A stretch of DNA of 64,000 nt, taken from contig CAWALK010000001.1 in assembly GCA_963782915.1 (NCBI GenBank), positions 96,001 through 160,000 on the forward strand, read 5' to 3'. The notes under the pieces are model-generated. The model was not told the origin of the DNA and ran no database searches. It saw only the letters and a list, made by a program, of their open reading frames with translations. A program made the translations under genes and the position numbers. This DNA is from an uncultured archaeon (lineage in GTDB: Archaea > Thermoproteota > Bathyarchaeia > Bathyarchaeales > Bathycorpusculaceae). Positions within the stretch are counted from its first letter, which is position 1; every line of letters starts with the position of its first letter. This document shows positions 1 through 64,000 of this stretch, one piece after another.

Positions 1-546
1 TATATTCGGAGCGCTCGGAGGTAGCTTGCTTTCGGGAATAAGGAACCTTAGTTTTATGCCCTTTGATACTTGTTGATCCATAACTGGACCCATAAGTTCA
101 GGAACCACACCCTCCGCCAAACCCCAGCCGAACTGCTGCATCTCAATGAAAAGTCTTTGAGCTCTATTCAGGCTCTCCATCGTATCAGCGATAAAAGTGG
201 CTGCGTCGAGTTCGCCTAAGCGGTTGATGAATTGGTAAGGCAAAGTTAGGGCATCGTGGGTGGAGAAGTATTCACGGTGTTTTAGCAGAAAATTCAGTGG
301 AGACGAAAGCTGCAATACGAGCTTGCCGTAGGGTGTAATGGTGAAGGTGCCTTCAGGCTGCCGCGCAACCAGCGACGCCGCACTCAACCGCTCAAGTTGC
401 CTAAACGCCTCCGTTGCCGTCACATCTAGCCGCCGTGCAATCTCCTGCATCTTAAGCGACTCCCTCTGCAACTCGTTTAGTATTGATAGTCTGCTGTCGC
501 TTGCCAACTCAAAAAACAATTTCGCCAACTCAACTTGATTCTCCAC
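1..546 (-). CDS. Winged-helix transcriptional regulator (COG4742/DUF1724-like), truncated by window start
   Basis: Manual translation from GTG at 546: MENQVELAKLFFELASDSRLSILNELQRESLKMQEIARRLDVTATEAFRQLERL...YFSTHDALTLPYQFINRLGEL. ArsR-like wHTH plus the family-typical H-D-x-x-x-L-P...RLGEL segment. Not in the ORF track because it has no stop within the window. Confidence 0.8.
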   Translation of the reverse strand, partial: MENQVELAKLFFELASDSRLSILNELQRESLKMQEIARRLDVTATEAFRQLERLSAASLVARQPEGTFTITPYGKLVLQLSSPLNFLLKHREYFSTHDALTLPYQFINRLGELDAATFIADTMESLNRAQRLFIEMQQFGWGLAEGVVPELMGPVMDQQVSKGIKLRFLIPESKLPPSAPNI

Positions 547-566
547 CACAATCGCCCCTACAGTTT

Positions 567-591
567 AGCATCGATGCTTACTTCTAAGCAT
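567..591. promoter_or_regulatory. Overlapping palindromes, putative operator between divergent genes
   Basis: AGCATCGATGCT (567-578, perfect palindrome) and ATGCTTA-cttc-TAAGCAT (574-591), directly upstream of the wHTH regulator. Confidence 0.5.
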
Positions 592-642
592 TCAACTCAA
601 ATAAAACTAATCACAAAAAACACCCTCAACAATGTTGAGGCA

Positions 643-921
643 ATGAAAATGGAAACAAACATCAAAGAACGGGTCTTCTCCGTCGAGCTCAAATCTAAAC
701 GGAATCTCAAAAACCTCACATTAACCAACGGCGGCAGCGACACCGTGCTCCTTGAAGGATCAATCGGCGAACTAGTTCAAGCAACATTTACAGAAGGCAT
801 AATTCTAGAAGTCATCGGCAAAAACGGCGTGCTTCGAGTCGACCTCAGAGAAGACGAAATCAAAAAGATACCCCAACAAACCGACCTATCTGCTCAGAAT
901 GGAGGTGGTAACATTGAGTAA
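643..921 (+). CDS. Hypothetical protein
   Basis: ORF 535..921. ATG at 643 follows GAGG. Protein-like composition (FSVELKSK...LEVIGKNGVLRVDL). Confidence 0.7.
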   Translation: MKMETNIKERVFSVELKSKRNLKNLTLTNGGSDTVLLEGSIGELVQATFTEGIILEVIGKNGVLRVDLREDEIKKIPQQTDLSAQNGGGNIE

Positions 922-1462
922 AGCATTAATCGCATATGGAACCCGTTACGGCGCGGCTGCAAGTACCTCTGAAGAAATCGCAAAAGTGCTTAGCCAACAA
1001 GGCATCGACACTAAAGTAGTCGACCTCAAGCAAGAAAAAATCAAAGACATAACCGCCTATGACCTCGTCATAGTTGGCAGCGGCATCCAAATCAACCGCT
1101 GGACAAGCGAACCAGAAGACTTCCTTAAAAAACACCAAAAAGCACTCGCCACCAAAAAACTGGCATTGTTTGTATGCTGTGGTTCAGCATCCCCAGACAA
1201 ACCAGAGGGATTAGCCGAGGCTAAACAGAAATACCTCACAGAAAAAGCAGCCAAATACAACCTCCAACCAATCGCATTAGGCTTATTCGGCGGAGTCTAC
1301 AACTACAACAAGACGCCTTGGTGGGCAAAAAAAGCCATGGACGCCGACCGCCCAAGAGTCGAATCCACCTACAAAGCAGTGGAGCCAGGGGTTTATGATA
1401 CCCGAGATTGGGTTGCCATCAAAAACTGGGCAACAGAGTTGGTGAAAACTGTTAGGTGCTAG
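914..1462 (+). CDS. Flavodoxin-domain protein (HemG/Flavodoxin_5-like)
   Basis: LIAYGTRYGAA FMN-phosphate loop, YDLVIVGSGI, C-terminal DTRDW. GGAGGT precedes TTG at 914. Confidence 0.85.
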   Translation: MSKALIAYGTRYGAAASTSEEIAKVLSQQGIDTKVVDLKQEKIKDITAYDLVIVGSGIQINRWTSEPEDFLKKHQKALATKKLALFVCCGSASPDKPEGLAEAKQKYLTEKAAKYNLQPIALGLFGGVYNYNKTPWWAKKAMDADRPRVESTYKAVEPGVYDTRDWVAIKNWATELVKTVRC

Positions 1463-1793
1463 CTACGAGTTCTTGGAGCTGCGCCTTGGTTAAATCCGAC
1501 CCGGGTGCGACATCCAACCTTTTCTCAACTTTACCGTTTTTAAAGCATAGAACCGTTGGGTAATACTCGATCGCGTACTTTTCACAGAGGTCCTCTTTGA
1601 AATCAATCATTATTGATAGGCTTTCGTCGGGATGGGATTTGGCGTATTCTTTGAAAATTGGCAGGAACCGCCTCGAATGTGGACACCATGAAGCATAGAA
1701 GAGAGCGTACACTTTGGGTTTAGACTCTAAAACCTCTTCAACATCTTGTTCTTGCTCTGGCGTTTCAGCTGTTGTTTTCTTCATTCTATTCAC
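1452..1793 (-). CDS. Thioredoxin-family protein, CxxS active site
   Basis: FYASWCPHS and cis-Pro YYPT loop. Confidence 0.85.
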   Translation of the reverse strand: MNRMKKTTAETPEQEQDVEEVLESKPKVYALFYASWCPHSRRFLPIFKEYAKSHPDESLSIMIDFKEDLCEKYAIEYYPTVLCFKNGKVEKRLDVAPGSDLTKAQLQELVAST

Positions 1794-2497
1794 CTCTCTT
1801 CCTGATCCTCTTCAGGGTAATGGCTGCTATCACAAAACGGCTTAATCGTGGATTTACCGCAACGGCACAATGTCACTCGGTTGCGTATTTCGTAGGGTTT
1901 TCCGTCTGCGGAGTAAACTGGGATTCCACCGCGTATCCAAAGAGGACCATTAATACCCATTGAGGGGTCCTCAACTACCCCAATCGCTTGATCCAGCGTA
2001 GGCTCAATTACCTTATCTGTCGCTTTATCTATGACTACAAGTCGCCCAGAAGGACAATCACACGCGTTTCGCACGCAATTCTCTTTGAGTTTGGGGTCGT
2101 CTGATTGCGGGATTTGGTCCCAGATATCGCCGCCTCGGTGGCAGAACCGTGCAGAAGCACACAGAATCTCTGCGTCTTTGAGTGTTAGTTGGGGTCCATC
2201 GATTTGTTTTGCCAATTGCTCATAGGAGACATTATCCATGTTTTCTGTGCCGTCAAAGTTAACTTTGAAATGGGTTCCGTCGCAGAAGGGTTTGTTGCTG
2301 GATTGTCCACATCGGCAAAGAAGATACTTTTCTTGTGTTTTAAATTTGCCCGCTATTAGCCATTCGGAGGGGATGTTTGTTTTTTGGTCGCATTTGATGA
2401 TCATGCGGTAGAGCGGTATGTTGCCTGAGGCCAGGTAGGGTCCGTTTTTAGTTACCTGTATATTGGCGTCTGGTTTTGCCTGATTTTGGTTATCCAC
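1790..2497 (-). CDS. CDGSH iron-sulfur protein (two CDGSH motifs plus central divergent Fe-S domain)
   Basis: LCRCGQSSNKPFCDGTH, CASARFC...CPSGRL, LCRCGKSTIKPFCDSSH. Confidence 0.9.
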   Translation of the reverse strand: MDNQNQAKPDANIQVTKNGPYLASGNIPLYRMIIKCDQKTNIPSEWLIAGKFKTQEKYLLCRCGQSSNKPFCDGTHFKVNFDGTENMDNVSYEQLAKQIDGPQLTLKDAEILCASARFCHRGGDIWDQIPQSDDPKLKENCVRNACDCPSGRLVVIDKATDKVIEPTLDQAIGVVEDPSMGINGPLWIRGGIPVYSADGKPYEIRNRVTLCRCGKSTIKPFCDSSHYPEEDQEER

Positions 2498-2655
2498 AAC
2501 AAAGTCTCCTATAGTAACTGTGTGATTCTGTACAATTGAGCTTTTCTGTTATCTCTTTTTATTGTTTGTGACTGTGGGGCAGCTATCACAGAGGGTTATA
2601 GCTTCCAAACGCTAATTAAACCCATAAAAACAAGAATGTGTGGAAGTGGCTATGG

Positions 2656-2895
2656 GTGGAAGAAACCAAGAAATTCACAGTGAGCGAATTGTCAAAGTTC
2701 GATGGGAAGAATGGGAACCCTGCGTACGTGGGGTACAAAGGCAAAGTCTACGATGTAACCGAGTCATCCCAATGGAGTGAAGGCGACCACCTCGGACACG
2801 AAGCAGGCAAGGACCTGACCGAGCAGATGGAGATTGCACCCCACGCCGATGAAGTCATGGAACGTTTTAAGACAGTCGGTATCCTGACTCCTTGA
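2656..2895 (+). CDS. Cytochrome b5-like heme/steroid-binding protein
   Basis: ELSKFDGKNGNPAYVGYKGKVYDVT...HEAGKDLT...APH. Start probably GTG at 2656 (ORF 2638..2895). Confidence 0.9.
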   Translation: MEETKKFTVSELSKFDGKNGNPAYVGYKGKVYDVTESSQWSEGDHLGHEAGKDLTEQMEIAPHADEVMERFKTVGILTP

Positions 2896-2958
2896 GCGGT
2901 AGCTTGTTTGGTAAAGCTCAAATAGGTCACAGTTTATTTGTTTGTTGAGGCTGTTTTT

Positions 2959-3702
2959 ATGGTTGATTTAAAAGGTAAAGTTGCACTTGTCACGGGTGCT
3001 GGACGCGGTATAGGCAAAGAAATTGCGCTGAATCTTGCACGGGCAGGCGCAGATGTTGTTGTTACTGATGTGGCTGATACGGTTTTTGAAACTGCCAAAG
3101 AAATAGAAGCCCTCAAAGTAGTGGCTTTAGCATTAAAATGCGATGTTTCCAATCTTGAAGAAGTTCAGAATACCCAAAAACAAGCCATAGAGAAATTCAA
3201 GAAAATAGACATACTAATCAACAACGCAGGCATCTATCCACAGAAGCCATTTCTCGAAATGACCGCTGCTGACTGGTGCATGGTAATGCGTGTCAACCTC
3301 TTTGGCACCTTCTACTTCACAAAGACCTTCGTGTCTGGCATGGTGGAGCGGAAATATGGCAAAATCGTCAATTTATCATCCATTTCAGGGCCAGTAGTTG
3401 CGTTCCCCAATCTTGTGCATTATTCTTCAACTAAAGCAGCGATAGCTGGCTTTACCAAAGCATTAGCCCTCGAGATGGCTCCGTATGGCATTAACATTAA
3501 CGCTGTTGCACCTGGCCCCGTAGATGTTAGCGGAATACAGACTGATGAGGCGATGCTTGCGCAGGTTTTGAGGGCAATTCCGTTGAAACGTATGGGTAAA
3601 CCAGCAGACGTCGCCAACCTCGTGGCTTTTCTTGTCAGCGACGAAGCCAGCTTCATCACGGGACAAACCATAGTTACCGATGGCGGATACACACTACAAT
3701 AA
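2959..3702 (+). CDS. SDR oxidoreductase (FabG-like)
   Basis: TGAGRGIG, NNAG, YxxxK (YSSTK), ITGQTIVTDGG. Confidence 0.9.
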   Translation: MVDLKGKVALVTGAGRGIGKEIALNLARAGADVVVTDVADTVFETAKEIEALKVVALALKCDVSNLEEVQNTQKQAIEKFKKIDILINNAGIYPQKPFLEMTAADWCMVMRVNLFGTFYFTKTFVSGMVERKYGKIVNLSSISGPVVAFPNLVHYSSTKAAIAGFTKALALEMAPYGININAVAPGPVDVSGIQTDEAMLAQVLRAIPLKRMGKPADVANLVAFLVSDEASFITGQTIVTDGGYTLQ

Positions 3703-3791
3703 AGTGAGTGTGTAAAAGTGGCTAGCGCGGCACAGCCACATAAGTTAATATGCAAAGGGTAACTCGCCATTAATCAAAGGAGACTCTATTT

Positions 3792-4355
3792 TTGTCAGAA
3801 GAAGAAAAGAAGAAAATTAATTATTACTATGGCGGCAAAGAGAAATCCGCTAAAGAAGTCAAAAAAGGCAGCCAAGACGAGATTGCGCCCTACACGGCAT
3901 TGGATGTGCAGCAGGATTTTAACAGGTTGATGAATAGGTTTCAGCGTGACTTTGAATATTTCTGGGATACTTCCTGGCGGATAGGTCGGGATATGTCACA
4001 TAAAGCCCGCTCGGTTACACCGTTTACTGGGGCAACGTTGCCATCGGTGGATATTGAGGATCAGGGAAAGAATTACCGTTTAATGGTTGATTTGCCTGGT
4101 TTCAAAAAAGAGGATGTGCAAGTGGAACTTGAAGACGATTCAGTGACAATTAACGCTAAACGTTCGCAGGTAGACGAGGAAAAAGGTAAAAACTATATTC
4201 GCCATGAACGTTCAGCCCAGACTTATTATCGCCAAATCAATCTGCCCGAAGCCATACGCTCGGATCAAGCTAATGCGAAGCTGAATAATGGTATACTTGA
4301 AATTACCCTGCCCAAGAAGGAGCCTAAAGAAACTAAGAAATTAGCCATAACCTAA
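3792..4355 (+). CDS. Hsp20/alpha-crystallin small heat shock protein
   Basis: DLPGFKKEDVQV, AKLNNGILEITLPK, C-terminal LAI motif. Confidence 0.92.
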   Translation: MSEEEKKKINYYYGGKEKSAKEVKKGSQDEIAPYTALDVQQDFNRLMNRFQRDFEYFWDTSWRIGRDMSHKARSVTPFTGATLPSVDIEDQGKNYRLMVDLPGFKKEDVQVELEDDSVTINAKRSQVDEEKGKNYIRHERSAQTYYRQINLPEAIRSDQANAKLNNGILEITLPKKEPKETKKLAIT

Positions 4356-4586
4356 ACTCAGCAAAATCCTTTTTCATCCAACCCCAATAAGTTAATTTCT
4401 TAAAAAAAATAGCACGGTCGCTAAGAGCAACAGCGCCCATTCCCTATGCTTTGCCCATCTCTACAGACTAGACGGCGGCAAACGCACACAAAAAACATAC
4501 ACCCTCCAACAAACGCCCATACACAAAGGCGACACGTCAACGAATGCAAATTACTGTAACATCGATGACCCTGCAGACGTGGAGCC

Positions 4587-4628
4587 TATAAATAAGGGAG
4601 GGGGGTCTCTGTGAGAGCAACAAAAGCT
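4587..4628 (+). repeat. Dispersed intergenic repeat family A, copy 1
   Basis: TATAAATAAGGGAGGGGGGTCTCTG...AGAGCAACA..AGCT. Near-identical reverse copy at 19204-19243; related copies at 41773-41817 and 34521-34550. Confidence 0.8.
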
Positions 4629-4687
4629 ACCTCTTTATCTGTTTTAAAAGAAAGAAAGGGTGACAGCATGGAGATGTCTGTTGCAGG

Positions 4688-5515
4688 TTATGCTGGTTTA
4701 GAGAGGATTTCTTCTCTGCGGAAAATCTTTACGCCAACATAGAATACGGCGACATCAACGATTGCAAGCACGCCAATGAGTGCAGCCAGCACTAAAGGTC
4801 CAAGAACCAGAACGCCTGAGATTTGCGCAAACACTAAGCCTATCACTGGAAGCAGCAGTACGACGCTGATTTGTTGTGCCTCTTTGAAGCCTTTGACTTT
4901 AGCGGATATGATAACGGTTAAGCCTATGCTGCATAATGCGATGGTTGGGGCAACGCCGAAGATCATGATGAGGAAATTCACGTTTGGCAACAGCAGCATC
5001 CCATTGAACATTCCAAAGGTTAGTGCGTCTACTATCGTTGCGTAGACCCCGAATGAAACGAAGGTTACCAGCATGGCGGGGATGAAGCTGACTAAGATTT
5101 TGCCCAGCAACAATTCGCTGTCCGAGATGGGCGTAGCTAATAGCGCTTCGATGGTTTTGCGTTCTCTCTCGCCTGCAAAACTATCTGAACCCATAACGCT
5201 CGACGCCATTATGGGGATTATGAGGAAGAAGGGTGCAAAGAAGTATAGTACCATGATGTAGATCAGGACTTGGTTTGGGCTAAACTGTGCAATTTGCGCT
5301 TGGATATCTGCTGGCAGGTTGGGTATTAGCGATTGGAAATCGGATGTTGACATGTTTGTTGTGGGTGTAGGTGTGCTTGAGATTCCCAGAACTATTACCG
5401 GCAAAACTACTGAGAATATGATTGGTAAGATGATTATTGGCAGGAGTACTTGCCAGTTGCGTTTGATTTCTAACCAGTCTTTTTTGAAGACTAACCAGGC
5501 TTTGTGGATGTTCAT
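4688..5515 (-). CDS. ABC-2 type transporter permease
   Basis: Multiple TM segments; SFAGERERKTIEALLATPISDSELLLGK. Confidence 0.9.
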   Translation of the reverse strand: MNIHKAWLVFKKDWLEIKRNWQVLLPIIILPIIFSVVLPVIVLGISSTPTPTTNMSTSDFQSLIPNLPADIQAQIAQFSPNQVLIYIMVLYFFAPFFLIIPIMASSVMGSDSFAGERERKTIEALLATPISDSELLLGKILVSFIPAMLVTFVSFGVYATIVDALTFGMFNGMLLLPNVNFLIMIFGVAPTIALCSIGLTVIISAKVKGFKEAQQISVVLLLPVIGLVFAQISGVLVLGPLVLAALIGVLAIVDVAVFYVGVKIFRREEILSKPA

Positions 5516-6447
5516 TGTGTTTGGTCTCCTTTGATGAGTTTTAGGTATGCTTCTTCCAGTGATGGACGAAGTACGTTGACTGAGAGGATTTGGCCTTCTG
5601 CTTCTACGATGGAGCGCACAATCTCCGGAGTTGCCACACGACTATCATTGACGCTTACCTGCAGCGTGGTTTCCTGCTGCGTTACCTCTTTAGCCGCAGT
5701 ATTTGCTTTGACGGCAGCCAAAACTTTGGGCGTGACCCTTGTTAAGCCAACTTCGATGACTGGTTCACCGCTTATTTTTTGCCGCAATTCATCAGGTGAG
5801 CCAATTAGCAAAACTTTGCCTTTGTTCATAATCAACACTCTTTTGCATAGCTTCTCGGCATCTTCCAAATGATGCGTACTCAGCAGTATAGTGCATTTCT
5901 CACGCTGGCTCAACTCAGCCATTAAATCACGGATTTCCTTCGCAGACTCAGGGTCCAAACCTGCAGTGGGCTCATCCAGAAACATTACAGGCGGCCTATG
6001 TACAGTTGCGCGAACGATGGCTAGTTTCTGTTTCATACCCTTGCTAAACCCTGCGACTTTATCGTTTCTGCGATCCCAGAGGTGGAAAAACTCCAGCAAC
6101 TCCTGAATCCGCTTTTGTCTCTCTGCGGTGTCTGTGATTCCGTATGCTTGTGCGAAGAAGTCCATGTTTTCATAGGCTGTTAGCCGTTCGTAGAGGCTGG
6201 GGTTTTCGGTGAGTATTCCTACTGATTGGCGTACTTTGAGGGGTTCTTTGTGGATGTCGTATCCGGCGACGGTGGCTGTGCCTTTTGTGGGTGAGATGAG
6301 GCATGCGAGCATGCGGATGGTGGTGGTTTTGCCTGCTCCGTTTGGGCCTAGGAAACCGAAGACTTCGCCTTTTTCTATGTTTAGTGTGAGGTTGTTTACT
6401 GCGGTTAGGTTGCTGAATGTTCGCGTTAAGTTGTTGGTTTCAATCAT
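5512..6447 (-). CDS. ABC transporter ATP-binding protein
   Basis: GPNGAGKTT, FSKGMKQK, FLDEPTAGLD. Confidence 0.95.
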   Translation of the reverse strand: MIETNNLTRTFSNLTAVNNLTLNIEKGEVFGFLGPNGAGKTTTIRMLACLISPTKGTATVAGYDIHKEPLKVRQSVGILTENPSLYERLTAYENMDFFAQAYGITDTAERQKRIQELLEFFHLWDRRNDKVAGFSKGMKQKLAIVRATVHRPPVMFLDEPTAGLDPESAKEIRDLMAELSQREKCTILLSTHHLEDAEKLCKRVLIMNKGKVLLIGSPDELRQKISGEPVIEVGLTRVTPKVLAAVKANTAAKEVTQQETTLQVSVNDSRVATPEIVRSIVEAEGQILSVNVLRPSLEEAYLKLIKGDQTQ

Positions 6448-6496
6448 TGCTGTGCCGTCCTGTTTGTGTTGTTTGTTGTTGATATTGAGGAGTAAG

Positions 6497-6532
6497 TATT
6501 TAAGTTAGATGAAACCGTTTTCATGTTATGAA
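6497..6532 (+). promoter_or_regulatory. TATA box with palindromic operator(s) for a leaderless regulator gene
   Basis: TATTTAAG at 6497-6504; ATGAAA-ccgt-TTTCAT (6509-6524); TTCAT-gtt-ATGAA (6520-6532) overlapping the start codon. Confidence 0.55.
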
Positions 6533-7043
6533 ACTGATGAAAGTGCTTGACCAAGAAGGCACAAACCTAACCTCCGACCCCACAAACATAACAATTCTAC
6601 GCGAACTAGTAACAGCCGAACAAGCAGTATCCGACATAGCAAAAAAACTAGACCTCCCCACCTTAAATGTCTGGCGCAGAATGCAAAAACTCGAAAAAGC
6701 CAAACTAATCGAATTAACAGGAACCCAAAAAGTAGGGAACCTCGAAAAGAAACTCTACCGCTCAACTGCAACCGTCTTCACCCCCCAACAGTACTTCAAT
6801 TTCACACCAAAAGATGCCAGCCTAACAGAAGCCTTTGAAATCTACAAGAGCATCCAACATAAGATGCTATCAAAAGCTGCAGCTTTCGGCGACATTCCTA
6901 AAGACGCTGACCCAATCGACTACTCATTCTTCGTCAACATGCTAGTATTCGCTGATGTATGCGGAAAACCAGAGGTCCACGCCAAAATAGTCGAGTTAAG
7001 AGAAAAACTCGCCAAATTTAAAACAGAATCCGCAGATGTGTAA
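6528..7043 (+). CDS. Winged-helix (ArsR-like) transcriptional regulator
   Basis: DPTNITILREL...VSDIAKKLDLPTLNVWRRMQKLEKAKLI...EKKLYR. Divergent from the ABC operon. Confidence 0.8.
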   Translation: MKLMKVLDQEGTNLTSDPTNITILRELVTAEQAVSDIAKKLDLPTLNVWRRMQKLEKAKLIELTGTQKVGNLEKKLYRSTATVFTPQQYFNFTPKDASLTEAFEIYKSIQHKMLSKAAAFGDIPKDADPIDYSFFVNMLVFADVCGKPEVHAKIVELREKLAKFKTESADV

Positions 7044-7075
7044 GCTTTTTTAGAGGCACCACTGCAATCATCTCT

Positions 7076-8332
7076 ATGTCAGCTAATCTGGTTTGGCACA
7101 GAAAAACACTCCCAAATGGCTTAACCGTCCTATTGTATCCGCGGCAATCAGCCAATACTGCCCAGTTGTCGGTGGGCGTTAAGTATGGGTCAAATCAGGA
7201 GCCCAAAGAGCAAGCCGGAATCGCCCATTTCCTAGAGCATATGCTAGCAGGAGGCTCAGACGAACGTATCAAGCTGTCACGAAGTATAGAAGACCACGGC
7301 GGCGTCTTGGATTTCTACACAGATCGTGAACAAGTTTTAGCTACCATGGATGTTTTGCCCGAAAAGCTTTCGGAAGCATCAGCGATTCTGTTCCAACTCT
7401 TTTTCGGCGAAAGTTTTTCTGTTGACAAATTTGAGATTGAACGAAAAATAATCTTAAATGAACTTGCTGAAGTTGCAGATGACCCCGCCGTGAAGGTCGA
7501 AGAAATCCTTCTAGAGAACCTTTTCAAAACCCATCCGATTAGGCGTCCCGTGGGTGGATACCCTAAAACAGTGAAGAAGATAACTTTTGACCAACTATTA
7601 CAGGTGCATAAAGCAAACTATGTTCCCCAAAACATGGTATTGGTACTATCTGGTGACGTCTCTGAAGAGGACCTTGATAAAACCCTTGATGGATTCAAAG
7701 ACAAAACTGCATTGTGTGGCCCCACAAAGAACACGCCGCCAGTTGAGGTTGGCAAACCCCAGTCCTTTGTTGTTGAAGAAAAAGCTGGAATGACCCAAAC
7801 CTACCTTAGTATGGGTGCACGAACCGTCTGCTCCACCCACAAAGACTCTCCCGCACTGGATTTACTTGGAACTCTGCTGGGCGGAGGCACAAGCTCTAGG
7901 CTTTTCATCGAATTGCGCGAGAAACATGCAGTTACCTACGATGTCGGTTCATCCCACTGTAAAGGGACCGATTTTGGCTACTTCAGCATCGACTGCGCAG
8001 TCAATAACAGCAAAGTCGACAAGGCGAGAGCATTAATTATGAAGGAATTGGCGAATCTGCGCTCGGAGACTATTTCGGGGGATGAGTTGGAGCGGGCTAA
8101 GCAGATTATGCTCGGCGGCGTCTTGAGGGGAATGGATAATCCGCATGACACCTACGAAATAATCACTTATATGGAGATGCAGTTTAGCAGTGAATTGGGC
8201 CTCAAAGATTATGTTTCTAAAATTAAGGCAGTCACTGCTGGTGACATTCGAGAAGCTGCGATTAAACACTTAAACGAAGATAGCCTCTGCACGGCTGTTA
8301 TTAACCCGATAAAGAACAAAAAAGTACCATGA
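7076..8332 (+). CDS. M16 family (pitrilysin/insulinase) zinc peptidase
   Basis: TLPNGL, inverted zincin GIAHFLEHML, LGGGTSSRLFIELREK. Confidence 0.92.
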   Translation: MSANLVWHRKTLPNGLTVLLYPRQSANTAQLSVGVKYGSNQEPKEQAGIAHFLEHMLAGGSDERIKLSRSIEDHGGVLDFYTDREQVLATMDVLPEKLSEASAILFQLFFGESFSVDKFEIERKIILNELAEVADDPAVKVEEILLENLFKTHPIRRPVGGYPKTVKKITFDQLLQVHKANYVPQNMVLVLSGDVSEEDLDKTLDGFKDKTALCGPTKNTPPVEVGKPQSFVVEEKAGMTQTYLSMGARTVCSTHKDSPALDLLGTLLGGGTSSRLFIELREKHAVTYDVGSSHCKGTDFGYFSIDCAVNNSKVDKARALIMKELANLRSETISGDELERAKQIMLGGVLRGMDNPHDTYEIITYMEMQFSSELGLKDYVSKIKAVTAGDIREAAIKHLNEDSLCTAVINPIKNKKVP

Positions 8333-8389
8333 ATGAAAAAACTATAAAGCCTCATTTCTTCATAGAGGTATTTAGGCAGGGATTGCTTT

Positions 8390-8743
8390 TTGTGGGAGCA
8401 CCGTCATGACCCGCTTCTGTCAAGACGCCTATTCATACGGCGCCTAGCAAAGTATGCCTTGATTTCTCTTGGCATAGTTTTAGCATCACTAATCATCGGC
8501 ATGTTAGGCTACATTGCGTTCGAGGGTTACTCGTGGGTTGACTCCTTCCTCAACGCATCCATGCTTATGGGTGGAATGGGTCCAGTTGGGGAATTGCACA
8601 CATCCGCTGGAAAAGTGTTTGCTGGATTCTACGCCCTCTACTGTGGACTTGTAGAGTTGGTGGCTGTTGGGATTTTTGCTGCACCGATTGTACACCGATT
8701 TTTGCATCATTTCCATTTAGAGGGCCAACAGAAACAAAAATAA
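8390..8743 (+). CDS. Small two-TM membrane protein with K+-channel pore-like segment
   Basis: TM - EGYSWVDSFLNASMLMGGMGP - SAGKVFAGFYAL TM. Pore-helix-like, but no TVGYG filter. Confidence 0.7.
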   Translation: MWEHRHDPLLSRRLFIRRLAKYALISLGIVLASLIIGMLGYIAFEGYSWVDSFLNASMLMGGMGPVGELHTSAGKVFAGFYALYCGLVELVAVGIFAAPIVHRFLHHFHLEGQQKQK

Positions 8744-8774
8744 AATGCGAAAAACTGAGGAATAGGCTGTAGGT

Positions 8775-8900
8775 GCCGTTTGGCAAACTTCCCTCGCCGC
8801 CGTATAAGGATGTCCAAAAATACACCTCTGGGAGCCTAAGCCCCATAGTGCATAACTGGAACGGAGCCTTGTTCGGCTGCAGGTACATCTGCCAAACGAC
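8775..8900 (-). ncRNA. Putative structured RNA/element of about 126 nt
   Basis: Minus-strand ends GTCGTTTGGCAG / TTGCCAAACGGC form a 12-bp helix with G-U pairs. Internal AGCC-gaacaa-GGCT hairpin. No convincing ORF. Confidence 0.35.
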
Positions 8901-9040
8901 TCGTTTTTGCTCGACAAATAACCTACTCAAAGAAAAGAAAATAAGAATATGTGGTAGCCCACAAACAGTCACAGAATGTATAGTCAGGGGTTGAGCAGTA
9001 CATTTTTAGGGGATAACACCCACGTCTTTATGGTGCAAAA

Positions 9041-9325
9041 ATGAGTAATTCCAACCAGAAGTACCTTGCATTTATCAAAATCAGCCCCAACATGGCTGCT
9101 AAACTCTATGAACCCCTCATGGAATTCAGCGAGCAACCCATCAACGGCGTAAAACTTGAAGAAGCCTACCAAGTATTCGGAGAATGGGACTTCGCAGTAT
9201 TATTCCAAGCAGACACTAACGCTGCCGCGCTGCATTTTGTTGGTGACAAAATCCGTTTAGTTGAGGGTGTGCTGGAGACTTTCACTGTTCCACTCACGCC
9301 TGTCAAAGACTACCGCAAACAATAA
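9041..9325 (+). CDS. Stand-alone Lrp/AsnC ligand-binding (RAM) domain protein
   Basis: EEAYQVFGEWDFAV...DKIRLVEGVLETFT. Confidence 0.8.
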   Translation: MSNSNQKYLAFIKISPNMAAKLYEPLMEFSEQPINGVKLEEAYQVFGEWDFAVLFQADTNAAALHFVGDKIRLVEGVLETFTVPLTPVKDYRKQ

Positions 9326-9343
9326 ACAAAAAACGCGCCTGAA

Positions 9344-9937
9344 TTAGGCGCTTTTCTCACTCTTAATTTCCTTCTTAGCTGCCGTAATCGGTTTTTTGAG
9401 AACAGGCAATTCTGGTTGTGGCTTATTTTCCGCTTTAATCTGAACAGGATAGACACTGTAGCTTACGCTCAGCTTATGCGGCGAAGAAAGGGCGATCCAA
9501 AGTTTGCTTACATCATCCATTGACTGCGCATCCAATGTGACTCGCAATTCTTCTTTGCTGTCCTTTAAGTCGCCCTGCAGGTCGTCGCCTCGAAGAACAG
9601 GCCTCTCAGCGAATAACTGCATAATTTTTCCAAGAACAACCTGATCCATTAGAGGGTTCTGAGTCAGCGGCGTAATCAGGTAACGCAAATTCAGGTATAG
9701 CAGGGTTTTTGGTTCTTCTGGGTTTTGTGGCTGCGGCTGATTGCGCATGCTCGTATATTCGGTGACGCTGTAGAGGTATATGGAGACTTGCGCTGATTTC
9801 TGGGCATCATTTGGAGCCAGAAAACTGATTTGTTCCTCGCTGCGAATGATTTTGCGTAGTTGCTTGTCCTCTTTTATGCCAGTCCAGATTTTATCAGCCA
9901 ATGTTTGGGTGACGCTGCTTAGGTTGTTGCTGCTCAA
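9344..9937 (-). CDS. DUF4255/Pvc16-like protein (eCIS cap/tail terminator family)
   Basis: VSIYLYSVTE...RNQ, LNLRYLITP, DQVVLGKIMQLF..P.L, SKLW.AL...LSVSYSV. Confidence 0.8.
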   Translation of the reverse strand: MSSNNLSSVTQTLADKIWTGIKEDKQLRKIIRSEEQISFLAPNDAQKSAQVSIYLYSVTEYTSMRNQPQPQNPEEPKTLLYLNLRYLITPLTQNPLMDQVVLGKIMQLFAERPVLRGDDLQGDLKDSKEELRVTLDAQSMDDVSKLWIALSSPHKLSVSYSVYPVQIKAENKPQPELPVLKKPITAAKKEIKSEKSA

Positions 9938-9950
9938 AGCTATCCCTAGC

Positions 9951-10406
9951 TTACTTTACCCGTTGCATAGATTCAAACACGATTTCGAGTGTTTCGATGG
10001 CTACTTCGTTGCCTTTGGCATTGAGATCGGGTGCTTTGTATTTGCTGGGCCACGCATTGGTGAAGTCCCATCGTGCAGCATCGTTGCCTTCCTCATCGAT
10101 TAGGACCACCGATAGGTTTCGGCGGCTCTGTGACATTTTGCCTTGCTCGACTAGTCTGCGCCAATTATAAAGTTCCATAGATGCCGTAAGACCCGACACC
10201 AGGATGAGGTTGCCAAAAGACGCCTGCCCCGCCTGCTTTTGAGTGCTGGCTGCGGTTCCTTCTCTGTGCTCGATAACTTCGCTTGCTGAATCAGGGAGTA
10301 TGATTTCTGAAAAGCTGGCTTGTACAATCCCGCTTATTTCAACTCTAAACCTGTAATTTCCATATGGATCTTTTCTTTGAGTGGTTGCATTTTTTTGTGC
10401 TGACAT
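9951..10406 (-). CDS. Phage tail tube protein (T4 gp19-like; eCIS Afp1/Pvc1 family)
   Basis: RKDPYGNYRFRVEI, IEHREG, RWDFTNAWPSKYKAPDLNAKGNEVAIETLEIVFE. Confidence 0.9.
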   Translation of the reverse strand: MSAQKNATTQRKDPYGNYRFRVEISGIVQASFSEIILPDSASEVIEHREGTAASTQKQAGQASFGNLILVSGLTASMELYNWRRLVEQGKMSQSRRNLSVVLIDEEGNDAARWDFTNAWPSKYKAPDLNAKGNEVAIETLEIVFESMQRVK

Positions 10407-10543
10407 GCCATAACCTCTTGCTGGTTATTCTATTTATGAATGTATTTATGTTTTCGTAAAAGTCAAGAAAAACTACTCTACTGCCTTTGTTGTTGGTTCT
10501 GTACAGTCACGTATGTTAATACGGCAAAATTCGCAGCTATTCC

Positions 10544-10765
10544 GTGATGATAAGTATGGAAACAATGAAAGTGGATGATAAACAAGCCATGGAAATCTGC
10601 GAAAACGTAGGCCGCACACTCGTAGACCAACTCGACAGTGACCAAGTCTGGGACAAAGTAGAACAAACCCTCTCCGAATACCTCAAATCCAACAATATCA
10701 AAGAGGACGCTTCGAATTTAACCGATAAACTCGAGTGGTCGGTTAAAGTAAAGCTTAAGAAATAA
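10544..10765 (+). CDS. Small hypothetical protein
   Basis: 73-aa acidic ORF with host-like codon usage, followed by a T-tract. Confidence 0.65.
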   Translation: MMISMETMKVDDKQAMEICENVGRTLVDQLDSDQVWDKVEQTLSEYLKSNNIKEDASNLTDKLEWSVKVKLKK

Positions 10766-10816
10766 GCCTTTTTTGTTGGCTAATCCCTCGTTTTCTATCC
10801 TTTTTAAGTTTGGGAG

Positions 10817-10990
10817 GTGACTGTTTTCTCAGAAGAGAATACGCGTGGCGAGTTTACGGTTGAGCAGAAAAAGAAAAAGCGCGAAATTTTTGAAGAGCGA
10901 GGTAACAGGGTTGATGTTCCGCCTGATGTTAGCGAGGAAAAGAAGAAGGCTTTGGCACAGAAAGGTGAGGACGCAACAGGCAGTTGGTAG
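10817..10990 (+). CDS. Small charged hypothetical protein (57 aa, ends GSW)
   Basis: Manual translation MTVFSEENTRGEFTVEQKKKKREIFEERGNRVDVPPDVSEEKKKALAQKGEDATGSW. GGAGGTGA at the 5' end and a T-tract after the stop. Exact start uncertain. Confidence 0.55.
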   Translation: MTVFSEENTRGEFTVEQKKKKREIFEERGNRVDVPPDVSEEKKKALAQKGEDATGSW

Positions 10991-11111
10991 CACACTTCTC
11001 TGGAAACAGCTTTTTTTCTTTTATATTAACAAATAACCCCAAGTGAGCAAAATGTTTTTTTACGCAAATCTTTTATCTGAATCAAAACAAAGATAACGCT
11101 CACCAGAGGCA

Positions 11112-11375
11112 ATGTGTTTGGAAGAAGCCGTAATAGAAATAGGGAACGTCATTCATTATTTCCAAAAAATCAACGTTGCCATAGTCGAATTATCTCTGCC
11201 CCTCTCTGTCGGAGACCGCATCCTAATCAAGGGACCCTCGACTGATTTCGAGCAGACTGTGGATTCTATTGAGGTTGACCGTAAACCTATTAAACGCGCT
11301 GAAGGCGGACAAAGCGTAGGTTTAAAGTTATCTCAGTTGACGCGGGTAAAAGACGTTGTTTTCAAAAAAATCTAA
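11112..11375 (+). CDS. EF-Tu-domain-II/U32 C-terminal-like beta-barrel protein
   Basis: IGNVIHYFQKINVAIVEL...LSVGDRILIKG..TDFEQTVDSIEVD...VGLK. Confidence 0.8.
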   Translation: MCLEEAVIEIGNVIHYFQKINVAIVELSLPLSVGDRILIKGPSTDFEQTVDSIEVDRKPIKRAEGGQSVGLKLSQLTRVKDVVFKKI

Positions 11376-12502
11376 GGGATTATTTCGGCGCCGTTAAACT
11401 TTATATAATCAAAATCTTCCAGCCTAATTCGTCCGCTTTGAATGAGTTGTTGTATTCTTGGCAGATTACGCTGCACCGATTCAATCAATTGCTCCACAGT
11501 AAAGCAGACTTTGCCATAAGCATCGTCAGGCCACCGCTTAACAATGTTAGTGTATAGGCATCGTCCCCCGCAAACACCCAAAATTTTGCATTCACTGCAT
11601 GGTTTCTGGCTAACAAAGAGTTTAGGCAATTTTAGCGGATCTGCGTCTTTTATGTGGCCCATATAGTAGGCTTTCATTCCCCACATGGTTGGGCAAGGTA
11701 TTATTTGGCCATCCATCTGGATAGAGTAGTTTATCCATCCGCTGCCACAACGCATCAACGCATTCTCTTCACCGTGCAAGAGTGAGTTTGTGATGCCCAG
11801 AATCGGGTAGAGCTTGAGCACCTTTCCCGTCTGCTCCATCTCGTCTACCCAGTAACGGACTAGAGAATCAACGCCTGGGATATAGCTGGATTTGGTCCAT
11901 TCCTCAAAGTTGCGGCGTTTAAAATCGTTGCCCCAGAAACCCGCGTTGAGTTGCCAATGAATTGAAGTGAACGAGAATTCATCATTATGCAGGAGCCATT
12001 TCACTTGTTTTTCTATATCGGTTTGCTCCATGATCGTCATTCTTGCTATTAACTCGCCTTTGAAACCGTTTTGTTTTATGAGTTTGAGGTTATCGATGAC
12101 TTTGCGGAAGGTGCCTTTTCCACGGTAATAGTCTGTGAGGGCTTCTTCGCCATCGATTGATACCAGCAGAGTATGGAAGCGGTTGACGTATTGGGGCTCA
12201 AGTTTATCGAGCAGTAAACCGTTTGTTTGCATCATGTACAGTTTAGGCGTGACTGTATCCATGATTTGGCGCAGTTTATCCATCTGCATTAAGGGTTCAC
12301 CGCCATAGAAAGTTAAAACACAGTCGGGGTCCTTTTTGACAAAGCCTTCCAGTTGGGCTATGTCGTAGTTGGCTTTGCGGGGCAAGTTATAATCGACTTC
12401 TATGTCGTCTCCGAATTCCTCGTCAAAGTCATCCATGCTTTCGCCGAAGCAGTATTTGCATTGCAGGTTGCAGTCGCTGGTGAGCAGTAGATGGAAGAAC
12501 AT
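11372..12502 (-). CDS. Radical SAM/SPASM protein (resembles the archaeal AF0577/TIGR04084 putative peptide-modifying family)
   Basis: CNLQCKYC, FYGGEPL, QTNG, SIDG. C-terminal CGSG...PCP...CSECKILGVCGGRC...C. Confidence 0.88.
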   Translation of the reverse strand: MFFHLLLTSDCNLQCKYCFGESMDDFDEEFGDDIEVDYNLPRKANYDIAQLEGFVKKDPDCVLTFYGGEPLMQMDKLRQIMDTVTPKLYMMQTNGLLLDKLEPQYVNRFHTLLVSIDGEEALTDYYRGKGTFRKVIDNLKLIKQNGFKGELIARMTIMEQTDIEKQVKWLLHNDEFSFTSIHWQLNAGFWGNDFKRRNFEEWTKSSYIPGVDSLVRYWVDEMEQTGKVLKLYPILGITNSLLHGEENALMRCGSGWINYSIQMDGQIIPCPTMWGMKAYYMGHIKDADPLKLPKLFVSQKPCSECKILGVCGGRCLYTNIVKRWPDDAYGKVCFTVEQLIESVQRNLPRIQQLIQSGRIRLEDFDYIKFNGAEIIP

Positions 12503-12528
12503 GACTTAACCTTAGATATTGGGGATGC

Positions 12529-13887
12529 TTAATAGTATTTTTCTGCTAATTTCTTGGCATCTTCATAATTCTTATCAGTTTCAGGTGTCGAATTAATTTG
12601 TTTCTTGTTTTTCTTCTTGAGTAGGTTTTTGTTTTTTACCTACTTTTTCTGCTTCTTTTGTAGCTTTCTTTTTGGCGTTTTCAATATAGCTTTTGAGGTC
12701 CCGGTCTTTCATAAGTTTTTCAGGCAAAGTTTCAGGAGCATAAATCAACGGCAAAACCGCGAGAAAGAGGAAGACACTAGCAAATGGGAAAATCGTACTG
12801 CCTCTGCATGAGAGAGAAATGGCGTAAACAGTAATTGCATGAAATAGGAGGATATGTAAGGCAATGCGCCTAAAACATAGAATTTGTCGCCTTTTCCATT
12901 TTGGGCCAGATCACCCCATAATGTAAAAACAAATAATACGAAAAATATTCCCCAAGCTATACCGTCAGCTACGAAATAAATTATGCTTCCCAATAATAGA
13001 TCTGCGCCATTGATGGAAAACATCCCTATTACGGCATATCCGATACCAAGCATAACGAAACCTAATATCGATAATCGTTTACGGCCCCACTTATCAGCAA
13101 CCAAACCACATATTACTGCTACAATGGCTGTTACAACATTCTCCATTGCAACCAGTAGAGTATATTGAGCGTTATTTGTCGCAAAAAGAGTACTTTGAAT
13201 TGGCATAGTCATAAAATTAATGAGAGTAAACATACACCAAGGGACAAAGTACAGAACAAAGGATTTATTGAAAATTATTTTTGTATAATTTTACCTTACT
13301 AGTCTGTTTAATCGGTTCCTCTTTGCCAATTAAGGAGATAGAAAAATACTAAACCTATCAACCGAATAAAAGCAAGAATCAAGCAACTATGCAATAAGCG
13401 AGTCGAATACTACTAAACCAAGGATAGCAAATGTAATTCCAATTATCAAAAATGAAATCCCACTAATTTTTGCTCTATTCTCAACAGTTGTAACGACAGC
13501 GTGATAGCCCATAGTAGCGGGCATGCCTATGCCGAAATATACCCCAAAGACAGCGGATATTATTACTAAACCACTAAAACTTGAAGCGTTATAGACCAAG
13601 GGGTATAACAGATAAAATAACACCGCTTGCTAACCAGACTAAAAGGAAATCTCCTCGCTTCTTGAATTTGTCGAATAAAAGTACCCAGCGAATGCTGAGA
13701 GTACTATTGCCAAGGTGTTAATTCCAATTATTTGAAGTGTCAATAATGTGGCATCTTGTTTTGGAAGTAGGTCCTTTATGGTATCAAATGCAAGTAAATA
13801 CCACACAAAAGCGTTCACTACTAGCATTATGTTTGCAGTGGCAAATCTTAGGCTTGTCCTATTTGGCATGGGCCATGTGTGGAACAT
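12529..13887 (-). CDS. MFS-type transporter, split by several frameshifts (probably sequencing errors)
   Basis: Fragments 13639..13887, 13387..13623 and 12745..13233, plus a manually read tail IFPFASVFLFLAVLPLIYAPETLPEK...AEKYY-stop at 12529. MFS motif A GLVADKWGRKR. Confidence 0.8.
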
Positions 13888-13968
13888 CTACACTTTAGTT
13901 ACAACTATTGTGTGCAGCAAGTTAAGGGTTGAGTATGAATAAACCAGATTAGTGGTAACTAAACTACC

Positions 13969-14015
13969 GAAAAAGCTTTAAAGTATATCTGTAGAACAGG
14001 AATACAGAGAGGAGA
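13969..14015 (+). promoter_or_regulatory. BRE/TATA promoter and Shine-Dalgarno of peptide gene 2
   Basis: GAAAAAGC-TTTAAAGTA (TATA at about 13977-13985); GAGGAGA at about 14009-14015; TTG at 14022. Confidence 0.65.
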
Positions 14016-14021
14016 CCTAAA

Positions 14022-14067
14022 TTGAAAACAAACACACAAAATCATAAGATCAGTAGGTTGGTATTAG
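14022..14067 (+). CDS. Putative precursor peptide 2 (MKTNHKIIRSVGWY after removing one extra base)
   Basis: TTG AAA ACA AAC a CAC AAA ATC ATA AGA TCA GTA GGT TGG TAT TAG. KIIRSVGWY-stop is read directly at 14038-14067 and is +1 relative to the TTG. Shares KII and SVGWY-stop with peptide 1. Confidence 0.65.
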
Positions 14068-14071
14068 TTAA

Positions 14072-15070
14072 TTATTCAAAGTAGGTGAGAGGGACTAATA
14101 GGAGATCTCCCAGTTCTTCTCTTATTTTTCCATTAATTGAAGTTGGCAATTGTTGGACGACCGTTTTTGTGTCGGCTACCAAAGTTTTTTGAAGAAGTTT
14201 GACCTCGTTTGATTCAAGGACTATTTCAATAATTTTCTGATGGCGCTCATTCTGCAATGAATCTCCATTTAACAAGGGGAACAGCATACTCTTGATTTGT
14301 GGGTTTTCAAGAGCATATATAATCGGTAAAGGAGGGCATTCATTTTTCAACCTACTTTTAAGCTCCTCAAAATCTAAGAGATCAGCAAACTCCTCCACTA
14401 TGATAGAAGTAACCCCGTATGCTCTGCCAAATTGCCCAAGCCTTTCAACATCATCCGAATTACCCCCTCCAATGATGGCGCCGATTTTCATAGTTAACTC
14501 AGGAACAACCGCTTTTAACCGTATTATCTCATTGAATTTAGCTGGGTTGAAATCTTGTTGATTGTGAAGCTGGATTTCAAGGATTTCCGCATTACAGATT
14601 TCCAAAACTGCTTCGGTAACTAACTTCATGACTCTTCCGAATGCTTCAGGGTTTTGGTTGATTGCTTCACTTAACCTCTTGAAACCTTCCGCTAGTAAAA
14701 TATCCCCCGCAAGAATAGTTGTTGCCAAGCCATATTTTCCAAAAACTGTTTGTTTCATGTTTTTTCGAACCGACTGGTCAAGGACATCATCGTGTAAATC
14801 GGCTGAGGCAGTTATGAAAACTATTGCTTCAGCAAAAGGAGCAACTCTTTTGGTGTCGCCTTCAACTGCTTCACAAGACATAGTAATTAATGCTGGAAAA
14901 ACAGGTATGGGGCTATGGAGCGTAACATTAGCGAAGTATCGGAGTGCTTGTGAGATATAACTGTCATCGTTGAAGTTTACAATGATGCTGTTTTTAGTGT
15001 TATTCATGGCGGGTCCGCCTTTTTGCTTGAAACTTCTTTTAATGGCGCGTAACTTCGAATCGTTGGACAT
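14072..15070 (-). CDS. Divergent polyprenyl-synthetase-fold protein (ComQ-like candidate peptide prenyltransferase)
   Basis: FARM ADLHDDVLD, TVFGKYG..TTILAGDILL. GKxxRP replaced by PIPVFP, RRG by RKN, GQxxD by AEILE, SARM by EEFAD. Confidence 0.8.
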   Translation of the reverse strand: MSNDSKLRAIKRSFKQKGGPAMNNTKNSIIVNFNDDSYISQALRYFANVTLHSPIPVFPALITMSCEAVEGDTKRVAPFAEAIVFITASADLHDDVLDQSVRKNMKQTVFGKYGLATTILAGDILLAEGFKRLSEAINQNPEAFGRVMKLVTEAVLEICNAEILEIQLHNQQDFNPAKFNEIIRLKAVVPELTMKIGAIIGGGNSDDVERLGQFGRAYGVTSIIVEEFADLLDFEELKSRLKNECPPLPIIYALENPQIKSMLFPLLNGDSLQNERHQKIIEIVLESNEVKLLQKTLVADTKTVVQQLPTSINGKIREELGDLLLVPLTYFE

Positions 15071-15152
15071 TGATTTCAGCTCTTATCTTAGTTAACCAAA
15101 GTATTTTAAAATCAAATTAGGCTCTTTTTGCTTATTAATCAATGGGAAGATT

Positions 15153-15176
15153 AAGGGATAAAAAAAATTACCCCTT
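15153..15176 (-). terminator. Imperfect hairpin/T-tract between peptide 1 and the prenyltransferase
   Basis: Minus strand AAGGGGTAA-tttttt-TTATCCCTT, about 12 nt after the peptide stop codon. Confidence 0.5.
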
Positions 15177-15187
15177 GTTTTTGTTAA

Positions 15188-15241
15188 TTAGTACCATCCG
15201 ACAGATGCTGGCGCGCGTGCTTTGATGATTTTTCTGTTCAT
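15188..15241 (-). CDS. Putative precursor peptide 1 (MNRKIIKARAPASVGWY)
   Basis: Minus strand AGAGGTGA-aatac-ATG AAC AGA AAA ATC ATC AAA GCA CGC GCG CCA GCA TCT GTC GGA TGG TAC TAA. Strong SD, and a paralogous C-terminus at 14050-14067. Confidence 0.8.
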   Translation of the reverse strand: MNRKIIKARAPASVGWY

Positions 15242-15280
15242 GTATTTCACCTCTTAGTGTAGCCCTGATTATTGTGATTT

Positions 15281-16120
15281 TTACTCCAAGTATCCATTGA
15301 TCCATGCGAGTACTTGAGGTGTGTCAAGTCTTGTGTGGTAGCTTACGCCGCCACAGTTGCTGCTTGAAACAAATGCGTTGACTGCCAATACGGTGTCTTT
15401 TCCGTCTTGGGTGTAGATTACAGGGCCGCCTGAATCGCCGAATACTATTGCGCCTTTGCCGCCGCCGTTGTTGGCGGTTAATTTTAGGTAGCAGCTGCTG
15501 CCTTCAAAGTTGGATGGTACCAGTTGTACTTGGGCGCTGTTGCGTGATAGGGTGCCAATCCAGGAATATTCTGGGCCATTGTTTCTTGGGTTGGTTTGGG
15601 TTTGCATGCCATATCCGATGATTGTCAAATCTGTTTTGGATGCTAAGGTTTCCGCTATACCTGCTTGGGGAAGTGCTGGAAACTCTGTTATGCCAGTGAC
15701 TGGTTGGTCCAGTATTATTAAGCCGATGTCGCTAGTAGAGAATTCTTGGTTGCCTGAAAATGCAGGAGCATATTCTGAATAGGTTACTCGTGTACCTGTG
15801 TAGATTGTGTCTGCACCATAATAGATGACTTGTCCGTCTTGGATGGCGTAGCTGATTGGACCCTGATCGAAGCAGACGCTGACTGCCTCTGCGCCGAGCA
15901 GGCTGTGTCCGGCTGTAACCATCACTGTTGGGGAAATGAGGAATCCGCTACAGTAGCCGAAGGGATGCTGTCGGGCGGCATCGCTGAAGAGTACGACGAC
16001 TCCAACGTATGGGGTTGCGTCTGGCCGGGAGTTGCCTGTTATTGCTGTAGCTGTGCCAAAGAATAATGGTGCAGAAAGTAAACATGATAGTGCAATTATT
16101 ATTGCCCAAGCTTTTTTCAT
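15281..16120 (-). CDS. Secreted S1-family (chymotrypsin-fold) serine protease
   Basis: Signal peptide; CSGFLISPTVMVTAGH, DIGLI, GDSGGP catalytic triad motifs. Confidence 0.92.
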   Translation of the reverse strand: MKKAWAIIIALSCLLSAPLFFGTATAITGNSRPDATPYVGVVVLFSDAARQHPFGYCSGFLISPTVMVTAGHSLLGAEAVSVCFDQGPISYAIQDGQVIYYGADTIYTGTRVTYSEYAPAFSGNQEFSTSDIGLIILDQPVTGITEFPALPQAGIAETLASKTDLTIIGYGMQTQTNPRNNGPEYSWIGTLSRNSAQVQLVPSNFEGSSCYLKLTANNGGGKGAIVFGDSGGPVIYTQDGKDTVLAVNAFVSSSNCGGVSYHTRLDTPQVLAWINGYLE

Positions 16121-16278
16121 ATTCTAAACCTGAATATACGATGTCGTGAGTAGCAATATATAAAGCGAGTGTATTGCAGCTACTGATTCAGCGCTTGTGC
16201 AACAAAACAACTGTACAACACAACTACATCACCAAAAAGCAAAACTCTTAATAGCCAAGCCTTTTATCACAAGGTTTT

Positions 16279-19164
16279 ATGAGCCAAACCAAGCAAATGG
16301 AGCAGAAATGGCAGCAAAAATGGGAAGCTGCGCATCTCTTCGAAGCCGACCCTGACCCCAAACGCGAAAAAAAGCTGGTAACTTTCCCGTTTCCATACAT
16401 GAATGGCCCATTGCATGTTGGCCACACCTTTACTGCCAGCCGCGTTGACGCTTATGCCCGTTTCAAGCGTATGCAGGGTTACAATGTGCTTTGGCCTTGG
16501 AGTTGGCACTGGACCGGTCAACCGCTGCTTGGTGCATCTCTGCGGGTGGCAAGGGGCGATGAAGCTTACATCAAAGTGCTGCGCGAAGTCGATGGCGTCC
16601 CTGAAGCGGAACTTCAAAAATTTGTTGACCCCTTCTATATGGCTCAATACTACACTAACGAGGGCCGTGCCGCTGTTAAGGGCGTTGGTTTCTCGGTTGA
16701 TTGGCGCCGCGAATTCACCACTGTTATGCCGACTTTCCAAAAGTTTGTGGAGTGGCAGTACAAGAACCTCAAAGAAAAAGGCTATGTCACCCGTGGCACT
16801 CATCCGGTGGTTTGGTGTCCTAAAGATCAATCTCCAACCGGTGACCATGACCGCCAAAGCGGCGAAGGCGTCACCCCCGAAGAATACACCCTAATCAAGT
16901 ACAAACTGCCCGACGGCACGGTTTTGCCTGCGGCGACTTTCCGCCCCGAAACCATCTACGGCATCACTAACATGTGGATTAACCCGGACGCCACCTACGT
17001 GGAAGCAGACGTCAACGGCGAAACCTGGATTATTAGCCAGGAAGCCGCTGAAAAACTCAAAGAACAAGAGAAAAAAGTCACAGTCAAACGCAGCTTCAAA
17101 GGCGCAGAACTCATAGGCAAAACCTTCGAAAACCCCGTTACAAAACTCAAGTTTCCGATTCTGCCCGGCTGGTTTGTTAACCCCAAAACCGCCACCGGCG
17201 TCGTCTACAGCGTCCCAGCCCATGCACCCTACGATTACCTCGCACTCACGAGACTTGCAGCAGAAGCCCGAAGTGCTCAGCCCAATTCGGCGTGGACCCC
17301 GCGATGGTGCAGGCGATTAAACCAATCTCAATCATTAAAGTCGAAGGCTTCGGCGAATACCCCGCAGTCGAAATCGTCGAAAAAATGGGCATCAAAAACC
17401 AAAATGATCCCAAAGCCGACGAAGCTACCAAAGAACTCTACAAAAAAGAGTTCCACGGAGGCAAACTAAAAGAAAACTGCGGACCCTACGCGGGCAAAAG
17501 CATCCGCGAAGCCAAAGACATCTTGATCGGTGACTTCAAAAAAATGGGCGTCGCCGACAGCATGTATGACCTCTCCGAACCAGTAGTTTGCCGATGCATG
17601 ACACAATGCATCGTAAAGATCCTCTCGGATCAATGGTTCCTTAACTACTCCGATCCGCAGTGGAAGGAGTTGGCGCATCAGGCGGTTGCGCAGATGAACA
17701 TTTACCCCGACTCAGCTAAACCATGGTTCAACACCGTGATCGATTGGCTACGCGAATGGGCTTGTGCACGCACAACTGGTTTTGGTACGCCGTTGCCGTG
17801 GGGTAAAGGCTGGATAATTGAGACGTTAAGCGACAGCACCGTTTACATGGCATTCTACACCATAAACAAACACATTAAACAGAACAGCATAAAACCTGAA
17901 TCACTAACAACCGATGTTTTCGACTATATCTACCTCGGCAAAGGCAATGCAGCGGAACTCTCACAATCCGTGGGAATCGACGTAACACTGTTGGATTCGA
18001 TGCGTAGCGAGTTCCTCTATTGGTACCCGCTTGACTTCCGCAACAGCGCCAAAGAACTGGTACCAAACCACCTTAGCTTCTGCATATTCCACCACGCCGC
18101 ATTATTCCCACCTGAGCATTGGCCCAGAGCCATCGGCGTCAACGGCATGCTAATGGTTGAAGGACAAGGCATGCATAAAAGCAAAGGCAACTTCATCACC
18201 ATGAAGGGCGCAGTCGAAAAGTACGGAGCAGATGCTACTCGCTGTGGGTTGCTGTTGGGTGCTGAAGGGATGGATGATCCCGATTGGCGAGCTGAAAACG
18301 TCAATGATCTCAAAACCAAATTTGAGAGTGTGATGGGTTTTGCAAGCAATATCCTTGCAACAGCCAAGAATGACGATAATACGGCTTTGGAGCGTTGGTT
18401 AGAGAGCCGTTTGCAGCAGCGCATAAAAGATGTTACAGCTGCGCTTGATGAGTTAAAGACTCGCACTGCACTGCAAACCGCGCTGTTTGAAACGTGGAAT
18501 GACCTGCGATGGTACATCCAACGTAAGGGCAACACCAACGCCAAGGTACTGGGCGATGCAGTTAAAGACTGGTTAAAGATGCTTGCGCCCTTTGCACCAT
18601 TCATGTGTGAGGAACTCTGGAGCCAAACAGGCGAAGAAGGCTTCATCAGCGTCGCCAAATGGCCAGTCTACGACCCAGCTAAAATAGATGCAGCCGCTGA
18701 GGAACAAGAAAACCTAGTCACTGCTGTCATGGGCGATACCAACAACATCTTGAAAGCCATGAAAATCGCGCCTGCCAAAATCGTTTACTACACCGCTGCT
18801 CCATGGAAATGGCAGGTTTACCTCAAAATCGTCGAGAAAACCTTAGCTGGCGAAGCAAAAATCAACGAGTTAATGAAGGAATTCGCCTCTGACCCCGCCT
18901 TGAAGCCGCATATGAAAGACATCGCCCCAATGGTACCCACGCATAATTAAAGCACTCACCAAAGTTTCAGGCGACCGCAAAGCAAACATAACCAAAATCC
19001 GCGAAGTAGACGAAAAAGCAATCCTCCAAGGCACAGCAGCATTCTATAAAGACCGCTTCAACGCAGAAATAGCAGTTTACGGCGAATCTGACGAGCAACG
19101 CTTCGACCCCAAAAGCCGCTCAGCAATGGCAATGCCCTATCAGCCAGCAATCTACATCGAATAA
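16279..19164 (+). CDS. leuS: Leucine--tRNA ligase (archaeal type), frameshifted near 17250-17280 and 18940
   Basis: FPFPYMNGPLHVGH, AATFRPET, VYSVPAHAPYD, IETLSDST, GMHKSKGN. C-terminus AMPYQPAIYIE-stop at 19164. Confidence 0.95.
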
Positions 19165-19203
19165 ACCCACCCTACAATCACCCTTTCATTTTCATTACAA
19201 GGA

Positions 19204-19243
19204 GAGCTGTTGCTCTGGCAGAGACCCCCCTCCCTTATTTATA
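19204..19243 (-). repeat. Dispersed intergenic repeat family A, copy 2
   Basis: Reverse complement TATAAATAAGGGAGGGGGGTCTCTGCCAGAGCAACAGCTC matches 4587-4628. Confidence 0.8.
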
Positions 19244-19373
19244 CTCACACAACTGCTGAGGCAATACTGTTTAGGGCTGGCTGCTTGTTGCGTTGCAACG
19301 CTTTTTTCTATGTGTATGTGTTAATGGCTGCGGAATTATTGGGCGGTTGTTTTCTCTTCCTGGCAATCCCAAA

Positions 19374-21104
19374 TTAATTGTGGTAGGTTATTCGGAAAGG
19401 CTTGAGTTTTTGAAGCACAAACGTTTTGCGTGTAACAATCGTTATGGCGGCGATTGTACCTAAACTGAGCATAACCCCGCTAGGAGGCGGTGTCGCCAAA
19501 GCGTTTTGCATAAAAAAGCCGCCATAATCTGGATACACTTTTACTCCATTCTGTAAACCACTGTTTAACTGAAGGCTATAATACAATATGCCCTGTTTGA
19601 AGTTACTTGCCGACAGCGAACCACCATAAGCGTAGTTTACTGAAAAAATCCTATAGGTACTCCAATTTTCCCCTTCGTCGGTGCTAAACCATATACCCGC
19701 TAACCACTCATTTGGGTGCTCACCGCCTGTGAAACTGGCAAATAAGTCCCCGTTTAAGTCGTTTCTTCGAATCCAATACCCATAGCATTGAGTGCCCGTA
19801 TCGAGAACAAGATTGAAGTTTTCGTCGTTTGTTGTTCGATAAATTTCTCCGTTATCATGATCCGTTGCTAGAAGCCTTGCTACTGGAATGAGTTTGCCGT
19901 TGGCATCTTTAGTGGTTACTGCTTCGATTGCGAGTATTTGTGGTAGCTTTAAGATTACCTCCCAGCTGCTATTGCTTATTGCTCCGTCGGTTGCGCGAAT
20001 GACGGATGAGTGCCATTGCGGCGTTATTCGTTCGTCACCGACTGAGGCGTAGATGTAATTGTTGCTTTTGTCAACCGTGATGCAGTGGATATGGCGGGCG
20101 TCTGAATCATTATATACGTTGATCCAGTGGGCACCGCCATCGATGCTTTTGTAGATGGATGCGCCACCTGTTGCTGGACCAGTAGTGTAGACACCTGCAA
20201 ACAAGTTGCCATAGACATCTTCAGTCATCGACAAAATACAGAAATCGGGGGGCAGAGGCAGGACTCTTGCCCAAGTTAGACCTCCGTTAATACTTCGCCA
20301 AATCCCCAACGTATTTGGTGTTGCAGTGGTGTCTGGTGAAGTAAAAATGAAATTTAGCCTGTTAACATACACGCATTTTATGGTTTGATTTGGGTCTCCG
20401 CTGAAGGTTAGCAGGGGCTGCCAATTTACTCCTTGGTTGGTGCTTTTGTAGAGTGTTTGGTATGTTCCAGCGTATAATGTGCCGTCGTTTGCAATCCAAC
20501 TTGCTCCTATTGGCTGGGTAAGGGACGTTTCTTGGTAGCCAGGTGGCGGCGGAGGTAATGGCGTTGGTGGAGGTGTTGGTGTTGGAGTTGGAATCGGTGT
20601 AGGTGTTGGCGTGGGTTTTGGTGTTGGGATTGCGGTTGGTGTTGGCGGATGTGTGGGTTTTGGTGTTATTGTCGGGGTTGACTTGGTGGTGGGATTAGGA
20701 GTTGGGGATGGTGCTGGAGTAGGGACGGGTGTTGGCGTTGGCGACTGGTCAGGTGTGGGATTTGGCGTTGGCGCGGCTGTAGGAGTCGCTGTGGGGGTGA
20801 GCGTAGGGCTAGAGGTCGTGTCAGGCGTTGGAGGTTGAGTCGGTAATGGTGAAGGTTTGAGATGTGGGGTTGGTGCTGGCGTAGGCGGCGCTTTTGTGTT
20901 TTGGGGGATTTGGGTTGGAGTCGGCGCTGGCGTTGTAGATGGTGGCTCAATAGAGTTGTTGTTTCTGGAATCTTGGTCGTACAGAGCGGAAGTCTGTGTT
21001 ACAATCCAAAGAGGCACCAATATTAATGCAAGAATACTCAGAATTACTATTGCCCTTTTGATGGGTTTTTTGGCTGTGAGGGTGCAGACAAGTCTATGAT
21101 ACAA
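19374..21104 (-). CDS. Cell-surface protein: N-terminal TM, long Pro/Thr stalk, Asp-box (BNR) beta-propeller, C-terminal TM
   Basis: About 135-aa PT-rich repeat; Asp-boxes YKSTNQGVNW, WRSINGGLTW, YKSIDGGAHW, WFSTDEGENW. Confidence 0.85.
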   Translation of the reverse strand: MYHRLVCTLTAKKPIKRAIVILSILALILVPLWIVTQTSALYDQDSRNNNSIEPPSTTPAPTPTQIPQNTKAPPTPAPTPHLKPSPLPTQPPTPDTTSSPTLTPTATPTAAPTPNPTPDQSPTPTPVPTPAPSPTPNPTTKSTPTITPKPTHPPTPTAIPTPKPTPTPTPIPTPTPTPPPTPLPPPPPGYQETSLTQPIGASWIANDGTLYAGTYQTLYKSTNQGVNWQPLLTFSGDPNQTIKCVYVNRLNFIFTSPDTTATPNTLGIWRSINGGLTWARVLPLPPDFCILSMTEDVYGNLFAGVYTTGPATGGASIYKSIDGGAHWINVYNDSDARHIHCITVDKSNNYIYASVGDERITPQWHSSVIRATDGAISNSSWEVILKLPQILAIEAVTTKDANGKLIPVARLLATDHDNGEIYRTTNDENFNLVLDTGTQCYGYWIRRNDLNGDLFASFTGGEHPNEWLAGIWFSTDEGENWSTYRIFSVNYAYGGSLSASNFKQGILYYSLQLNSGLQNGVKVYPDYGGFFMQNALATPPPSGVMLSLGTIAAITIVTRKTFVLQKLKPFRITYHN

Positions 21105-21345
21105 GATTATTGAGTCTTCCTAAAAGGCGGTTGATTACTATAAGGCTAGAAAGGTATGCACTTAATAGATTTTACGGCAATGAACCATCCACTAACCTAG
21201 AGCTAAAATATCTCGCAAACCCCGCAGGCTATGGCTGACCCTATTAATCTACAAAAATTAGAGTAAGCCGCGGCTTCAAACCCTCTAAATATGGTTAATG
21301 TTTAAATCGCCAATCAACCTCCTCCTAAGAAAAAGCTGATAAACA

Positions 21346-21897
21346 ATGAACTTCTGGAAAGACATCCCATCAGGCGACAACCCACCCCAACTCCTAAACA
21401 TGGTCATAGAAGTCGTAAGCGGCTCACGAGACAAATACGAATACAGCATCAAATGGGAAGCCTTCGTACTAGACAGAATCATCCCCTCCTCGGTAGTGTT
21501 CCCCGTCGAATACGGCTTTGTTCCTCAAACATGGTTCGACGACGAAGACCCCTTAGACATCATGGTCCTAAGCTATGCCCCTCTGACTGCTGGGTGTATA
21601 GTTAAAGTCCGCGTTATAGGTGCCCTAATCATCGAAGACGAAGAAGGCTTAGACGCAAAAATCCTCTCCGTGCTAGTAAACGATGCCCGATTCGAAGGCT
21701 ACCACGACATAACCGACGTACATAAGCACCGATTAGTGGAGATTCAGGAATTCTTTGAAACCTACAAACGGCTTGAACCCCACAAATGGGTAAAAGTTAG
21801 GGATTGGAAAAATGCTGCGGAAGCTGGAGAAATCGTAAGGTACGCCATGGAGCAGTACCGCGAGTTAAGCGAGAAGCCCCCTGCAAACCACAAATAA
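21346..21897 (+). CDS. ppa: Inorganic pyrophosphatase (family I)
   Basis: DKYEY, LDR, YGFVPQTWFDDEDPLDIMV, FFETYKRLE. Confidence 0.95.
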   Translation: MNFWKDIPSGDNPPQLLNMVIEVVSGSRDKYEYSIKWEAFVLDRIIPSSVVFPVEYGFVPQTWFDDEDPLDIMVLSYAPLTAGCIVKVRVIGALIIEDEEGLDAKILSVLVNDARFEGYHDITDVHKHRLVEIQEFFETYKRLEPHKWVKVRDWKNAAEAGEIVRYAMEQYRELSEKPPANHK

Positions 21898-21985
21898 TCG
21901 CTATTTCTTTAAACCCGTTTCCTAGCGATCACTCCTAAAAAACGATAAATTTTACTACATCACGTTCTAGCTTGGGACGATTTGG

Positions 21986-22150
21986 ATGGCAGAAAATAGA
22001 TATGAACATAAAGACCGTCATAAACGGGAACGCCGTGAGCAGTTTAAGTTTGATGAGGATATGCGCTTAAACGATGAAATTGATCGGCGTGAGCGTGAGC
22101 AAAGACAACGCGAAGAGCTTCGGCATCGGCATGTGTTAGTGGCTCAGTAA
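21986..22150 (+). CDS. Small highly charged E/R-rich protein (54 aa)
   Basis: Manual translation MAENRYEHKDRHKRERREQFKFDEDMRLNDEIDRREREQRQREELRHRHVLVAQ. Confidence 0.55.
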   Translation: MAENRYEHKDRHKRERREQFKFDEDMRLNDEIDRREREQRQREELRHRHVLVAQ

Positions 22151-22256
22151 ATGGGTGTTGGCTTCGTTTGAGTGGGCGGAAAAATACGTAAGATGCTAAG
22201 GGAAAGTTATTTTAAAAAAATTGAAAACGGAAAAATCCGTACGTTTAATTGTAGTA

Positions 22257-23129
22257 TTATGGCAGAACATTTGTTATAATCAATCGCCATTCTTCGCCGT
22301 AAATCCCAGCAGTAACCCAGTAAGCTTGCTTGGTTACCGTTGTACCCGCATTATCGTAGTTGTAATATTCGTAGGTGCCATACCCCGCTGCTTCAGTAAC
22401 CATATGTCTTGAGAATGTTTGCAGCGTTGACCAGGTTGAGATGGTTGGGTCAGCGAATAGGTTTGTGCCCTCTTCGGCTTTGTTTACTTCGTAGATCATT
22501 GTGCCATCCGTATCAGATGCCCATATGACATAGGAGGTTCCCGCACTTACTTCTGTGGCGGTGGCGTTGATTAGGGCACTAGCATCGAAAGCTATGCTTA
22601 CTGAACCGATCATTGCGCCGTTAGAGTTGAAGATTGGTGCCATTATTACTGAACCGTTAACTCCTTCTTCAAGTTGATAGACAGGTGACATTATGGGGTA
22701 TATTGGGTCTTTTGAAGGTGCGAAAATGTCGTAGGGCATTGTTACCTTTGAGCCTTCAAGGTTGCTGTAGGTTGCTGGTTCTACGGTGACAAAGGTGCCC
22801 TGTAGGTCTAGGGTGCTTACATCAATTATGAAGGAATAGTTCTGGGCTATTGATTTCAAGAGGTTGCGTGCTTGTTCGCCGCCTAATCCTGTGCCTGAGA
22901 TCTGTTGGGAGGCGTATATGGCGCTGTTGCCTAAGGCTTGAAGCTCAGAGTTTATTTTTACTTGGGCTTGGGTTAAAATTGAGGTCATTTCTAGTTTGGT
23001 TGTTTGTTGGGTGTTTTGGTTGGATAGGGTGCTGTTTTGGGTGGCTTGGTAGGCGTTAAATCCTATGGAGGCTACTAAGGCGATGATTAATGTGCTTACT
23101 ATTAGTGTGGATTTGTTCATTTTTACCAA
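22257..23129 (-). CDS. Membrane-anchored extracellular Cache-domain protein
   Basis: N-terminal TM; PIMSPVY...APIFNSNGAMIGSVS, DTDGTMIY, GYGTYEY...EWRLI (dCache-like). No cytoplasmic output domain. Confidence 0.75.
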   Translation of the reverse strand: MVKMNKSTLIVSTLIIALVASIGFNAYQATQNSTLSNQNTQQTTKLEMTSILTQAQVKINSELQALGNSAIYASQQISGTGLGGEQARNLLKSIAQNYSFIIDVSTLDLQGTFVTVEPATYSNLEGSKVTMPYDIFAPSKDPIYPIMSPVYQLEEGVNGSVIMAPIFNSNGAMIGSVSIAFDASALINATATEVSAGTSYVIWASDTDGTMIYEVNKAEEGTNLFADPTISTWSTLQTFSRHMVTEAAGYGTYEYYNYDNAGTTVTKQAYWVTAGIYGEEWRLIITNVLP

Positions 23130-23293
23130 CTTATCGTTTGCTGATTAATGGAAATTTGTAGCTTATAAATCAGCAATTGAAGCGGTGTTGCACGGCTTTT
23201 TCCACATTTAGCGATGTCCCAAATGGTGCAAAGATGCCTCTTTTTGGTGCATTAAAGTCACAAAATATATAATTTACCTTGCGCCATATGATA

Positions 23294-23589
23294 TTTGCAG
23301 GTCAAGGAGCAAGCTTTAGAAGCAATGCACTGAGGCACAGATGCACCCTGATTAAAACAGCGAAAAATTGGGGTGCGATAAAGACTTCGCCTCATTGGGC
23401 TGAACCGTTGCTATGTTGAAGCATCTGAGCATTGAAGTCTCGGGTTCAAAGCGGCGAAGAATCCGTTGGCGAGTAAGCATCGCTTAGGTGGGCCGTATCA
23501 ACAATAGGGCTTAGGCTTGGCCTGCAAAAAAACTGTGGAAGACAAATTGAGTAGGATAAAACCGAAAATATTCTATTCCACCTTTTTTT
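23294..23589 (+). ncRNA. Putative novel structured ncRNA
   Basis: TATATAAT at 23266; 13-bp closing helix 23294-23306/23516-23528; several internal helices with plus-strand G-U pairs; T7 tract at 23583-23589. Confidence 0.6.
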
Positions 23590-23710
23590 GATTTAACCTG
23601 TCTTTAAATCGTGTGCCTTATGGAAATTAGACTATTTACTTGTGGATTTTGCCCAACCTGTCTGCAACGTAAAACAGACGTAGGCACCAAAACACAAAAA
23701 ACCCCCCAAA

Positions 23711-23765
23711 CCATTGGTTGTTGTTGTGTATAGGGGCTCTGCGCCAACAACTACTATAGAAGAAA
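23711..23765 (+). repeat. Dispersed intergenic repeat family B, copy 1
   Basis: CCATTGGTTGTTGTTGTGTATAGG...CAACAACTACTATAGAA. Matches 53321-53372, 34725-34775 and, in reverse, about 56224-56270. Confidence 0.75.
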
Positions 23766-23844
23766 CCGCAAGCGAACATACACCTGTTTTTAAGCTAAAG
23801 GTTTAAAGGCAACGCATTAACTTATTGTGCAAAAGGTGTAAAAT

Positions 23845-24009
23845 ATGCCAACTCACGGTTCACTCTCAAAAGCTGGAAAAGTGCGCACTCAAACTCCCAA
23901 AGTTGAGGCACGTGTAAGAACTGCTCCAAGCCCAAAAAACCGAAACAGACGCAACTACGAAAAACGTACGATTCTGCAACGGAAAGCGGGCCAAAACTGG
24001 ATGACTTAA
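23845..24009 (+). CDS. rps30e: 30S ribosomal protein S30e
   Basis: Manual translation MPTHGSLSKAGKVRTQTPKVEARVRTAPSPKNRNRRNYEKR... (too short for the ORF track). Confidence 0.95.
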   Translation: MPTHGSLSKAGKVRTQTPKVEARVRTAPSPKNRNRRNYEKRTILQRKAGQNWMT

Positions 24010-24264
24010 GTCCAATACTTTTCCATTCTGCATTTTAAGCAGATACATTTTGTTTTATGCTTAACCTTTTTGCATAGTGCTAACTCTAATTTCGCTTTAA
24101 TTAAAAAAGATGTTATCGCTTCACTGTACCGTTGCCGCTTGTTGTTATTGGGTCTATGGTCGACAGATTCTTTGTTTTTCTCCGTAAACATTGCCTTTTT
24201 AAAACCATTTTTGGCTAGTGCACTTTATCTATCGGTAATCTAAACTCTATTTCGGTACCCAGAT

Positions 24265-25864
24265 TTGACTAACACAGTTGCCCTGCGCGAAATCATCACA
24301 AGACTGCTTTCTATGGATTCCCCCACAGGCGACGATGTCAACAAACTAAAAATTAAGGTCTCAGCCAAATACCACCTGGAAGCGGTACCATCCAACGCTG
24401 ACTTACTTACAGTTTTAACTGATTCAGAATCAAAAAAACTTCTGCCGATCATCAGAAGAAAAAACACCCGAGCCATCAGCGGCGTAACCGTCATCGCCGT
24501 CATGACCAAACCCTACCCGTGCCCGCAACCTGAACCCTGCGCTTACTGCCCCGGAGGACCAACCACAGGTTCGCCGCAAAGCTACACAGGATTTGAACCT
24601 GCCGCGTTGCGTGGAAGCCAAAACAGCTTCGACCCCTACGAGCAAGTGCAGAGCCGCATACGTCAACTCACGGCTATTGGGCATAAGGTGGATAAGGTTG
24701 AGTTGATTGTGATGGGCGGTACTTTTCCGGCGACGCCAATGGAGTACCAGACATGGTTCATCCAGCGTTGCCTTGATGCATTAACTGGCAAAACCTCCGC
24801 TAACTTGGAGGAGGCAGAGGCGAATGCGGAAGTCAGCGAAACCCGCAACGTCGGCATCACCGTCGAAACCCGACCGGACTGGGCAAAACAACCCCATATC
24901 GACGCCATGCTGAGCTATGGGTGTAACCCGCATCGAACTTGGCGTACAAAACCCAGATGATGAAATCTACAAACGCGTCGGCAGAACCCACACCGTCGCA
25001 GACGTAGTTGAAGCAACACAAATCGCCAAAGATTCAGGGCTAAAAATTGTTTATCACATGATGCCCGGAATGCCTGGGTCCAATCCGCAAAAAGATTTTG
25101 ATGCATTCAAACGCATCTTCACCGACTCCCAATTTAAGCCGGATATGATAAAAATTTATCCGTGCCTCGCCATCGCAGGCACCAAAGCCTACCAATGGTA
25201 CCAAGAAGGCACCTTTGAACCATACACAACCGAACAAGCAGCAAATCTAATCGCTGAAATCAAAAAAACCATCCCAAAATGGGTAAGAGTCATGCGTGTA
25301 CAGCGCGATATTCCTGCACGGCTGATTTTGGCTGGGGTAACTAAGAGTGATGTGCGGGAGTTGGCGCAGAAAAAACTCAAAGACCAAGGCATGCAATGCC
25401 AATGTATCCGCTGCCGCGAAGTTGGGCACCGTTTAGCAGTTGACCACGTTGTGCCTGATTTGGAAAAAGTCAAGATTTTAACCGAGCGTTATGAAGCTTC
25501 AGAAGGGCATGAAGTTTTTATTTCCGCCGAAGACCCACAAAACAACGTACTGCTGGGTTACCTGCGCATGCGTGTCCCATCCCCAAAAGCTCACAGACCA
25601 GAAATCACCGAAGTCCCCTCAGCCATCGTGCGGGAACTCCACGTTTACGGCCCCCTCGTCCCAGTCGGCAAACACTCAGCCACCGCATGGCAGCATAAAG
25701 GATATGGCAAAGAACTCTTGGCAGAGGCAGAACGGATTGCAAGCGCCGAGTTTGGGGTCAAAAAGCTTTTAGTTATTAGTGCGTTAGGAACAAGAAGGTA
25801 CTACATGCGTCTGGGTTACGGGCGTGATGGAGTTTACGTTTCAAAGAGGCTAAACACACAATGA
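24265..25864 (+). CDS. elp3: Elp3 tRNA uridine(34) acetyltransferase (radical SAM plus KAT), one frameshift at about 24916
   Basis: RAISGVTVIAVMTKP.PCP...CAYCPGGP, ETRPDW, RVQRDIP, CQCIRCRE, VRELHVYG, QHKGYG. Confidence 0.93.
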
Positions 25865-27204
25865 GCGATTTACAAGATTCAGGGTACAAGGGCAAAGCGC
25901 TAGAACTGCTACAGCAAGCGGATTGCAGCGTCGGCGACATCCTCAAAATCACAAGCAAAGGCAAGACCTACGAGGGCATCTTGATTCCACGCTTCGGCGA
26001 AGGCACCGCCATAATTATCAAAATGAAGAGCGGCTACAACATCGGCATCGAAGCCACCGCCGACGTAACTGTGGAGAAAATCGGCAAAGGCACCAAACCC
26101 ACATTCGCCGCACCGCCACTACCAAAACAGAACCCTGCATTGCCCCACGTCGTTATCATGAGTACAGGCGGAACCATCGCTAGCCGCGTGGACTACCGCA
26201 CAGGCGCAGTCCGCTCAGCCATGTCCGCAAGCGACCTCTACGGCGTCGTACCCGAACTCGCAGACATCGCCAGAGTAGACACAGAAATCGTTTTTAGCAT
26301 TTACAGCGAAAACCTAACACCACAAAACTGGACGGAACTCGCCCAAACCGTTGCCAAACGCATTGAGCAAGGCGTGGACGGCATAGTCATCGCGCATGGC
26401 ACAGACACCATGGCGTACACTTCTGCTGCACTGAGTTTTGCGTTGCAGAACCTGCCAGTTCCAGTCATACTTGTTGGTGCCCAGCGTTCTTCTGACCGAC
26501 CCAGCAGCGACGCAGCAACCAACCTCATCGGCGCAGTCAAAGCCGCAGGCGAAGCACCATTCGCCGAAGTCGGATTAGCCATGCACGAAACCGTCTCCGA
26601 CACAGCAATCGCCATCCACCACGGCACCAAAGTACGCAAATGCCACACCAGCCGCCGAGACACATTCAAATCCATCAACGGCTTCCCAATCGCCAAAGTC
26701 CAAAACCTCCAAGTCACCATGGTAGCGGATGCTTACCAGAAAAGAGACCCCAAACGCAAACTCGTTGTAAAACCGAACTTCAGCGATAAAGTAGCGCTCG
26801 TCAAATTCTATCCTGGTCTTGACCCAGCAGTAATCGACTTCTATGTCGACCGGGGCTTCAAGGGCATCCTGCTTGAAGGCTCAGGATTGGGTCATGTGAG
26901 CAAGTTCTGTTTTGACGCAGTCAAACGTGCCACAGCTAAAGGTGTGGTGGTTGCGTTGGCTTCCCAGTGCATCTGGGGACGCGTGGACATGAACGTTTAC
27001 GACACAGGCCGAGACCTGCTATCGTTTGGCGTGGTTCCGCTGGATGATATGTTCCCAGAAACTGGCTTGGTGAAACTGATGTGGGCGCTCGGACAAACAG
27101 GTGATCCCAAAGAAGCCATCACACTATTGCAAACTAACATTGCAGGCGAATACTCGCCCCGCACCCTTCCACAAGACAAAATCATAGAAGGAGGACCACA
27201 ATAA
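25861..27204 (+). CDS. gatD: Glutamyl-tRNA(Gln) amidotransferase subunit D
   Basis: STGGTIASRVDYRTGAV, HGTDT, QRSSDRPSSD. Confidence 0.97.
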   Translation: MSDLQDSGYKGKALELLQQADCSVGDILKITSKGKTYEGILIPRFGEGTAIIIKMKSGYNIGIEATADVTVEKIGKGTKPTFAAPPLPKQNPALPHVVIMSTGGTIASRVDYRTGAVRSAMSASDLYGVVPELADIARVDTEIVFSIYSENLTPQNWTELAQTVAKRIEQGVDGIVIAHGTDTMAYTSAALSFALQNLPVPVILVGAQRSSDRPSSDAATNLIGAVKAAGEAPFAEVGLAMHETVSDTAIAIHHGTKVRKCHTSRRDTFKSINGFPIAKVQNLQVTMVADAYQKRDPKRKLVVKPNFSDKVALVKFYPGLDPAVIDFYVDRGFKGILLEGSGLGHVSKFCFDAVKRATAKGVVVALASQCIWGRVDMNVYDTGRDLLSFGVVPLDDMFPETGLVKLMWALGQTGDPKEAITLLQTNIAGEYSPRTLPQDKIIEGGPQ

Positions 27205-29104
27205 TGCCCATCGACTACGCAAAAGTCGGCTTAAAAGTCGGCTTAGAAATCCACCAACAACTCAACGTCGGCAGCAAACTCTTCTGCAGTTGCCCGCCTG
27301 AACTATTTAAGGAAGAACCAGAAATCACATTCCTACGCCGATTGAGACCAACCCAGAGCGAACTGGGCCAAGTAGACCCTGCAGCCTTCTTCGAATTCCA
27401 GAAAGGCGTAAAAATCCTCTACGAAGCCAGCCATAAAAGCAGCTGCCTAGTCGAAATGGACGAGGAACCCCCACACCCAATCAACCTCGACGCAGTCAAA
27501 GTCGTCTTAACCGCTTCATTAATGATGAATATGCAGCCCGTTGACGAAGTCCATGTGATGCGCAAAACCGTCATCGACGGCTCAAACACCACAGGCTTCC
27601 AACGCACCACCATCATCGCCTTGGACGGCTGGATCAAAGTCGGCGACAAAATCATTCCCATGCAAGCCTCCAGCCTCGAAGAAGACGCAGCACGCAAAAC
27701 AGGCACGCAGGATGAGGGCAAAACCATCCGTTACCGCATCGACCGCTTAGGCATTCCACTAATCGAAGTCGCCACGGCACCTGTAATCTATTCGCCGCAG
27801 GAAGCCCAAGAAGTCGCCCTTGCCATCGGCAGAATACTCCGAGACACAGGCAAAGTCATGCGTGGACTTAGGCACCATCCGCCAAGACCTTAACGTTTCC
27901 TTGCCAAACGGCGCATTAATCGAAATAAAAGGTGTACAAGCACTCGACTTAATCGCCACCGTCGTTGACTATGAAGTTCAGCGCCAACTAAACTTGATTG
28001 CTATCAAAGAGGAACTCGCCAAACGAGGCATCACACCCGACTCGCTAAAAGCAGAGTTTGTTGATGTTACAGGACTCTTCAAAGCCACAAAGAGCAAAGT
28101 AATCCGCAAAGCAGTCGACAAAAACCAAAAAGTTCTCGCTGTCAAATTCTCAGGCTTCAACGGTTTAACTGGCCGCGAATTGATGCCCAACTTCCGCTTA
28201 GGCAGCGAACTATCTGATTACGCAAAATTCTGGGGCAGAGTCGGCGGCATATTCCACACTGACGAAGTCCTCGCCAATTATGGTATCACACCTGAAGAAG
28301 TCAAAGCCCTAAGAGACGCAGTTGGCGCAGCAGAAATAGACGCAGTAGTTTTTGTCGCTGACACCGCAGAGAATACCTATGACGCACTCAAGGCAGTTGT
28401 TGACCGCGCACAAGTAGCCTGCAATTGCATCCCGCAGGAAACCCGAACAGCAAAAGACGACGGCACCTCCCGCTACATGCGTCCACGACCAGGCGCAGCA
28501 AGAATGTACCCCGAAACCGACATTCCACCCCAACCAATAACCAACGAATTAGTCACGTTGGTCAGGGAAAATTTGCCTGAGTCAGCCGACAAAAAAACCG
28601 CACGCCTAATCAAACAATACGGCTTAAACGACAAATTAGCCAAGCAACTCTTAGACTCCGAATACCTCGAAGCCTTTGAAGAAGCAGCCCAAAAAAGCGG
28701 CACAGCAGCCTCCACAGTAGCGGCGTTTCTAACTGAAACCGTGAAATCACTAAAACGTGACGGTATCCAAACCGAAAACGTCTCAGATGACCAAATCCGT
28801 GGCATATTTGCAGCGGTCGGTTCAGGGGAACTTGCCAAAGAAGCTATCGCAGACGTGTTTAGTTGGCTAGCCAAGAACGAGGGCAAAACAGTGCAGGACG
28901 CAGTTACTGCTTTAGGGCTTAAAATGTTCACCGAAGCAGATTTGGCGCCAGTGATTGATCGCATCATCGCCGCCAACAAAGCCCAAATCGAAAAATTGGG
29001 CAAGAACGCGTTTGGTATGCTCATGGGCGCCGCCATGAAGGAAGTACGAGGCAAAGCCAACCCTGAACTCGTCGGCAAACTGCTTGCGTGAACGGTTCAA
29101 GTAG
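27204..29104 (+). CDS. gatE: Glutamyl-tRNA(Gln) amidotransferase subunit E, frameshifts at about 27867 and 29086
   Basis: GLKVGLEIHQQL, RKTVIDGSNTTGFQRT, GTIRQDLNVS, RPRPGAARMYPETDIP. Confidence 0.95.
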
Positions 29105-29186
29105 CCACCAAATCTCCTTTCTTTTATTTGTTTTACTGCTAAGTGTTAAATACCTAAAAATTGAAACAGAATTTTGGTACCCGAAT

Positions 29187-29762
29187 TTGAAAACAGTCTT
29201 AAAAGCATTCGTCACAGCAATGATCCTCTTAGCGGCGTTTTTCGGAACCTATTATGCCACTGTCAACTTATATCATGTCGAGTTGGTTAACGTTCACTCT
29301 TTCCCAACGAGCCATATGCCTATTAACTCTGCAAGTGCATCGGACATGTGGTTTTCTCAGATGCTTTCGTTAGGACCTGCTGCGGGTTCGGTTAATGTTT
29401 CGCGAGATACAGTGTTGGTGATTAATGAGCCCAGACCTGTTAGAGTGGAAAACATCACATTCACCCCTCAGGTTGAGATAGCAGAGCGATTGGATGAACA
29501 TTTTCCAGTGGCATCTGCTAAAATCACTGTTTTCCCAGCGGGGTTACTGAAGCCTAACACAACTTACAATGTGACTGCAACGATTGGGGATAATCTGGTG
29601 TGGTGGAGTTTCACGACTGGAACAGAACCCCAACAACAACCGATCACAGCCAACACATCTATGCAAACCGCTATCTGGTACGCTTTTGGGGCTGCGGCTC
29701 TCATAACTCTATTGACGGCAGCATGCATAGTTCTGTTTCTTCGCAAACGCAAGCATGTCTAA
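29187..29762 (+). CDS. Membrane-anchored protein with Ig-like (Big_5/SbsA-like) domain
   Basis: N- and C-terminal TM; P...SVNVSRDT...LKPNTTYNVT...WSFTT. Start uncertain. Confidence 0.65.
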   Translation: MKTVLKAFVTAMILLAAFFGTYYATVNLYHVELVNVHSFPTSHMPINSASASDMWFSQMLSLGPAAGSVNVSRDTVLVINEPRPVRVENITFTPQVEIAERLDEHFPVASAKITVFPAGLLKPNTTYNVTATIGDNLVWWSFTTGTEPQQQPITANTSMQTAIWYAFGAAALITLLTAACIVLFLRKRKHV

Positions 29763-29832
29763 TTGTTTGCTGTAAAGTTGTCACAAATCCTAAAAAGCCA
29801 AGCAGTCCATATAGCCCTTTGAGGCACAGTCA

Positions 29833-30303
29833 TTGAAGCATATCGAAGCCCGCATAAAGACATCGTTTGGAGAAGTCGTCATCGAAGGGGAAACCCCGCA
29901 GGAAATCCTCGACATGCTAAGTAGTATGCCTGAAGATTTTACTGAGAAACTCGCCGATTTTGTATCTAATCGTTTAACGCCCTCTGGAGCGCAACTAAAA
30001 GGCATAGTCGAACCCACCACGGAGGGGCCAGTGATTGTTACTCGTGAAAACCTTACCCACTATGAGGCGGTTGGTTTGGTGTTGTATGCTTCTGATGATC
30101 GGAGGAATACGGCGGCGCAGGTGCAGAAGCTTCTTGAATCCAGCGGCATCAAAAGCATGGTGCCAGCGAGGCTTAATGAGATGACTAAGCGTGGGCAAGT
30201 TTTCAAGCCTGATCCGAGTAAGCCTGAGTTTAAGTTGACGATTCAGGGTGAGAAGTGGCTTGAGGATGAAGTGCTTAGTAAGCTTCGGGGCAAAATGAAT
30301 TAG
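29833..30303 (+). CDS. Hypothetical protein with probable C-terminal winged helix
   Basis: 156-aa ORF; VPARLNEMTKRGQV...FKLTIQGEKW. Confidence 0.7.
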   Translation: MKHIEARIKTSFGEVVIEGETPQEILDMLSSMPEDFTEKLADFVSNRLTPSGAQLKGIVEPTTEGPVIVTRENLTHYEAVGLVLYASDDRRNTAAQVQKLLESSGIKSMVPARLNEMTKRGQVFKPDPSKPEFKLTIQGEKWLEDEVLSKLRGKMN

Positions 30304-30404
30304 GCGAATCGATTTGCTCTAAGAACCCGCAAAATAGGGTCAAGCGCAGGCCTGTATGAAAAAATTTATTACTGACTTGATTCAAAGTTCTTAGTGGAGA
30401 TGCA

Positions 30405-30654
30405 ATGAATCTTCCTTTTTTAATGGCAATCGTCTACTCGATACTGGATAGCCTCGGACTCGGAAGCATTGATTGGGTTTTTCTGCATGATTTTAGTCAT
30501 CATTGGCTTAGTCATCATTGTCCTCATCAGACTTTTCTTGGTACTCATACCCGCGATACTCATAGCTATAGTTGTGTATTTCTTGACTGGCGGCGACTTG
30601 TTCTGGACAGGCATAGCTTTCTTGGTTGTTGCGGCGATTATCTATACTTGCTAA
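30405..30654 (+). CDS. Small hydrophobic membrane protein (probable frameshift near 30465)
   Basis: GGAG plus ATG at 30405; hydrophobic frame 30469..30654. Confidence 0.55.
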
Positions 30655-30866
30655 GTTGTAGCAATAGCTGAAATCAACCCTTTTTTCTTATTTTGATTTT
30701 TAGCCTAAAATTTCTATAGCCCAAGTTTGAACGTTTTTTTCATTAATCAGCCCGTTTTTGCCTGATTTGCCCTTGTTTGCTTATTTTCTTATAGGCTGTT
30801 TTTCATAAGCCTTTTATATTCGGTAGGAGGTTCTTGCATATTAACAGGAATGGACAGGGACCAATA

Positions 30867-31115
30867 ATGTCAATGATGGAACCAAGTAAAAAACCATTAA
30901 ACGTTCTCATAAAACAGTTACACGGCAACATCGAAGTTGTTCTCAAGAACGGCTATGAATACAAGGGTAAAATGATAAAGGTCGATGGACACATGAACAT
31001 CCTTCTCGAGGGCGCAACCGAGTGTAAAGAAGAACAACTCATGACCAACTACGGTAACGTGCTACTTCGCGGAAACAACGTCCTATACATCGTTTTAAAT
31101 GCGAACATACACTAA
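30867..31115 (+). CDS. Sm-like archaeal protein (LSm/SmAP)
   Basis: VVLKNGYEYKGKMIKVDGHMNILL, LLRGNNVLYI. Confidence 0.93.
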   Translation: MSMMEPSKKPLNVLIKQLHGNIEVVLKNGYEYKGKMIKVDGHMNILLEGATECKEEQLMTNYGNVLLRGNNVLYIVLNANIH

Positions 31116-32011
31116 ACGGGTAAGCATTTAGCTTCCCCTATTACATATTCGCAGGCTTCTTTTACAGCCAATTCTACATCGAATTTTCGGCTAAAGTAAG
31201 TTAGCACATTCTTTAAATCACGTTCTAACATTTCGGATGCGTTTGCGTGATCGGTTTTTACTGCTTGGGGCCAATCGATAATTAAAATGTGGCCGTCAGG
31301 CTGCAATATGATGTTGTATTCGCTTAAGTCGCCGTGTATAAGATGCGCTTTGAGATAGGTTTTTTTTATGTTGCGCAGTATTTCGCGGAGTACTTTTTCT
31401 GGTTTGCCGATGTCTTTGTATTTAATTAATTGGGCTCCTTCAATCATGCCCATGGCTATGATGTGGCGGTTGTGGCTGATGGGTTCAGGTATGGAAACAC
31501 CGTTTGCGTAGGCTAGTTTCATGGCTTCGAATTCATGATCTGCCGCTATATGCGATTGGAAAAGCCAGCTTGAGTGTTCTCTGGCGTAGCCTCTTTTGCG
31601 TCTTGTTTGCCTAAAACTAATCCTGCCCAACCTGTGGAATTTGATGGCTATGCGTTTGCCGTCGGGGCTTAATGCGTCATAGACGTCGGCTTCTTTGCCT
31701 ACGCCTAAGCTTTGGCCGAACGAGGAGATTACTCCTTCTTTTACGAGGTTGTTTATGGCTAAGCAGTCGTATCCTGCATAGTTCAGGGTTTGGCCGCTGT
31801 AGGCGCCTCTGATTTGGTAGATTAAGCCCAGCTTGTTGAGTCTGCCAAGCGTGTATGTGATGCGTTCAAGAGGCACTTTTGCGTAGTCACGAATCTGCTC
31901 GGTTGGGACGTATTCATGTTTCGCCATTCCCACTTCGATAATATGGAGTACTCTGAAATCTTCGCTTTCTAATTCACGATATACCCCTACAGCAATATCA
32001 GCACTTGACAT
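31112..32011 (-). CDS. rio2: RIO2-type serine/threonine kinase
   Basis: N-terminal wHTH, GYDCLA, GVGKEADVY, KFHRLGRISF, HGDLSEYNI, IIDWPQ. Confidence 0.93.
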   Translation of the reverse strand: MSSADIAVGVYRELESEDFRVLHIIEVGMAKHEYVPTEQIRDYAKVPLERITYTLGRLNKLGLIYQIRGAYSGQTLNYAGYDCLAINNLVKEGVISSFGQSLGVGKEADVYDALSPDGKRIAIKFHRLGRISFRQTRRKRGYAREHSSWLFQSHIAADHEFEAMKLAYANGVSIPEPISHNRHIIAMGMIEGAQLIKYKDIGKPEKVLREILRNIKKTYLKAHLIHGDLSEYNIILQPDGHILIIDWPQAVKTDHANASEMLERDLKNVLTYFSRKFDVELAVKEACEYVIGEAKCLPV

Positions 32012-32175
32012 AAGTAATCATTTAATAGGTTGTTTTATTCTAATAGAATATCTGTCACCGAATTAAAGAGTTTTTTGAGTGTGACTTATATGGGAGAAGT
32101 CCGATTAAAATGGGTTATAAGCCAAAATCGTATAACAAAATGTTTCCCAATTAGTAAAAGCAATGGTTTTGAAAT

Positions 32176-32889
32176 ATGGCTGTAAGTCAAGAAAGTGTTT
32201 CCAAAGTGCTTTCGGTCCTTTCACATCCCCTTAGACGGGATATATTATTGGACTTAAGCAATAATGGAGAGTCATCCTTCACTGATTTGCTAAATCTACT
32301 CAAGGTAGATACTGGCAAACTCAGTTTCCACTTGCGTTCTCTCTCGCCCTTTATAGAGCAGACGCCAAGCGGCAAATACAAACTTAGTAGAGCAGGCGAA
32401 AGCGCTGTACGCGTCATCCATGATGTTGAAGGCTGGGCAGAAGTCGCTGATGTACAGGGCAAAGCAAGCACATTACCGCTGTCTTCATTTAAAAAACGGA
32501 GTTTTGCCTTCTTAATCGACTTTGCTTTAATCGTTGCTATAACCATGGCTATTACATTCATTCCGCAACTTCTATCCCTTAATTCACCCGGACAACTCGG
32601 CAGCGAAATCAGCACAGTGCTCTTTATCACCATCGGCCTGCTTTGGCTCTACTCCACATTGCTGGAGGGCTTCAACGGTCAAAGCATAGGCAAACGCGTC
32701 ATCGGCCTCAAAGTCGTCCGCACGGACGGAAAGAAAATGTCCTACGACCATGCAGCTGTGCGCAACTTCGGCAAAGTCTTGCCCCTGTTGCCCTTTGATT
32801 TGCTGTTAGGTTGGCGCATAAAAAGCCAAGCTTTCATGCGTTACTTCGACAAGTTCGCGGGCACAACTGTTATTGACCTGCGCTCTTAA
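32176..32889 (+). CDS. ArsR-type wHTH fused to RDD membrane domain
   Basis: LSHPLRRDIL...TGKLSFHL; KRSFAFLID, GQSIGKRVIGLKVV, FDKFAGTTV. Confidence 0.85.
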   Translation: MAVSQESVSKVLSVLSHPLRRDILLDLSNNGESSFTDLLNLLKVDTGKLSFHLRSLSPFIEQTPSGKYKLSRAGESAVRVIHDVEGWAEVADVQGKASTLPLSSFKKRSFAFLIDFALIVAITMAITFIPQLLSLNSPGQLGSEISTVLFITIGLLWLYSTLLEGFNGQSIGKRVIGLKVVRTDGKKMSYDHAAVRNFGKVLPLLPFDLLLGWRIKSQAFMRYFDKFAGTTVIDLRS

Positions 32890-32963
32890 TTCCCCTTTTC
32901 AACCAATTTTTTGATGTAAAATCTTATTTGCCCCCTCAGCATAGCCTTGTAGGTGGAGATTGT

Positions 32964-33428
32964 ATGAGCGATAAGGAACTCAGGGTCAACAAAATCAAAG
33001 ATGGCACAGTAATCGATCACATTCGCGGCGGCTACGCACTCGATGTCGTAAACATTTTAGGCATAACTGGCAAAGAGAAACGAGTCATGACCATAGCGAT
33101 TAACGTGCCAAGCAAACACCTTGGCGTTAAAGATATCGTAAAAATCGAAGGCAAAGCCCTAAACGCCGAAGAAGTAAACCGCATCGCCCTGGTCGCTCCG
33201 CGTGCGTCAATCAACATCATTAAAGATTACTTGGTAGTTGAGAAACTCGAAGTAAAACTGCCCCAAACCATCGAAGGCATAATAAAATGCGGCAACCCCT
33301 GCTGCGTAAGCAACAACGGCGAACCCATCTCTTCCAAATTCCATGTGAAAAACGAAGAGCCGCTTGTGCTAAAATGCCACTACTGCGGCGTCACCCTCGA
33401 ACAAACCGATGTCTTAGCTCAACTCTAA
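32964..33428 (+). CDS. pyrI: Aspartate carbamoyltransferase regulatory chain
   Basis: IKDGTVIDHI, KDIVKIE, CGNPCCVS, KCHYC. Confidence 0.95.
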   Translation: MSDKELRVNKIKDGTVIDHIRGGYALDVVNILGITGKEKRVMTIAINVPSKHLGVKDIVKIEGKALNAEEVNRIALVAPRASINIIKDYLVVEKLEVKLPQTIEGIIKCGNPCCVSNNGEPISSKFHVKNEEPLVLKCHYCGVTLEQTDVLAQL

Positions 33429-33868
33429 GGCAACCGCTGCTCCGCCAGCGCATAGAGAGCCTCAAAATCTTTTTTACTCAACTGTTTGCCCTGATTAATC
33501 ATTGGGCACTCCAGCGTGTAACTGAAAACATGCGTATCCTTGTCCTGGTCGAATTTTAATTCGAAAGGGTAGTATCTGCAAATCAGCGGCCGCAACTCAT
33601 AGTTGGTGCATTTGTTGTCTTTTAAAAAGAAGCAGTCGCCTTCGGGCTTCTTCATTTCATAGATGTACGGTTGGGTTCCGTTGGATTCGTTGGCGAAATC
33701 TTCAATGGGTAATCCTGTTTGGGCTGAAATCTCTTCAGCTTCGCTCTCCAGCAGCAAAATATGCCGTCGCCTTTTGTGGTCTGTGTCGCCGCAGCATAAG
33801 CCACAGCAGTTGCATTCGAAGCAGACGTTAGTCTGGGTAGGTGAAGTCCACTTTTCCTCACACCACAC
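33425..33868 (-). CDS. YkgJ/UPF0153 cysteine-cluster protein
   Basis: CNCCGLCC, CFFL...CTNYELRPLICRYYPF. Confidence 0.88.
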   Translation of the reverse strand: MWCEEKWTSPTQTNVCFECNCCGLCCGDTDHKRRRHILLLESEAEEISAQTGLPIEDFANESNGTQPYIYEMKKPEGDCFFLKDNKCTNYELRPLICRYYPFELKFDQDKDTHVFSYTLECPMINQGKQLSKKDFEALYALAEQRLP

Positions 33869-33897
33869 TTGGCGAATAGGGATAAAAATGTAGTGCG

Positions 33898-34423
33898 CTA
33901 GCGGTCTTTTTTCGGGGGCGCCACACCATTATCATGCTTATATTTCCCCTCATAGCCCGTAACCAAAGGCGTTTTTAGCTCTGCAAATACCAAATGCAGA
34001 AAACCGTGTTTTTACGGGAATTTTGATTGGGAAGGGGCCGCCTGATATTTGGATGGTAAGGTTGCCTTCAAACCCCGCATCAACAACGGTCGGAGGAATA
34101 GAGGCGCCGGCCCTTGAGAATGTGCTTCGGAGCTGACAGAAAGCCATCAAATCATTGCCTAACTTCACTTTCTCCAAAGTGGCAACCAGTACCTTCTCGT
34201 ACTTACCCAAAACAAAAGAGTCCGCGGCTTTTTCCTTAAAATAGAGCCCCTCATTATTCGGCGACTGTATATCCAGCACTTTATCGGTGGGTTGTAAACG
34301 CACTATTTCCTCAGAGAAACGTAGGTCTACGCCGTTTTCCCTTATTGTATCCTCACTTAATGGGTTAATTGTCAGCGATCCCTGCTCGATAGCTTTCTTC
34401 AAATCCAACGCAGACAGTATCAA
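33898..34423 (-). CDS. dcd: dCTP deaminase (frameshift near 3' end)
   Basis: MILS, ENGVDLR, RSTFSRAG, VDAGFEGNLT. Shifted tail LHLVFAELKTP...YEGKY, stop at 33898. Confidence 0.9.
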
Positions 34424-34520
34424 TTTGCCTCACGGAACCTATCGATAAGTAGTAACAATCACTTATCAAAATTACTAAAGGACAACTCTTTCTGAAATAA
34501 GTGAGGGCATCTCATTGCGG

Positions 34521-34550
34521 CTTTATATAAGGGAGGGGGTAGGTGCTCTG
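34521..34550 (+). repeat. Repeat family A, diverged copy
   Basis: CTTTATATAAGGGAGGGGGTAGGTGCTCTG. Confidence 0.55.
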
Positions 34551-34724
34551 AGGTAGGTAGTAGGCAGCTCTGTTTGTTTTTGCGTCCTTTTTATAGGGGA
34601 TAGGGGAGAAGTCGGCAAAGCAACAAACTTATTCCACCTTAACCTGACCTGCTTGCTGAAAACGTCCCAACCAACCAGCAACCAACCCCAAAGGCAGACA
34701 CCAAAAAGCAGCCGTTAGCCAAGC

Positions 34725-34775
34725 CCAATGGTAGTTGTTGTGTGTAGAGGTTTTTGCGGTAATAGCAACTGTAGA
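34725..34775 (+). repeat. Repeat family B, diverged copy
   Basis: CCAATGGTAGTTGTTGTGTGTAGAGG...TAGCAACTGTAGAA. Confidence 0.55.
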
Positions 34776-35011
34776 AAGATAAGCACTCACCCAAATTTTG
34801 ATCTACCATTAAGGGCGGGGTCCTTGCAGAGAAACTGTTCGGGTGTTATCTTTTTAGAAGCTAAAGTTAACGCTACAACAATTTAGGTATTTTCCATTAG
34901 AATTCTGGATTCAGAACTCTTAAGAATAAACTACCCAATAATTGGCTCAAGAAAGTATTCGTTAGGTTCACTAGCTATCTGGCGAGTAAGGTGTATACAT
35001 AGAAAAGTAGG

Positions 35012-37335
35012 ATGCAAAAAGCGTTGAAGAAGGCAGTACCGTTAACACTGGTTATTCTCTTAACAGTTGCACTTTTCACGTTTGCCCAGTGTACCTTCTC
35101 TGAAACAACAGGTACCCCAACAAACCTTAACATCTACACCGGCACCCCAACTATTCTTGCAGACAACAACAGTTACCAATACATCTTTGTCCAACTGCAA
35201 AATTCCAGCGCAAAACCAACCCGCGCCCCCGAAGACATAACAGTTGACCTCTCATCTTCACTAACCTCTATCGGTTCAGTAGAGTCACCGATCACCATAA
35301 AAAAAGGCGAATCTTTAGCAGCCGCATATTTCACCTCTACATTTACGCCCGGAACAACAGCCATATCGGCTTCAGCAACAGGATACCCCACTGTTATGGC
35401 TAATGTAACAACCGTTGGGCCCCTGCCTTCAGCATTAGGCGTCTATGGAATACCTTCCACGTTACCCTCAGATGGCGAATCATATGAGGCAATAATGGTT
35501 CAACTACAAGATTCAAGCGGTATTCCAGCAAGAGCCCCCCAAGGAGGCGTTAATGTGGCGTTAACATCTTCTGACACAACAGTAGGCAACGTGAGCTCAA
35601 CAGTCTCAATTAAGTTAGGGGAAACCTATGCATTGGCCAACTTCACAACTACAACAAAAGCACAAACAGAAGCAAAAATCCAAAACACAACTATAACAGC
35701 AGTATCTCAAGGATACACACCCGGCCAAGTAACGATAACAACAACACCCATCGCTTCAAACCCAACAAAACTGAAAATATTCTCGGGTCCACTCCAAACT
35801 CCAGCCGACGCAGGCTCCTATGAACAAATTGCTCTACAACTGCAAAATGCTTCAGGTTACGCAGCAAAAAAGAATTCGAATACTCCCGTGAATTTAGCCT
35901 CAAACGATGATAGCGTTTGCAGAATCCAAGAAGTCACTATACTACCCCAGAAAACCTACGCAAAAACCAATCTCACTACAACCTATAAAGCGGGATCAGC
36001 AAACATAACCGCCGTAGCTAACGATTTCCCCCTAACCACTCAATTGATAAAAACCTCAGGGTTTGTTCCCTCCAAATTAGCGGTTTACTGCTTCCCAACT
36101 TTACCTTCAGACGGTGCAACATACAAAACAGTACATGTGCAACTGCAGAATGCACAGGGGCAACCCGCAAGAGCCATCCGAAACCAACGTTAAGGTTAAC
36201 CTATTTTCATCCCAATCGACCCTTGGATCAATAAGCGCTACAGTAACAATACCGTCTGGGCAAACACAAGCAACAGCAAACTTTACAACAACATACCAGC
36301 CAGGCACTACTACGATAACCGCGCAAGCATCAGGTTACACTACCGGACAAACAACACTGTCTTCCTGTATTATCGATCGCTACCAAATTCTTACCGACGT
36401 GTTGGGTAATGGCACGATTAGTCCAAGCGGAAGTGTTGGTTAATATTGGCAGCAACCAAACCTTCAATATGGCAGCGAAAAACGGCTACCACATCGCTGA
36501 CGTGCTCGTGGACGATGTTTCCCAAGGACCCGTTTCATCTTATACGCTAACAAATACCCTGAGTACCCACACGATAGTTGCCCAATTCTCGATCAATACC
36601 TACAGCATAACAGTATCCCAGACAGGTAATGGATCAATTACTCCGGGAACGTGCGCCGTCAGTCATGGCGAATCCCCCGAATTTACTATCACACCCAACA
36701 CTGGCTATTCAATCTCAAAAATCATGGCAAATGGCCAATCAGTTACCGTAAATTCATCTTCCAATCAAAAATACCGATTTAGCCCCATAACCTCTAATGC
36801 CTCACTAACTGCCCTTTTTGAGCCAAACAAATACACAGTCGAAGTAATCCAGGCCACCAATGGTGCTATTAGCCCAGGAACAACCGTTCTCAATTACAAT
36901 GAAAACCAAACATTCACTATAACACCAAAGACGGGCTACCATATAGTGGATGTTCTTGTTAACGGAACATCCGTAGGCGCCGTTAGCTCCTACACACTTG
37001 GAAATATTAATGCATCATCTACCATAAAGGCCATCTACCAAGCTAACCCAGCCGCAACTCCCTCGCCATCCTCAACTCCGACATCATCACCAACAGCAAC
37101 CCCAACAGCCGCACCATCTAAAACACCCACACCAACCCCAACAGAATCCTCATCTCCAGACATTTCCCCATCCCCTGACCCCGAGACGGCTGAAGTATCC
37201 TCGGATTTCTTTGCATCAATACCAATGAGTGTCCGTTATGCATTGGCAGCTGCTTTAGCCATAGTCAGTGCTGCAATGGCTTTTATCATTAAGAAGAAAA
37301 CTGCTGGCGATAAATTGTTCGAGATGCCCGCATAG
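35012..37335 (+). CDS. Large surface protein with repeated Ig-like domains, InlB-B-like repeats, PT linker and C-terminal TM; two frameshifts (about 36175 and 36435)
   Basis: Signal peptide; four repeats of VQLQ(N/D)...P.RAP...V.L.SS; repeats of NG.ISP...QTF.I.P..GYHI.DVLV. Confidence 0.8.
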
Positions 37336-37654
37336 CAAATCTTCGACCTTCTTACCCAATATAATCACTATTCTGTTTGAGTCCCCCTCGGATGTCCATA
37401 CAGAAACTTTTAATGCAGAGGGCTCCTTTGAGGAACATCAAACCCAAGGCGGCTAGCGCATACGCTTCCATATACGGCTTTATATAAGGGGCCTATAGAA
37501 AAAAATCGCATCTAACTCTCCCTAAACTGCAATGCCAAGCCCAACTGACGCCCGACAACACAAAAAACGGAAAAGAACCAAACACAAATCTACATACAAA
37601 CGCTACACCTCTGGCAAAGGTTTATTTCATTGCATCACGTTTTGATGTGAAATT

Positions 37655-37705
37655 GCAGACGGACAACCCTGTCCGATGGGATGTGGCCGAAAGGCTGAAC
37701 CACAA
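37655..37705 (+). promoter_or_regulatory. Structured 5' leader of rpl15e (candidate ribosomal-protein leader)
   Basis: TTTATTT at 37621; hairpin CGGACA-accc-TGTCCG (37660-37675); GCC-GAAA-GGC hairpin inside TGTG/CACA (37682-37704). Confidence 0.5.
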
Positions 37706-37735
37706 GCAGAAAAACACAAAAAGAACGTGAAAAAC

Positions 37736-38350
37736 ATGGCATACAAATACATCGCCGAAGAATGGGCAAAGCCAGAAAAAAGCTTCGTCGAAGAACTCAT
37801 GCGTCAACGCCTAGTACAATGGCGTAAACAACCATCAACATTGCGCATTGAGAATCCAACAAGACTCGACAAAGCAAGAGGTCTAGGCTATAAAGCCAAA
37901 CAAGGCTTCGTAATGGCAAGAACCAAAGTCCGCAGAGGTGGACTTAGAAAAATTCGGCCAAAATCAGGCAGACGCCCCAAACGTATGGGTGTCGCTAAAT
38001 TCAAACCCGCAAAAAGCCTCCGCTTAATCGCGGAAGAAAGAACCGCAAAACACTTCCCGAACCTAGAAGTACTCAACAGCTACTGGGTAGGCGAAGACGG
38101 CAAACACAAATGGTTCGAAGTTATCCTCGTAGATCCATTCGCACCAACCATCCAAACAGACAAAGACATCGGTTGGATAACTGAGAAACAGCACACAAGC
38201 CGTGTCTTCCGCAGCATGACAAGCGCAGGCAAAAAGGTTAGAGGCTTACATCATAAGGGTATAGGCTCAGAAAAAGCACGTCCAAGTCACCGTAGAGGCG
38301 CAAAGAAACACAACGGCGTAAAACTGCAACGCAAAGGAGACGGAATATAG
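37736..38350 (+). CDS. rpl15e: 50S ribosomal protein L15e
   Basis: [41 protein letters not shown]. Confidence 0.97.
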
Positions 38351-38554
38351 ATGCACCACATAAAACCAGTCATCACTAAACAAAACGGCAAACACAAAAC
38401 AGGCAAAGGCTTCAGTCCAGACGAACTAAAAGCAGCAGGCATCAGCAAGCAACAAGCATGGCAAGCAGGCTTACCAGTTGATATGCGCCGCAAAAGTAGC
38501 CACGACGAAAACGTAGCTGCAATTAAAGCGCACACCAAACAAACAGAAGCCTAA
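38351..38554 (+). CDS. rpl13e: 50S ribosomal protein L13e (short archaeal form)
   Basis: GKGFSPDELKAAGI...GLPVDMRRKS...ENV. Confidence 0.9.
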   Translation: MHHIKPVITKQNGKHKTGKGFSPDELKAAGISKQQAWQAGLPVDMRRKSSHDENVAAIKAHTKQTEA

Positions 38555-38748
38555 ACCTTCCTTATTTACACTCGATTTTTCGAGTGTTTCAAATTTTATT
38601 TTATCTTTTCTAAATCTTATTTCTTTCTTTTAACCTCAAAATCAGTTGATAAGAAACAAAGCTAATGCTAACACCTAAAGTTGACTACACAAAACAAAAC
38701 TTCTAAATTGCGGTACATAGAATAAACACACCAGAACGAGGGAAGTTT

Positions 38749-39207
38749 ATGCAGAAAAACCTTGACCTAACCAAAGCAATCGGATACATCGACATACGCG
38801 TTTTTGCGCACGCAACCGATAACACAGCTAAAGTCGAAGCGGCAACAAAAAACCTGTTTCCCGAAAGCCTCACAGAATCCCTAATCTTTGCACAAACAAC
38901 CCTCTCGGGGCATCATTCAAACCCCATCATCATGCTTACGGCTAAACTAACAGACCGCAAACTACTCCCATCTGCACTCGAAAAACTTGGCGCTGGCTTA
39001 AGCGCACTCGATAAGGAGCAGCTAAACGAAGAAATCAAGCTCCATCTTGAAAAAGGCAACTTGTATTTGCGCTTTGACAAACAAGCCGCCTACTTGGGGC
39101 AAGCCAAATTTACGCAAAATGACCCTATTCATGTTAAAGTTCATTTTAAGGACAAAACCGCAGATGAAGTTATCGAGTTGGCTAAGCAGTTTGGGTTGCT
39201 GCCATGA
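38749..39207 (+). CDS. RNA-binding protein of the exosome/RNase P superoperon (COG1325/DUF54)
   Basis: VFAHATD...KV, GHHSNPI, LYLRFDKQAAY. Confidence 0.85.
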   Translation: MQKNLDLTKAIGYIDIRVFAHATDNTAKVEAATKNLFPESLTESLIFAQTTLSGHHSNPIIMLTAKLTDRKLLPSALEKLGAGLSALDKEQLNEEIKLHLEKGNLYLRFDKQAAYLGQAKFTQNDPIHVKVHFKDKTADEVIELAKQFGLLP

Positions 39208-39938
39208 AACGTGCCTTTGCCGATTTGCACCTAAGAGTTAACCCTAAAGATACCCAGGCAACTGGGCGCTCAATAGAGCGTGCAGCAAAATTTGGTTATA
39301 GCCGCATCAGCATCCCATTTAGCAATCAACTCGAAGACGCCCAAATCTCAGCGCTAAAAACCGCTTGCAGCCAAGCAGGCTTAGATTTTGTGGTCCGAGC
39401 GGATTTTAAACCACGCAACCAAGAGGACCTCATGCGTTTCCTACGCAAATTTCGCCGCAAAGTAGAGGTTATCTGCATTGTCTGTGACGAAAAAGAAATC
39501 GCCCGAAGCGCAGCCAAAGACCGCAGAGTTGATTTAATTAATTTTCCAAGCTTGGATTATCATAAGCGCTTCTTTGATAGGGCTGAAGCAGAATTAGCCA
39601 GCTGCAGCCAAACCGCCCTTGAAGTTGACGTGAAATCTCTTCTGATATTGGAGGGTCCACCGCGTGTTCGGCTGTTGTCTAGTTTGCGGCGTGAAGTTGC
39701 GCTTGCTAAGGAATTTCATGTTCCCATTGTGGTTTCGAGCGGTGTTGGCGAGGAGCATTTGATGCGTATGCCAAGGGATCTTGCAAGTCTGGGGTACCTA
39801 TTTGGTTTGGGCGAGATGGAAGCGCTAGATGCAGTTTCTATTAATGCAAATAGCATTGTTGATCGTAACCGAGAAAAGTTAAGTTCCAAATTTGTTGCGC
39901 CTGGCATTAGCTTACTCAAGGAGGGTAATGCCGATTGA
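39204..39938 (+). CDS. rnp3: RNase P protein component 3 (Rpp30)
   Basis: FADLH, RSAAKDRRVDL, VPIVVSSG...MRMPRDL; operon context. Confidence 0.88.
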   Translation: MKRAFADLHLRVNPKDTQATGRSIERAAKFGYSRISIPFSNQLEDAQISALKTACSQAGLDFVVRADFKPRNQEDLMRFLRKFRRKVEVICIVCDEKEIARSAAKDRRVDLINFPSLDYHKRFFDRAEAELASCSQTALEVDVKSLLILEGPPRVRLLSSLRREVALAKEFHVPIVVSSGVGEEHLMRMPRDLASLGYLFGLGEMEALDAVSINANSIVDRNREKLSSKFVAPGISLLKEGNAD

Positions 39939-40246
39939 AGCGTGTTAAACGCCGATATTTAGCGCTGCAACTTGAACGCGACGGCTTGCCAAGTGAACGC
40001 GAGTTTATGGATGCTATATGGGCTTCCACAACAAAGTTGTACGGTGAGGTTGGGGCAAGCTTGACTGGTTTGGCGTTGATTAATTTTGATGGTGAGCGCA
40101 AGATTTTTGTGGTTAGGTGTAACCTTGCTGTTTTGCCTTCGGTGAGGGCTTCTGTGGCTTCGGTTACAGTTGTTGCTGGGGTGCAGGCGTCTGTTCATGT
40201 TTTAGCTGTTTCCGGTACGCTTAAGGCGCTGTATTCCAACATTTAG
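39935..40246 (+). CDS. rnp2: RNase P protein component 2 (Pop5)
   Basis: KRRYL, LYGEVG, VVRC, VSGTLK. Confidence 0.9.
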   Translation: MKRVKRRYLALQLERDGLPSEREFMDAIWASTTKLYGEVGASLTGLALINFDGERKIFVVRCNLAVLPSVRASVASVTVVAGVQASVHVLAVSGTLKALYSNI

Positions 40247-40426
40247 ATTATTGTTATGTAAAGTTTTTCTTTACATTGTGACAAGACAAGCAGAAGTTAA
40301 GTCACGTATTCCCTTGAACAATCTTACATAATGTCTGCAGAAACGTTTATCAATTGCAGATAAGCGTTAATTAGCGTTACAAAAAGCGTAGCATAAAACG
40401 TAAAACAAGACCGAGAAGAGCAAAAA

Positions 40427-41656
40427 ATGGACATAAAAGACTTCTTCTTCAAAATGCAACCACTAAAAACCGAAGCAATAATCGACGATACAACACTTCG
40501 GGACGGCATCCAAATGCCCGGCTTAGCCGCAAGCCCAAAAGACGCCGCAAAAATCGCCCAATTACTAACCCAAATAGGCGCAGAAAGAATCGAAGTGTTC
40601 CACTATCAGGAACCCGACAAAAAAGCCGCCAAAATGATCATGGATCAAAACCTCGATGTACGAGTTGCCGGTTGGTGCCGCGCAGTCAAAGAAGACATCG
40701 ACAGCGCAGTAAAATGCGGCTTCAAAGAAGTAGGCATCTCACATCCAGTATCAGACATTCACTTTAAAGCTAAATGGCCAGAAAAAACACGAGACCAAAT
40801 CCTCGCCAACATAGTTGACGTTACAGAGTACGCAGCAAAAACCTGCGGCCTTAGAACCTTTATGCACGGCGAAGACAGCACACGTGCAGACTGGGACTTC
40901 GAGCGAAAATTAATCAACGCAGTAGCCGATGCAGGCGCAGAATGTTACCGTATCTGCGACACTGTAGGCATTGGGCTCTCAGACCCAGAAGCACCCTTGC
41001 CAAATGGTATCCCCGCAAAAGTGCTAGCCATCAAAAAAGAAACCCGCATGAAAGCCATAGAAATCCATGCACACGACGACTTCGGAAACGCAGTCGAAAA
41101 CACCATGGCAGGCATCAAAGCAGCTTCAGGCGTATGGGACAAAGTCTATGCATCTACAAGCTATCTTGGCATCGGTGAACGTGCAGGCAACGCAGAAACA
41201 GAAAAAGTCCTACTCAACCTATACTTGCACTATGGCGTCATGAAATTCGAGGGCAAAACTGAGAAACTCAAGGAAGTTGCAGATTACATCGGCAAAGCCA
41301 CAGGCTACACAGTTCCACCCAACAAAGCAATCGTTGGCGACTACGGGTTTGCCCATGAATCAGGCATACACACCCACGGAGTCCTCAACGACCCCTGGAC
41401 CTATGAGCCATATCCACCGGAACTAGTCGGCAACCAAAGACGCTTAACCATCGGCAAACAATCCGGCAAAGGCATCATTAAACACAAAATCACTGAACTC
41501 TCAGGCAGCGAACCAGACGACGATACAGTAGCCGGCGTAGTTGAAGTGGTCAAGGGCATCTATGCCAACGGACGCAGAGCATCGCTCAAAGAGGATGAAT
41601 TCAAAAAGGTTCTTCGGAGCCTAAAAATCATCCCCGAAAGCAACGGCTGCCACTAA
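40427..41656 (+). CDS. Homocitrate/isopropylmalate/Re-citrate synthase family (DRE-TIM) without regulatory domain
   Basis: DDTTLRDGIQMPG, HAHDDFG, GIGERAGNA, AHESGIH, IGKQSG. Confidence 0.88.
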   Translation: MDIKDFFFKMQPLKTEAIIDDTTLRDGIQMPGLAASPKDAAKIAQLLTQIGAERIEVFHYQEPDKKAAKMIMDQNLDVRVAGWCRAVKEDIDSAVKCGFKEVGISHPVSDIHFKAKWPEKTRDQILANIVDVTEYAAKTCGLRTFMHGEDSTRADWDFERKLINAVADAGAECYRICDTVGIGLSDPEAPLPNGIPAKVLAIKKETRMKAIEIHAHDDFGNAVENTMAGIKAASGVWDKVYASTSYLGIGERAGNAETEKVLLNLYLHYGVMKFEGKTEKLKEVADYIGKATGYTVPPNKAIVGDYGFAHESGIHTHGVLNDPWTYEPYPPELVGNQRRLTIGKQSGKGIIKHKITELSGSEPDDDTVAGVVEVVKGIYANGRRASLKEDEFKKVLRSLKIIPESNGCH

Positions 41657-41772
41657 ACAGCAAAAGAAAAACCCTAATCCATTTTCTTTTGGGTTGAGGG
41701 TAACTTGATTTTTTCTTTTATCTTAAATTTTTGTTTTAGGCAACTTTACCCAAATTTACGTAATCTAAACAA

Positions 41773-41817
41773 AGCTCGTTGTTGTTGCTCTCTGCAGCCT
41801 ACCCCCCTCTATTTATA
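41773..41817 (-). repeat. Repeat family A, copy 3
   Basis: Reverse complement TATAAATAGAGGGGGGTAGGCTGCAGAGAGCAACAACAACGAGCT. Confidence 0.7.
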
Positions 41818-42169
41818 GTGTAAACAAACGCTGAGTCAATCACCATGGGGCAGTCAGCATTCATTGGAAAAATGCGGCGCCTTCAAGGCAAATGTTAGCT
41901 GATATGAGGTATTTTCTATGCATTTATACCACCTTTGATTTAGGGGCTACGTTGAGGACGACGCACCTCTCAGAGGTACCTCCCCTCCCCTATGCTGAGC
42001 GGCGAATCAGGGCGTTTTGGTTGGTTGTGGGTTTGTATCCCCGTCCATGGCATTTCCGGTCCAAGCATTTGAAAAGTATTTACATTTAAAATAAAACAAA
42101 CGTGCAGTTATATTGCAGAAATGCTTTTCATTCAGCCACAATAAGTTAAATGTATTGGAAGGATGCAAA

Positions 42170-42298
42170 ATGGTTAAAAAAGAAGTTTGTGATTCATGCC
42201 AAGAAAATAAAGCCGAATACGCCTTAGACGAAAGAAACCTATGTTGCGACTGCTACAAACGCGAAGTCAAAGAAGAACCAATCATAGTCATAGCTTAG
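42170..42298 (+). CDS. Small zinc-finger micro-protein (42 aa)
   Basis: MVKKEVCDSCQENKAEYALDERNLCCDCYKREVKEEPIIVIA; two CxxC motifs; GGAAGGA upstream. Confidence 0.7.
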   Translation: MVKKEVCDSCQENKAEYALDERNLCCDCYKREVKEEPIIVIA

Positions 42299-42320
42299 CC
42301 TTTGGCATACAAAGTGTTAA

Positions 42321-43280
<960 letters not shown>

Positions 43281-43283
43281 TTC

Positions 43284-45503
43284 TTAAGTTGATGTGAATC
43301 GGTCAAACGTCGTCAGTGCACTCATCGACCCACATGATGGGCATTTGTGCAGTGTGCCAACCCAGTTTTTCTTGCAGTTGCCGCAGAAGCATATTGTGCG
43401 GTTGTAAGTGAAGAATTCGCTGGCTTGATTCTCAATTATGCGTTTTGTTAAGTCGAGTAGGGCTTCGGGGTTGAATTCGTCGCCGTCTAACTCGTAGACA
43501 TCCAAGCTTCCGCCTGTAGTTGAGACCTTTGGTGGTTTGCGCCATCTCTATTGTGCCTGTGGGTGCGATGAGGTTCTGGGCGGCTTTTATTTGGATGCGT
43601 TTGATGGTTGAATAGTATGGTTTGTCTCGGGATCCTGAGAATTTGACTTTGGCGACGCCGTATCTTTCTACGTCGAGTTGTGCTAGGCGTTCTGCGGCTT
43701 CGCGGTCGATTAGCACTGCGGGGTAGAGGCGTTTGCCATATTTTCTGCCCAGCTTCTGCTTAAACGCCAGCAGAGCGGTGATGACTTCTTCCGTGAATTT
43801 TCGGCTTTCCTCGTCACCCATGCTTTTTTCGGTAAAAGTTTCAACCGCTTCCTTTAACCCTGCCAAATTTATTATTCTTGAGCAGTTTTCCAAGCGGAAG
43901 TATGTGTCGCCGTTGCCCTTCTGCATCAGAAACGGCAGACGAGTTTTTGCCATACTGTTTTAGTGCATTGCTCTTTAGGCTTAATGCGCGTGCGGCTAAT
44001 TCATAGCGTTCTTTGGTTAAGTCGATGAATTTGTTTTTGTCTTTTTCACATTCAATCGCTATTCTGGGGAGATTGATGGTTACGGAGCCGAGGCAGCCTG
44101 TGCGTAGGGTATCGGTTTCCCAGTCGCCTGTTGAGTCAGCAATGAATTTGACGCCTGTTGAGGAGAAGGCTGCGTTCTCTGTTTCCTTCTTAGTCAAATT
44201 GGAGAAGTATAGTAGCCCATTTTTTGCGGCTAATTCATGAGCTTTTCTGAGAAGCGCAAGGGCTTTTTCGTCGCCATAAACGTCGCTGCTGACTTTAATG
44301 ACAAGTTTAGGGCATAAGTAGCGGTTTAATGGCGCTTTCTTCCGCGAAAATGTCGATTATTAGTGATGCCAGCAGCTGGGCTTCTTGGAGGTAATCGCCA
44401 TATTTGCCGCAGGCTTTCCCCTCGGAGCCAATGGCTTCTTTCTCCGATGCCGACTTGGAGATGCAGAGTTCAAGCGCCAGTGTGGCATCGACATGTTGGT
44501 TAAGGTTGAGTATGAACAGGCGCAGGTTCTCTTTGAGGCTGACAACTTCGTTGCCCCGAATAAACGGTGCAAGTGACAGGTTAAAGTAGTTGAAGGTCTG
44601 GGTTCGGTTGGTTTCTCGGTAACTATGCAGTAATACGTTGAAGGCTATGGAGAGGGCAGATTTGAAATCTTTAGGCGGTTCCATGTAGACTTGGCGTGCA
44701 TCGTCGAGTCTGATGCCGTGTTGGTAGAAGTAGCGCAGTTCATGGATGACTTCGCTGGGTTTTAGCACCCAAGTGCCTAAGCCGTCGATGTGGATGGCAC
44801 CTGAGAGATGTGCGTCGGCGATGTCTCTGGGGAAAATGTTTAGGAGCGCATATTCTGCTAAGACAGTTTCTCCTGCCCGATTGATGGTGTCCTCCGCGTC
44901 TAAGGGTGCATCTTTGGATTCGATAAGCGCTGTTACTTCATGGACTGGCATGCCAACGCGGGCTAGTTTATTGCGGTAATCTTCATAGCCTTTTTCGACG
45001 AGGATGCCGTTGACGACCTCGCGGATAAGCTGTGCGGTGAGGTACTTTGTTTTGGATTTTACGAGGCGTTTTTCTGCTTCTTTAGCTGCTTTTTGGGCTA
45101 ATTCAGCTGGAACTTTGGCTTCTTTGATTAGTGAGTTGGCGATTTTGTTGGCGTCAAACTCTTCAACGGTCAAATGTGAGGTGCGGACAAGCATGCCGCG
45201 GGGTTTAACCGCCTTCTTCTCGACGCGGTCGGCAACATCAAGCACCATCTTGCCCAAATCAGTGAGATAATACTTTTTGGCTTCAACGTCTGCCTCAACC
45301 AAATCGGCTTTGAGCAGAAATTTTAGGTGATAAGCAAACCTGCCTGCGTCGCGGCTGGGGTTCATTTTAAGCTGATTCATAAGTTCCGTGTAGGAGAGGG
45401 CGCTTTTGTCGAAGAGCAAGTTTAGGATTTGTAGCCTGAGGGGTGACGAAACGGCTTTTAGCACTTTGACGCCGCGGCTTCTAAGCGGTTGCTGATTAAC
45501 CAT
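43284..45503 (-). CDS. wHTH + ATP-cone + class III RNR (NrdD)-fold protein lacking catalytic motifs; three apparent frameshifts
   Basis: Fragments 44307..45503, 43841..44197, 43432..43953, 43284..43505. SSPLRLQIL..FAYHL (HTH), EEFDANKI...TAQLIRE (ATP-cone), IADAHLSGAIHI, VTINLPRIA, AAERLAQLD, CxxC...CPSCGS. Confidence 0.85.
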
Positions 45504-45614
45504 ACCCCTCTGTTCCTCTTGCCCGATTTTGTGGTGCTCTACCTATTATTCCAGTGGAGACTATAAACTTGACTAAAAAGGGGTTAAAAAGGGAAGTGTT
45601 GGGCAGTTGGCTGC

Positions 45615-46661
45615 TTAGGCGGGGCAGGGCTGCTGTTGGCTGATGCAGTGCAATGTGCCGAAGCCGTAGACTAGGTCTTTGCAGCATATGCCGACGACTT
45701 TGCGGGTTGGAAACAGCCCTTGGAGAATCTCCAGTGCCTTTTTGTCGTGGGGATGGTCAAAGACGGGTACAAGCACTTTGGTGTTGCCTATGTAGAAGTT
45801 TGTGTAGCTGGCGGGCAATCGGTAGTCTTCGTCGCTGACTACTTTAGGCATCGGCAACTTGATTATTGTTAGGGGTTTGCCGTCCTGGTCCACTGATTTG
45901 GTGAGCAAGTCATAGTTTTCTTTGAGTGCATCATAGTCGGCGTCGTTTTCGTTATCCTCATAAGCGCAGACGATGGTGGTGGGGTTGACGAAGCGGGCTA
46001 AATCGTCGATATGGCCGTCAGTGTCATCGCCTAAGATGCCGCGTTTGAGCCAGATGAAGTGGCGTACGCCCAAGAAATCGGATAGGTACTGCTCGATTTT
46101 CTGTTTGTTAAGGGTTGGGTTGCGGTTGCTGTTTAACAGGCACTGCTCGGTGGTTAAGAGTGTGCCTTCGCCGTTGACGTCAATTGAGCCGCCCTCCAAC
46201 ACAATGCCCGGTTTAAAGCAGGTAAGTTTTAGGTCCTTGTTTATGACGTCGGGGATTTCTTTGTCTTTGAGCAGGGTTTCGTATTTGTCGCCCCAGCTGT
46301 TGAAGTCCCAGTGAATCATCGCCAACTCATGCTTGGGGTTCTTGACGAAGATGGGGCCGTAGTCGCGGAACCAAACGTCAGCGTAGTCGGAGACCCAAAT
46401 GTGAACCCGATCCAAGTTGATGCTTACAGCTTTGAACATTGACGTGGCTTTCTTTTTTGTGGGCTCATCGATTACAAAGAGGTTTACTTCTTCGCTCTCA
46501 TGAATCTCCTTGATTATTTGGACATAGGTTTGTTCAACCCGATCGACGCGGTCAGGGAAAGTTGTTGGGTCATAGGGCCACGCTAACCAAATCGCGGCAT
46601 GACGTTGCCACTCCGCTGGCATTGCAAAGCCTTGATCATTGCAGGTTTTGTTGCAGCTCAT
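45615..46661 (-). CDS. aguA: Agmatine deiminase
   Basis: MPAEW, WFRDYGP, LEGGSIDVNGEG, DTDGHID, ASYTNF, GTLHCISQQQP. Confidence 0.95.
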   Translation of the reverse strand: MSCNKTCNDQGFAMPAEWQRHAAIWLAWPYDPTTFPDRVDRVEQTYVQIIKEIHESEEVNLFVIDEPTKKKATSMFKAVSINLDRVHIWVSDYADVWFRDYGPIFVKNPKHELAMIHWDFNSWGDKYETLLKDKEIPDVINKDLKLTCFKPGIVLEGGSIDVNGEGTLLTTEQCLLNSNRNPTLNKQKIEQYLSDFLGVRHFIWLKRGILGDDTDGHIDDLARFVNPTTIVCAYEDNENDADYDALKENYDLLTKSVDQDGKPLTIIKLPMPKVVSDEDYRLPASYTNFYIGNTKVLVPVFDHPHDKKALEILQGLFPTRKVVGICCKDLVYGFGTLHCISQQQPCPA

Positions 46662-47598
46662 TGTGTTGCATCTCCAGCTTTGGTTTTGACGAGTGGAGTG
46701 TAGGTGTCTGGGCGTCGGTTGCGCAGGAATCCCCAGCCTTCCTTGATGCGTTCGTTATGTGATAAATCTAGCTTGGCTATGATGACTTCCTCTTTTGTGG
46801 TGCTGCCTTCCGCTATGACTTTACCGAAGGAATCGCACACAAAGCTGCCTCCCCAGAACTCCAGCCAACCCTCTTCACCCACACGATTCACCGCTGCAAC
46901 GTGGATGCCATTAGCTATTGCGTGGGCACGCTGGACGGTTCTGCCAGGCGTCATGCCAGTCGCCGTCTTGGGAGGTGTGGCCTTTTATGTAGCCGATGGC
47001 TGTGGGATAAAAGATGATTTCTGCCCCATCCAAAGCGTTGATTCTTGCCGGTTCAGGGAACCATTGGTCATAGCAAATCAGCACACCGATTCGGGCGTAA
47101 GCGGTGTTGTAGGCTTTGTAACCCTCTTCGCCTGGGGCAAAGTAGTCTTTTTCGTAGAAGTACGGGTCATATGGAATATGCGCCTTGCGGTAGACGCCTG
47201 CGATGGAGCCGTCTGCGTCGATTACTACGGCCGTATTGTAGGTTTTGCCGTTGGGGTTCTTCTCAAAAAGCGGCGCAATAATCACAACTATGATGCTTTT
47301 TTGCCAACTCTGAAAACATGCGTGTGGAGTCGCCGGGGATGGATTCTGCCAGCGCTGACACGTCAAGGTGTTCTTCTTGTGGAAAATATTGTGAACGGTA
47401 AAGTTCCTGGAGGCAAATAATCTGTGCGCCTGCTTGCGCGGCTTCTATGATTTTTTCTTCTGTTTTCTTCATATTTGCCGCTATGTCTTCGGAGACAGCC
47501 GTTTGAATCAGCCCAACAGTTACTATCTTGCTGGGGGCGTTTTGGGTTGGTTTGCCGGTGTTAATATTTTTTCCATCCTTGATTCGAATATTCCACAA
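46658..47598 (-). CDS. aguB: N-carbamoylputrescine amidohydrolase (nitrilase family), two frameshifts
   Basis: ICLQEL, YRKAHIP..P.FYEK.YF, ICYDQWFPE, YPTAIG, HAIANG, RNRRPDTY; adjacent to aguA. Confidence 0.88.
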
Positions 47599-47783
47599 GT
47601 GTTCGTATTAACTTTTTTGAATCGTCTGCATGGGTGAAACGTGGAATTAAGCCCAATTGACCTTGGCTGCTGGCAGTGAAAATGCTTATTTCGCAAGAAG
47701 CCCTATAGTAACATGTTGTTTTAGGCTATTAAAAAAACAGATAGCCAAAGTTTTGTAGGGATTAATTATCGCAACTAAAGAAA

Positions 47784-49090
47784 TTGTTAGCGCATTCAAG
47801 CAGTTCACAGACCGATTTAGGACTGCTTATACCGAAACTTCTGCCGATAATAACAAAGAATACCGACAATTTTATCGGTCATCAGATGTTTCTCAAGCCA
47901 GAGCAATCATTTTCCTTCTAGCCCTAACCGTTGCGCTCTTTGGTATTGGTGACTATCTCTTTTTGGGTTTAACCCCCCTCTTCTATGCGTTGGTAACGTT
48001 AAGAGCAGGGTTGATTGTGTTTTCGGGTTTCCAGATCAGATACATTAAGCGAGTTACAGACCACAGAGTATACGATACATCAATTTTTTTGTATATGATA
48101 GTTTTGGTTTTCGGTGTCCTAGCGGTAAACTTTAGTCGCCCCGAAAATTTTCTTCCCCACATCATCGTCATCGATATGGCTGTCTTGGTTTTTTACTTGG
48201 TTGTGCCGACACGGTTTCTCTATCAAGCGTTAGCATCGTGGGCGTTTAGCATAGGCGAAGTTATCATAATCTCATTTACTTTTCAAGGGTTTATGGAACC
48301 CGGATTAATCACGGCATTGCTTAGCCTTTTATTTGCCAACATTGTAGCGGCGCTGACTAGTCTGAAATGCATTCTTACAGATGGCGAATGTACCAAATAT
48401 CAAAGGAACGCAAAGAAACAGACCGCTTAGCAGCCATCGGCCAAACCGCCGGAATGATTGGGCATGACATCCGCAATCCCCTGCAAGCTATAGTGAGCGA
48501 ACTCTACATTGCACAGGGAAGCCATGGCTGAGAGCCACTACCCCAAAGAAGAAACCGCACCTGCCATAGAAAGTATCGACCTTATCGAAGAACAAACCGA
48601 TTACATCAGCAAAATAGTCTCTGACCTACAAGACTACGCAAGACCACTCAAACCCGAATACAAAGAGGTGGATTTGGCAAAGCTGATCGCTAGCATCTTC
48701 CAAACAGTCCGAGTGCCCAACACTATAACATTGAAAATTGATGTTAAGGGCTTCCCAAAAATAAGCACCGACCCCACACTCATCAGGCGAGCATTAGCAA
48801 ACTTAGTTAACAATGCTATCCAAGCCATGCCCGACGGCGGAACCTTAGAGTTAACCGCCCAAAAAACCGAGCACACCGCAGCAATAGCAGTTACAGATAC
48901 AGGCAAAGGCATACCCGAAGAAGTCAAATCCAAACTTTTCACGCCGCTAGTCACAACTAAAGCGAAGGGTCAAGGATTGGGTTTGGCAGTTGTTAAACGC
49001 TTAGTTGAAGCATTAGGCGGGTCTATAACTTTTGATAGCCAAGTAGATAAGGGCACAAAATTCACCATTACTTTGCCTCTGAAGGAATAA
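47784..49090 (+). CDS. Membrane-bound sensor histidine kinase, frameshifted
   Basis: Multi-TM N-terminus (47963..48430); H-box AGMIGHDIRNPLQAI at about 48450-48495; NLVNNAIQAM, DTGKGI, GQGLGL. Start uncertain. Confidence 0.85.
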
Positions 49091-49138
49091 TTTCGGCTTA
49101 CAAAAAATTTTAAATTCAAAACATCCGTTAGCTTGGAT

Positions 49139-49297
49139 ATGGCGCCCCAAAAAGCAGTTAAGCAAAACATAACTTACTGTGTTCTTTATCTTGTAAGTAC
49201 GCTGTTTTTTCTAATGGTTATCACGTCTGGATTACAGGCACCAGCAATCCTCTCAGGCGCCGCTCTTGCTGTAGGTATTGACAGCATTATACAGTAA
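49139..49297 (+). CDS. Possible small membrane protein (52 aa)
   Basis: Manual translation MAPQKAVKQNITYCVLYLVSTLFFLMVITSGLQAPAILSGAALAVGIDSIIQ. Confidence 0.35.
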   Translation: MAPQKAVKQNITYCVLYLVSTLFFLMVITSGLQAPAILSGAALAVGIDSIIQ

Positions 49298-49360
49298 AAA
49301 ATAAAAAATATTTAAAAAAATAAAAAGAAAAAAGAAGACGTTAAGCCATCCGATTCAGGC

Positions 49361-50818
49361 TTAATTGGTCGCTGTCAATTGCTGAATTAGGGTTTCAGCT
49401 TCCTTTTTAGTCCTCTCAGCTTCCTTGGCCGCTTCCTTAGCGGCATTCTGAACGTCTCGAGCGATTTCTTTTAGCTGCTCAGAAGCAGCGGCTTGCTCCT
49501 CAATCGCTGAACTGGTCTCTTCAGAAGCCGATGAACTCTCCTCAGCAATGCTTGAAACCTCATCTATTGCCTGAACAACTTCGCTTAGCACCTGCAACCC
49601 GTTCTCCATATTTGAGGCGAGTTTCTGGATTTCACTGTTTGTCTGGGACATGATTTGGGCGATGCCTTCGGTTTCTTTTATTGCGCTCTGAATAACCGTA
49701 GAGCTTTCCTCTGCTCCCCTCTTAGACGCGACGGTAATGCGGCTTGTCTCTGCCCCAGAATCCTTAATTCCTTTCACTAAGGTGATGGCTCCGCCCGCGG
49801 CTTCTTTTGATTGTCCAGCTAAGCCCTTAACGGCATCTGCGACAACAGCAAATCCGCGGCCTGCTTCACCCGCACGGGCTGCCTCGATGGCGGCGTTAAG
49901 TGCTAGCATGTTGGTTTGGCCTGCGATGTCTGAAACAGAGTTTGCGAGTTCCCCTACTTTGTCTACTGCGCTGACCATGTTCCCCACGGCTAGGGATACT
50001 TTGGTGATGTCGGTTTGGATGCTGTTTATGGCAAGTATGCCCTTTTGGCCTTTGTCGTTTGCGTCAAGTGCCTTTTGTGTGGCTTCGTCAGCGATTTTTG
50101 AGGTATGTTTTACGCTGTCGCCTGCTTCATCCATAATTTTCTTGAGGTTCTCTGTTCGTTTAGCGGTTGACTGGGATAATTCAGCCAACTTCTGAGATCC
50201 AGTTGAAACCTGTTGAGAAGCGGTAATGACTTGCTGCATACCCACGTTTATTTGAGCTGCAACTTCAGCGGTTTTCTGACCAAGTTCAGCCATTTTAAGG
50301 CACTGTGCATTGACGTTATCAGCTATTGCTACAACGTTTTTTGATGCTGTACATGCTTTGGAAATGACGTCTTTTATATGCGTTATATCGGTGACTATTT
50401 CGACTGCGCCTACGACTTTTTTGTTTTCGTCATAGAGGGGTCGCCCAACGTACTGGATGGGAATTTCCAAGTTGCCAGGGTGAGCAACGGTTTGGGAGGT
50501 AGCGACTGCTTTTTCTTTCATCGCACGGGCGCATGCACATTTTTCTGTGTGGCAGTCGCCTGTTCTAAATAAGTCAAAGCATTTCTTACCCACTACTGAT
50601 CGAACATTTTCGCCGACTAGTTTTGCTCCAAATTTATTCATGAACGTAACTGCGAAGCTCTCGTCAACAGCCATTACGGGAGATGGGATGCTATCTAGAT
50701 ATTTCGCGTAAATTCCGCTTTTTTTATCTTGCAGCTTTAATCCTTCGTTTTCTTTAGTCAACTCTTCGATTTTTTGTTCAAGCTGCAACATAGTATTTTG
50801 TTCATTTGTCGAATTCAA
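49361..50818 (-). CDS. Soluble PAS-domain methyl-accepting chemotaxis protein
   Basis: PAS ([12 protein letters not shown]...FMN...GKKCFDLF); [30 protein letters not shown]; no TM segment. Confidence 0.95.
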
Positions 50819-51006
50819 GTGAATATGACTCTCCGTTTATTATGGCAATCATCAGTAAAATGAGTTTATAATAGCTTATGAATCGAAAATCCACGTAAAA
50901 ACTATAGACTTAACATACGGATGGGCATGTGCGTCTGCTAAAAATGTAAACAATTTATTTATTAACCCAGAGTGTTGAAGATACATAGTTTACTGGGGCA
51001 TTAGAC

Positions 51007-52524
51007 ATGAAAGCTTTCATAGTACAGTTCCCATTCGGCGTAGCGGCCTTCGACGAAAAAAACCAATTAGTAGAGAAGGCGCTCTATCCAAAGAAGGCAC
51101 AAGCAGCAGCAAAAAGCCTCCTTAAAGCCGAAACGGGCAAATTAACAGACCAAGTTACATCACTAATAACATTACTCAAAACCATCGGGTACGACGTGTT
51201 TGTTTTCTCAAACGGCAAAATGGCAGAGGAAGTGCAGAATAAACTCAAAGTCACCGTTGAAGTTGCCACACCAGCCCAATCCGCAGTTCATAGCTCACGT
51301 ATGAGCGAAGTCGCAGTGGAATCAGGCTTCGTAGCAGACCAGCAAGAACTCGACGTCTGGAACCGCAGCGTAAGCATGGAACTCTCCAAACTACGCATAA
51401 AAGGCGCAACAGGCAAACGTGACTTAATCGTCGCACAAGGCATCCAAACACTCGACAGCCTAGACCAAACAGTTAACTTATTCATGGGCAGACTCCGCGA
51501 ATGGTACGGCGTCTACTTCCCAGAACTCGACCGCCTAATCGAGAAACACGAAACCTACAGTAGATTGGTCGTTAACTTAGGCAATAGAGAAAGCTTCACT
51601 GCAGAGAACCTTGAAGCAGAAAACATACCCAAAGAACGCTCACAAATCGTCGCAAAAGCCGCAGAAGCCTCAATGGGCGCAGATATGGCAGAACGCGACT
51701 TAGCACAGGTACAACAATTAGCCAAAGACGTATTAGCCTTCTATTTGCTGCGCAAAAGCATGGAAGAATACGTTGACAACACCATGGAAGAAATGGCCCC
51801 TAACATCAAAGCGGTTGCAGGAGCCCTCCTCGGTGCACGCATGATATCTCTAGCTGGCGGCTTACAAAACCTCGCCATGAGACCAGCAAGCACAATCCAA
51901 GTTTTAGGCGCAGAAAAAGCATTATTCCGCTCACTAAAAACTGGAGCACGCCCACCAAAACACGGCTTAATCTTCCAGCACACACTACTCCACGACGCTA
52001 AAAGGTGGCAACGTGGAAAGATTGCCCGTGTCATCGCAGGCAAACTCGCCATAGCAGCCCGTGCAGACGCTTTCGGAGAAGGCCACTACATCGGCGACAG
52101 ACTAAAAGAAGACATTAACAGACGCCTAGAAGAAATCCACACTAAATACAAAGAACCACCAGCACCAAAAGAAGTCAAACCGAGAGAAAAACGCGAAAGC
52201 TTCGGCTACCGAGAGGGCAGCGAACGCAAAGAAGGCGGCCAAGAACAACGTTTCAGCATCCCCCGACGCGACGGCCAAGCAGGCGGCGGCGAACAACGCG
52301 AACAACGCTTCGACAGACCCCCAAGACGTGAAGGCGGAGGAGGCGGCGGCTTTAGAGAACGCGACCGTGGTCCAAGACGTCACGGTGGCGGCGGTGGAGG
52401 AGGCGGAAGACGCTTTGGCGGAGGCGGCCACGGTGGTGGCGGACGAGATAGAGGCGATCGCCGCGGTGGAAGCAGTGGCGGCGGTCAAAATCGGGGACCA
52501 GACAGCAGTGCACGTCAAGCTTAA
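51007..52524 (+). CDS. nop5: Nop5 (Nop56/58) C/D snoRNP protein with Gly/Arg-rich C-terminal tail
   Basis: RLREWYGVYFPEL, MAPNI, PASTIQVLGAEKALF, PPKHGLIFQH, AIAARADAF. Confidence 0.95.
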   Translation: MKAFIVQFPFGVAAFDEKNQLVEKALYPKKAQAAAKSLLKAETGKLTDQVTSLITLLKTIGYDVFVFSNGKMAEEVQNKLKVTVEVATPAQSAVHSSRMSEVAVESGFVADQQELDVWNRSVSMELSKLRIKGATGKRDLIVAQGIQTLDSLDQTVNLFMGRLREWYGVYFPELDRLIEKHETYSRLVVNLGNRESFTAENLEAENIPKERSQIVAKAAEASMGADMAERDLAQVQQLAKDVLAFYLLRKSMEEYVDNTMEEMAPNIKAVAGALLGARMISLAGGLQNLAMRPASTIQVLGAEKALFRSLKTGARPPKHGLIFQHTLLHDAKRWQRGKIARVIAGKLAIAARADAFGEGHYIGDRLKEDINRRLEEIHTKYKEPPAPKEVKPREKRESFGYREGSERKEGGQEQRFSIPRRDGQAGGGEQREQRFDRPPRREGGGGGGFRERDRGPRRHGGGGGGGGRRFGGGGHGGGGRDRGDRRGGSSGGGQNRGPDSSARQA

Positions 52525-53209
52525 AGAACACCCTAAATTCAAAGAAATCTATCAAGTCATGCTTGAAGACGGCGCCCAGCGGTTAGCAACAAAAAACTTA
52601 ACCCCTGGCTTAAACGTCTACGGCGAACGACTAGTCAAATTCGCACACATCGAATACCGCATATGGGACGCCTTCAGAAGCAAACTCGCAGGCGCCATTA
52701 TCAAGGGCTTGCAAAACGTGCCAATAGGACCAGGAAGTAAAGTGCTTTATTTAGGCGCAGCTTCAGGCACTACACCCAGCCATGTCTCAGATATTGTCGG
52801 CGAAACAGGTTATGTTTACTGTGTCGAATTCGCACAGCGCTCACTACGCGACTTAGTCAACAACGTTGCAGCTTTCCGCTCAAACATTTCACCAATGCTC
52901 GAAGACGCACGCATGCCCGAACGCTATGCCATGTTTATCTCAGGGAAAGTTGACGTAATCTACTGTGACGTAGCACAACCCGAACAAGCAAAGCTCCTCG
53001 CAGACAACGCAGACGTTTTCCTCAAGCCAGAGGGATGGGTTATGTTAGCATGCAAATCGCAGAGCATCGACGTGACAATGGCACCGCAAGCAGTCTATGA
53101 ACAGGAAGCACGCATCTTGCGCAAACGGGGCTATGATGTTAAAGAAATCGTGGAGTTAGACCCCTACGATATTGCGCATGCCATGATTGTAGCGCAGAAA
53201 ACTGCTTAA
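52508..53209 (+). CDS. flpA: Fibrillarin-like rRNA/tRNA 2'-O-methyltransferase
   Basis: VYGE, EYRIWDAFRSKLA, VLYLGAASGTT.SHVSD, DVAQPEQA. Likely GTG start at 52508. Confidence 0.95.
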   Translation: MHVKLKEHPKFKEIYQVMLEDGAQRLATKNLTPGLNVYGERLVKFAHIEYRIWDAFRSKLAGAIIKGLQNVPIGPGSKVLYLGAASGTTPSHVSDIVGETGYVYCVEFAQRSLRDLVNNVAAFRSNISPMLEDARMPERYAMFISGKVDVIYCDVAQPEQAKLLADNADVFLKPEGWVMLACKSQSIDVTMAPQAVYEQEARILRKRGYDVKEIVELDPYDIAHAMIVAQKTA

Positions 53210-53320
53210 TCTTTATTTTTTTTATCTCTAAAGATTTAGGTATTTTGGCTGTAAAGCTTGTTTAATGCAGCCTGAAGCTGACCGGGCGCAAAATACGCCA
53301 AAGCACTCGGACAGCATAAT

Positions 53321-53372
53321 CCATTGGTTGTTGTAGTGTATAGGTGCTTTATGACAACTACTATCAGAAAAC
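53321..53372 (+). repeat. Repeat family B, copy 2
   Basis: CCATTGGTTGTTGTAGTGTATAGG...ACAACTACTATCAGAA; the first 24 nt differ from 23711-23734 at one position. Confidence 0.75.
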
Positions 53373-53475
53373 AGAACGCCCCATTTTTCATCTACTTTAT
53401 ACCAAATGGCTAAAGTAGATACAACTGAGAAATTCAAACAGTAATCGACCCAAGGGCATTCAACAACCCCCTATG

Positions 53476-53820
53476 TTAGGCGCGACCCTCATTGGGCAAA
53501 TCAGGTTCACCACACGGCTTAAAAATAATCACCAACCACATATCCGGATCACTCTTAACCACATAACCATACTGACCCGCCACCACCTCAAGGCAATGCA
53601 GTTTAGCCAAATCCGCCTTCATTATCAAATGAACCTGATACCCTTTTGAAAGCACATCCGACTCCTCAGGCGTCTTTAGCATGATGGAGGTGCCGCGTAT
53701 GCTTTCGCATTCTTCATTGATTTCTTTGATTAAACTAACTGCTTCTTGTCTATTCAAAAAAAACTGTTCCCCATAAAAGAGATGGTTGAATATGCTCTTA
53801 TTGTTTACGAAAACATCCAA
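53476..53820 (-). CDS. Hypothetical protein
   Basis: 114-aa ORF with no recognised motif. Confidence 0.55.
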   Translation of the reverse strand: MDVFVNNKSIFNHLFYGEQFFLNRQEAVSLIKEINEECESIRGTSIMLKTPEESDVLSKGYQVHLIMKADLAKLHCLEVVAGQYGYVVKSDPDMWLVIIFKPCGEPDLPNEGRA

Positions 53821-53905
53821 TGTAGCCCCGCCGTTTTTGGGGGTTAGTATAGAAAATTAAATAAGCGCAATGAAACGTCATCGATTGGAGAGAGGGAAAA
53901 CCAAT

Positions 53906-54034
53906 ATGGACATTTGGGTAATCATACAGGCGTTTGCTTTCATAGCATTCCTATCATTTAGCTCCTATTTGACCAACAGACAAATAACTAAACATCTCAA
54001 GAAACAGAAACAGAACCAAGCGATTCTCCTGTAA
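53906..54034 (+). CDS. Possible small single-TM protein (42 aa)
   Basis: MDIWVIIQAFAFIAFLSFSSYLTNRQITKHLKKQKQNQAILL, preceded by GAGGGA. Confidence 0.45.
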   Translation: MDIWVIIQAFAFIAFLSFSSYLTNRQITKHLKKQKQNQAILL

Positions 54035-54099
54035 AGGGCTGAACCAAAAAACCTTAAAATAACAAGCACCCCATCAAACTGGCAATTGAGGGGGATACT

Positions 54100-54831
54100 T
54101 TGAGCTTAGCAGTACAAGCAAACACATTAACAAAGCAGTTTGGGCAAATCAAAGCCGTAGACGGCGTCAGCTTCAACATTAAACCAGGAGAAATCTTCGG
54201 TTTAATCGGACCCAACGGAGCAGGCAAAACCACAAGCATCCGAATGGTCTGTACATTAATCAAGCCAACATCTGGTAACATCAATATTTTCGGGTACGAT
54301 GCCGTAAATCAGGCAGAGAAAGCGCGCCAAATCATCACTTATCTCCCGGAAGAATCAGGCGTCTACCCCAACCTCACAGGCTGGGAATACCTGAATTTCA
54401 TGGCTAAACTCCAAGCCGCACCCGGCACAAACATAAAAGACGTCATTAACGAGGCAGCCGAAATCTGCGGTTTAGGTGACCGATTAAAAGACAAAGCCAA
54501 AACGTATAGCAAAGGCATGAAACGGCGCTTGCTCGTTGCTCGCGCCTTGATGACTAAACCCAAGTTGGCGGTGCTCGATGAACCCGCAAGCGGCTTAGAC
54601 GTAATGTATGCTTATCATATCCGAGAAATCGTTAAAACCTACGTCAAAGAACACGGCGTAACCGTGCTGCTTAGCAGCCACAATATGCTGGAAGTAGAGC
54701 ACCTATGCAACCGCGTAGCCCTCGTTAACAAGGGTCATTTGGTGCTTGAAGGGGAACCTAAAGAGCTTAAAGGACGCTACAAATGCGAGAACCTTGAGGA
54801 AGTTTTCATGAAGGTGGTTGGTTATGCTTAA
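54100..54831 (+). CDS. ABC transporter ATP-binding protein (NatA-like)
   Basis: GPNGAGKTT, YSKGMKRR, LDEPASGLD. Confidence 0.95.
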   Translation: MSLAVQANTLTKQFGQIKAVDGVSFNIKPGEIFGLIGPNGAGKTTSIRMVCTLIKPTSGNINIFGYDAVNQAEKARQIITYLPEESGVYPNLTGWEYLNFMAKLQAAPGTNIKDVINEAAEICGLGDRLKDKAKTYSKGMKRRLLVARALMTKPKLAVLDEPASGLDVMYAYHIREIVKTYVKEHGVTVLLSSHNMLEVEHLCNRVALVNKGHLVLEGEPKELKGRYKCENLEEVFMKVVGYA

Positions 54832-56116
54832 GGGTTTTACAACTATTTTGCTAAAAGAACTCAAAGAACTCATGCGTGACCCCAAAATCCTCATCGGCAT
54901 GATAGTATTGCCGCTGATTATGTTCCCAGTGATGGGTTTAGTCATGGGTTACGCGGTGGAAACAGCGCAGAACGAAGCGCTCAAATCCAATTTGCTAGTT
55001 GTTGATAATGATGGCGGCATCTGGAGTAACGCCTTTGTTAATTATACGAGTTACGCCATGAACGTCGTAGTCATAAACAACACTACGCCCCAGCAAGTAG
55101 TTGATCAGGGTTTACTTGAGAAGAATAATTGCAGCATGTTTGTGCTGTTACCGCAGGGTTTTAGTGCGAATCTCACTAGGCATACAGCGGGCGAAGGCAA
55201 CGTCACCGGCACAGTGGGCATGTACGGCGTCTTCAACGGTGGAGGCGGACTCTTCAGCGGTATCGGCACCTCAAGCGTCACCGCTTTGGTTGAGGGCTTT
55301 AACCGCGCCGTTGCACCCGACTTAGTCGTGGCTTCACAGTCCAGCATCATAAAAGGGCAGATCCAGGAAGGCATAGACTCCAGTGTTTTGGGTACCATGA
55401 TGCTTACCCAATCAATTGCTTTGCCCATTACGATTATGGTTATGTTGACTTATGCTATGCAAATTGCCGCCACCAGCGTTGCTATGGAAAAAGAAGAGAA
55501 AACCCTTGAGACGCTTTTGACTGTTCCAGTTGACCGCTTTGCCATCTTAATGGGTAAAGTTTCAAGCACCATTATCGTCGCAGGCGTTGCTGCAGTAACC
55601 GTGCTAATCGGCTACAATTACATGCTTGGCTCCTTAACCACGGGCATCTCTGGCAGCGTTGGCAGCGGAGTCGATTTAGTCGCGCTCGGTTTAGTGCCAT
55701 CGTTTGGTGGCTACGTATTACTCGGCATTAGCTTATTCTGTACATTGCTCTCTGCACTCGCACTAGCTGTAGTCATGTCGGCGTTCAGCGAAAATGTCCG
55801 TGGCGCACAAGCACTCGTCGGCTACATCTACCCACTCATCTTCCTGCCCGCAATGGCACTAATGTACCTTGACATCAACTCGCTTCCGATGGCACTGCAA
55901 GCAGTGTTCTATGCGATTCCATACAGCCACCCCATCATCGCTTCCAAAGCAGTCGTTACAGGCGACTACTTAACCGTCGTCTTTGGCATCGTTTACGTCG
56001 CAGTCTTCACGTTAGTCATAATGTACGTTGCTTCTCGGTTGTTTGCTACAGAGAAAATTTTGACTGCAAAGTTGGCGTTGGGTAAGAAGGGCAACAAAAA
56101 ACAGTCAAGCGAGTAA
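54824..56116 (+). CDS. ABC-2 transporter permease (NatB-like)
   Basis: KELKELMRD, AMEKEEKTLETLLTVPV...ILMGK; multi-TM. Confidence 0.9.
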   Translation: MLKGFTTILLKELKELMRDPKILIGMIVLPLIMFPVMGLVMGYAVETAQNEALKSNLLVVDNDGGIWSNAFVNYTSYAMNVVVINNTTPQQVVDQGLLEKNNCSMFVLLPQGFSANLTRHTAGEGNVTGTVGMYGVFNGGGGLFSGIGTSSVTALVEGFNRAVAPDLVVASQSSIIKGQIQEGIDSSVLGTMMLTQSIALPITIMVMLTYAMQIAATSVAMEKEEKTLETLLTVPVDRFAILMGKVSSTIIVAGVAAVTVLIGYNYMLGSLTTGISGSVGSGVDLVALGLVPSFGGYVLLGISLFCTLLSALALAVVMSAFSENVRGAQALVGYIYPLIFLPAMALMYLDINSLPMALQAVFYAIPYSHPIIASKAVVTGDYLTVVFGIVYVAVFTLVIMYVASRLFATEKILTAKLALGKKGNKKQSSE

Positions 56117-56577
56117 ACCTCGCCCTTTTTTGGGCTTATCTGGGAATCACGCGACGTTTCGCATGTAATTCCCCTCAGATATTTTTCAGGACATTAAATT
56201 TGTTGGCAATTTATTTTTTTTATTATTGGTTGCTGCTTTGGACCTCTATTATTTCAACAACAACCAACGCTTTGTGCTATGGGCTGATTTTTTGGTTTAG
56301 GCATGAATGGGCATTGCAGGTTGGTTGTGCAGTAAACCGCAAGCTCCACAGCCAAAAAAATTATTCTGCTAATAGGAAAAGGGAGGTGCCAAACAAAACA
56401 TTACCGAATAAGGCCAGTCTAGCTAGCAACCTATCGAAAGCCAAAACTTTCCCAACCTAAACCAAGCCAGTGCTTATATGTTTTTGTTGTTGTACAACGT
56501 TAGCCACATTTTTTAATTAACTTGTCAGGAGAGATACTAAATTAATTCAGGCTTGCAAAAAAGTTTGAGGTGTTTTT

Positions 56578-56778
56578 ATGGAAACGATTTTAAAACAAAT
56601 CCAACAACGAGAGACCCCCCAAAGAGAAACTTTTAACAACTCACACAGGTACATGCCCCGAGTCCACGAAGTACGCGCGCCTTGCCAATGGCTTGAACAT
56701 TGTGAGGATGGAAAATGCCCCGCATTTGTGAGGTTAAACGGAAACTTTTACTGCGCCAAGATCCGTGCGCAAACCTAA
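56578..56778 (+). CDS. Small Cys-containing hypothetical protein
   Basis: GAGGTG SD; PCQWLEHCEDGKCP...FYCAK (4 Cys). Confidence 0.65.
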   Translation: METILKQIQQRETPQRETFNNSHRYMPRVHEVRAPCQWLEHCEDGKCPAFVRLNGNFYCAKIRAQT

Positions 56779-56862
56779 TTTTCCCTTTTTAAAAAATAGT
56801 TAAACTCGCAAACGTAAAATAGAAAATCAAAGCCTCGAAGAAAAAGTAAGAAAAATAGGCAT

Positions 56863-57291
56863 CTATCTTACTAATATAACTGTGCAGATCAGCGAACGCA
56901 TCACTTTCTCGCTAATACTACCCAAAAACATACCCTTCACTTTACCAAGACCCCGATGCCCAACCACTACCACATCAAAATTTCCCTCATTAGCGGCAGC
57001 AACAATCTCCGATGCGGGGTCACCCTCGCGTAAACTCGTTGAAACATTAACTGCAGGATGGGAACTCTTTGCGTGAGCTAGAGCTTTCTCTAAAATATCT
57101 TCGTGGATTTTGCGTAAATCACGGGCTACCGAAACCATGCCATCACCGGTGTAAGCGGCAACCGCTGAGGATTCACTAACATTAACGACTGTTAGAGACG
57201 CCGAATATTTCTCCGCAAAGTCTAGTGCGAAATCTAGTGCTCTCTGCGAATTTTCAGAGCCATCCACTGCAACCAAAACATTACCAATCAA
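56863..57291 (-). CDS. Universal stress protein
   Basis: VLVAVDGSENS, GDPASEI, VVVGHRGLG...FLGSISEKV. Confidence 0.93.
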   Translation of the reverse strand: MIGNVLVAVDGSENSQRALDFALDFAEKYSASLTVVNVSESSAVAAYTGDGMVSVARDLRKIHEDILEKALAHAKSSHPAVNVSTSLREGDPASEIVAAANEGNFDVVVVGHRGLGKVKGMFLGSISEKVMRSLICTVILVR

Positions 57292-57474
57292 ACATAATAC
57301 CCATACAATAATTCCCAATTTGAAGCATTAAGCTTTTCTACCAACCGCTAACCCATCAAGCAAAGCATGGAGATTCGTTTAAGAAATATAAGGCTAAAGT
57401 GCTATGTTATCTAGCTAATAGAGAAACTTTGCGGGTGTACAGCGATAAATAAGTATAGCCAAATCCTAACTATT

Positions 57475-59095
57475 TTGCTTATTACATTAGCGTTTTTACC
57501 AGCACTCGTCATGCCTTTCAACGTCCTACCCGTGCAAGCTGCGGAAACTGACCCCGCATCTTCATGGTCTACTATGGCAACGATGCCAACCGCGCGAGGA
57601 GGATTCGGCATAGCCGTAGTCAACGGAAGAATATACGCCATAGGTGGAGTAAACGGCGATAACAAAGCTTTGAGCACGGTTGAAGAGTACAATCCTTTAA
57701 CGAATGAGTGGTCTAGCAAAATGTCTATGCCCACACCCCGAACAGGCTTTGCTATATCGGTGTATGGCGACAAAATCTATGCGATAGGCGGAACCGTCGG
57801 AAACGGCTATGTTGGCAACAACGAGGTATACGATCCAGTAACGAATACTTGGACAACAAAAGCGTCCATGCCTACCCCTAGAGCTGACTTATCAGCTAAT
57901 GTAGTTAATGATAAAATGTATCTTATTGGCGGAAAAAGATACAGCGGACAAGACCCCTTCTATAAAGAAACTGACATAAACGAATGCTATGACCCCGCAA
58001 CTGATAGCTGGAGCACAAAAGCTTCTCTTCCAACCGCCACTCAAGGGTACGGTTCTGCGGTTGTCGATAACAAAATCTATGTTATCGGCGGCTCAAAAAC
58101 TCCAATATCCTCCGGCATAAGTAGCATTATCAACAATAACCAAGTGTATGATTCACAAACTGACCAATGGGCTATAGCAGCACCTATTAGCAGTTTATCG
58201 AGCTATGGCGCAGCAGCTGCCACAGAAGGCTATCTTGCACCCAAAGCTATCTACTATGTTGGCGGCTTCACCGGCGGCGAATTTAGCGATCAAACAAAAA
58301 TCTACACTTTATCCAATAATTCGTGGAGCTTCACCGAAGCAATGCCGACTGCCCGAGCATACTTGGGTTTAGCAGTTGTCAATGATGTTTTTTATGCAAT
58401 CGGCGGTTTCGATGGAACCAACTGGTTAAACACTAATGAACAGTACAAACCCGTAGGATACGGATCAGTTGCGCCAAGAGTGCAAATTACTTCGCCCGAA
58501 AACAAAACCTACCAATCAGTATCTCTGGTTTTTACAGTTAACAGGGGCACTCAATGGATGGGTTACAGCCTAGATGGAAAAGCCAACCTGACTATAACAT
58601 CGGAAACTAAACTTACCGGTCTCTCACAAGGCGCACACCAAATAGCACTCTATGCTAACGACAGCGCCGGCAACATGGGGGCCTCAGGCATAGTTCATTT
58701 TTCGATTGATTCCAAAGCGCCAACAATAGTACTAATGCAACCAGGAAATCAATCATATGATTCAGCCGATGTGCAGTTGATGTTTGCTGTCGACGAAACG
58801 AATGCAACTTTAGCTTACAGTCTAGATGGGCAAACAAGTGTACAGATAATTGGAAACATGAGTTTGGTTGCGCTCTCAAATGGAGCTCATCGGGTTACAG
58901 TTTTTGCAACCGACGACGTTGGGTAATAACGCCGAAAAAACAGTGTACTTTAACATAGCGCCTTTTCCGTGGTTACTGGTTGTTGCTGTGTTGACTATCA
59001 TTATTATCGTGGCTGCAGTAGGTTACATTGCGATTAAAAGGAAAAAAACGGGTGCTGTTACGCCAGCATCCTTGCCTGTTGCTAAGCAAAATTAG
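57475..59095 (+). CDS. Secreted/membrane-anchored Kelch-repeat protein with Ig-like repeats (frameshift at about 58920)
   Basis: Repeated MPTxR...IYAIGG...YxP..NxW; YSLDG repeats; C-terminal TM plus KRKK. Confidence 0.88.
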
Positions 59096-59397
59096 GTTAA
59101 CTTCGAAAGAAGCCCTAAGAGCGCACCAATTACGACCAGTATACCACCGATTCCACCTGCTATTATGCCCAAAATCAGAAGTACGATTGCCCAGCCCAAA
59201 TTACCCACATATTTAGAACCAATCACGCATATTATGCCTATAATTAGCTGTATTACCCCGCTTGCGAGTGCACCAACAGCGCTTAATGCCGAAAAAGCAA
59301 GGAAAGGCGATCCAATGATGGTAAGTAAAGCAAGAATAATAATTATGATGCCGCCGACTAACGCCAAAATATAGCCTGCATAAGATAAAGTAGCCAA
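59092..59397 (-). CDS. Small Gly/Ile-rich membrane protein
   Basis: GGAGGTGA SD; 3-4 TM segments. Confidence 0.75.
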   Translation of the reverse strand: MATLSYAGYILALVGGIIIIILALLTIIGSPFLAFSALSAVGALASGVIQLIIGIICVIGSKYVGNLGWAIVLLILGIIAGGIGGILVVIGALLGLLSKLT

Positions 59398-59576
59398 TTT
59401 AACAATTCACCTCCATAAAAGACAACCAACAAAAAAGTTGCAGAAACCGTTCTCCTAATCAGCCAAGAGATTATGAGGTTTTAAGTCTTTGTGGTTGTAT
59501 GCCAACTCTAACAGTGGAACATGGATAATTTTAATTAAACAGGACACCACGCAATTCAGGGAGGAGCCACTTAGTA

Positions 59577-59828
59577 ATGGGTTACCAAATTGATTACGCT
59601 GCAGGCGAACGGGCAGGTTGTTCATCGCAGATAACAATCGCCGACAGAATCTTCTACTCTAAACATTTCGCTGCTTCGCCGTCACGGTTTTTCTCAGCGG
59701 ACCAGCAGGCTGTGGTTGAGAAAGAAATTTCTAAAGCTGAATTCGAGTTGTGGATAGGCATCTTAGCAGATAGCGAAGCGGAAGCAGCTGAAGCTATTAA
59801 GAAAATGTCGCATGGCAAAAAATATTAG
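59577..59828 (+). CDS. Hypothetical protein
   Basis: GGAGGAG upstream; 83-aa ORF. Confidence 0.65.
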   Translation: MGYQIDYAAGERAGCSSQITIADRIFYSKHFAASPSRFFSADQQAVVEKEISKAEFELWIGILADSEAEAAEAIKKMSHGKKY

Positions 59829-59831
59829 CTC

Positions 59832-60581
59832 TTAGATGTCTCTCCAACGGGTCTTCTTTATTGCCACATAAAGTATGACGGCGCAGACGCCTAAGAGAAC
59901 TGCCCAATCCAGCGCAACTCTTGCAGTTGATAATTCAAGATAACCCATTGTTGAATGCATAATTTCTGCAGCATATGTTGTCGGGGAGAGATATGCTAAA
60001 TAATTCAATGGATAAGGCACCAGAGTTATTGGGTAATAAACAGGCGGCAACGTAGCAAACAACAGTGAAAGTAGCCTAGAGAACGCGTAACTCTGCACTA
60101 CATCACTGGAAAAAGTCGAGAGCATAAAGCCGATTGCGACTGATATAGCAAACATCAGCGCCAAAACAGTAGCCAAGATGGCTATTTGGATTAGGGACGG
60201 CTGCAAATAAATGGCGGCGAGCGCGATAAGGATGGCTATGCCGGGGATTGAGTAAACTATCTCCGCCAATGCCATACCGCCCATGTACATATTAGCGCTA
60301 GTCGGCGAACTTACAATCATATCTTGGAGTTTGAAATCATTTTTTAGATGTGAGAGGTCTGATTGTAGTGCGATGCCGCTTGAGAAGAAAATCATGATTA
60401 ACCCGCCTAAAATGGCTGTACCTAACAAGGCACCGCCGCTGACAAAAGTGATAACCGCCAACAGTGACAGCGGTGAAATCACTGTGCTAATGGTAACTAC
60501 GGGGTAATTTTTCATTTCATAGATAGCATTAACCAGCACTCCCGCGAGGATTTGGCTTAATCTGTTACGCTTCATTTTCAT
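59832..60581 (-). CDS. ABC-2 transporter permease
   Basis: Six TM segments; PPVYYPI..P...YLSPTTYA. Confidence 0.88.
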   Translation of the reverse strand: MKMKRNRLSQILAGVLVNAIYEMKNYPVVTISTVISPLSLLAVITFVSGGALLGTAILGGLIMIFFSSGIALQSDLSHLKNDFKLQDMIVSSPTSANMYMGGMALAEIVYSIPGIAILIALAAIYLQPSLIQIAILATVLALMFAISVAIGFMLSTFSSDVVQSYAFSRLLSLLFATLPPVYYPITLVPYPLNYLAYLSPTTYAAEIMHSTMGYLELSTARVALDWAVLLGVCAVILYVAIKKTRWRDI

Positions 60582-61476
60582 CCTCCGCTTTTTGCTCCAC
60601 TAGACGGAAGAAAATATCATCCAAGGTAACAGGTGAAATGGAAAATTTTTGGCCTTGTTCTGAAAGCAATTTTGCTAAGTTGAAGGCTTCTTTTTCATTG
60701 GTCATTACTTGAGTGTAACCAGTAGGACTGATTGTTACTTCTGCATCCTCTAAGGGTGGAATCTGCACTTTAGAGGATAATTTTACGCTGTATTGATATT
60801 TTGAGCTTTTTCTTAACTCTGAGAGGGTGCCCATTGAGACTAGTTTTCCTTCTTTTAGGATACCGATTTTGTCTGCTAGTTGCTCTGCTTCTTCAAGGTA
60901 ATGCGTTGTTAGGAAGATGAAGCGAGTTTTACCTAAATCACGGAGGATATCCCAGAGTTCACGCCTAGAAATGGGGTCAAGCCCAGTTGTGGGTTCATCG
61001 AGGAATATGATGTCTGCTTCTGATGCGGTTACGGTGGCGATGAGTACTTTGCGTTTGGTTCCACCGGACAGTTTACTGTTAAGTATATTGGCATATTGCT
61101 CTAACCCCAGCTTCGTTAGTGACTCACACGCAAGCCGATTCGCTTCTTTGTAGGGGTAGCCCCGCCAGAGTAGATATGAGAAGACAGTTTGTTTTGGGGT
61201 CATCCATCGGATTGTTCGGGCTTCTTGTGGTACAATCGCGATTCTCTCGCGCAATTTACTGGTTTTAGTTAGTATGTCTAAGTCGTTTATGCTCGCTGAA
61301 CCTGAAGTTGGTTCAAGTTCAGTGGAGAGTATGCGTATAAGAGTTGTTTTTCCTGCGCCGTTTCTGCCTATTAACCCAAAAATGCCCTTAGTATCAACTG
61401 ATAAGCTGACGTTGTCAAGTGCTGTGCGGTGGTCCGTGTAAACCTTCGTTAACCCATTGCATTCGAGCTTACCCAT
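60565..61476 (-). CDS. ABC transporter ATP-binding protein
   Basis: GRNGAGKTT, LSGGTKRK, FLDEPTTGLD. Confidence 0.95.
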   Translation of the reverse strand: MGKLECNGLTKVYTDHRTALDNVSLSVDTKGIFGLIGRNGAGKTTLIRILSTELEPTSGSASINDLDILTKTSKLRERIAIVPQEARTIRWMTPKQTVFSYLLWRGYPYKEANRLACESLTKLGLEQYANILNSKLSGGTKRKVLIATVTASEADIIFLDEPTTGLDPISRRELWDILRDLGKTRFIFLTTHYLEEAEQLADKIGILKEGKLVSMGTLSELRKSSKYQYSVKLSSKVQIPPLEDAEVTISPTGYTQVMTNEKEAFNLAKLLSEQGQKFSISPVTLDDIFFRLVEQKAEDENEA

Positions 61477-61610
61477 AGCTCAACATCCATAAAACACCAT
61501 GTTTATGTTTTTAAGGAGTTTACGTAGCCCCAACTAAAAACATTCCTAATTACCGACAAACATATTTTATACCTTACTCAAACTGCTAAATATCACAAAG
61601 AGGAAAACAT

Positions 61611-62633
61611 ATGACTGTTCACTTATTACCATGGGATACCAGCCGCAATTTACTCGCGGAAGCAAACGATCTCTATGACAAGGCAGGCACATTCAAGGGC
61701 ATAGAGAAGGGCGATTTAGTGGCCATCAAACTTCATGTTGGCGAACTTGGCAACCCCTATTATGTACAGCCATTCTTCGTGCATGAAATCGTACGCAGAG
61801 TCAAAGAACTCGGCGCCAAACCTTTCCTAACGGATTCCAACACATACTATATGGCGCAGCGCCACAACGCCTACGACCACATGAACAACGCATTAATGAA
61901 CGGATTTAACATGGCTCCCTTCATCGTCGCAGACGGTTTAAAAAGCGAAAATTTTGCTCTTATAAAAACGAAGGGTATTTTTAGCGAAATTGAGGTTTCA
62001 GGTGTCATCGCCCAAGCTGACGCCATGATAGTCGTTTCCCATTGCAAAGGACATGAAATAAGCGGTTTCGGCGGCGCCATTAAAAACCTGGGCATGGGCT
62101 GCACACCCCACGCTGGAAAACTACGCCAGCACAGAACCGTCGGCTTAGAAATAGACACCAGCAAATGCAATGGGTGTGGCAAATGCAAAGAAGCCTGCGC
62201 ATTACATATCCCCGACATAATCGAGGGCAAAGCACATAACCGCTCAGAAAAATGCATGCGATGCCCCGTATGTATTGAGAATTGCCCAATGGATGCCATC
62301 CGCTTCACTGATAAACAAAACATGTGCAAAGCTCTTGCCTCAGCCGCTTACGGTGTACTTTCGACCTTTAAACCCGAAAAAGTTTCGTATGTTAATTTTG
62401 CAAAAGATATTTCGGCTTACTGTGACTGTTTGCCTTCACCAGGCGATATAATTCTAAAAGACGTGGGCATTTTTGCTTCACCTTCAGCTGTGTCAATTGA
62501 CGCTGCTTTTCTCCACTCAGTTGATTATCGGGTGCTTAATGAGGCATCTGAGGTTGATTGTATGGTGCAGGTGCAGGAAGCAAAAGCATTAGGCATAGCT
62601 GGCGAACTTAAGCCCAAAATTGAGTTACTTTAA
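61611..62633 (+). CDS. DUF362-domain Fe-S protein with 2[4Fe-4S] ferredoxin insert
   Basis: AIKLHVGE, PFLTDSNT, SHCKGH..GFGGAIKNLGMG, CNGCGKC...CMRCPVC...CP, YCDC. Confidence 0.9.
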   Translation: MTVHLLPWDTSRNLLAEANDLYDKAGTFKGIEKGDLVAIKLHVGELGNPYYVQPFFVHEIVRRVKELGAKPFLTDSNTYYMAQRHNAYDHMNNALMNGFNMAPFIVADGLKSENFALIKTKGIFSEIEVSGVIAQADAMIVVSHCKGHEISGFGGAIKNLGMGCTPHAGKLRQHRTVGLEIDTSKCNGCGKCKEACALHIPDIIEGKAHNRSEKCMRCPVCIENCPMDAIRFTDKQNMCKALASAAYGVLSTFKPEKVSYVNFAKDISAYCDCLPSPGDIILKDVGIFASPSAVSIDAAFLHSVDYRVLNEASEVDCMVQVQEAKALGIAGELKPKIELL

Positions 62634-63388
62634 GCAACATATTCCATGTTTGCTTGCTGAACTCTCTTTCTAATTCTTCTTCGTCTAACCAAGTACAATA
62701 CGAATAACACCACTACCACCACTGCAACGGCTATGACGATGTAATGAGAGAAACCTGCAACCTCATCCCATTTTGAGCCCAAATAGTATCCGACGAAGAT
62801 AAGAAGGCTATTCCAAAGAAGGCATCCCGCTACGGTATAACCAAGGAACTTTGCTATCGGCATTCGAACTGCACCAGCGGGAAAAGAAATAAGTGTCCTA
62901 ACCGCAGGAATTAATCGCCCTACAAACACCATAGCGGAGCCATATTTAGCGAAATAGTTTGCAGCGACTTTTAGTTGGCTCTCAGAAAATATCGACCTAC
63001 CTAACAGTCGATATTTTGTGAGGACTTCAACACCTTTTAACCCTATAAAATAATCAACCAATGATCCTGCCACAGCGGCGATTGTTGCAACAGCGAGCGT
63101 GATCCAAAAGTCAAGATGTCCTAAGGAGACGAGATAGCCTGCGAAGGGTAGAATGATTTCGCTGGGTATAGGCAGTGAACTTGCTTCAAGGATCATTAAA
63201 CCAAAGACGCCGCCGTATCCCCATGAACTCACGGTGCGGGTAAAGGAAAAGTTGCTAGGTACACCTTTTACAAATATATCAGCCAAAATCTCAACCAAAA
63301 CGTAAACAATTAAGGCGAGGGCTATGGCTATGATGATTAGTTGTGGCGCTTTCTTTTTTAAAGTAGCGAAATTCATTTGCCAGCCCAA
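62630..63388 (-). CDS. DedA family membrane protein
   Basis: LEASSLPIPSEIILPFAG, GRLIPAVRTLISFPAG. Confidence 0.92.
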   Translation of the reverse strand: MGWQMNFATLKKKAPQLIIIAIALALIVYVLVEILADIFVKGVPSNFSFTRTVSSWGYGGVFGLMILEASSLPIPSEIILPFAGYLVSLGHLDFWITLAVATIAAVAGSLVDYFIGLKGVEVLTKYRLLGRSIFSESQLKVAANYFAKYGSAMVFVGRLIPAVRTLISFPAGAVRMPIAKFLGYTVAGCLLWNSLLIFVGYYLGSKWDEVAGFSHYIVIAVAVVVVVLFVLYLVRRRRIRKRVQQANMEYVA

Positions 63389-63508
63389 GGTACCGCTCTA
63401 ATTAGTGATGCACCCAGATTTAACTTCGACTATACTCTACGGGGAATCCCAAATATGCTTTTTATAGAAGCCGCATCTAAACATAACCTTGCGTAAGGAG
63501 CGGTTTTA

Positions 63509-64000
63509 ATGGAGATAGTTGAGGGTATCTATCGGGTGGATGAAGCCAGCAGCAACCTTGCCCACAGCAACGTTTACCTCGTAGTAAACGGGAACGAATT
63601 GCTTGTAGTGGATACTGGCACAGCGGGCAACGCCAAAAAAATTGTTGCCTTCATCGAAAAAACTGGGCACCAACCACATGACGTTTCAACCATTATCCTC
63701 ACACATTACCATATGGACCATGCCGGCAGCGCAAAAGACCTAAAAGCGCTCACAGGCGCCAAAGTCGCCGCCAGCACAGAAGACGCCCAAGTAATCGCCG
63801 GTAAAAAGCCCTATCCTAAACCAAACAACCTGCTTATGCGTGCCACCTCCATCATCAAACCCTCGCCAGTAGACGTTGAGATATTGCTCAAAGAGGGCGA
63901 CACAATCGGCAACCTCACAGTGATTTCTACTCCGGGTCATACGGCTGGAAGCATCATGCTGCTCGACAAGCAAAAGGGGGTTCTCTTTGCAGGTGATACT
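63509..64000 (+). CDS. MBL-fold metallo-hydrolase, truncated by window end
   Basis: Manual translation MEIVEGIYRV...VVDTG...ILTHYHMDHAGS...TPGHTAGS...LFAGDT. Confidence 0.9.
   Translation, partial: MEIVEGIYRVDEASSNLAHSNVYLVVNGNELLVVDTGTAGNAKKIVAFIEKTGHQPHDVSTIILTHYHMDHAGSAKDLKALTGAKVAASTEDAQVIAGKKPYPKPNNLLMRATSIIKPSPVDVEILLKEGDTIGNLTVISTPGHTAGSIMLLDKQKGVLFAGDT

Follow-up and report, generated by a model that had tools for sequence, protein, structure and literature searches.

Background

In Bacillus, ComQ is a homologue of isoprenyl diphosphate synthases (IDS) that prenylates a Trp of the adjacent ComX peptide, giving rise to a quorum-sensing pheromone. A different type of small-peptide system is represented by PqqA/PqqE and MftA/MftC, in which very short precursors with decisive C-terminal residues are partnered by a radical-SAM/SPASM enzyme. 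Prenylation of peptide Trp by IDS-like enzymes comprises a handful of bacterial systems, of which the available text of a 2026 review names ComQ, PalQ and the P domain of ChrPC (PMC13290415). As described in the portions of the sources available, PalQ of Paenibacillus alvei prenylates a C-terminal Trp and prefers a preceding Gly, with GW and GGW as favoured motifs (PMC10853753; PMC13290415), and according to the review it is inactive once residues follow the Trp (PMC13290415). The same partial sources report that PalX carries an NHLP leader (PMC10853753), that StheX is 69 aa long (bioRxiv 10.64898/2026.08.29.745113), that ComQ and StheQ have an Asn-Asp (N-D-x-x-x) pseudo-motif at the second Asp-rich motif (bioRxiv 10.64898/2026.08.29.745113), and that a Gln one turn before this motif serves indole recognition in the bacterial enzymes (PMC13290415; bioRxiv 10.64898/2026.08.29.745113). 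For archaea, the available running text of the review mentions lipobox lipidation only (PMC13290415), and the word prenyl is absent from the available text of a 2025 survey of archaeal RiPPs (PMC12144867). No archaeal prenylated-peptide system of this kind was found in the openly accessible literature searched.

The window analysed here is a stretch of 64,000 nucleotides from an uncultured archaeon of the Bathyarchaeia (GenBank assembly GCA_963782915.1, contig CAWALK010000001.1, positions 96,001 to 160,000). Bathyarchaeia are among the most abundant uncultured lineages in sediment and soil. The initial annotation had singled out a polyprenyl-synthase-fold gene flanked by two tiny genes whose peptides end in SVGWY, and had proposed a ComQX-like system. 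Analysis of this locus and its relatives suggests that these genes belong to a unit with which Bathyarchaeia probably modify ribosomally made peptides.

Two micropeptide genes flank the enzyme gene

The trans-IDS-fold enzyme, a PF00348 protein of 332 aa, is encoded on the minus strand at 14072..15070. Upstream of it on the same strand, across a gap of 117 nt, lies peptide 1 (15188..15241, minus), an intact 17-codon ORF with an ATG start and a TAA stop that reads ATG MNRKIIKARAPASVGWY TAA. Its Shine-Dalgarno (SD) motif, GAGGTGA (15247..15253, minus), is 5 nt ahead of the ATG and, as at peptide 1, GAGGTGAAA is the SD motif ahead of most upstream-kind peptides in relatives. The coordinates, strand, ORF and SD that had been assigned to peptide 1 were all exact. 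Homologues of this upstream kind, which follow the pattern MNKKIIR[AG]KP...GWx, were found at 29 of 103 enzyme loci.

Peptide 2 (14022..14067, plus; TTG start, TAG stop) is of the convergent kind, with its TAG 4 nt from the stop codon of the enzyme gene. The boundaries, promoter and SD originally given for it proved right, but in the present assembly the ORF is broken by a 1-nt insertion. The 46 nt from 14022 to 14067 are not divisible by 3. Traced back from KIIRSVGWY-TAG, the frame runs into a TGA (14023-14025) and contains no ATG, GTG or TTG, its stop-to-stop reading being KQTHKIIRSVGWY; the TTG at 14022 opens the adjacent frame (MKTNTQNHK...) and not the KIIRSVGWY frame. Alignment with five relatives showed that the window carries one extra base in an AACACAC run, absent in all five, and a sediment-metagenome contig (X3; 156 nt, depth 4, two substitutions) likewise has one base fewer at 14036. 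Of the four public runs compared, all of them DNA, the one with this contig was alone in covering peptide 2, and the runs listed for 13900-15400 included none of RNA. Without the extra base, TTG 14022 opens a 14-codon ORF that ends in KIIRSVGWY and has the length and pattern of the relatives' MKTNTKIIRSTGWR. The extra base stems either from the assembly or from a mutation in the strain. The former is likely, because the adjacent LeuRS gene contains two frameshifts and several in-frame stops interrupt the gene for the neighbouring MFS transporter. As a separate observation, the disruption of both peptide 2 and the MFS gene in the window weighs against a prenylation reading of the locus.

The promoter and leader region of peptide 2 (13967..14014, plus) comprises, all on the plus strand, the BRE/TATA element CCGAAAAAGCTTTAAAG (13967-13983), a box TGTAGAACA (13990-13998), AATACAG (14001-14007) and the SD motif GAGAGGAG (14007-14014). 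This layout recurs in most of the 45 upstream regions inspected, which were drawn from 68 convergent peptide genes, and is also present in the alignment of relatives (A3); BRE/TATA is conserved 40-50 nt ahead of the convergent peptide genes.

Coding evidence for the micropeptide pair

Within the six-frame translation of the 3,282,830-base genome, GWY followed by a stop occurs twice, at peptide 1 and at peptide 2. The SVGWY ends are written TCA GTA GGT TGG TAT TAG and TCT GTC GGA TGG TAC TAA, amounting to four synonymous and zero non-synonymous differences as well as different stop codons, and the earlier claim that the same residues are spelled with different codons is thereby confirmed. Both chance and a DNA inverted repeat as the source of the pair are ruled out, because GWY-stop is unique in the genome to these two sites and the copies differ solely by synonymous changes. 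A similar pattern was seen in the last five codons of 17 paired loci, with 36/85 synonymous and 5/85 non-synonymous differences. In a comparison of tails at 18 loci, with pairs picked blind to the tails, at least four of the last five residues were common to both peptides at 15 loci, and the mean number of common tail residues was 4.06, compared to 1.90 in shuffled pairs (none of 10,000 shuffles reached 4.06). Among 100 candidate micro-ORFs, 85 have an SD-like motif, and the start codons are ATG (73), TTG (18) and GTG (9).

These features bear directly on the proposal that the micro-ORFs are untranslated and that what is conserved near the end of the enzyme gene (3' side) is instead an RNA element, acting as antisense RNA or as a terminator. 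Although the convergent position, at times with an overlap of 3-26 nt between the micro-ORF and the enzyme stop codon, would suit such an element, the differences between paired copies (36 synonymous against 5 non-synonymous), the conserved start codons and SD motifs, the dedicated promoter, and the occurrence of the same tail in a second gene of other position and orientation all argue against it. A known RNA family was also rejected for the region 13300-15800, where the sole Rfam match was to AbsR28 and lay far below threshold (E 0.66; 17.8 bits compared to a gathering threshold of 50). We consider the chance of an untranslated RNA element to be very slim, and these sequence comparisons strongly support the view that the micro-ORFs are genuine genes, conserved together with the polyprenyl-synthase-like enzyme.

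A micropeptide family across Bathyarchaeia

To count as a candidate micropeptide, an ORF had to encode 8-30 aa, begin with a canonical start codon and contain three or more K/R as well as a W within the last three residues; the convergent kind was defined by a position of -40 to +80 nt relative to the enzyme stop codon. The initial annotation had called for a search of the surroundings of enzyme homologues for short W-tailed ORFs, and such ORFs were indeed present beside 81 of the 103 complete enzyme genes that remained after removal of duplicates. Among the controls, which were the other ORFs in these loci with a length of 200 aa or more, 19 of 289 had one. For convergent micro-ORFs, the difference was 70/103 enzyme genes to 6/289 control ORFs. 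The association persists down to about 30% enzyme identity. At 22 of the 103 enzyme genes, clustered in basal clades, no candidate peptide was found under this filter; four related loci (L007, L008, L042 and L048) have a conserved frame without a canonical start codon.

The micropeptide genes are 12-20 codons long and mostly unannotated, pointing to an unannotated class of genes of this size that is usually skipped by gene callers. Their products are strongly basic and as a rule lack acidic residues (medians of 4 K/R and 0 D/E among 99 unique peptides), and their C-terminus is (G)-W, (G)-W-x or W-W. The last W, whose place among the last three residues is built into the filter, is the final residue in 35 of these 99 peptides, whereas one residue follows it in 60 and two residues follow it in 4; it is preceded by G in 53. 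Whereas the first description of the locus had allowed for prenylation of either Trp or Tyr, Trp is the fixed residue and Tyr as the modified residue is ruled out, because the residue after Trp is variable or missing; Y occupies this position in 12 of the 64 peptides that have one.

The precursors have no long leader, and the upstream and convergent kinds have different basic N-terminal stretches of 8-12 residues. In contrast to the N-terminal part, the last five residues are common within a locus and different between species, which suggests that they form the core. When tail class was mapped on the enzyme tree, 31 changes were required compared to 45-55 in 300 shuffles, a fit that speaks for joint inheritance only, since related sequences carry the same labels.

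The gene neighbourhood extends beyond enzyme and peptides

Directly downstream of the enzyme gene lies the MFS transporter gene (12529..13887, minus), which in the window contains the in-frame stops mentioned above (TAG, TAA and TGA), followed by a gene for a radical-SAM/SPASM protein of 376 aa (11372..12502, minus; TIGR04084, 307 bits compared to a cut-off of 225). An MFS gene follows the enzyme gene in 73 of 81 loci, and 55 of the 81 have a radical-SAM/SPASM gene adjoining the MFS gene. Over the 81 loci, the conserved unit thus runs from the enzyme to MFS and then to radical-SAM/SPASM, with two distinct upstream contexts. Enzyme and peptides do form a unit, as had been proposed, but the unit was drawn too small, as the MFS gene and usually the radical-SAM/SPASM gene belong to it.

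On the other side of the window locus, a gene for a trypsin-like (S1) serine protease of 279 aa (15281..16120, minus; PF00089, 42.4 bits compared to a cut-off of 20.6) ends 40 nt before peptide 1, and its hydrophobic N-terminus looks like a signal peptide. Clusters containing the protease account for 17 of the 81 loci; among loci with a complete enzyme, the S1 protease is present at 12 of 72, and 11 of these 12 have a peptide of the upstream kind. This kind is seen in one clade, including the window, where it sits behind the secreted-looking trypsin-like protease gene.

The frequency of the radical-SAM/SPASM gene raises the alternative that the peptide is the substrate of this enzyme alone, by way of a Trp cross-link or a PQQ/mycofactocin-like cofactor, and that the synthase-like gene is a mere neighbour. 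In keeping with such a role, TIGR04084 is in the SPASM maturase group, the next-best models are PapB, DynA and YhhB, and a peptide was found in 44 of the 50 loci counted among those with an adjacent radical-SAM gene. Nevertheless, of the 22 loci that have no radical-SAM gene next to them, 14 keep the peptide, and relatives from other classes have enzyme, MFS and peptide with a radical-SAM gene in 0 of 15 loci. Conversely, no clear family-like peptide was found at five loci that have the radical-SAM gene without the enzyme, the candidate at L129 being ambiguous. In addition, the immediate neighbour of the peptide gene is the enzyme gene and not the radical-SAM gene, and thioether chemistry is unlikely because Cys is present in just 5 of 99 peptides. 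The peptide tracks the enzyme and not the radical-SAM gene, and we regard modification by the radical-SAM enzyme alone as improbable.

The enzyme keeps the first Asp-rich motif and differs at the second

The enzyme scored 80.2 bits with PF00348 (cut-off 27), and its best NCBIfam equivalog, IdsA_Meth, missed its cut-off (93.7 bits compared to 468). Its 14 NCBIfam matches included no model for ComQ (the family of InterPro IPR033965). The first Asp-rich motif is kept as D91-x-H-D94-D95-x-x-D98, of which D94, D95 and D98 are the same in all 26 family members compared and D91 in nearly all. The second motif is E-E-F-A-D in the window enzyme, and (E/D)-E-F-x-D is conserved family-wide; alignment of AFQIWDDVLD of 1wy0 with TSIIVEEFAD of the enzyme showed a departure from the canonical FQxxDDxxD. 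In the IPP-binding stretch, RVRP of 1wy0 is PVFP in the enzyme, such that R48 and R50 are replaced by P56 and F58; this pattern, too, holds across the family. The enzyme had been described as a degenerate prenyltransferase, but with an invariant first motif and a conserved replacement of the second it is not simply degenerate. Taken together, the enzyme can be inferred to be a paralogue of archaeal short-chain IDS in which the donor site is kept and the canonical IPP-site residues are lost. The positions that set chain length are occupied by small residues, which suggests a prenyl donor of GGPP size or longer.

At the family position of the upstream Gln, Ile, Val, Lys or Arg is found. The lack of the bacterial indole-recognition features is one observation that weighs against a prenylation reading, and the peptide-less state of 22 of the 103 enzymes is another.

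An AF2 model of the enzyme (pLDDT 92.6, pTM 0.91) had 1wy0 as its best Foldseek match (TM 0.84), and the top matches listed were all of the IDS fold. Similarly, a protein language-model atlas returned polyprenyl-synthetase clusters only, mostly from Bathyarchaeota. The best matches of the enzyme in both sequence and fold are ordinary archaeal GGPP synthases, and the family is publicly annotated as GGPP or heptaprenyl diphosphate synthases, labels that probably distort reconstructions of isoprenoid metabolism in Bathyarchaeia.

Such matches and annotations would be expected if the enzyme were a working IDS or a small-molecule prenyltransferase supplying a lipid or cofactor precursor, with the micropeptide as its partner and not its substrate. 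The partner could be a tiny regulatory or inhibitory subunit that plugs the active site with its C-terminal Trp, or a cationic peptide that is co-exported unmodified. This explanation also draws on the LeuRS gene found next to the locus in 36 of 81 cases, a conserved, housekeeping-like place, and on the second motif, which is still acidic (E-E-x-x-D) and is a full D-D-x-E-D in sister enzymes of other classes. The acidic motif also weighs against the prenylation reading, as it would allow ordinary Mg2+-dependent chemistry with a different acceptor. On the other hand, two Arg residues of the IPP stretch are replaced, every NCBIfam equivalog score is far under its cut-off, and the genome encodes another, more canonical IDS with both motifs (204 bits to IdsA). 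A regulator, moreover, need not keep a Gly-Trp end with species-specific flanks in two differently led peptides, and in the available portions of the relevant papers the precedents for such a gene pair are an enzyme and its substrate (PMC10853753; bioRxiv 10.64898/2026.08.29.745113). We therefore judge a partner role for the peptide to be unlikely.

Proposed mechanism and significance

We propose, with a probability of roughly 60%, that the locus is a ComQ/PalQ-like system for a Trp-prenylated peptide that arose independently in archaea, a reading made by analogy with the bacterial systems. The convergent peptide gene has its own BRE/TATA promoter and runs toward the 3' end of the enzyme gene, stopping a few bases from it. 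According to the model, the enzyme would bind a prenyl diphosphate at the kept Mg2+/allylic-diphosphate site and move the prenyl group onto the indole of the conserved Trp, as do ComQ, StheQ and PalQ, and the MFS protein would export the resulting lipopeptide. In most Bathyarchaeia the radical-SAM/SPASM enzyme would add a further modification, and the S1 protease, where present, would trim the Lys/Arg-rich N-terminal part. The mature, species-specific core would then consist of about the last five residues.

A tentative extension of this model, which we hold to be possible but doubtful, is that the prenyl-Trp micropeptides are species-specific secreted signals in Bathyarchaeia and some other Thermoproteota, and would be the first peptide pheromones of Archaea. 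Such a system would have originated from an archaeal GGPP synthase, independently of Bacillus ComQX, and its two differently led precursors would yield one five-residue core that diversifies among species in the manner of pherotypes.

If the prenylation model is true, prenylation of peptide Trp would extend to Archaea, and enzymologists and developers of peptide lipidation tools would gain an acceptor site of different construction (E-E-F-x-D, no Gln). Should the product prove to be a signal or an antimicrobial lipopeptide, it would provide a way into the cell-cell interactions of organisms that have not yet been grown.

Comparison with known systems

Archaeal IdsA/GGPP synthase (1wy0) belongs to the same PF00348 family and is the best sequence and fold match of the enzyme, which nevertheless differs in the second motif and in the two Arg residues of the IPP stretch (93.7 compared to 468 bits) and is paired with a micropeptide (81/103) and an MFS gene (73/81). 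Ord1, an all-alpha indole prenyltransferase (PDB 9v4g-j), has, by the available description, the same fold and the donor at the first Asp-rich motif, but it ranks 29th among the fold matches (TM 0.74) and at E ~1e-11 is no closer in sequence than ordinary synthases, which weighs against the prenylation reading. Moreover, Ord1 acts on free tryptophan, as stated in the available text (bioRxiv 10.64898/2026.08.29.745113), in contrast to the peptide Trp that is the candidate acceptor here.

The small precursor and the radical-SAM/SPASM gene in the cluster recall PqqA/PqqE and MftA/MftC. The archaeal system differs from these in that the radical-SAM gene is dispensable for retention of the peptide, the cluster includes an exporter and different species have different cores.

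ComQ/ComX and StheQ/StheX of Sphaerobacter resemble the archaeal locus in several respects. As far as the available descriptions go, they too combine a trans-IDS fold, an intact first and an altered second Asp-rich motif with an adjacent small gene whose product has a conserved Trp near the C-terminus and a variable, species-specific core. Compared to ComQ, StheQ, PalQ and Ord1, the archaeal enzyme has neither the N-D pseudo-motif nor the upstream Gln and has Glu-Glu instead, and in contrast to ComQ and StheQ it belongs to an archaeal lineage with archaeal GGPP synthases as nearest sequence relatives. In the archaeal peptides the Trp is the final or penultimate residue, whereas in ComX and StheX it is internal, and the archaeal precursors are 12-20 aa long compared to 55-69 aa. 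Unlike in ComQX, the archaeal peptide gene is convergent, one clade has two precursors per locus, and a ComP-like kinase is missing from the cluster. The term ComQX-like, with which the locus had first been described, is thus apt for the gene arrangement and, by analogy, for the probable mode of action, but not for membership in the ComQ family, as the motifs are missing and the matches are to GGPP synthases.

Separately, the archaeal peptides are far shorter than the leader-bearing precursors PalX and StheX, an observation that weighs against the prenylation reading.

PalQ, which was compared by description only, differs in that its homologues retain the second-motif Asp, according to the available text (PMC10853753), and PalX, again as described in part, differs from the archaeal locus in its NHLP leader and in the presence of a kinase gene close by. 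In contrast to the PalQ substrates, 64 of the 99 archaeal peptides have one or two residues beyond the last Trp. Nevertheless, PalQ is described, in the portions available, as a homodimeric trans-IDS-like enzyme, a fold that the archaeal enzyme also has, and its reported preference matches the GW, GGW and GWx tails of the archaeal peptides.

Two tiny Trp-tailed genes flank the enzyme gene

The enzyme gene (14072-15070, minus strand) encodes a 332-aa protein scoring 80.2 bits against the Pfam polyprenyl_synt model (cut-off 27). The initial annotation had placed a tiny SVGWY-tailed gene on either side of it. Peptide 1 reads as the intact ORF ATG MNRKIIKARAPASVGWY TAA at 15188-15241 on the minus strand, 117 nt upstream of the enzyme gene and preceded by GAGGTGA. 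For peptide 2, placed at 14022-14067 on the plus strand, the tail KIIRSVGWY-TAG is present, its TAG (14065-14067) lying four bases past the enzyme stop codon, but the frame fails: the span is 46 nt, TTG 14022 is out of register by one base, and the tail frame is closed by a TGA at 14023-14025 in the window assembly. Alignment with five relatives revealed one surplus base in AACACAC of this gene, and a 156-nt contig (depth 4, two substitutions elsewhere) from X3, an independent sediment-metagenome run, lacks one base at 14036 compared to the window. Removal of the extra base makes TTG 14022 the start of a 14-codon ORF with the length and pattern of the relatives' MKTNTKIIRSTGWR (locus L035). 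The codons of the two SVGWY tails differ exactly as described (TCA GTA GGT TGG TAT TAG versus TCT GTC GGA TGG TAC TAA).

The simplest reading of the extra base is an error-prone assembly, given the frameshifts and in-frame stops in neighboring genes; a mutation specific to the strain is a possible alternative. The leucyl-tRNA synthetase (LeuRS) gene (16264-19161, plus strand) falls into three frame segments, with an intact relative aligning in frames 3, 2 and 3 and breaks near 17256-17268 and 18937, and because LeuRS is essential, these two frameshifts suggest indel errors in the window assembly. The MFS transporter gene (12529-13887, minus strand) aligns with an intact relative over its full length in one frame (43.8% identity) and contains several in-frame stops, with TAG, TAA and TGA all represented (TAG at 13639, 13630 and 13387, TAA at 13330 and 13291, and more beyond). 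Either the gene is a pseudogene or the sequence has errors here. Once the frame of peptide 2 is corrected, the tiny-peptide observation in the window is real. Another X3 contig (record 6) represents a related strain (13 differences over 15220-15359). Before 15220 it diverges, and its loose end encodes, on the minus strand, a peptide-1 tail ...NVGWY, so that the GWY end is kept while the residues ahead of it differ.

Micro-ORFs accompany the enzyme family beyond chance

Translated in all six frames, the entire 3.28 Mb genome has GWY-stop at only two places, namely these two peptides. Of 61 related genomes, 40 contained an enzyme homologue at E <= 1e-10 (32, by hand count, at E <= 1e-30), and 228 relatives were found among GTDB species representatives, of which 80 loci, nearly all titled Bathyarchaeota or Bathyarchaeia, were kept. 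Removing duplicates and genes cut by contig ends reduced 113 hits in 110 loci to 103 unique complete enzyme genes, which were compared with 289 control ORFs (200 aa or longer) from these loci. Candidate micro-ORFs (8-30 aa from a canonical start codon, with three or more Lys/Arg and a Trp in the last three residues) neighbored 81 of the 103 enzyme genes, compared to 19 of the 289 controls. Convergent candidates within -40 to +80 nt of the stop codon numbered 70 versus 6, and upstream candidates on the same strand within 250 nt numbered 29 versus 14. Thus, the pairing of peptides with the enzyme is not chance.

Four related loci (L007, L008, L042 and L048), which also lack MFS and radical-SAM neighbors, conserve a convergent frame ...KITKKIC(T/R)R..KPSGWY yet have no in-frame ATG, GTG or TTG; this gene may use a non-canonical start or be decaying. 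Two enzyme paralogues occur in tandem or near each other at L014, L056, L082 and L099; a convergent peptide accompanies just the second of the two at L014 and L082.

The shared tail varies among species

Both kinds of peptide, upstream and convergent, are present in 17 loci. In these pairs, which were chosen by tail identity, the last five codons (85 comparisons) showed 36 synonymous and 5 non-synonymous differences. When the first convergent candidate was instead paired blindly with the upstream candidate closest to the enzyme, 15 of 18 loci had at least four of five tail residues in common, with a mean of 4.06 shared residues versus 1.90 after shuffling; none of 10,000 shuffles reached the observed mean. 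The shared tails vary among species (SVGWY, QAGWI, SSGWV, SAGWM, SMGWW, WSGWL, VVGWL, TFGGW and others), indicating that two genes with unlike N-termini and positions are held to one drifting C-terminal core. These patterns argue that selection acts at the peptide level.

The 99 unique candidates are mostly 12-20 aa long, with medians of four Lys/Arg and zero Asp/Glu, and only five contain Cys. The last Trp ends the peptide in 35, whereas one residue follows it in 60 and two follow it in 4; Gly directly precedes it in 53, and 59 have an [IVLPAT]-R motif starting or ending within one to five residues ahead of it. Tyr, also considered initially as a prenylation target, is not the conserved one, since the residue following Trp varies (Y 12, L 9, G 8, I 7, F 5, H 4).

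Expression signals

The micro-ORFs look like genuine genes. An SD-like purine motif precedes 85 of 100 candidates, whose starts are ATG (73), TTG (18) or GTG (9). In archaea, a promoter comprises a BRE and a TATA box some 25 nt ahead of the transcription start. Convergent genes share CGAAA..CTTTTAAG (BRE/TATA) 40-50 nt ahead of the start codon; next come a TGTA(G/C)AACA box, then AATACA(G), then the SD. Genes of the upstream kind come after the stop codon of a trypsin-like protease gene and carry a strong GAGGTGAAA but lack their own TATA; co-transcription is probable. No Rfam family matched the peptide/enzyme region.

In convergent promoters, the conserved TGTA(G/C)AACA box (13990-13998 in the window) separates the TATA box from the AATACA motif, and some loci have a second copy upstream of the TATA box (the box was noted for the window, L019, L028 and L085). 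PadR or TrmB-like genes are close by in many loci, and a repressor may use the box as its operator.

The peptide travels with the enzyme

The unit includes a transporter and often a SPASM maturase. Protein clustering over 81 loci revealed a fixed same-strand order of enzyme, MFS transporter (73/81) and TIGR04084 radical-SAM/SPASM protein (rSAM; 55/81), with the convergent peptide gene in the enzyme-MFS spacer. One upstream context, to which the window belongs, contains LeuRS (36 loci) with or without the trypsin-like protease (17 loci). The other, likewise conserved, combines a divergently oriented pair of PadR regulators with an amidohydrolase, a DrrA-like ABC ATPase and two ABC-2 permeases, a layout typical of export or immunity modules (L060, L069, L073, L077, L080, L081, L094 and L110). 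Upstream-kind peptides occurred at 11 of 12 protease loci versus 9 of the remaining 60.

The peptide travels with the synthase-like enzyme, because it is kept at loci without rSAM (14/22, compared to 44/50 with rSAM) and is not clear where rSAM stands without the enzyme: none of five such loci had a clear family-like peptide, and L129, an rSAM locus lacking the enzyme, had one ambiguous candidate with an internal KPSRRAW. Sister enzymes from other classes of the phylum have the second motif R-D-D-[IL]-E-D; at their 15 loci MFS adjoined in seven and rSAM in none, and three had clear convergent peptides, two of these as tandem duplicates of MKNYNPTPVRLWVPG-like genes. At L112 and L113 (complete genomes; other class, same phylum), a 15-codon MKNYNPTPVRLWVPG-like gene occurs as a convergent tandem pair behind the enzyme, which has R-D-D-I-N/E-D; an MFS gene follows as well, and rSAM is absent. 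Tail class changed 31 times on the enzyme tree, versus 45-55 times in 300 shuffles, which shows joint inheritance and is not proof of co-evolution.

An altered prenyl-synthase-like enzyme

The AF2 model of the enzyme is all-helical and of high confidence (pLDDT 92.6), and in structure it comes closest to the Pyrococcus GGPP synthase 1wy0 (TM 0.84), with the free-tryptophan prenyltransferase Ord1 at rank 29. Its best NCBIfam model, IdsA, scored 93.7 bits (cut-off 468); a second isoprenyl-diphosphate synthase (IDS) elsewhere in the genome has both Asp-rich motifs and scored 204 bits. Public names for these enzymes are GGPP or heptaprenyl diphosphate synthase, or polyprenyl synthetase family protein.

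The donor motif is intact and the acceptor side altered. D94, D95, D98, K103, T108 and D230 are invariant in 26 family members, whereas the canonical AFQIWDDVLD aligns with TSIIVEEFAD, the second motif is (E/D)-E-F-x-D without Gln family-wide, and R48 and R50 of the 1wy0 RVRP lie opposite Pro and Phe. In trans-IDS enzymes, the first motif and a conserved Lys bind the allylic diphosphate with Mg2+, and a basic N-terminal stretch binds IPP; judged from the alignment and these roles, the donor site looks intact and the IPP site altered. Residues four and five positions ahead of the first motif, which bear on the room for the prenyl chain, are Ala and Ser in the enzyme and Ser and Tyr in 1wy0, suggesting space for a long chain.

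Proposed mechanism and comparison with known systems

Selected, conserved micropeptide genes with expression signals are tied to this IDS-fold enzyme. We propose that the enzyme may prenylate the peptide Trp, that rSAM could add a further modification, that the trypsin-like protease would trim after Arg to leave the last five residues as the putative mature core, and that the MFS protein might export the product. The Trp-prenylation reading is plausible and much strengthened by the comparative data.

The bacterial enzymes ComQ and StheQ attach a prenyl group to a Trp close to the C-terminal end of a peptide encoded alongside them (bioRxiv 10.64898/2026.08.29.745113), and bacterial PalQ prenylates a C-terminal Trp, preferring Gly ahead of it (PMC10853753, PMC13290415). 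Searches of the literature outside subscription journals found no archaeal counterpart. The initial description as a ComQX-like system holds for the arrangement, with a Trp-tailed peptide adjacent to the enzyme, and the proposed way of working resembles that of ComQX/PalQX. It does not extend to family membership, because a defining trait of ComQ/PalQ-type enzymes, an upstream Gln or N-D pseudo-motif, is missing and the nearest relatives are archaeal GGPP synthases. In contrast to ComQX/PalQX precursors, the archaeal peptides have no long leader, number up to two per locus and include a convergent gene, and unlike the ComQX/PalQX clusters, these loci have MFS and SPASM partners.

Follow-up and report, generated by a model that had tools for sequence, protein, structure and literature searches.

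A winged helix fused to an inactivated anaerobic ribonucleotide reductase: a candidate regulator of nucleotide synthesis in archaea

Introduction

What is the function of an archaeal protein that has the fold of an anaerobic (class III) ribonucleotide reductase (RNR), lacks the residues of radical catalysis and carries a DNA-binding-type domain at its N terminus? A gene of this kind lies next to pyrB on a contig of an uncultured archaeon, and a sequence-only reading had taken its product for a pseudo-enzyme that acts as a (d)NTP-sensing transcription factor. To our knowledge, the transcriptional control of deoxynucleotide and pyrimidine synthesis in archaea is largely unknown, and the protein family described here may be the missing archaeal regulator. 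According to PMC9110341, few archaea possess NrdR, the repressor known from bacteria. Here, we examined the gene, its orthologues and its genomic surroundings. All coordinates are positions in the window, i.e., the whole stretch of 64,000 nucleotides that was analysed (contig CAWALK010000001.1, 96,001 to 160,000, forward strand).

Domain architecture of the gene product

The gene encodes the equivalent of a 738-amino-acid protein when read across three frame breaks and ends with a stop codon at positions 43284-43286. Four ungapped pieces of the window cover residues 1-738 of an intact orthologue, P0001, with 92-98% identity in tblastn. The gene and its domains are located as follows.

43284..45503, minus strand: whole gene, encoding a winged helix-turn-helix (wHTH), an ATP-cone, a dead NrdD barrel and a Zn ribbon (ORFs, tblastn, Pfam, NCBIfam)
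45237..45464, minus strand: wHTH of the ArsR/DUF7347 type, aa 14-89 (Pfam, model)
44976..45191, minus strand: ATP-cone of the "VRTS" type, aa 105-176 (PF03477)
43386..44885, minus strand: NrdD-like ten-stranded barrel region without catalytic residues, aa about 207-705 (PF13597, hhalign, Foldseek)
43332..43385, minus strand: Cys4 Zn ribbon, C706, C709, C720 and C723 in P0001 numbering (alignments)

The N-terminal domain (aa 14-89) scored above the Pfam cut-offs of both DUF7347 (PF24038; 33.3 bits versus 27.6) and HTH_5 (PF01022; 30.5 bits versus 22), and in the AF2 model (pLDDT of 86.7) its elements follow the order H-H-H-H-E-E-H that is typical of ArsR-type wHTH domains. It is followed by an ATP-cone (PF03477; 32.3 bits versus a cut-off of 25.8), which is the most conserved part of the family. 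Many ATP-cones carry KRDG where this cone has VRTS, a point against nucleotide sensing by the protein; the VRTS consensus is, however, common to the family and the nearest canonical archaeal NrdDs.

The barrel was recognized by the NRDD profile (PF13597), which matched colinearly in all four ORF pieces (profile positions 13-148, 207-327, 330-452 and 466-538 of 562), and NCBIfam agreed with Pfam on the domain matches. Profile-profile comparison of the family with eight canonical NrdDs using hhalign gave a probability of 100 and an E value of 3e-151 over 663 columns, which excludes a chance match. In Foldseek searches with the model, the ranks listed, down to rank 36, were class III RNR structures throughout (E values of 1e-23 to 7e-18), and the solved NrdD structures 9d3x, 8p2c/8p2s, 4coj, 4u3e and 1h79 were matched. 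All of 40 diverse family members have the four Cys residues of the Zn ribbon, and 70-71 of 71 orthologues keep them. Thus, Pfam, NCBIfam and hhalign bear out the domain order that had been proposed, i.e., an ArsR-like wHTH, an ATP-cone, an NrdD-like barrel and a C-terminal Zn site.

Frame breaks within the gene

On the minus strand, the path of the gene runs through frames 0, 1 and 2 and back to 0. Each of the three breaks consists of a single extra base, and none of them lies in a homopolymer.

44317..44319, unstranded: frame break 1, one extra base (tblastn boundaries; letter 44319 omitted in the X2 contig; insertion at 44317 in blastn against L009)
43939..43943, unstranded: frame break 2, one extra base (tblastn; letter 43943 omitted in the X2 contig; insertion at 43939 in blastn against L009)
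43520..43521, unstranded: frame break 3, one extra base (tblastn; letter 43520 omitted in the X2 contig; insertion at 43521 in blastn against L009)

The tblastn boundaries were preferred to those of blastn against L009, which at 87% identity placed two more gaps in the gene (43814 and 43352) that tblastn did not support. Three frame breaks within 2.2 kb would fit a genuinely decaying pseudogene with real frameshifts, an explanation that we regard as very unlikely. The four pieces are free of in-frame stops and identical to P0001 at 701 of 732 residues, and the changes at 398 conserved columns show no excess in this copy (three window-only versus two P0001-only). The promoter-like blocks upstream of the gene are conserved as well (see below), and the contig of a relative (run X2) lacks precisely the three extra letters. 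Furthermore, the essential LeuRS and GatE genes, an ELP3-like gene and a C-N hydrolase gene are also split within the window; this was assessed from Pfam continuity in the window, used instead of the genome-wide ORF coverage, which at 84% is uninformative on the frameshift rate. Elsewhere in the genome, an nrdR-nrdD-nrdG operon is broken on contig C1 yet intact on contig C6. Since the breaks are absent in relatives and LeuRS and GatE are split in the same window, they are most likely assembly errors and not decay, and the organism therefore probably makes an intact protein of 738 aa.

Loss of catalytic residues

Alignments with NrdD located the positions of the canonical catalytic residues in the window.

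44751..44753, minus strand: Glu251, aligned with the second active-site Cys of NrdD, on the bottom face (alignments)
44138..44173, minus strand: finger-loop segment AAFSSTGVKFIA (aa 444-455), free of Cys, in place of the (M)GCR or MCCR of NrdD (alignments)
43287..43307, minus strand: C-terminal FDRFTST, with Ser737 in the radical Gly column and Thr738 in the Tyr column, stop codon next (hhalign, joint alignment)

The protein ends with CFCGNC...CPSCGSMSALTTFDRFTST and the stop codon, one residue beyond the radical Gly column, as had been claimed from the single gene. Intact orthologues share this end, FDRF(T/A/S)S(T/I). A frame check also supported the earlier statement on a displaced Gly-Tyr, which was not found in any frame between the stop codon (43284-43286) and the end of pyrB (43280). 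Among 71 orthologues, the radical Gly column holds Ser in 50, Gly in 5, Ala in 3 and other residues in the rest; across the family, it is variable (S, G, A, T, N, Q, F, L and others) or deleted.

The finger loop without Cys was likewise seen in the alignments with NrdD, in the window protein and P0001 alike (aa 444-455). At the x position of the G-x-K register, the 71 orthologues have V (27), I (13), C (10), L (8), T (5) or A (4) and, one each, S, Y, N and F, counts that depend on a register in which the canonical Cys falls one or two columns away from G-x-R/K in the MAFFT and hhalign alignments and for which an anchor-based recount was noisy. The residual Cys in 10/71 orthologues counts against the dead-enzyme reading.

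The canonical HIHD...C segment is altered as well and reads HIDGLGTWVLKPSE, with Glu251 at the Cys column. This column is occupied by Glu in 70 of the 71 orthologues and by Ser in the remaining one, and the second active-site Cys occurs in 0/84 wHTH-bearing relatives (rows assigned by profile search).

Closer inspection of 61 columns that are invariant in canonical NrdDs showed that 15 are kept in <20% of 40 family members, with the second active-site Cys kept in 0%, the thiyl Cys column in 5% and the Tyr after the radical Gly in 3%; the radical Gly is kept in 28%. Further lost active-site columns comprise the second His of HIHD, PAE, the Asn of TNS and one more invariant His. The Zn ribbon and C terminus are absent from whole subfamilies (17/84 wHTH rows). 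P0001 scored 232.6 bits on TIGR02487, below the equivalog cut-off of 326.35. The loss of Gly and Cys therefore extends across orthologues, with no intact RxxGY loop plus catalytic Cys found among them. Judged from these losses, the protein is a pseudo-enzyme that cannot reduce ribonucleotides.

The frequent Ser at the Gly column (50/71 orthologues) would also fit an aminoacyl radical enzyme that is still active and has its radical on this Ser. According to an excerpt of PMC11528403, Ala, Ser and Thr radicals exist in PFL-type glycyl radical enzymes, while class III RNRs of IPR012833 have the canonical Gly only. Aminoacyl radical enzymes share with the family the non-Gly residue at the radical position, but in them the radical domain is complete, and Cys loop and activase are retained. 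Here, no loop can reach into the barrel because the chain stops one residue past the Ser, the second active-site Cys is missing from all wHTH rows and the thiyl Cys from most, and the Gly column is widely variable or deleted. In addition, no activase gene is adjacent, and the family thrives in aerobic ammonia oxidisers. We consider such an enzyme extremely improbable. The family presumably falls outside the IPR012833 set, if that entry is built on TIGR02487, where the family scores under the cut-off.

Conservation and distribution of the family

Intact orthologues form >120 clusters of 725-747 aa, almost all of them 734-739 aa long. The median dN/dS, based on 129 of 2485 pairs, was 0.096 overall; it was lowest in the wHTH (0.035), followed by the ATP-cone (0.055), the C terminus (0.068) and the barrel (0.116). 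Every domain is under strong purifying selection, and the predicted recognition helix of the wHTH is nearly invariant across the family.

Purifying selection on the barrel could mean that it was remodelled for a new, non-radical reaction on a nucleotide or a related metabolite, making the protein a trigger enzyme or a pure enzyme. In line with this, 30 of the 61 canonical-invariant columns are kept in >=80% of the 40 members, including the NLPR Asn, R605/D610 and the GG pair. The retained columns are, however, largely Gly, Pro and other structural positions, and no new conserved polar catalytic set was found among the invariant residues. The absence of Zn ribbon and C terminus from the 17 wHTH rows also speaks against a new enzyme, as does the finding that no cofactor-related gene is a conserved neighbour. 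We regard this explanation as improbable.

A relative is encoded in 589/599 scanned stretches, and 278 of 401 sampled genomes of the phylum, including those of aerobic ammonia oxidisers, contain a family match. All five amoA-bearing genomes carry the family, and none of them has an NrdD over the cut-off. With reasonable confidence, held jointly for this and for the regulator explanation below, we take the family to be old and widespread in archaea and derived from an ATP-cone-bearing class III NrdD. No description of the family was found in the literature, and it is probably an undescribed regulator.

Genomic neighborhood

The gene is flanked by pyrB and an agmatine-deiminase-type gene, and further nucleotide genes lie in the same window.

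42360..43280, plus strand: pyrB (aspartate carbamoyltransferase catalytic chain), tail-to-tail with the gene, stop codons 3 bp apart (OTCace_N, OTCace)
32928-33428: pyrI, about 9-10 kb from the gene
33950-34423: dcd, about 9-10 kb from the gene

The window annotation thus agrees with the earlier placement of the gene next to pyrB, with pyrI and dcd within about 10 kb. Also in accordance with that reading, no radical-SAM activase (nrdG) was found adjacent to the gene, and no radical-SAM family occurred among the neighbours, up to three ORFs to either side, at 20 diverse loci. The neighbours in these diverse loci include pyrB/pyrI, nrdD, glutaredoxin plus nrdD, a PF02867-type (class I/II-type) reductase, dcd and a UMP-kinase-like gene, with at least one such nucleotide neighbour in 15/19 informative loci. 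In ammonia oxidisers, the PF02867-type reductase gene lies downstream of the family gene in 22/22 loci.

The pairing with pyrB is convergent in 73 of 79 close related loci. A divergent layout is usual for a regulator and its target, so this arrangement counts against the regulator reading.

The search for a separate intact RNR, suggested by the sequence-only reading, yielded a separate, intact nrdR-nrdD-nrdG operon; the true nrdD has nrdG as its neighbour both on C6 and, near position 24 kb, on C1. The true NrdD of this genome scored 559.7 bits on TIGR02487 and 1068.9 bits on NF006126. Its true NrdR is a separate protein of 149 aa (155.8 bits versus a cut-off of 124.65). With a true NrdR beside nrdD, RNR control in this organism may therefore not need the family protein.

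Upstream region and operator searches

Comparison of the regions upstream of 67 orthologous genes revealed two conserved blocks, both of which recur before most of the genes shown.

45531..45575, minus strand: conserved upstream blocks, one BRE/TATA-like (45561-45575) and a second (45531-45552) that ends 27 nt before the ATG

These blocks may function as promoter or operator; by their sequence, they look like an ordinary BRE/TATA element and start region. No shared palindrome or operator was found by eye in the 160-nt upstream regions of the 67 orthologues and upstream of 62 pyrB genes. Searching the genome with the block sequences returned 10 and 4 matches, none of them at nucleotide genes, and the block core was not enriched in the genome (14 matches versus 10 for the control). 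One match, 29 nt before a small ATP-cone-like gene on contig C25, sits inside the end of an upstream ORF and was judged to be a chance match. In the surroundings of the ammonia-oxidiser family gene, GATC reaches 3-4 times the density that it has within the coding sequence. The GATC-rich pattern AAANTGATCNAAA was not enriched in one complete ammonia-oxidiser genome either (11 matches versus 8 for the control).

The protein could instead be a nucleotide-sensing partner or scaffold that modulates an enzyme such as ATCase or RNR, with the winged helix as a protein-contact module and not a DNA-binding one. The convergent, not divergent, pairing with pyrB/pyrI and the absence of an operator from the upstream comparisons and genome scans would be in keeping with this, and an excerpt of PMC11226230 describes NrdD scaffolds as dimeric and oligomer changes as driven by ATP-cones. 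Nevertheless, the wHTH exceeds the cut-offs of DNA-binding families, its predicted recognition helix is nearly invariant, and its dN/dS is the lowest of all domains. True NrdD cannot be the partner in general, since the five ammonia-oxidiser genomes contain the family without it. Furthermore, the neighbour genes vary by lineage, and a regulon therefore fits better than one fixed protein partner. Taken together, a role as protein partner appears unlikely, albeit less so than the other alternatives considered here.

Proposed function and comparison with known systems

The dead NrdD and the wHTH suggest, with reasonable confidence, that the gene product is a regulator of DNA-precursor and pyrimidine synthesis. 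The proposal of a pseudo-enzyme that acts as a (d)NTP-sensing transcription factor has thus held for its first part, through the sequence losses across orthologues, while nucleotide sensing and DNA binding are still what we infer. In the mechanism that we envisage, the protein would form a dimer or higher oligomer via the NrdD scaffold, and the ATP-cone, predicted to bind ATP/dATP, would read these or a related nucleotide state. This state would shift the position of the winged helix or the oligomeric state and thereby alter promoter binding by the wHTH, which may bind DNA at nucleotide genes. The promoters of pyrB/pyrI, the nrd genes, dcd and the UMP-kinase-like gene are candidate targets; both this assignment and the direction of regulation are likewise conjectural. 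As many active-site residues are lost, nucleotides may no longer bind in the former substrate pocket, which would leave the ATP-cone as the only sensor. For archaea of at least this phylum, we hold it slightly more probable than the opposite that they use a transcription factor built from an inactivated anaerobic RNR, in which the ATP-cone, and possibly former allosteric sites within the barrel, would read the (d)NTP pool.

NrdR (TIGR00244), which occurs in most bacteria and a few archaea and acts specifically as a repressor of RNR genes, consists of a Zn ribbon and an ATP-cone. The family similarly fuses a DNA-binding-type module to an ATP-cone, and its gene lies beside ribonucleotide reductase genes in several lineages. 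By analogy, both may share a logic in which the nucleotide state read by the cone controls binding at promoters of nucleotide synthesis, and the family protein would then function as an archaeal counterpart of bacterial NrdR. In contrast to NrdR, its DNA-binding-type module is a wHTH and not an N-terminal Zn ribbon, there is no homology outside the cone, and the protein is five times larger (738 aa versus about 150) because it carries a whole dead reductase. NrdR-box-like paired palindromes were not found for the family in the searches above, and the genome also has a true NrdR.

The first 90 residues resemble ArsR/SmtB and DUF7347 regulators in exceeding the Pfam cut-offs and in the expected order of helices and strands. 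They differ from metalloregulators in their score on NF033788 (33-34 bits versus the NCBIfam cut-off of 55), and the sensor part here would be an ATP-cone plus dead enzyme and not a metal site.

Relative to NrdD itself, the family is homologous over the ATP-cone, barrel and Zn ribbon, finds its best fold matches among NrdD structures and keeps the NLPR Asn, R605/D610, the GG pair and the four Zn Cys residues. It differs in the missing glycyl-radical loop and second active-site Cys, the lost or variable thiyl Cys, the extra N-terminal wHTH, the score below the TIGR02487 cut-off and the lack of an NrdG activase gene beside it, as well as in its occurrence in aerobes and in genomes without NrdD.

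If the proposal is true, archaea would have in this family their long-missing equivalent of bacterial NrdR, one that sets the transcription of pyrBI, nrd, dcd and the UMP-kinase-like gene. The family would then also exemplify something rare, the reuse of an entire radical enzyme as a DNA-binding protein that senses a ligand and persists in aerobes that lost the enzyme, and, with sensing presumed, it is a clear example of a radical enzyme turned sensor. The ecologically dominant ammonia oxidisers are culturable, so that the question is testable.

In databases, members of the family are named "anaerobic ribonucleoside-triphosphate reductase" or "ribonucleoside-triphosphate reductase (formate)", so that class III RNR activity would be assigned in error to aerobes and to other genomes.

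Gene structure and assembly quality

Positions 43284 to 45503 (minus strand) hold one gene in four pieces, which run in frames 0, 1, 2 and back to 0. The winged helix (wHTH), ATP-cone and NrdD-like barrel that the sequence-only reading had claimed were recovered with Pfam, and NCBIfam gave an identical picture.

Pfam matches in the product of 43284-45503 (-)
aa 14-89, HTH_5 and DUF7347
aa 105-176, ATP-cone
NRDD, colinear across all four pieces, profile positions 13-148, 207-327, 330-452 and 466-538 of 562

The translation terminates ...CFCGNCKKNWVGTLHKCPSCGSMSALTTFDRFTST, followed by the stop codon, and no frame of the few bases up to the end of the convergent pyrB (43280) encodes Gly-Tyr, just as had been read. 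The flanking genes are pyrB and an agmatine-deiminase-type gene, so nrdG is indeed not adjacent; pyrI and dcd, placed within about 10 kb, lie at 9 to 10 kb.

We infer, strongly but short of a demonstration, that the three frame breaks are most likely errors of assembly. Residues 1 to 738 of P0001, an intact orthologue, aligned to the window in four ungapped pieces with 92 to 98% identity, and every break was one surplus base, at none of them in a homopolymer. An 11.4-kb contig from run X2, of a relative about 91% alike, spans the whole gene and is one letter short at 43520, 43943 and 44319; it also drops letters at further sites inside the neighboring C-N hydrolase gene. Two short contigs of relatives across the second break (X1 record 1 and X3 record 15) each lack one letter relative to the window sequence they span, with the gap not placed at 43943. 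Judged from its sequence, the window copy is without signs of decay: it carries three private changes, versus two in P0001, over the 398 columns where conservation among 71 orthologues reaches 80% or more, and the two proteins are identical at 701/732 positions. Other genes of the window are broken too, with Pfam profile positions continuing across the pieces of each.

Other frame-broken genes in the window
16255-18947, leucyl-tRNA synthetase, split over two or three frames
24244-25861, ELP3-like radical-SAM/GNAT gene, split over two or three frames
27138-29088, GatE, split over two or three frames
46661-47607, C-N hydrolase, three pieces

Since essential genes are among those broken, indel errors in the contig are indicated. 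A separate intact reductase was found in the same genome as an uninterrupted nrdR-nrdD-nrdG operon on the 13-kb contig C6 (6263-9522, L001). A second copy of this operon (C1:23800-27100) is cut into many frames, with 60 to 97% protein identity over the matched pieces.

Homology to NrdD and distribution of the family

The gene product is a catalytically dead homolog of NrdD. Comparison of 40 diverse family members with 8 canonical NrdDs by hhalign gave a probability of 100 (E = 3e-151, 663 columns), with a match extending from the ATP-cone through to the C terminus. An AF2 model (pLDDT 86.7, pTM 0.75) retrieved only class III RNR structures among the Foldseek ranks listed down to 36 (E from 1e-23 to 7e-18), followed by PflD and class Ia RNR at about 1e-9.

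A word-index search of longer proteins returned at least 120 clusters of 725 to 747 aa, 118 of them 734 to 739 aa. All 120 listed clusters carry the same four Pfam families, share 78 to 96% identity across the first 398 residues and are named "ArsR family transcriptional regulator" or "anaerobic ribonucleoside-triphosphate reductase" in their sources. Exhaustive searching of 50%-identity representatives yielded 1707 proteins at E <= 1e-3, of which 314 reached E <= 1e-30; these counts include true NrdDs. From the best 150 we took the 98 proteins of 560 to 800 aa, leaving out shorter fragments and proteins above 800 aa, and added four close orthologues and the genome's own NrdD; in this 103-row set, a profile built from the family detected the wHTH in 84 rows and in none of the 6 canonical ones. 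Among the matched stretches of species genomes listed, 589 of 599 encode a relative, and the best 79 loci are labeled Bathyarchaeia nearly throughout. Within the window's phylum, the first 260 residues find a match (E <= 1e-10) in 278 of 401 sampled genomes, including 220 of the 335 of high quality. By this criterion the family occurs in all 56 sampled genomes of f15 and is absent from those of f16 (0/16), f24 (0/23), f25 (0/12) and f30 (0/15).

Loss of catalytic residues

Scoring the 61 columns invariant among the 8 canonical NrdDs showed that 30 are retained in at least 80% of the 40 members, including R605/D610, the GG pair, the Asn of NLPR and three of the Zn ribbon's four Cys. Fifteen are retained in fewer than 20%. 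Both active-site Cys are among these, on the strand (0%) and in the finger loop (5%), as are the Tyr that follows the Gly (3%), the second His of HIHD, the PAE Ala and the TNS Asn. For the radical Gly itself the figure is 28%.

The loss of Gly and Cys holds across orthologues. None of the 84 wHTH rows has the strand Cys, and the Gly column is varied or gapped (gap 32, G 13, and 7 each of A, S, T and N). Past the Zn ribbon, which is absent from 17 of these rows, 39 have a tail of more than 20 residues and 28 stop within 20, like the window protein. Among 71 close orthologues, the strand column reads E in 70 and S in one, and the Gly column S in 50, G in 5, A in 3 and other residues in the remainder. 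P0001 scored 232.6 bits against TIGR02487, below the cut-off of 326.35, versus 559.7 for the genome's true NrdD. The window gene lacks at least four of the six defining NrdD features tested.

Alignment programs shift the finger loop by one or two columns relative to each other; the claimed lack of Cys there (aa 444-455 of the window protein) holds under every register. In the 71 orthologues, the middle residue of the G-x-K motif is V (27), I (13), C (10), L (8), T (5), A (4) or, once each, S, Y, N and F. The Cys thus persists in 10/71, always without the other two catalytic elements. SGCK, where NrdD has GCR, was seen in L055, L056, L058, L059, L061, L065, L074, L076, L079 and L082, and all ten lack the glycyl loop and the second Cys. 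P0172, a wHTH-bearing relative, keeps an RRLGYL motif after the Zn ribbon and lacks both active-site Cys; it may represent an intermediate stage of catalytic loss. All statements of the sequence-only reading about the sequence were thus confirmed.

Selection and origin

Pairwise dN/dS (Nei-Gojobori; 129 of 2485 pairs of the 71 orthologous genes, with dS of 0.15 to 1.5) had a median of 0.096 for the whole gene, 0.035 for the wHTH, 0.055 for the ATP-cone, 0.116 for the barrel and 0.068 for the C terminus. These substitution ratios indicate that the gene is kept by selection. Residues invariant in the 40 diverse members cluster most in the wHTH recognition helix and the ATP-cone. Many ATP-cones carry a KRDG motif, in place of which the family reads VRTS; the nearest active archaeal NrdDs share this consensus, so the cone is inherited rather than degenerate.

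In a quick, unrooted FastTree of the 103 rows (cone-to-ribbon columns, few canonical sequences), a branch with support 99 separates all 84 wHTH rows from the 6 canonical rows and 11 dead rows lacking the wHTH, a topology consistent with the wHTH form having arisen once, long ago. The latter 11 (P0191, P0193, P0205, P0222, P0238, P0247, P0250, P0254, P0258, P0259 and P0264) form a second group of NrdD homologs without the radical Gly-Tyr. They group with canonical NrdDs, several start with an additional ATP-cone-like stretch, and they may constitute a line of dead reductases in their own right.

Gene neighborhood

In 73 of the 79 close loci, pyrB lies on the opposite strand 7 to 278 bp past the stop, mostly 7 to 20 bp; it is present in two more, where a second NrdD-like match disturbs the coordinates, and a contig edge terminates the other four. 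Upstream, the loci differ (an agmatine deiminase gene in 15, a Nop5-type gene in 34). Wider context was taken from 20 loci of other families, all within the window's phylum.

Neighbors of the family gene in 20 loci of other families
pyrB and/or pyrI, convergent immediately after the gene: L089, L090, L092-L097, L102, L105
true nrdD, directly downstream on the same strand: L088 (pyrB next), L107 (after a glutaredoxin)
PF02867-type reductase with ATP-cone, directly downstream: L103, L104
dCTP deaminase, directly downstream: L101
224-228-aa amino-acid-kinase-family (UMP-kinase-like) gene, divergent upstream: L093, L095, L096
no nucleotide gene within three ORFs: L098, L099, L100, L106
contig end: L091

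In the ammonia oxidizers (family f15), a PF02867-type reductase begins 189 to 433 bp past the stop in 22/22 loci. Each of five complete f15 genomes carries archaeal amoA and none has an NrdD above the cut-off; their sole NrdD-like match is the dead wHTH family (35 to 71 bits). A dead class III reductase is thus kept in aerobes without a live one, which argues against a role as an NrdD partner.

Proposed function and regulatory DNA

The window gene belongs to an apparently undescribed family of NrdD homologs that are catalytically dead and predicted to bind DNA, and the interpretation in the sequence-only reading is supported. No description was found in the openly available full-text articles searched, and an earlier mention elsewhere is possible. 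In their available parts, PMC12662201 does not contain the searched terms, the RNRdb paper (PMC2795772) does not mention such proteins, and only the canonical Gly is reported for class III RNRs of IPR012833 (PMC11528403).

The NrdD scaffold would form a dimer or larger assembly bearing two or more winged helices, the ATP-cone would bind ATP, dATP or related nucleotides, and the nucleotide state would alter how the protein binds promoters of genes for pyrimidine and deoxynucleotide synthesis. Nucleotide-dependent promoter binding is the behavior of NrdR in bacteria, according to the available part of PMC9110341. NrdR would be closest in working, although the family does not belong to the NrdR family. 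The convergent pyrB link counts against a regulator, and the old active-site pocket, heavily remodeled, may no longer bind nucleotides. A true NrdR, with a full match to TIGR00244, is encoded beside nrdD in the same genome, so the family protein here may serve pyrimidine genes rather than nrd. Such a full match is unusual for an archaeon.

Comparison of the regions upstream of the family gene and of pyrB, with pattern scans of the genome, revealed no operator, a further point against a regulator. A block, CAAAGTGTTATTTAGCAGTT, is conserved about 30 to 50 nt before pyrB in 62 related loci and the window (42220-42359); it persists across loci whose proteins share just 60 to 80% identity and, from its sequence, is probably the pyrB BRE/TATA. 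In the ammonia-oxidizer loci L103, L104 and L108-L127, GATC occurs at 18.6 per kb over the 200 nt preceding the family gene and 13.0 per kb in the spacer before the reductase gene versus 4.5 per kb in coding sequence, i.e., 3 to 4 times more densely. No other 200-nt window of L103 or L104 has four or more GATC; a stricter pattern showed no genome-wide enrichment.

The window's genome also encodes a stand-alone 118-aa ATP-cone-like protein (C25:75712-76068). Located 29 nt ahead of its start, a run of 14 nt resembles the block preceding the family gene; it lies inside the end of the upstream ORF, was rejected as a shared operator and is probably a chance match. Immediately ahead of pyrI and in the same orientation, 32173-32886 of the window encodes another DUF7347-type winged helix, here joined to an RDD-family membrane domain. 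Finally, an adjacent gene pair at 9347-10424 matches Pvc16_N and the T4 gp19 tail-tube family and may belong to a contractile injection system or be what remains of a prophage.
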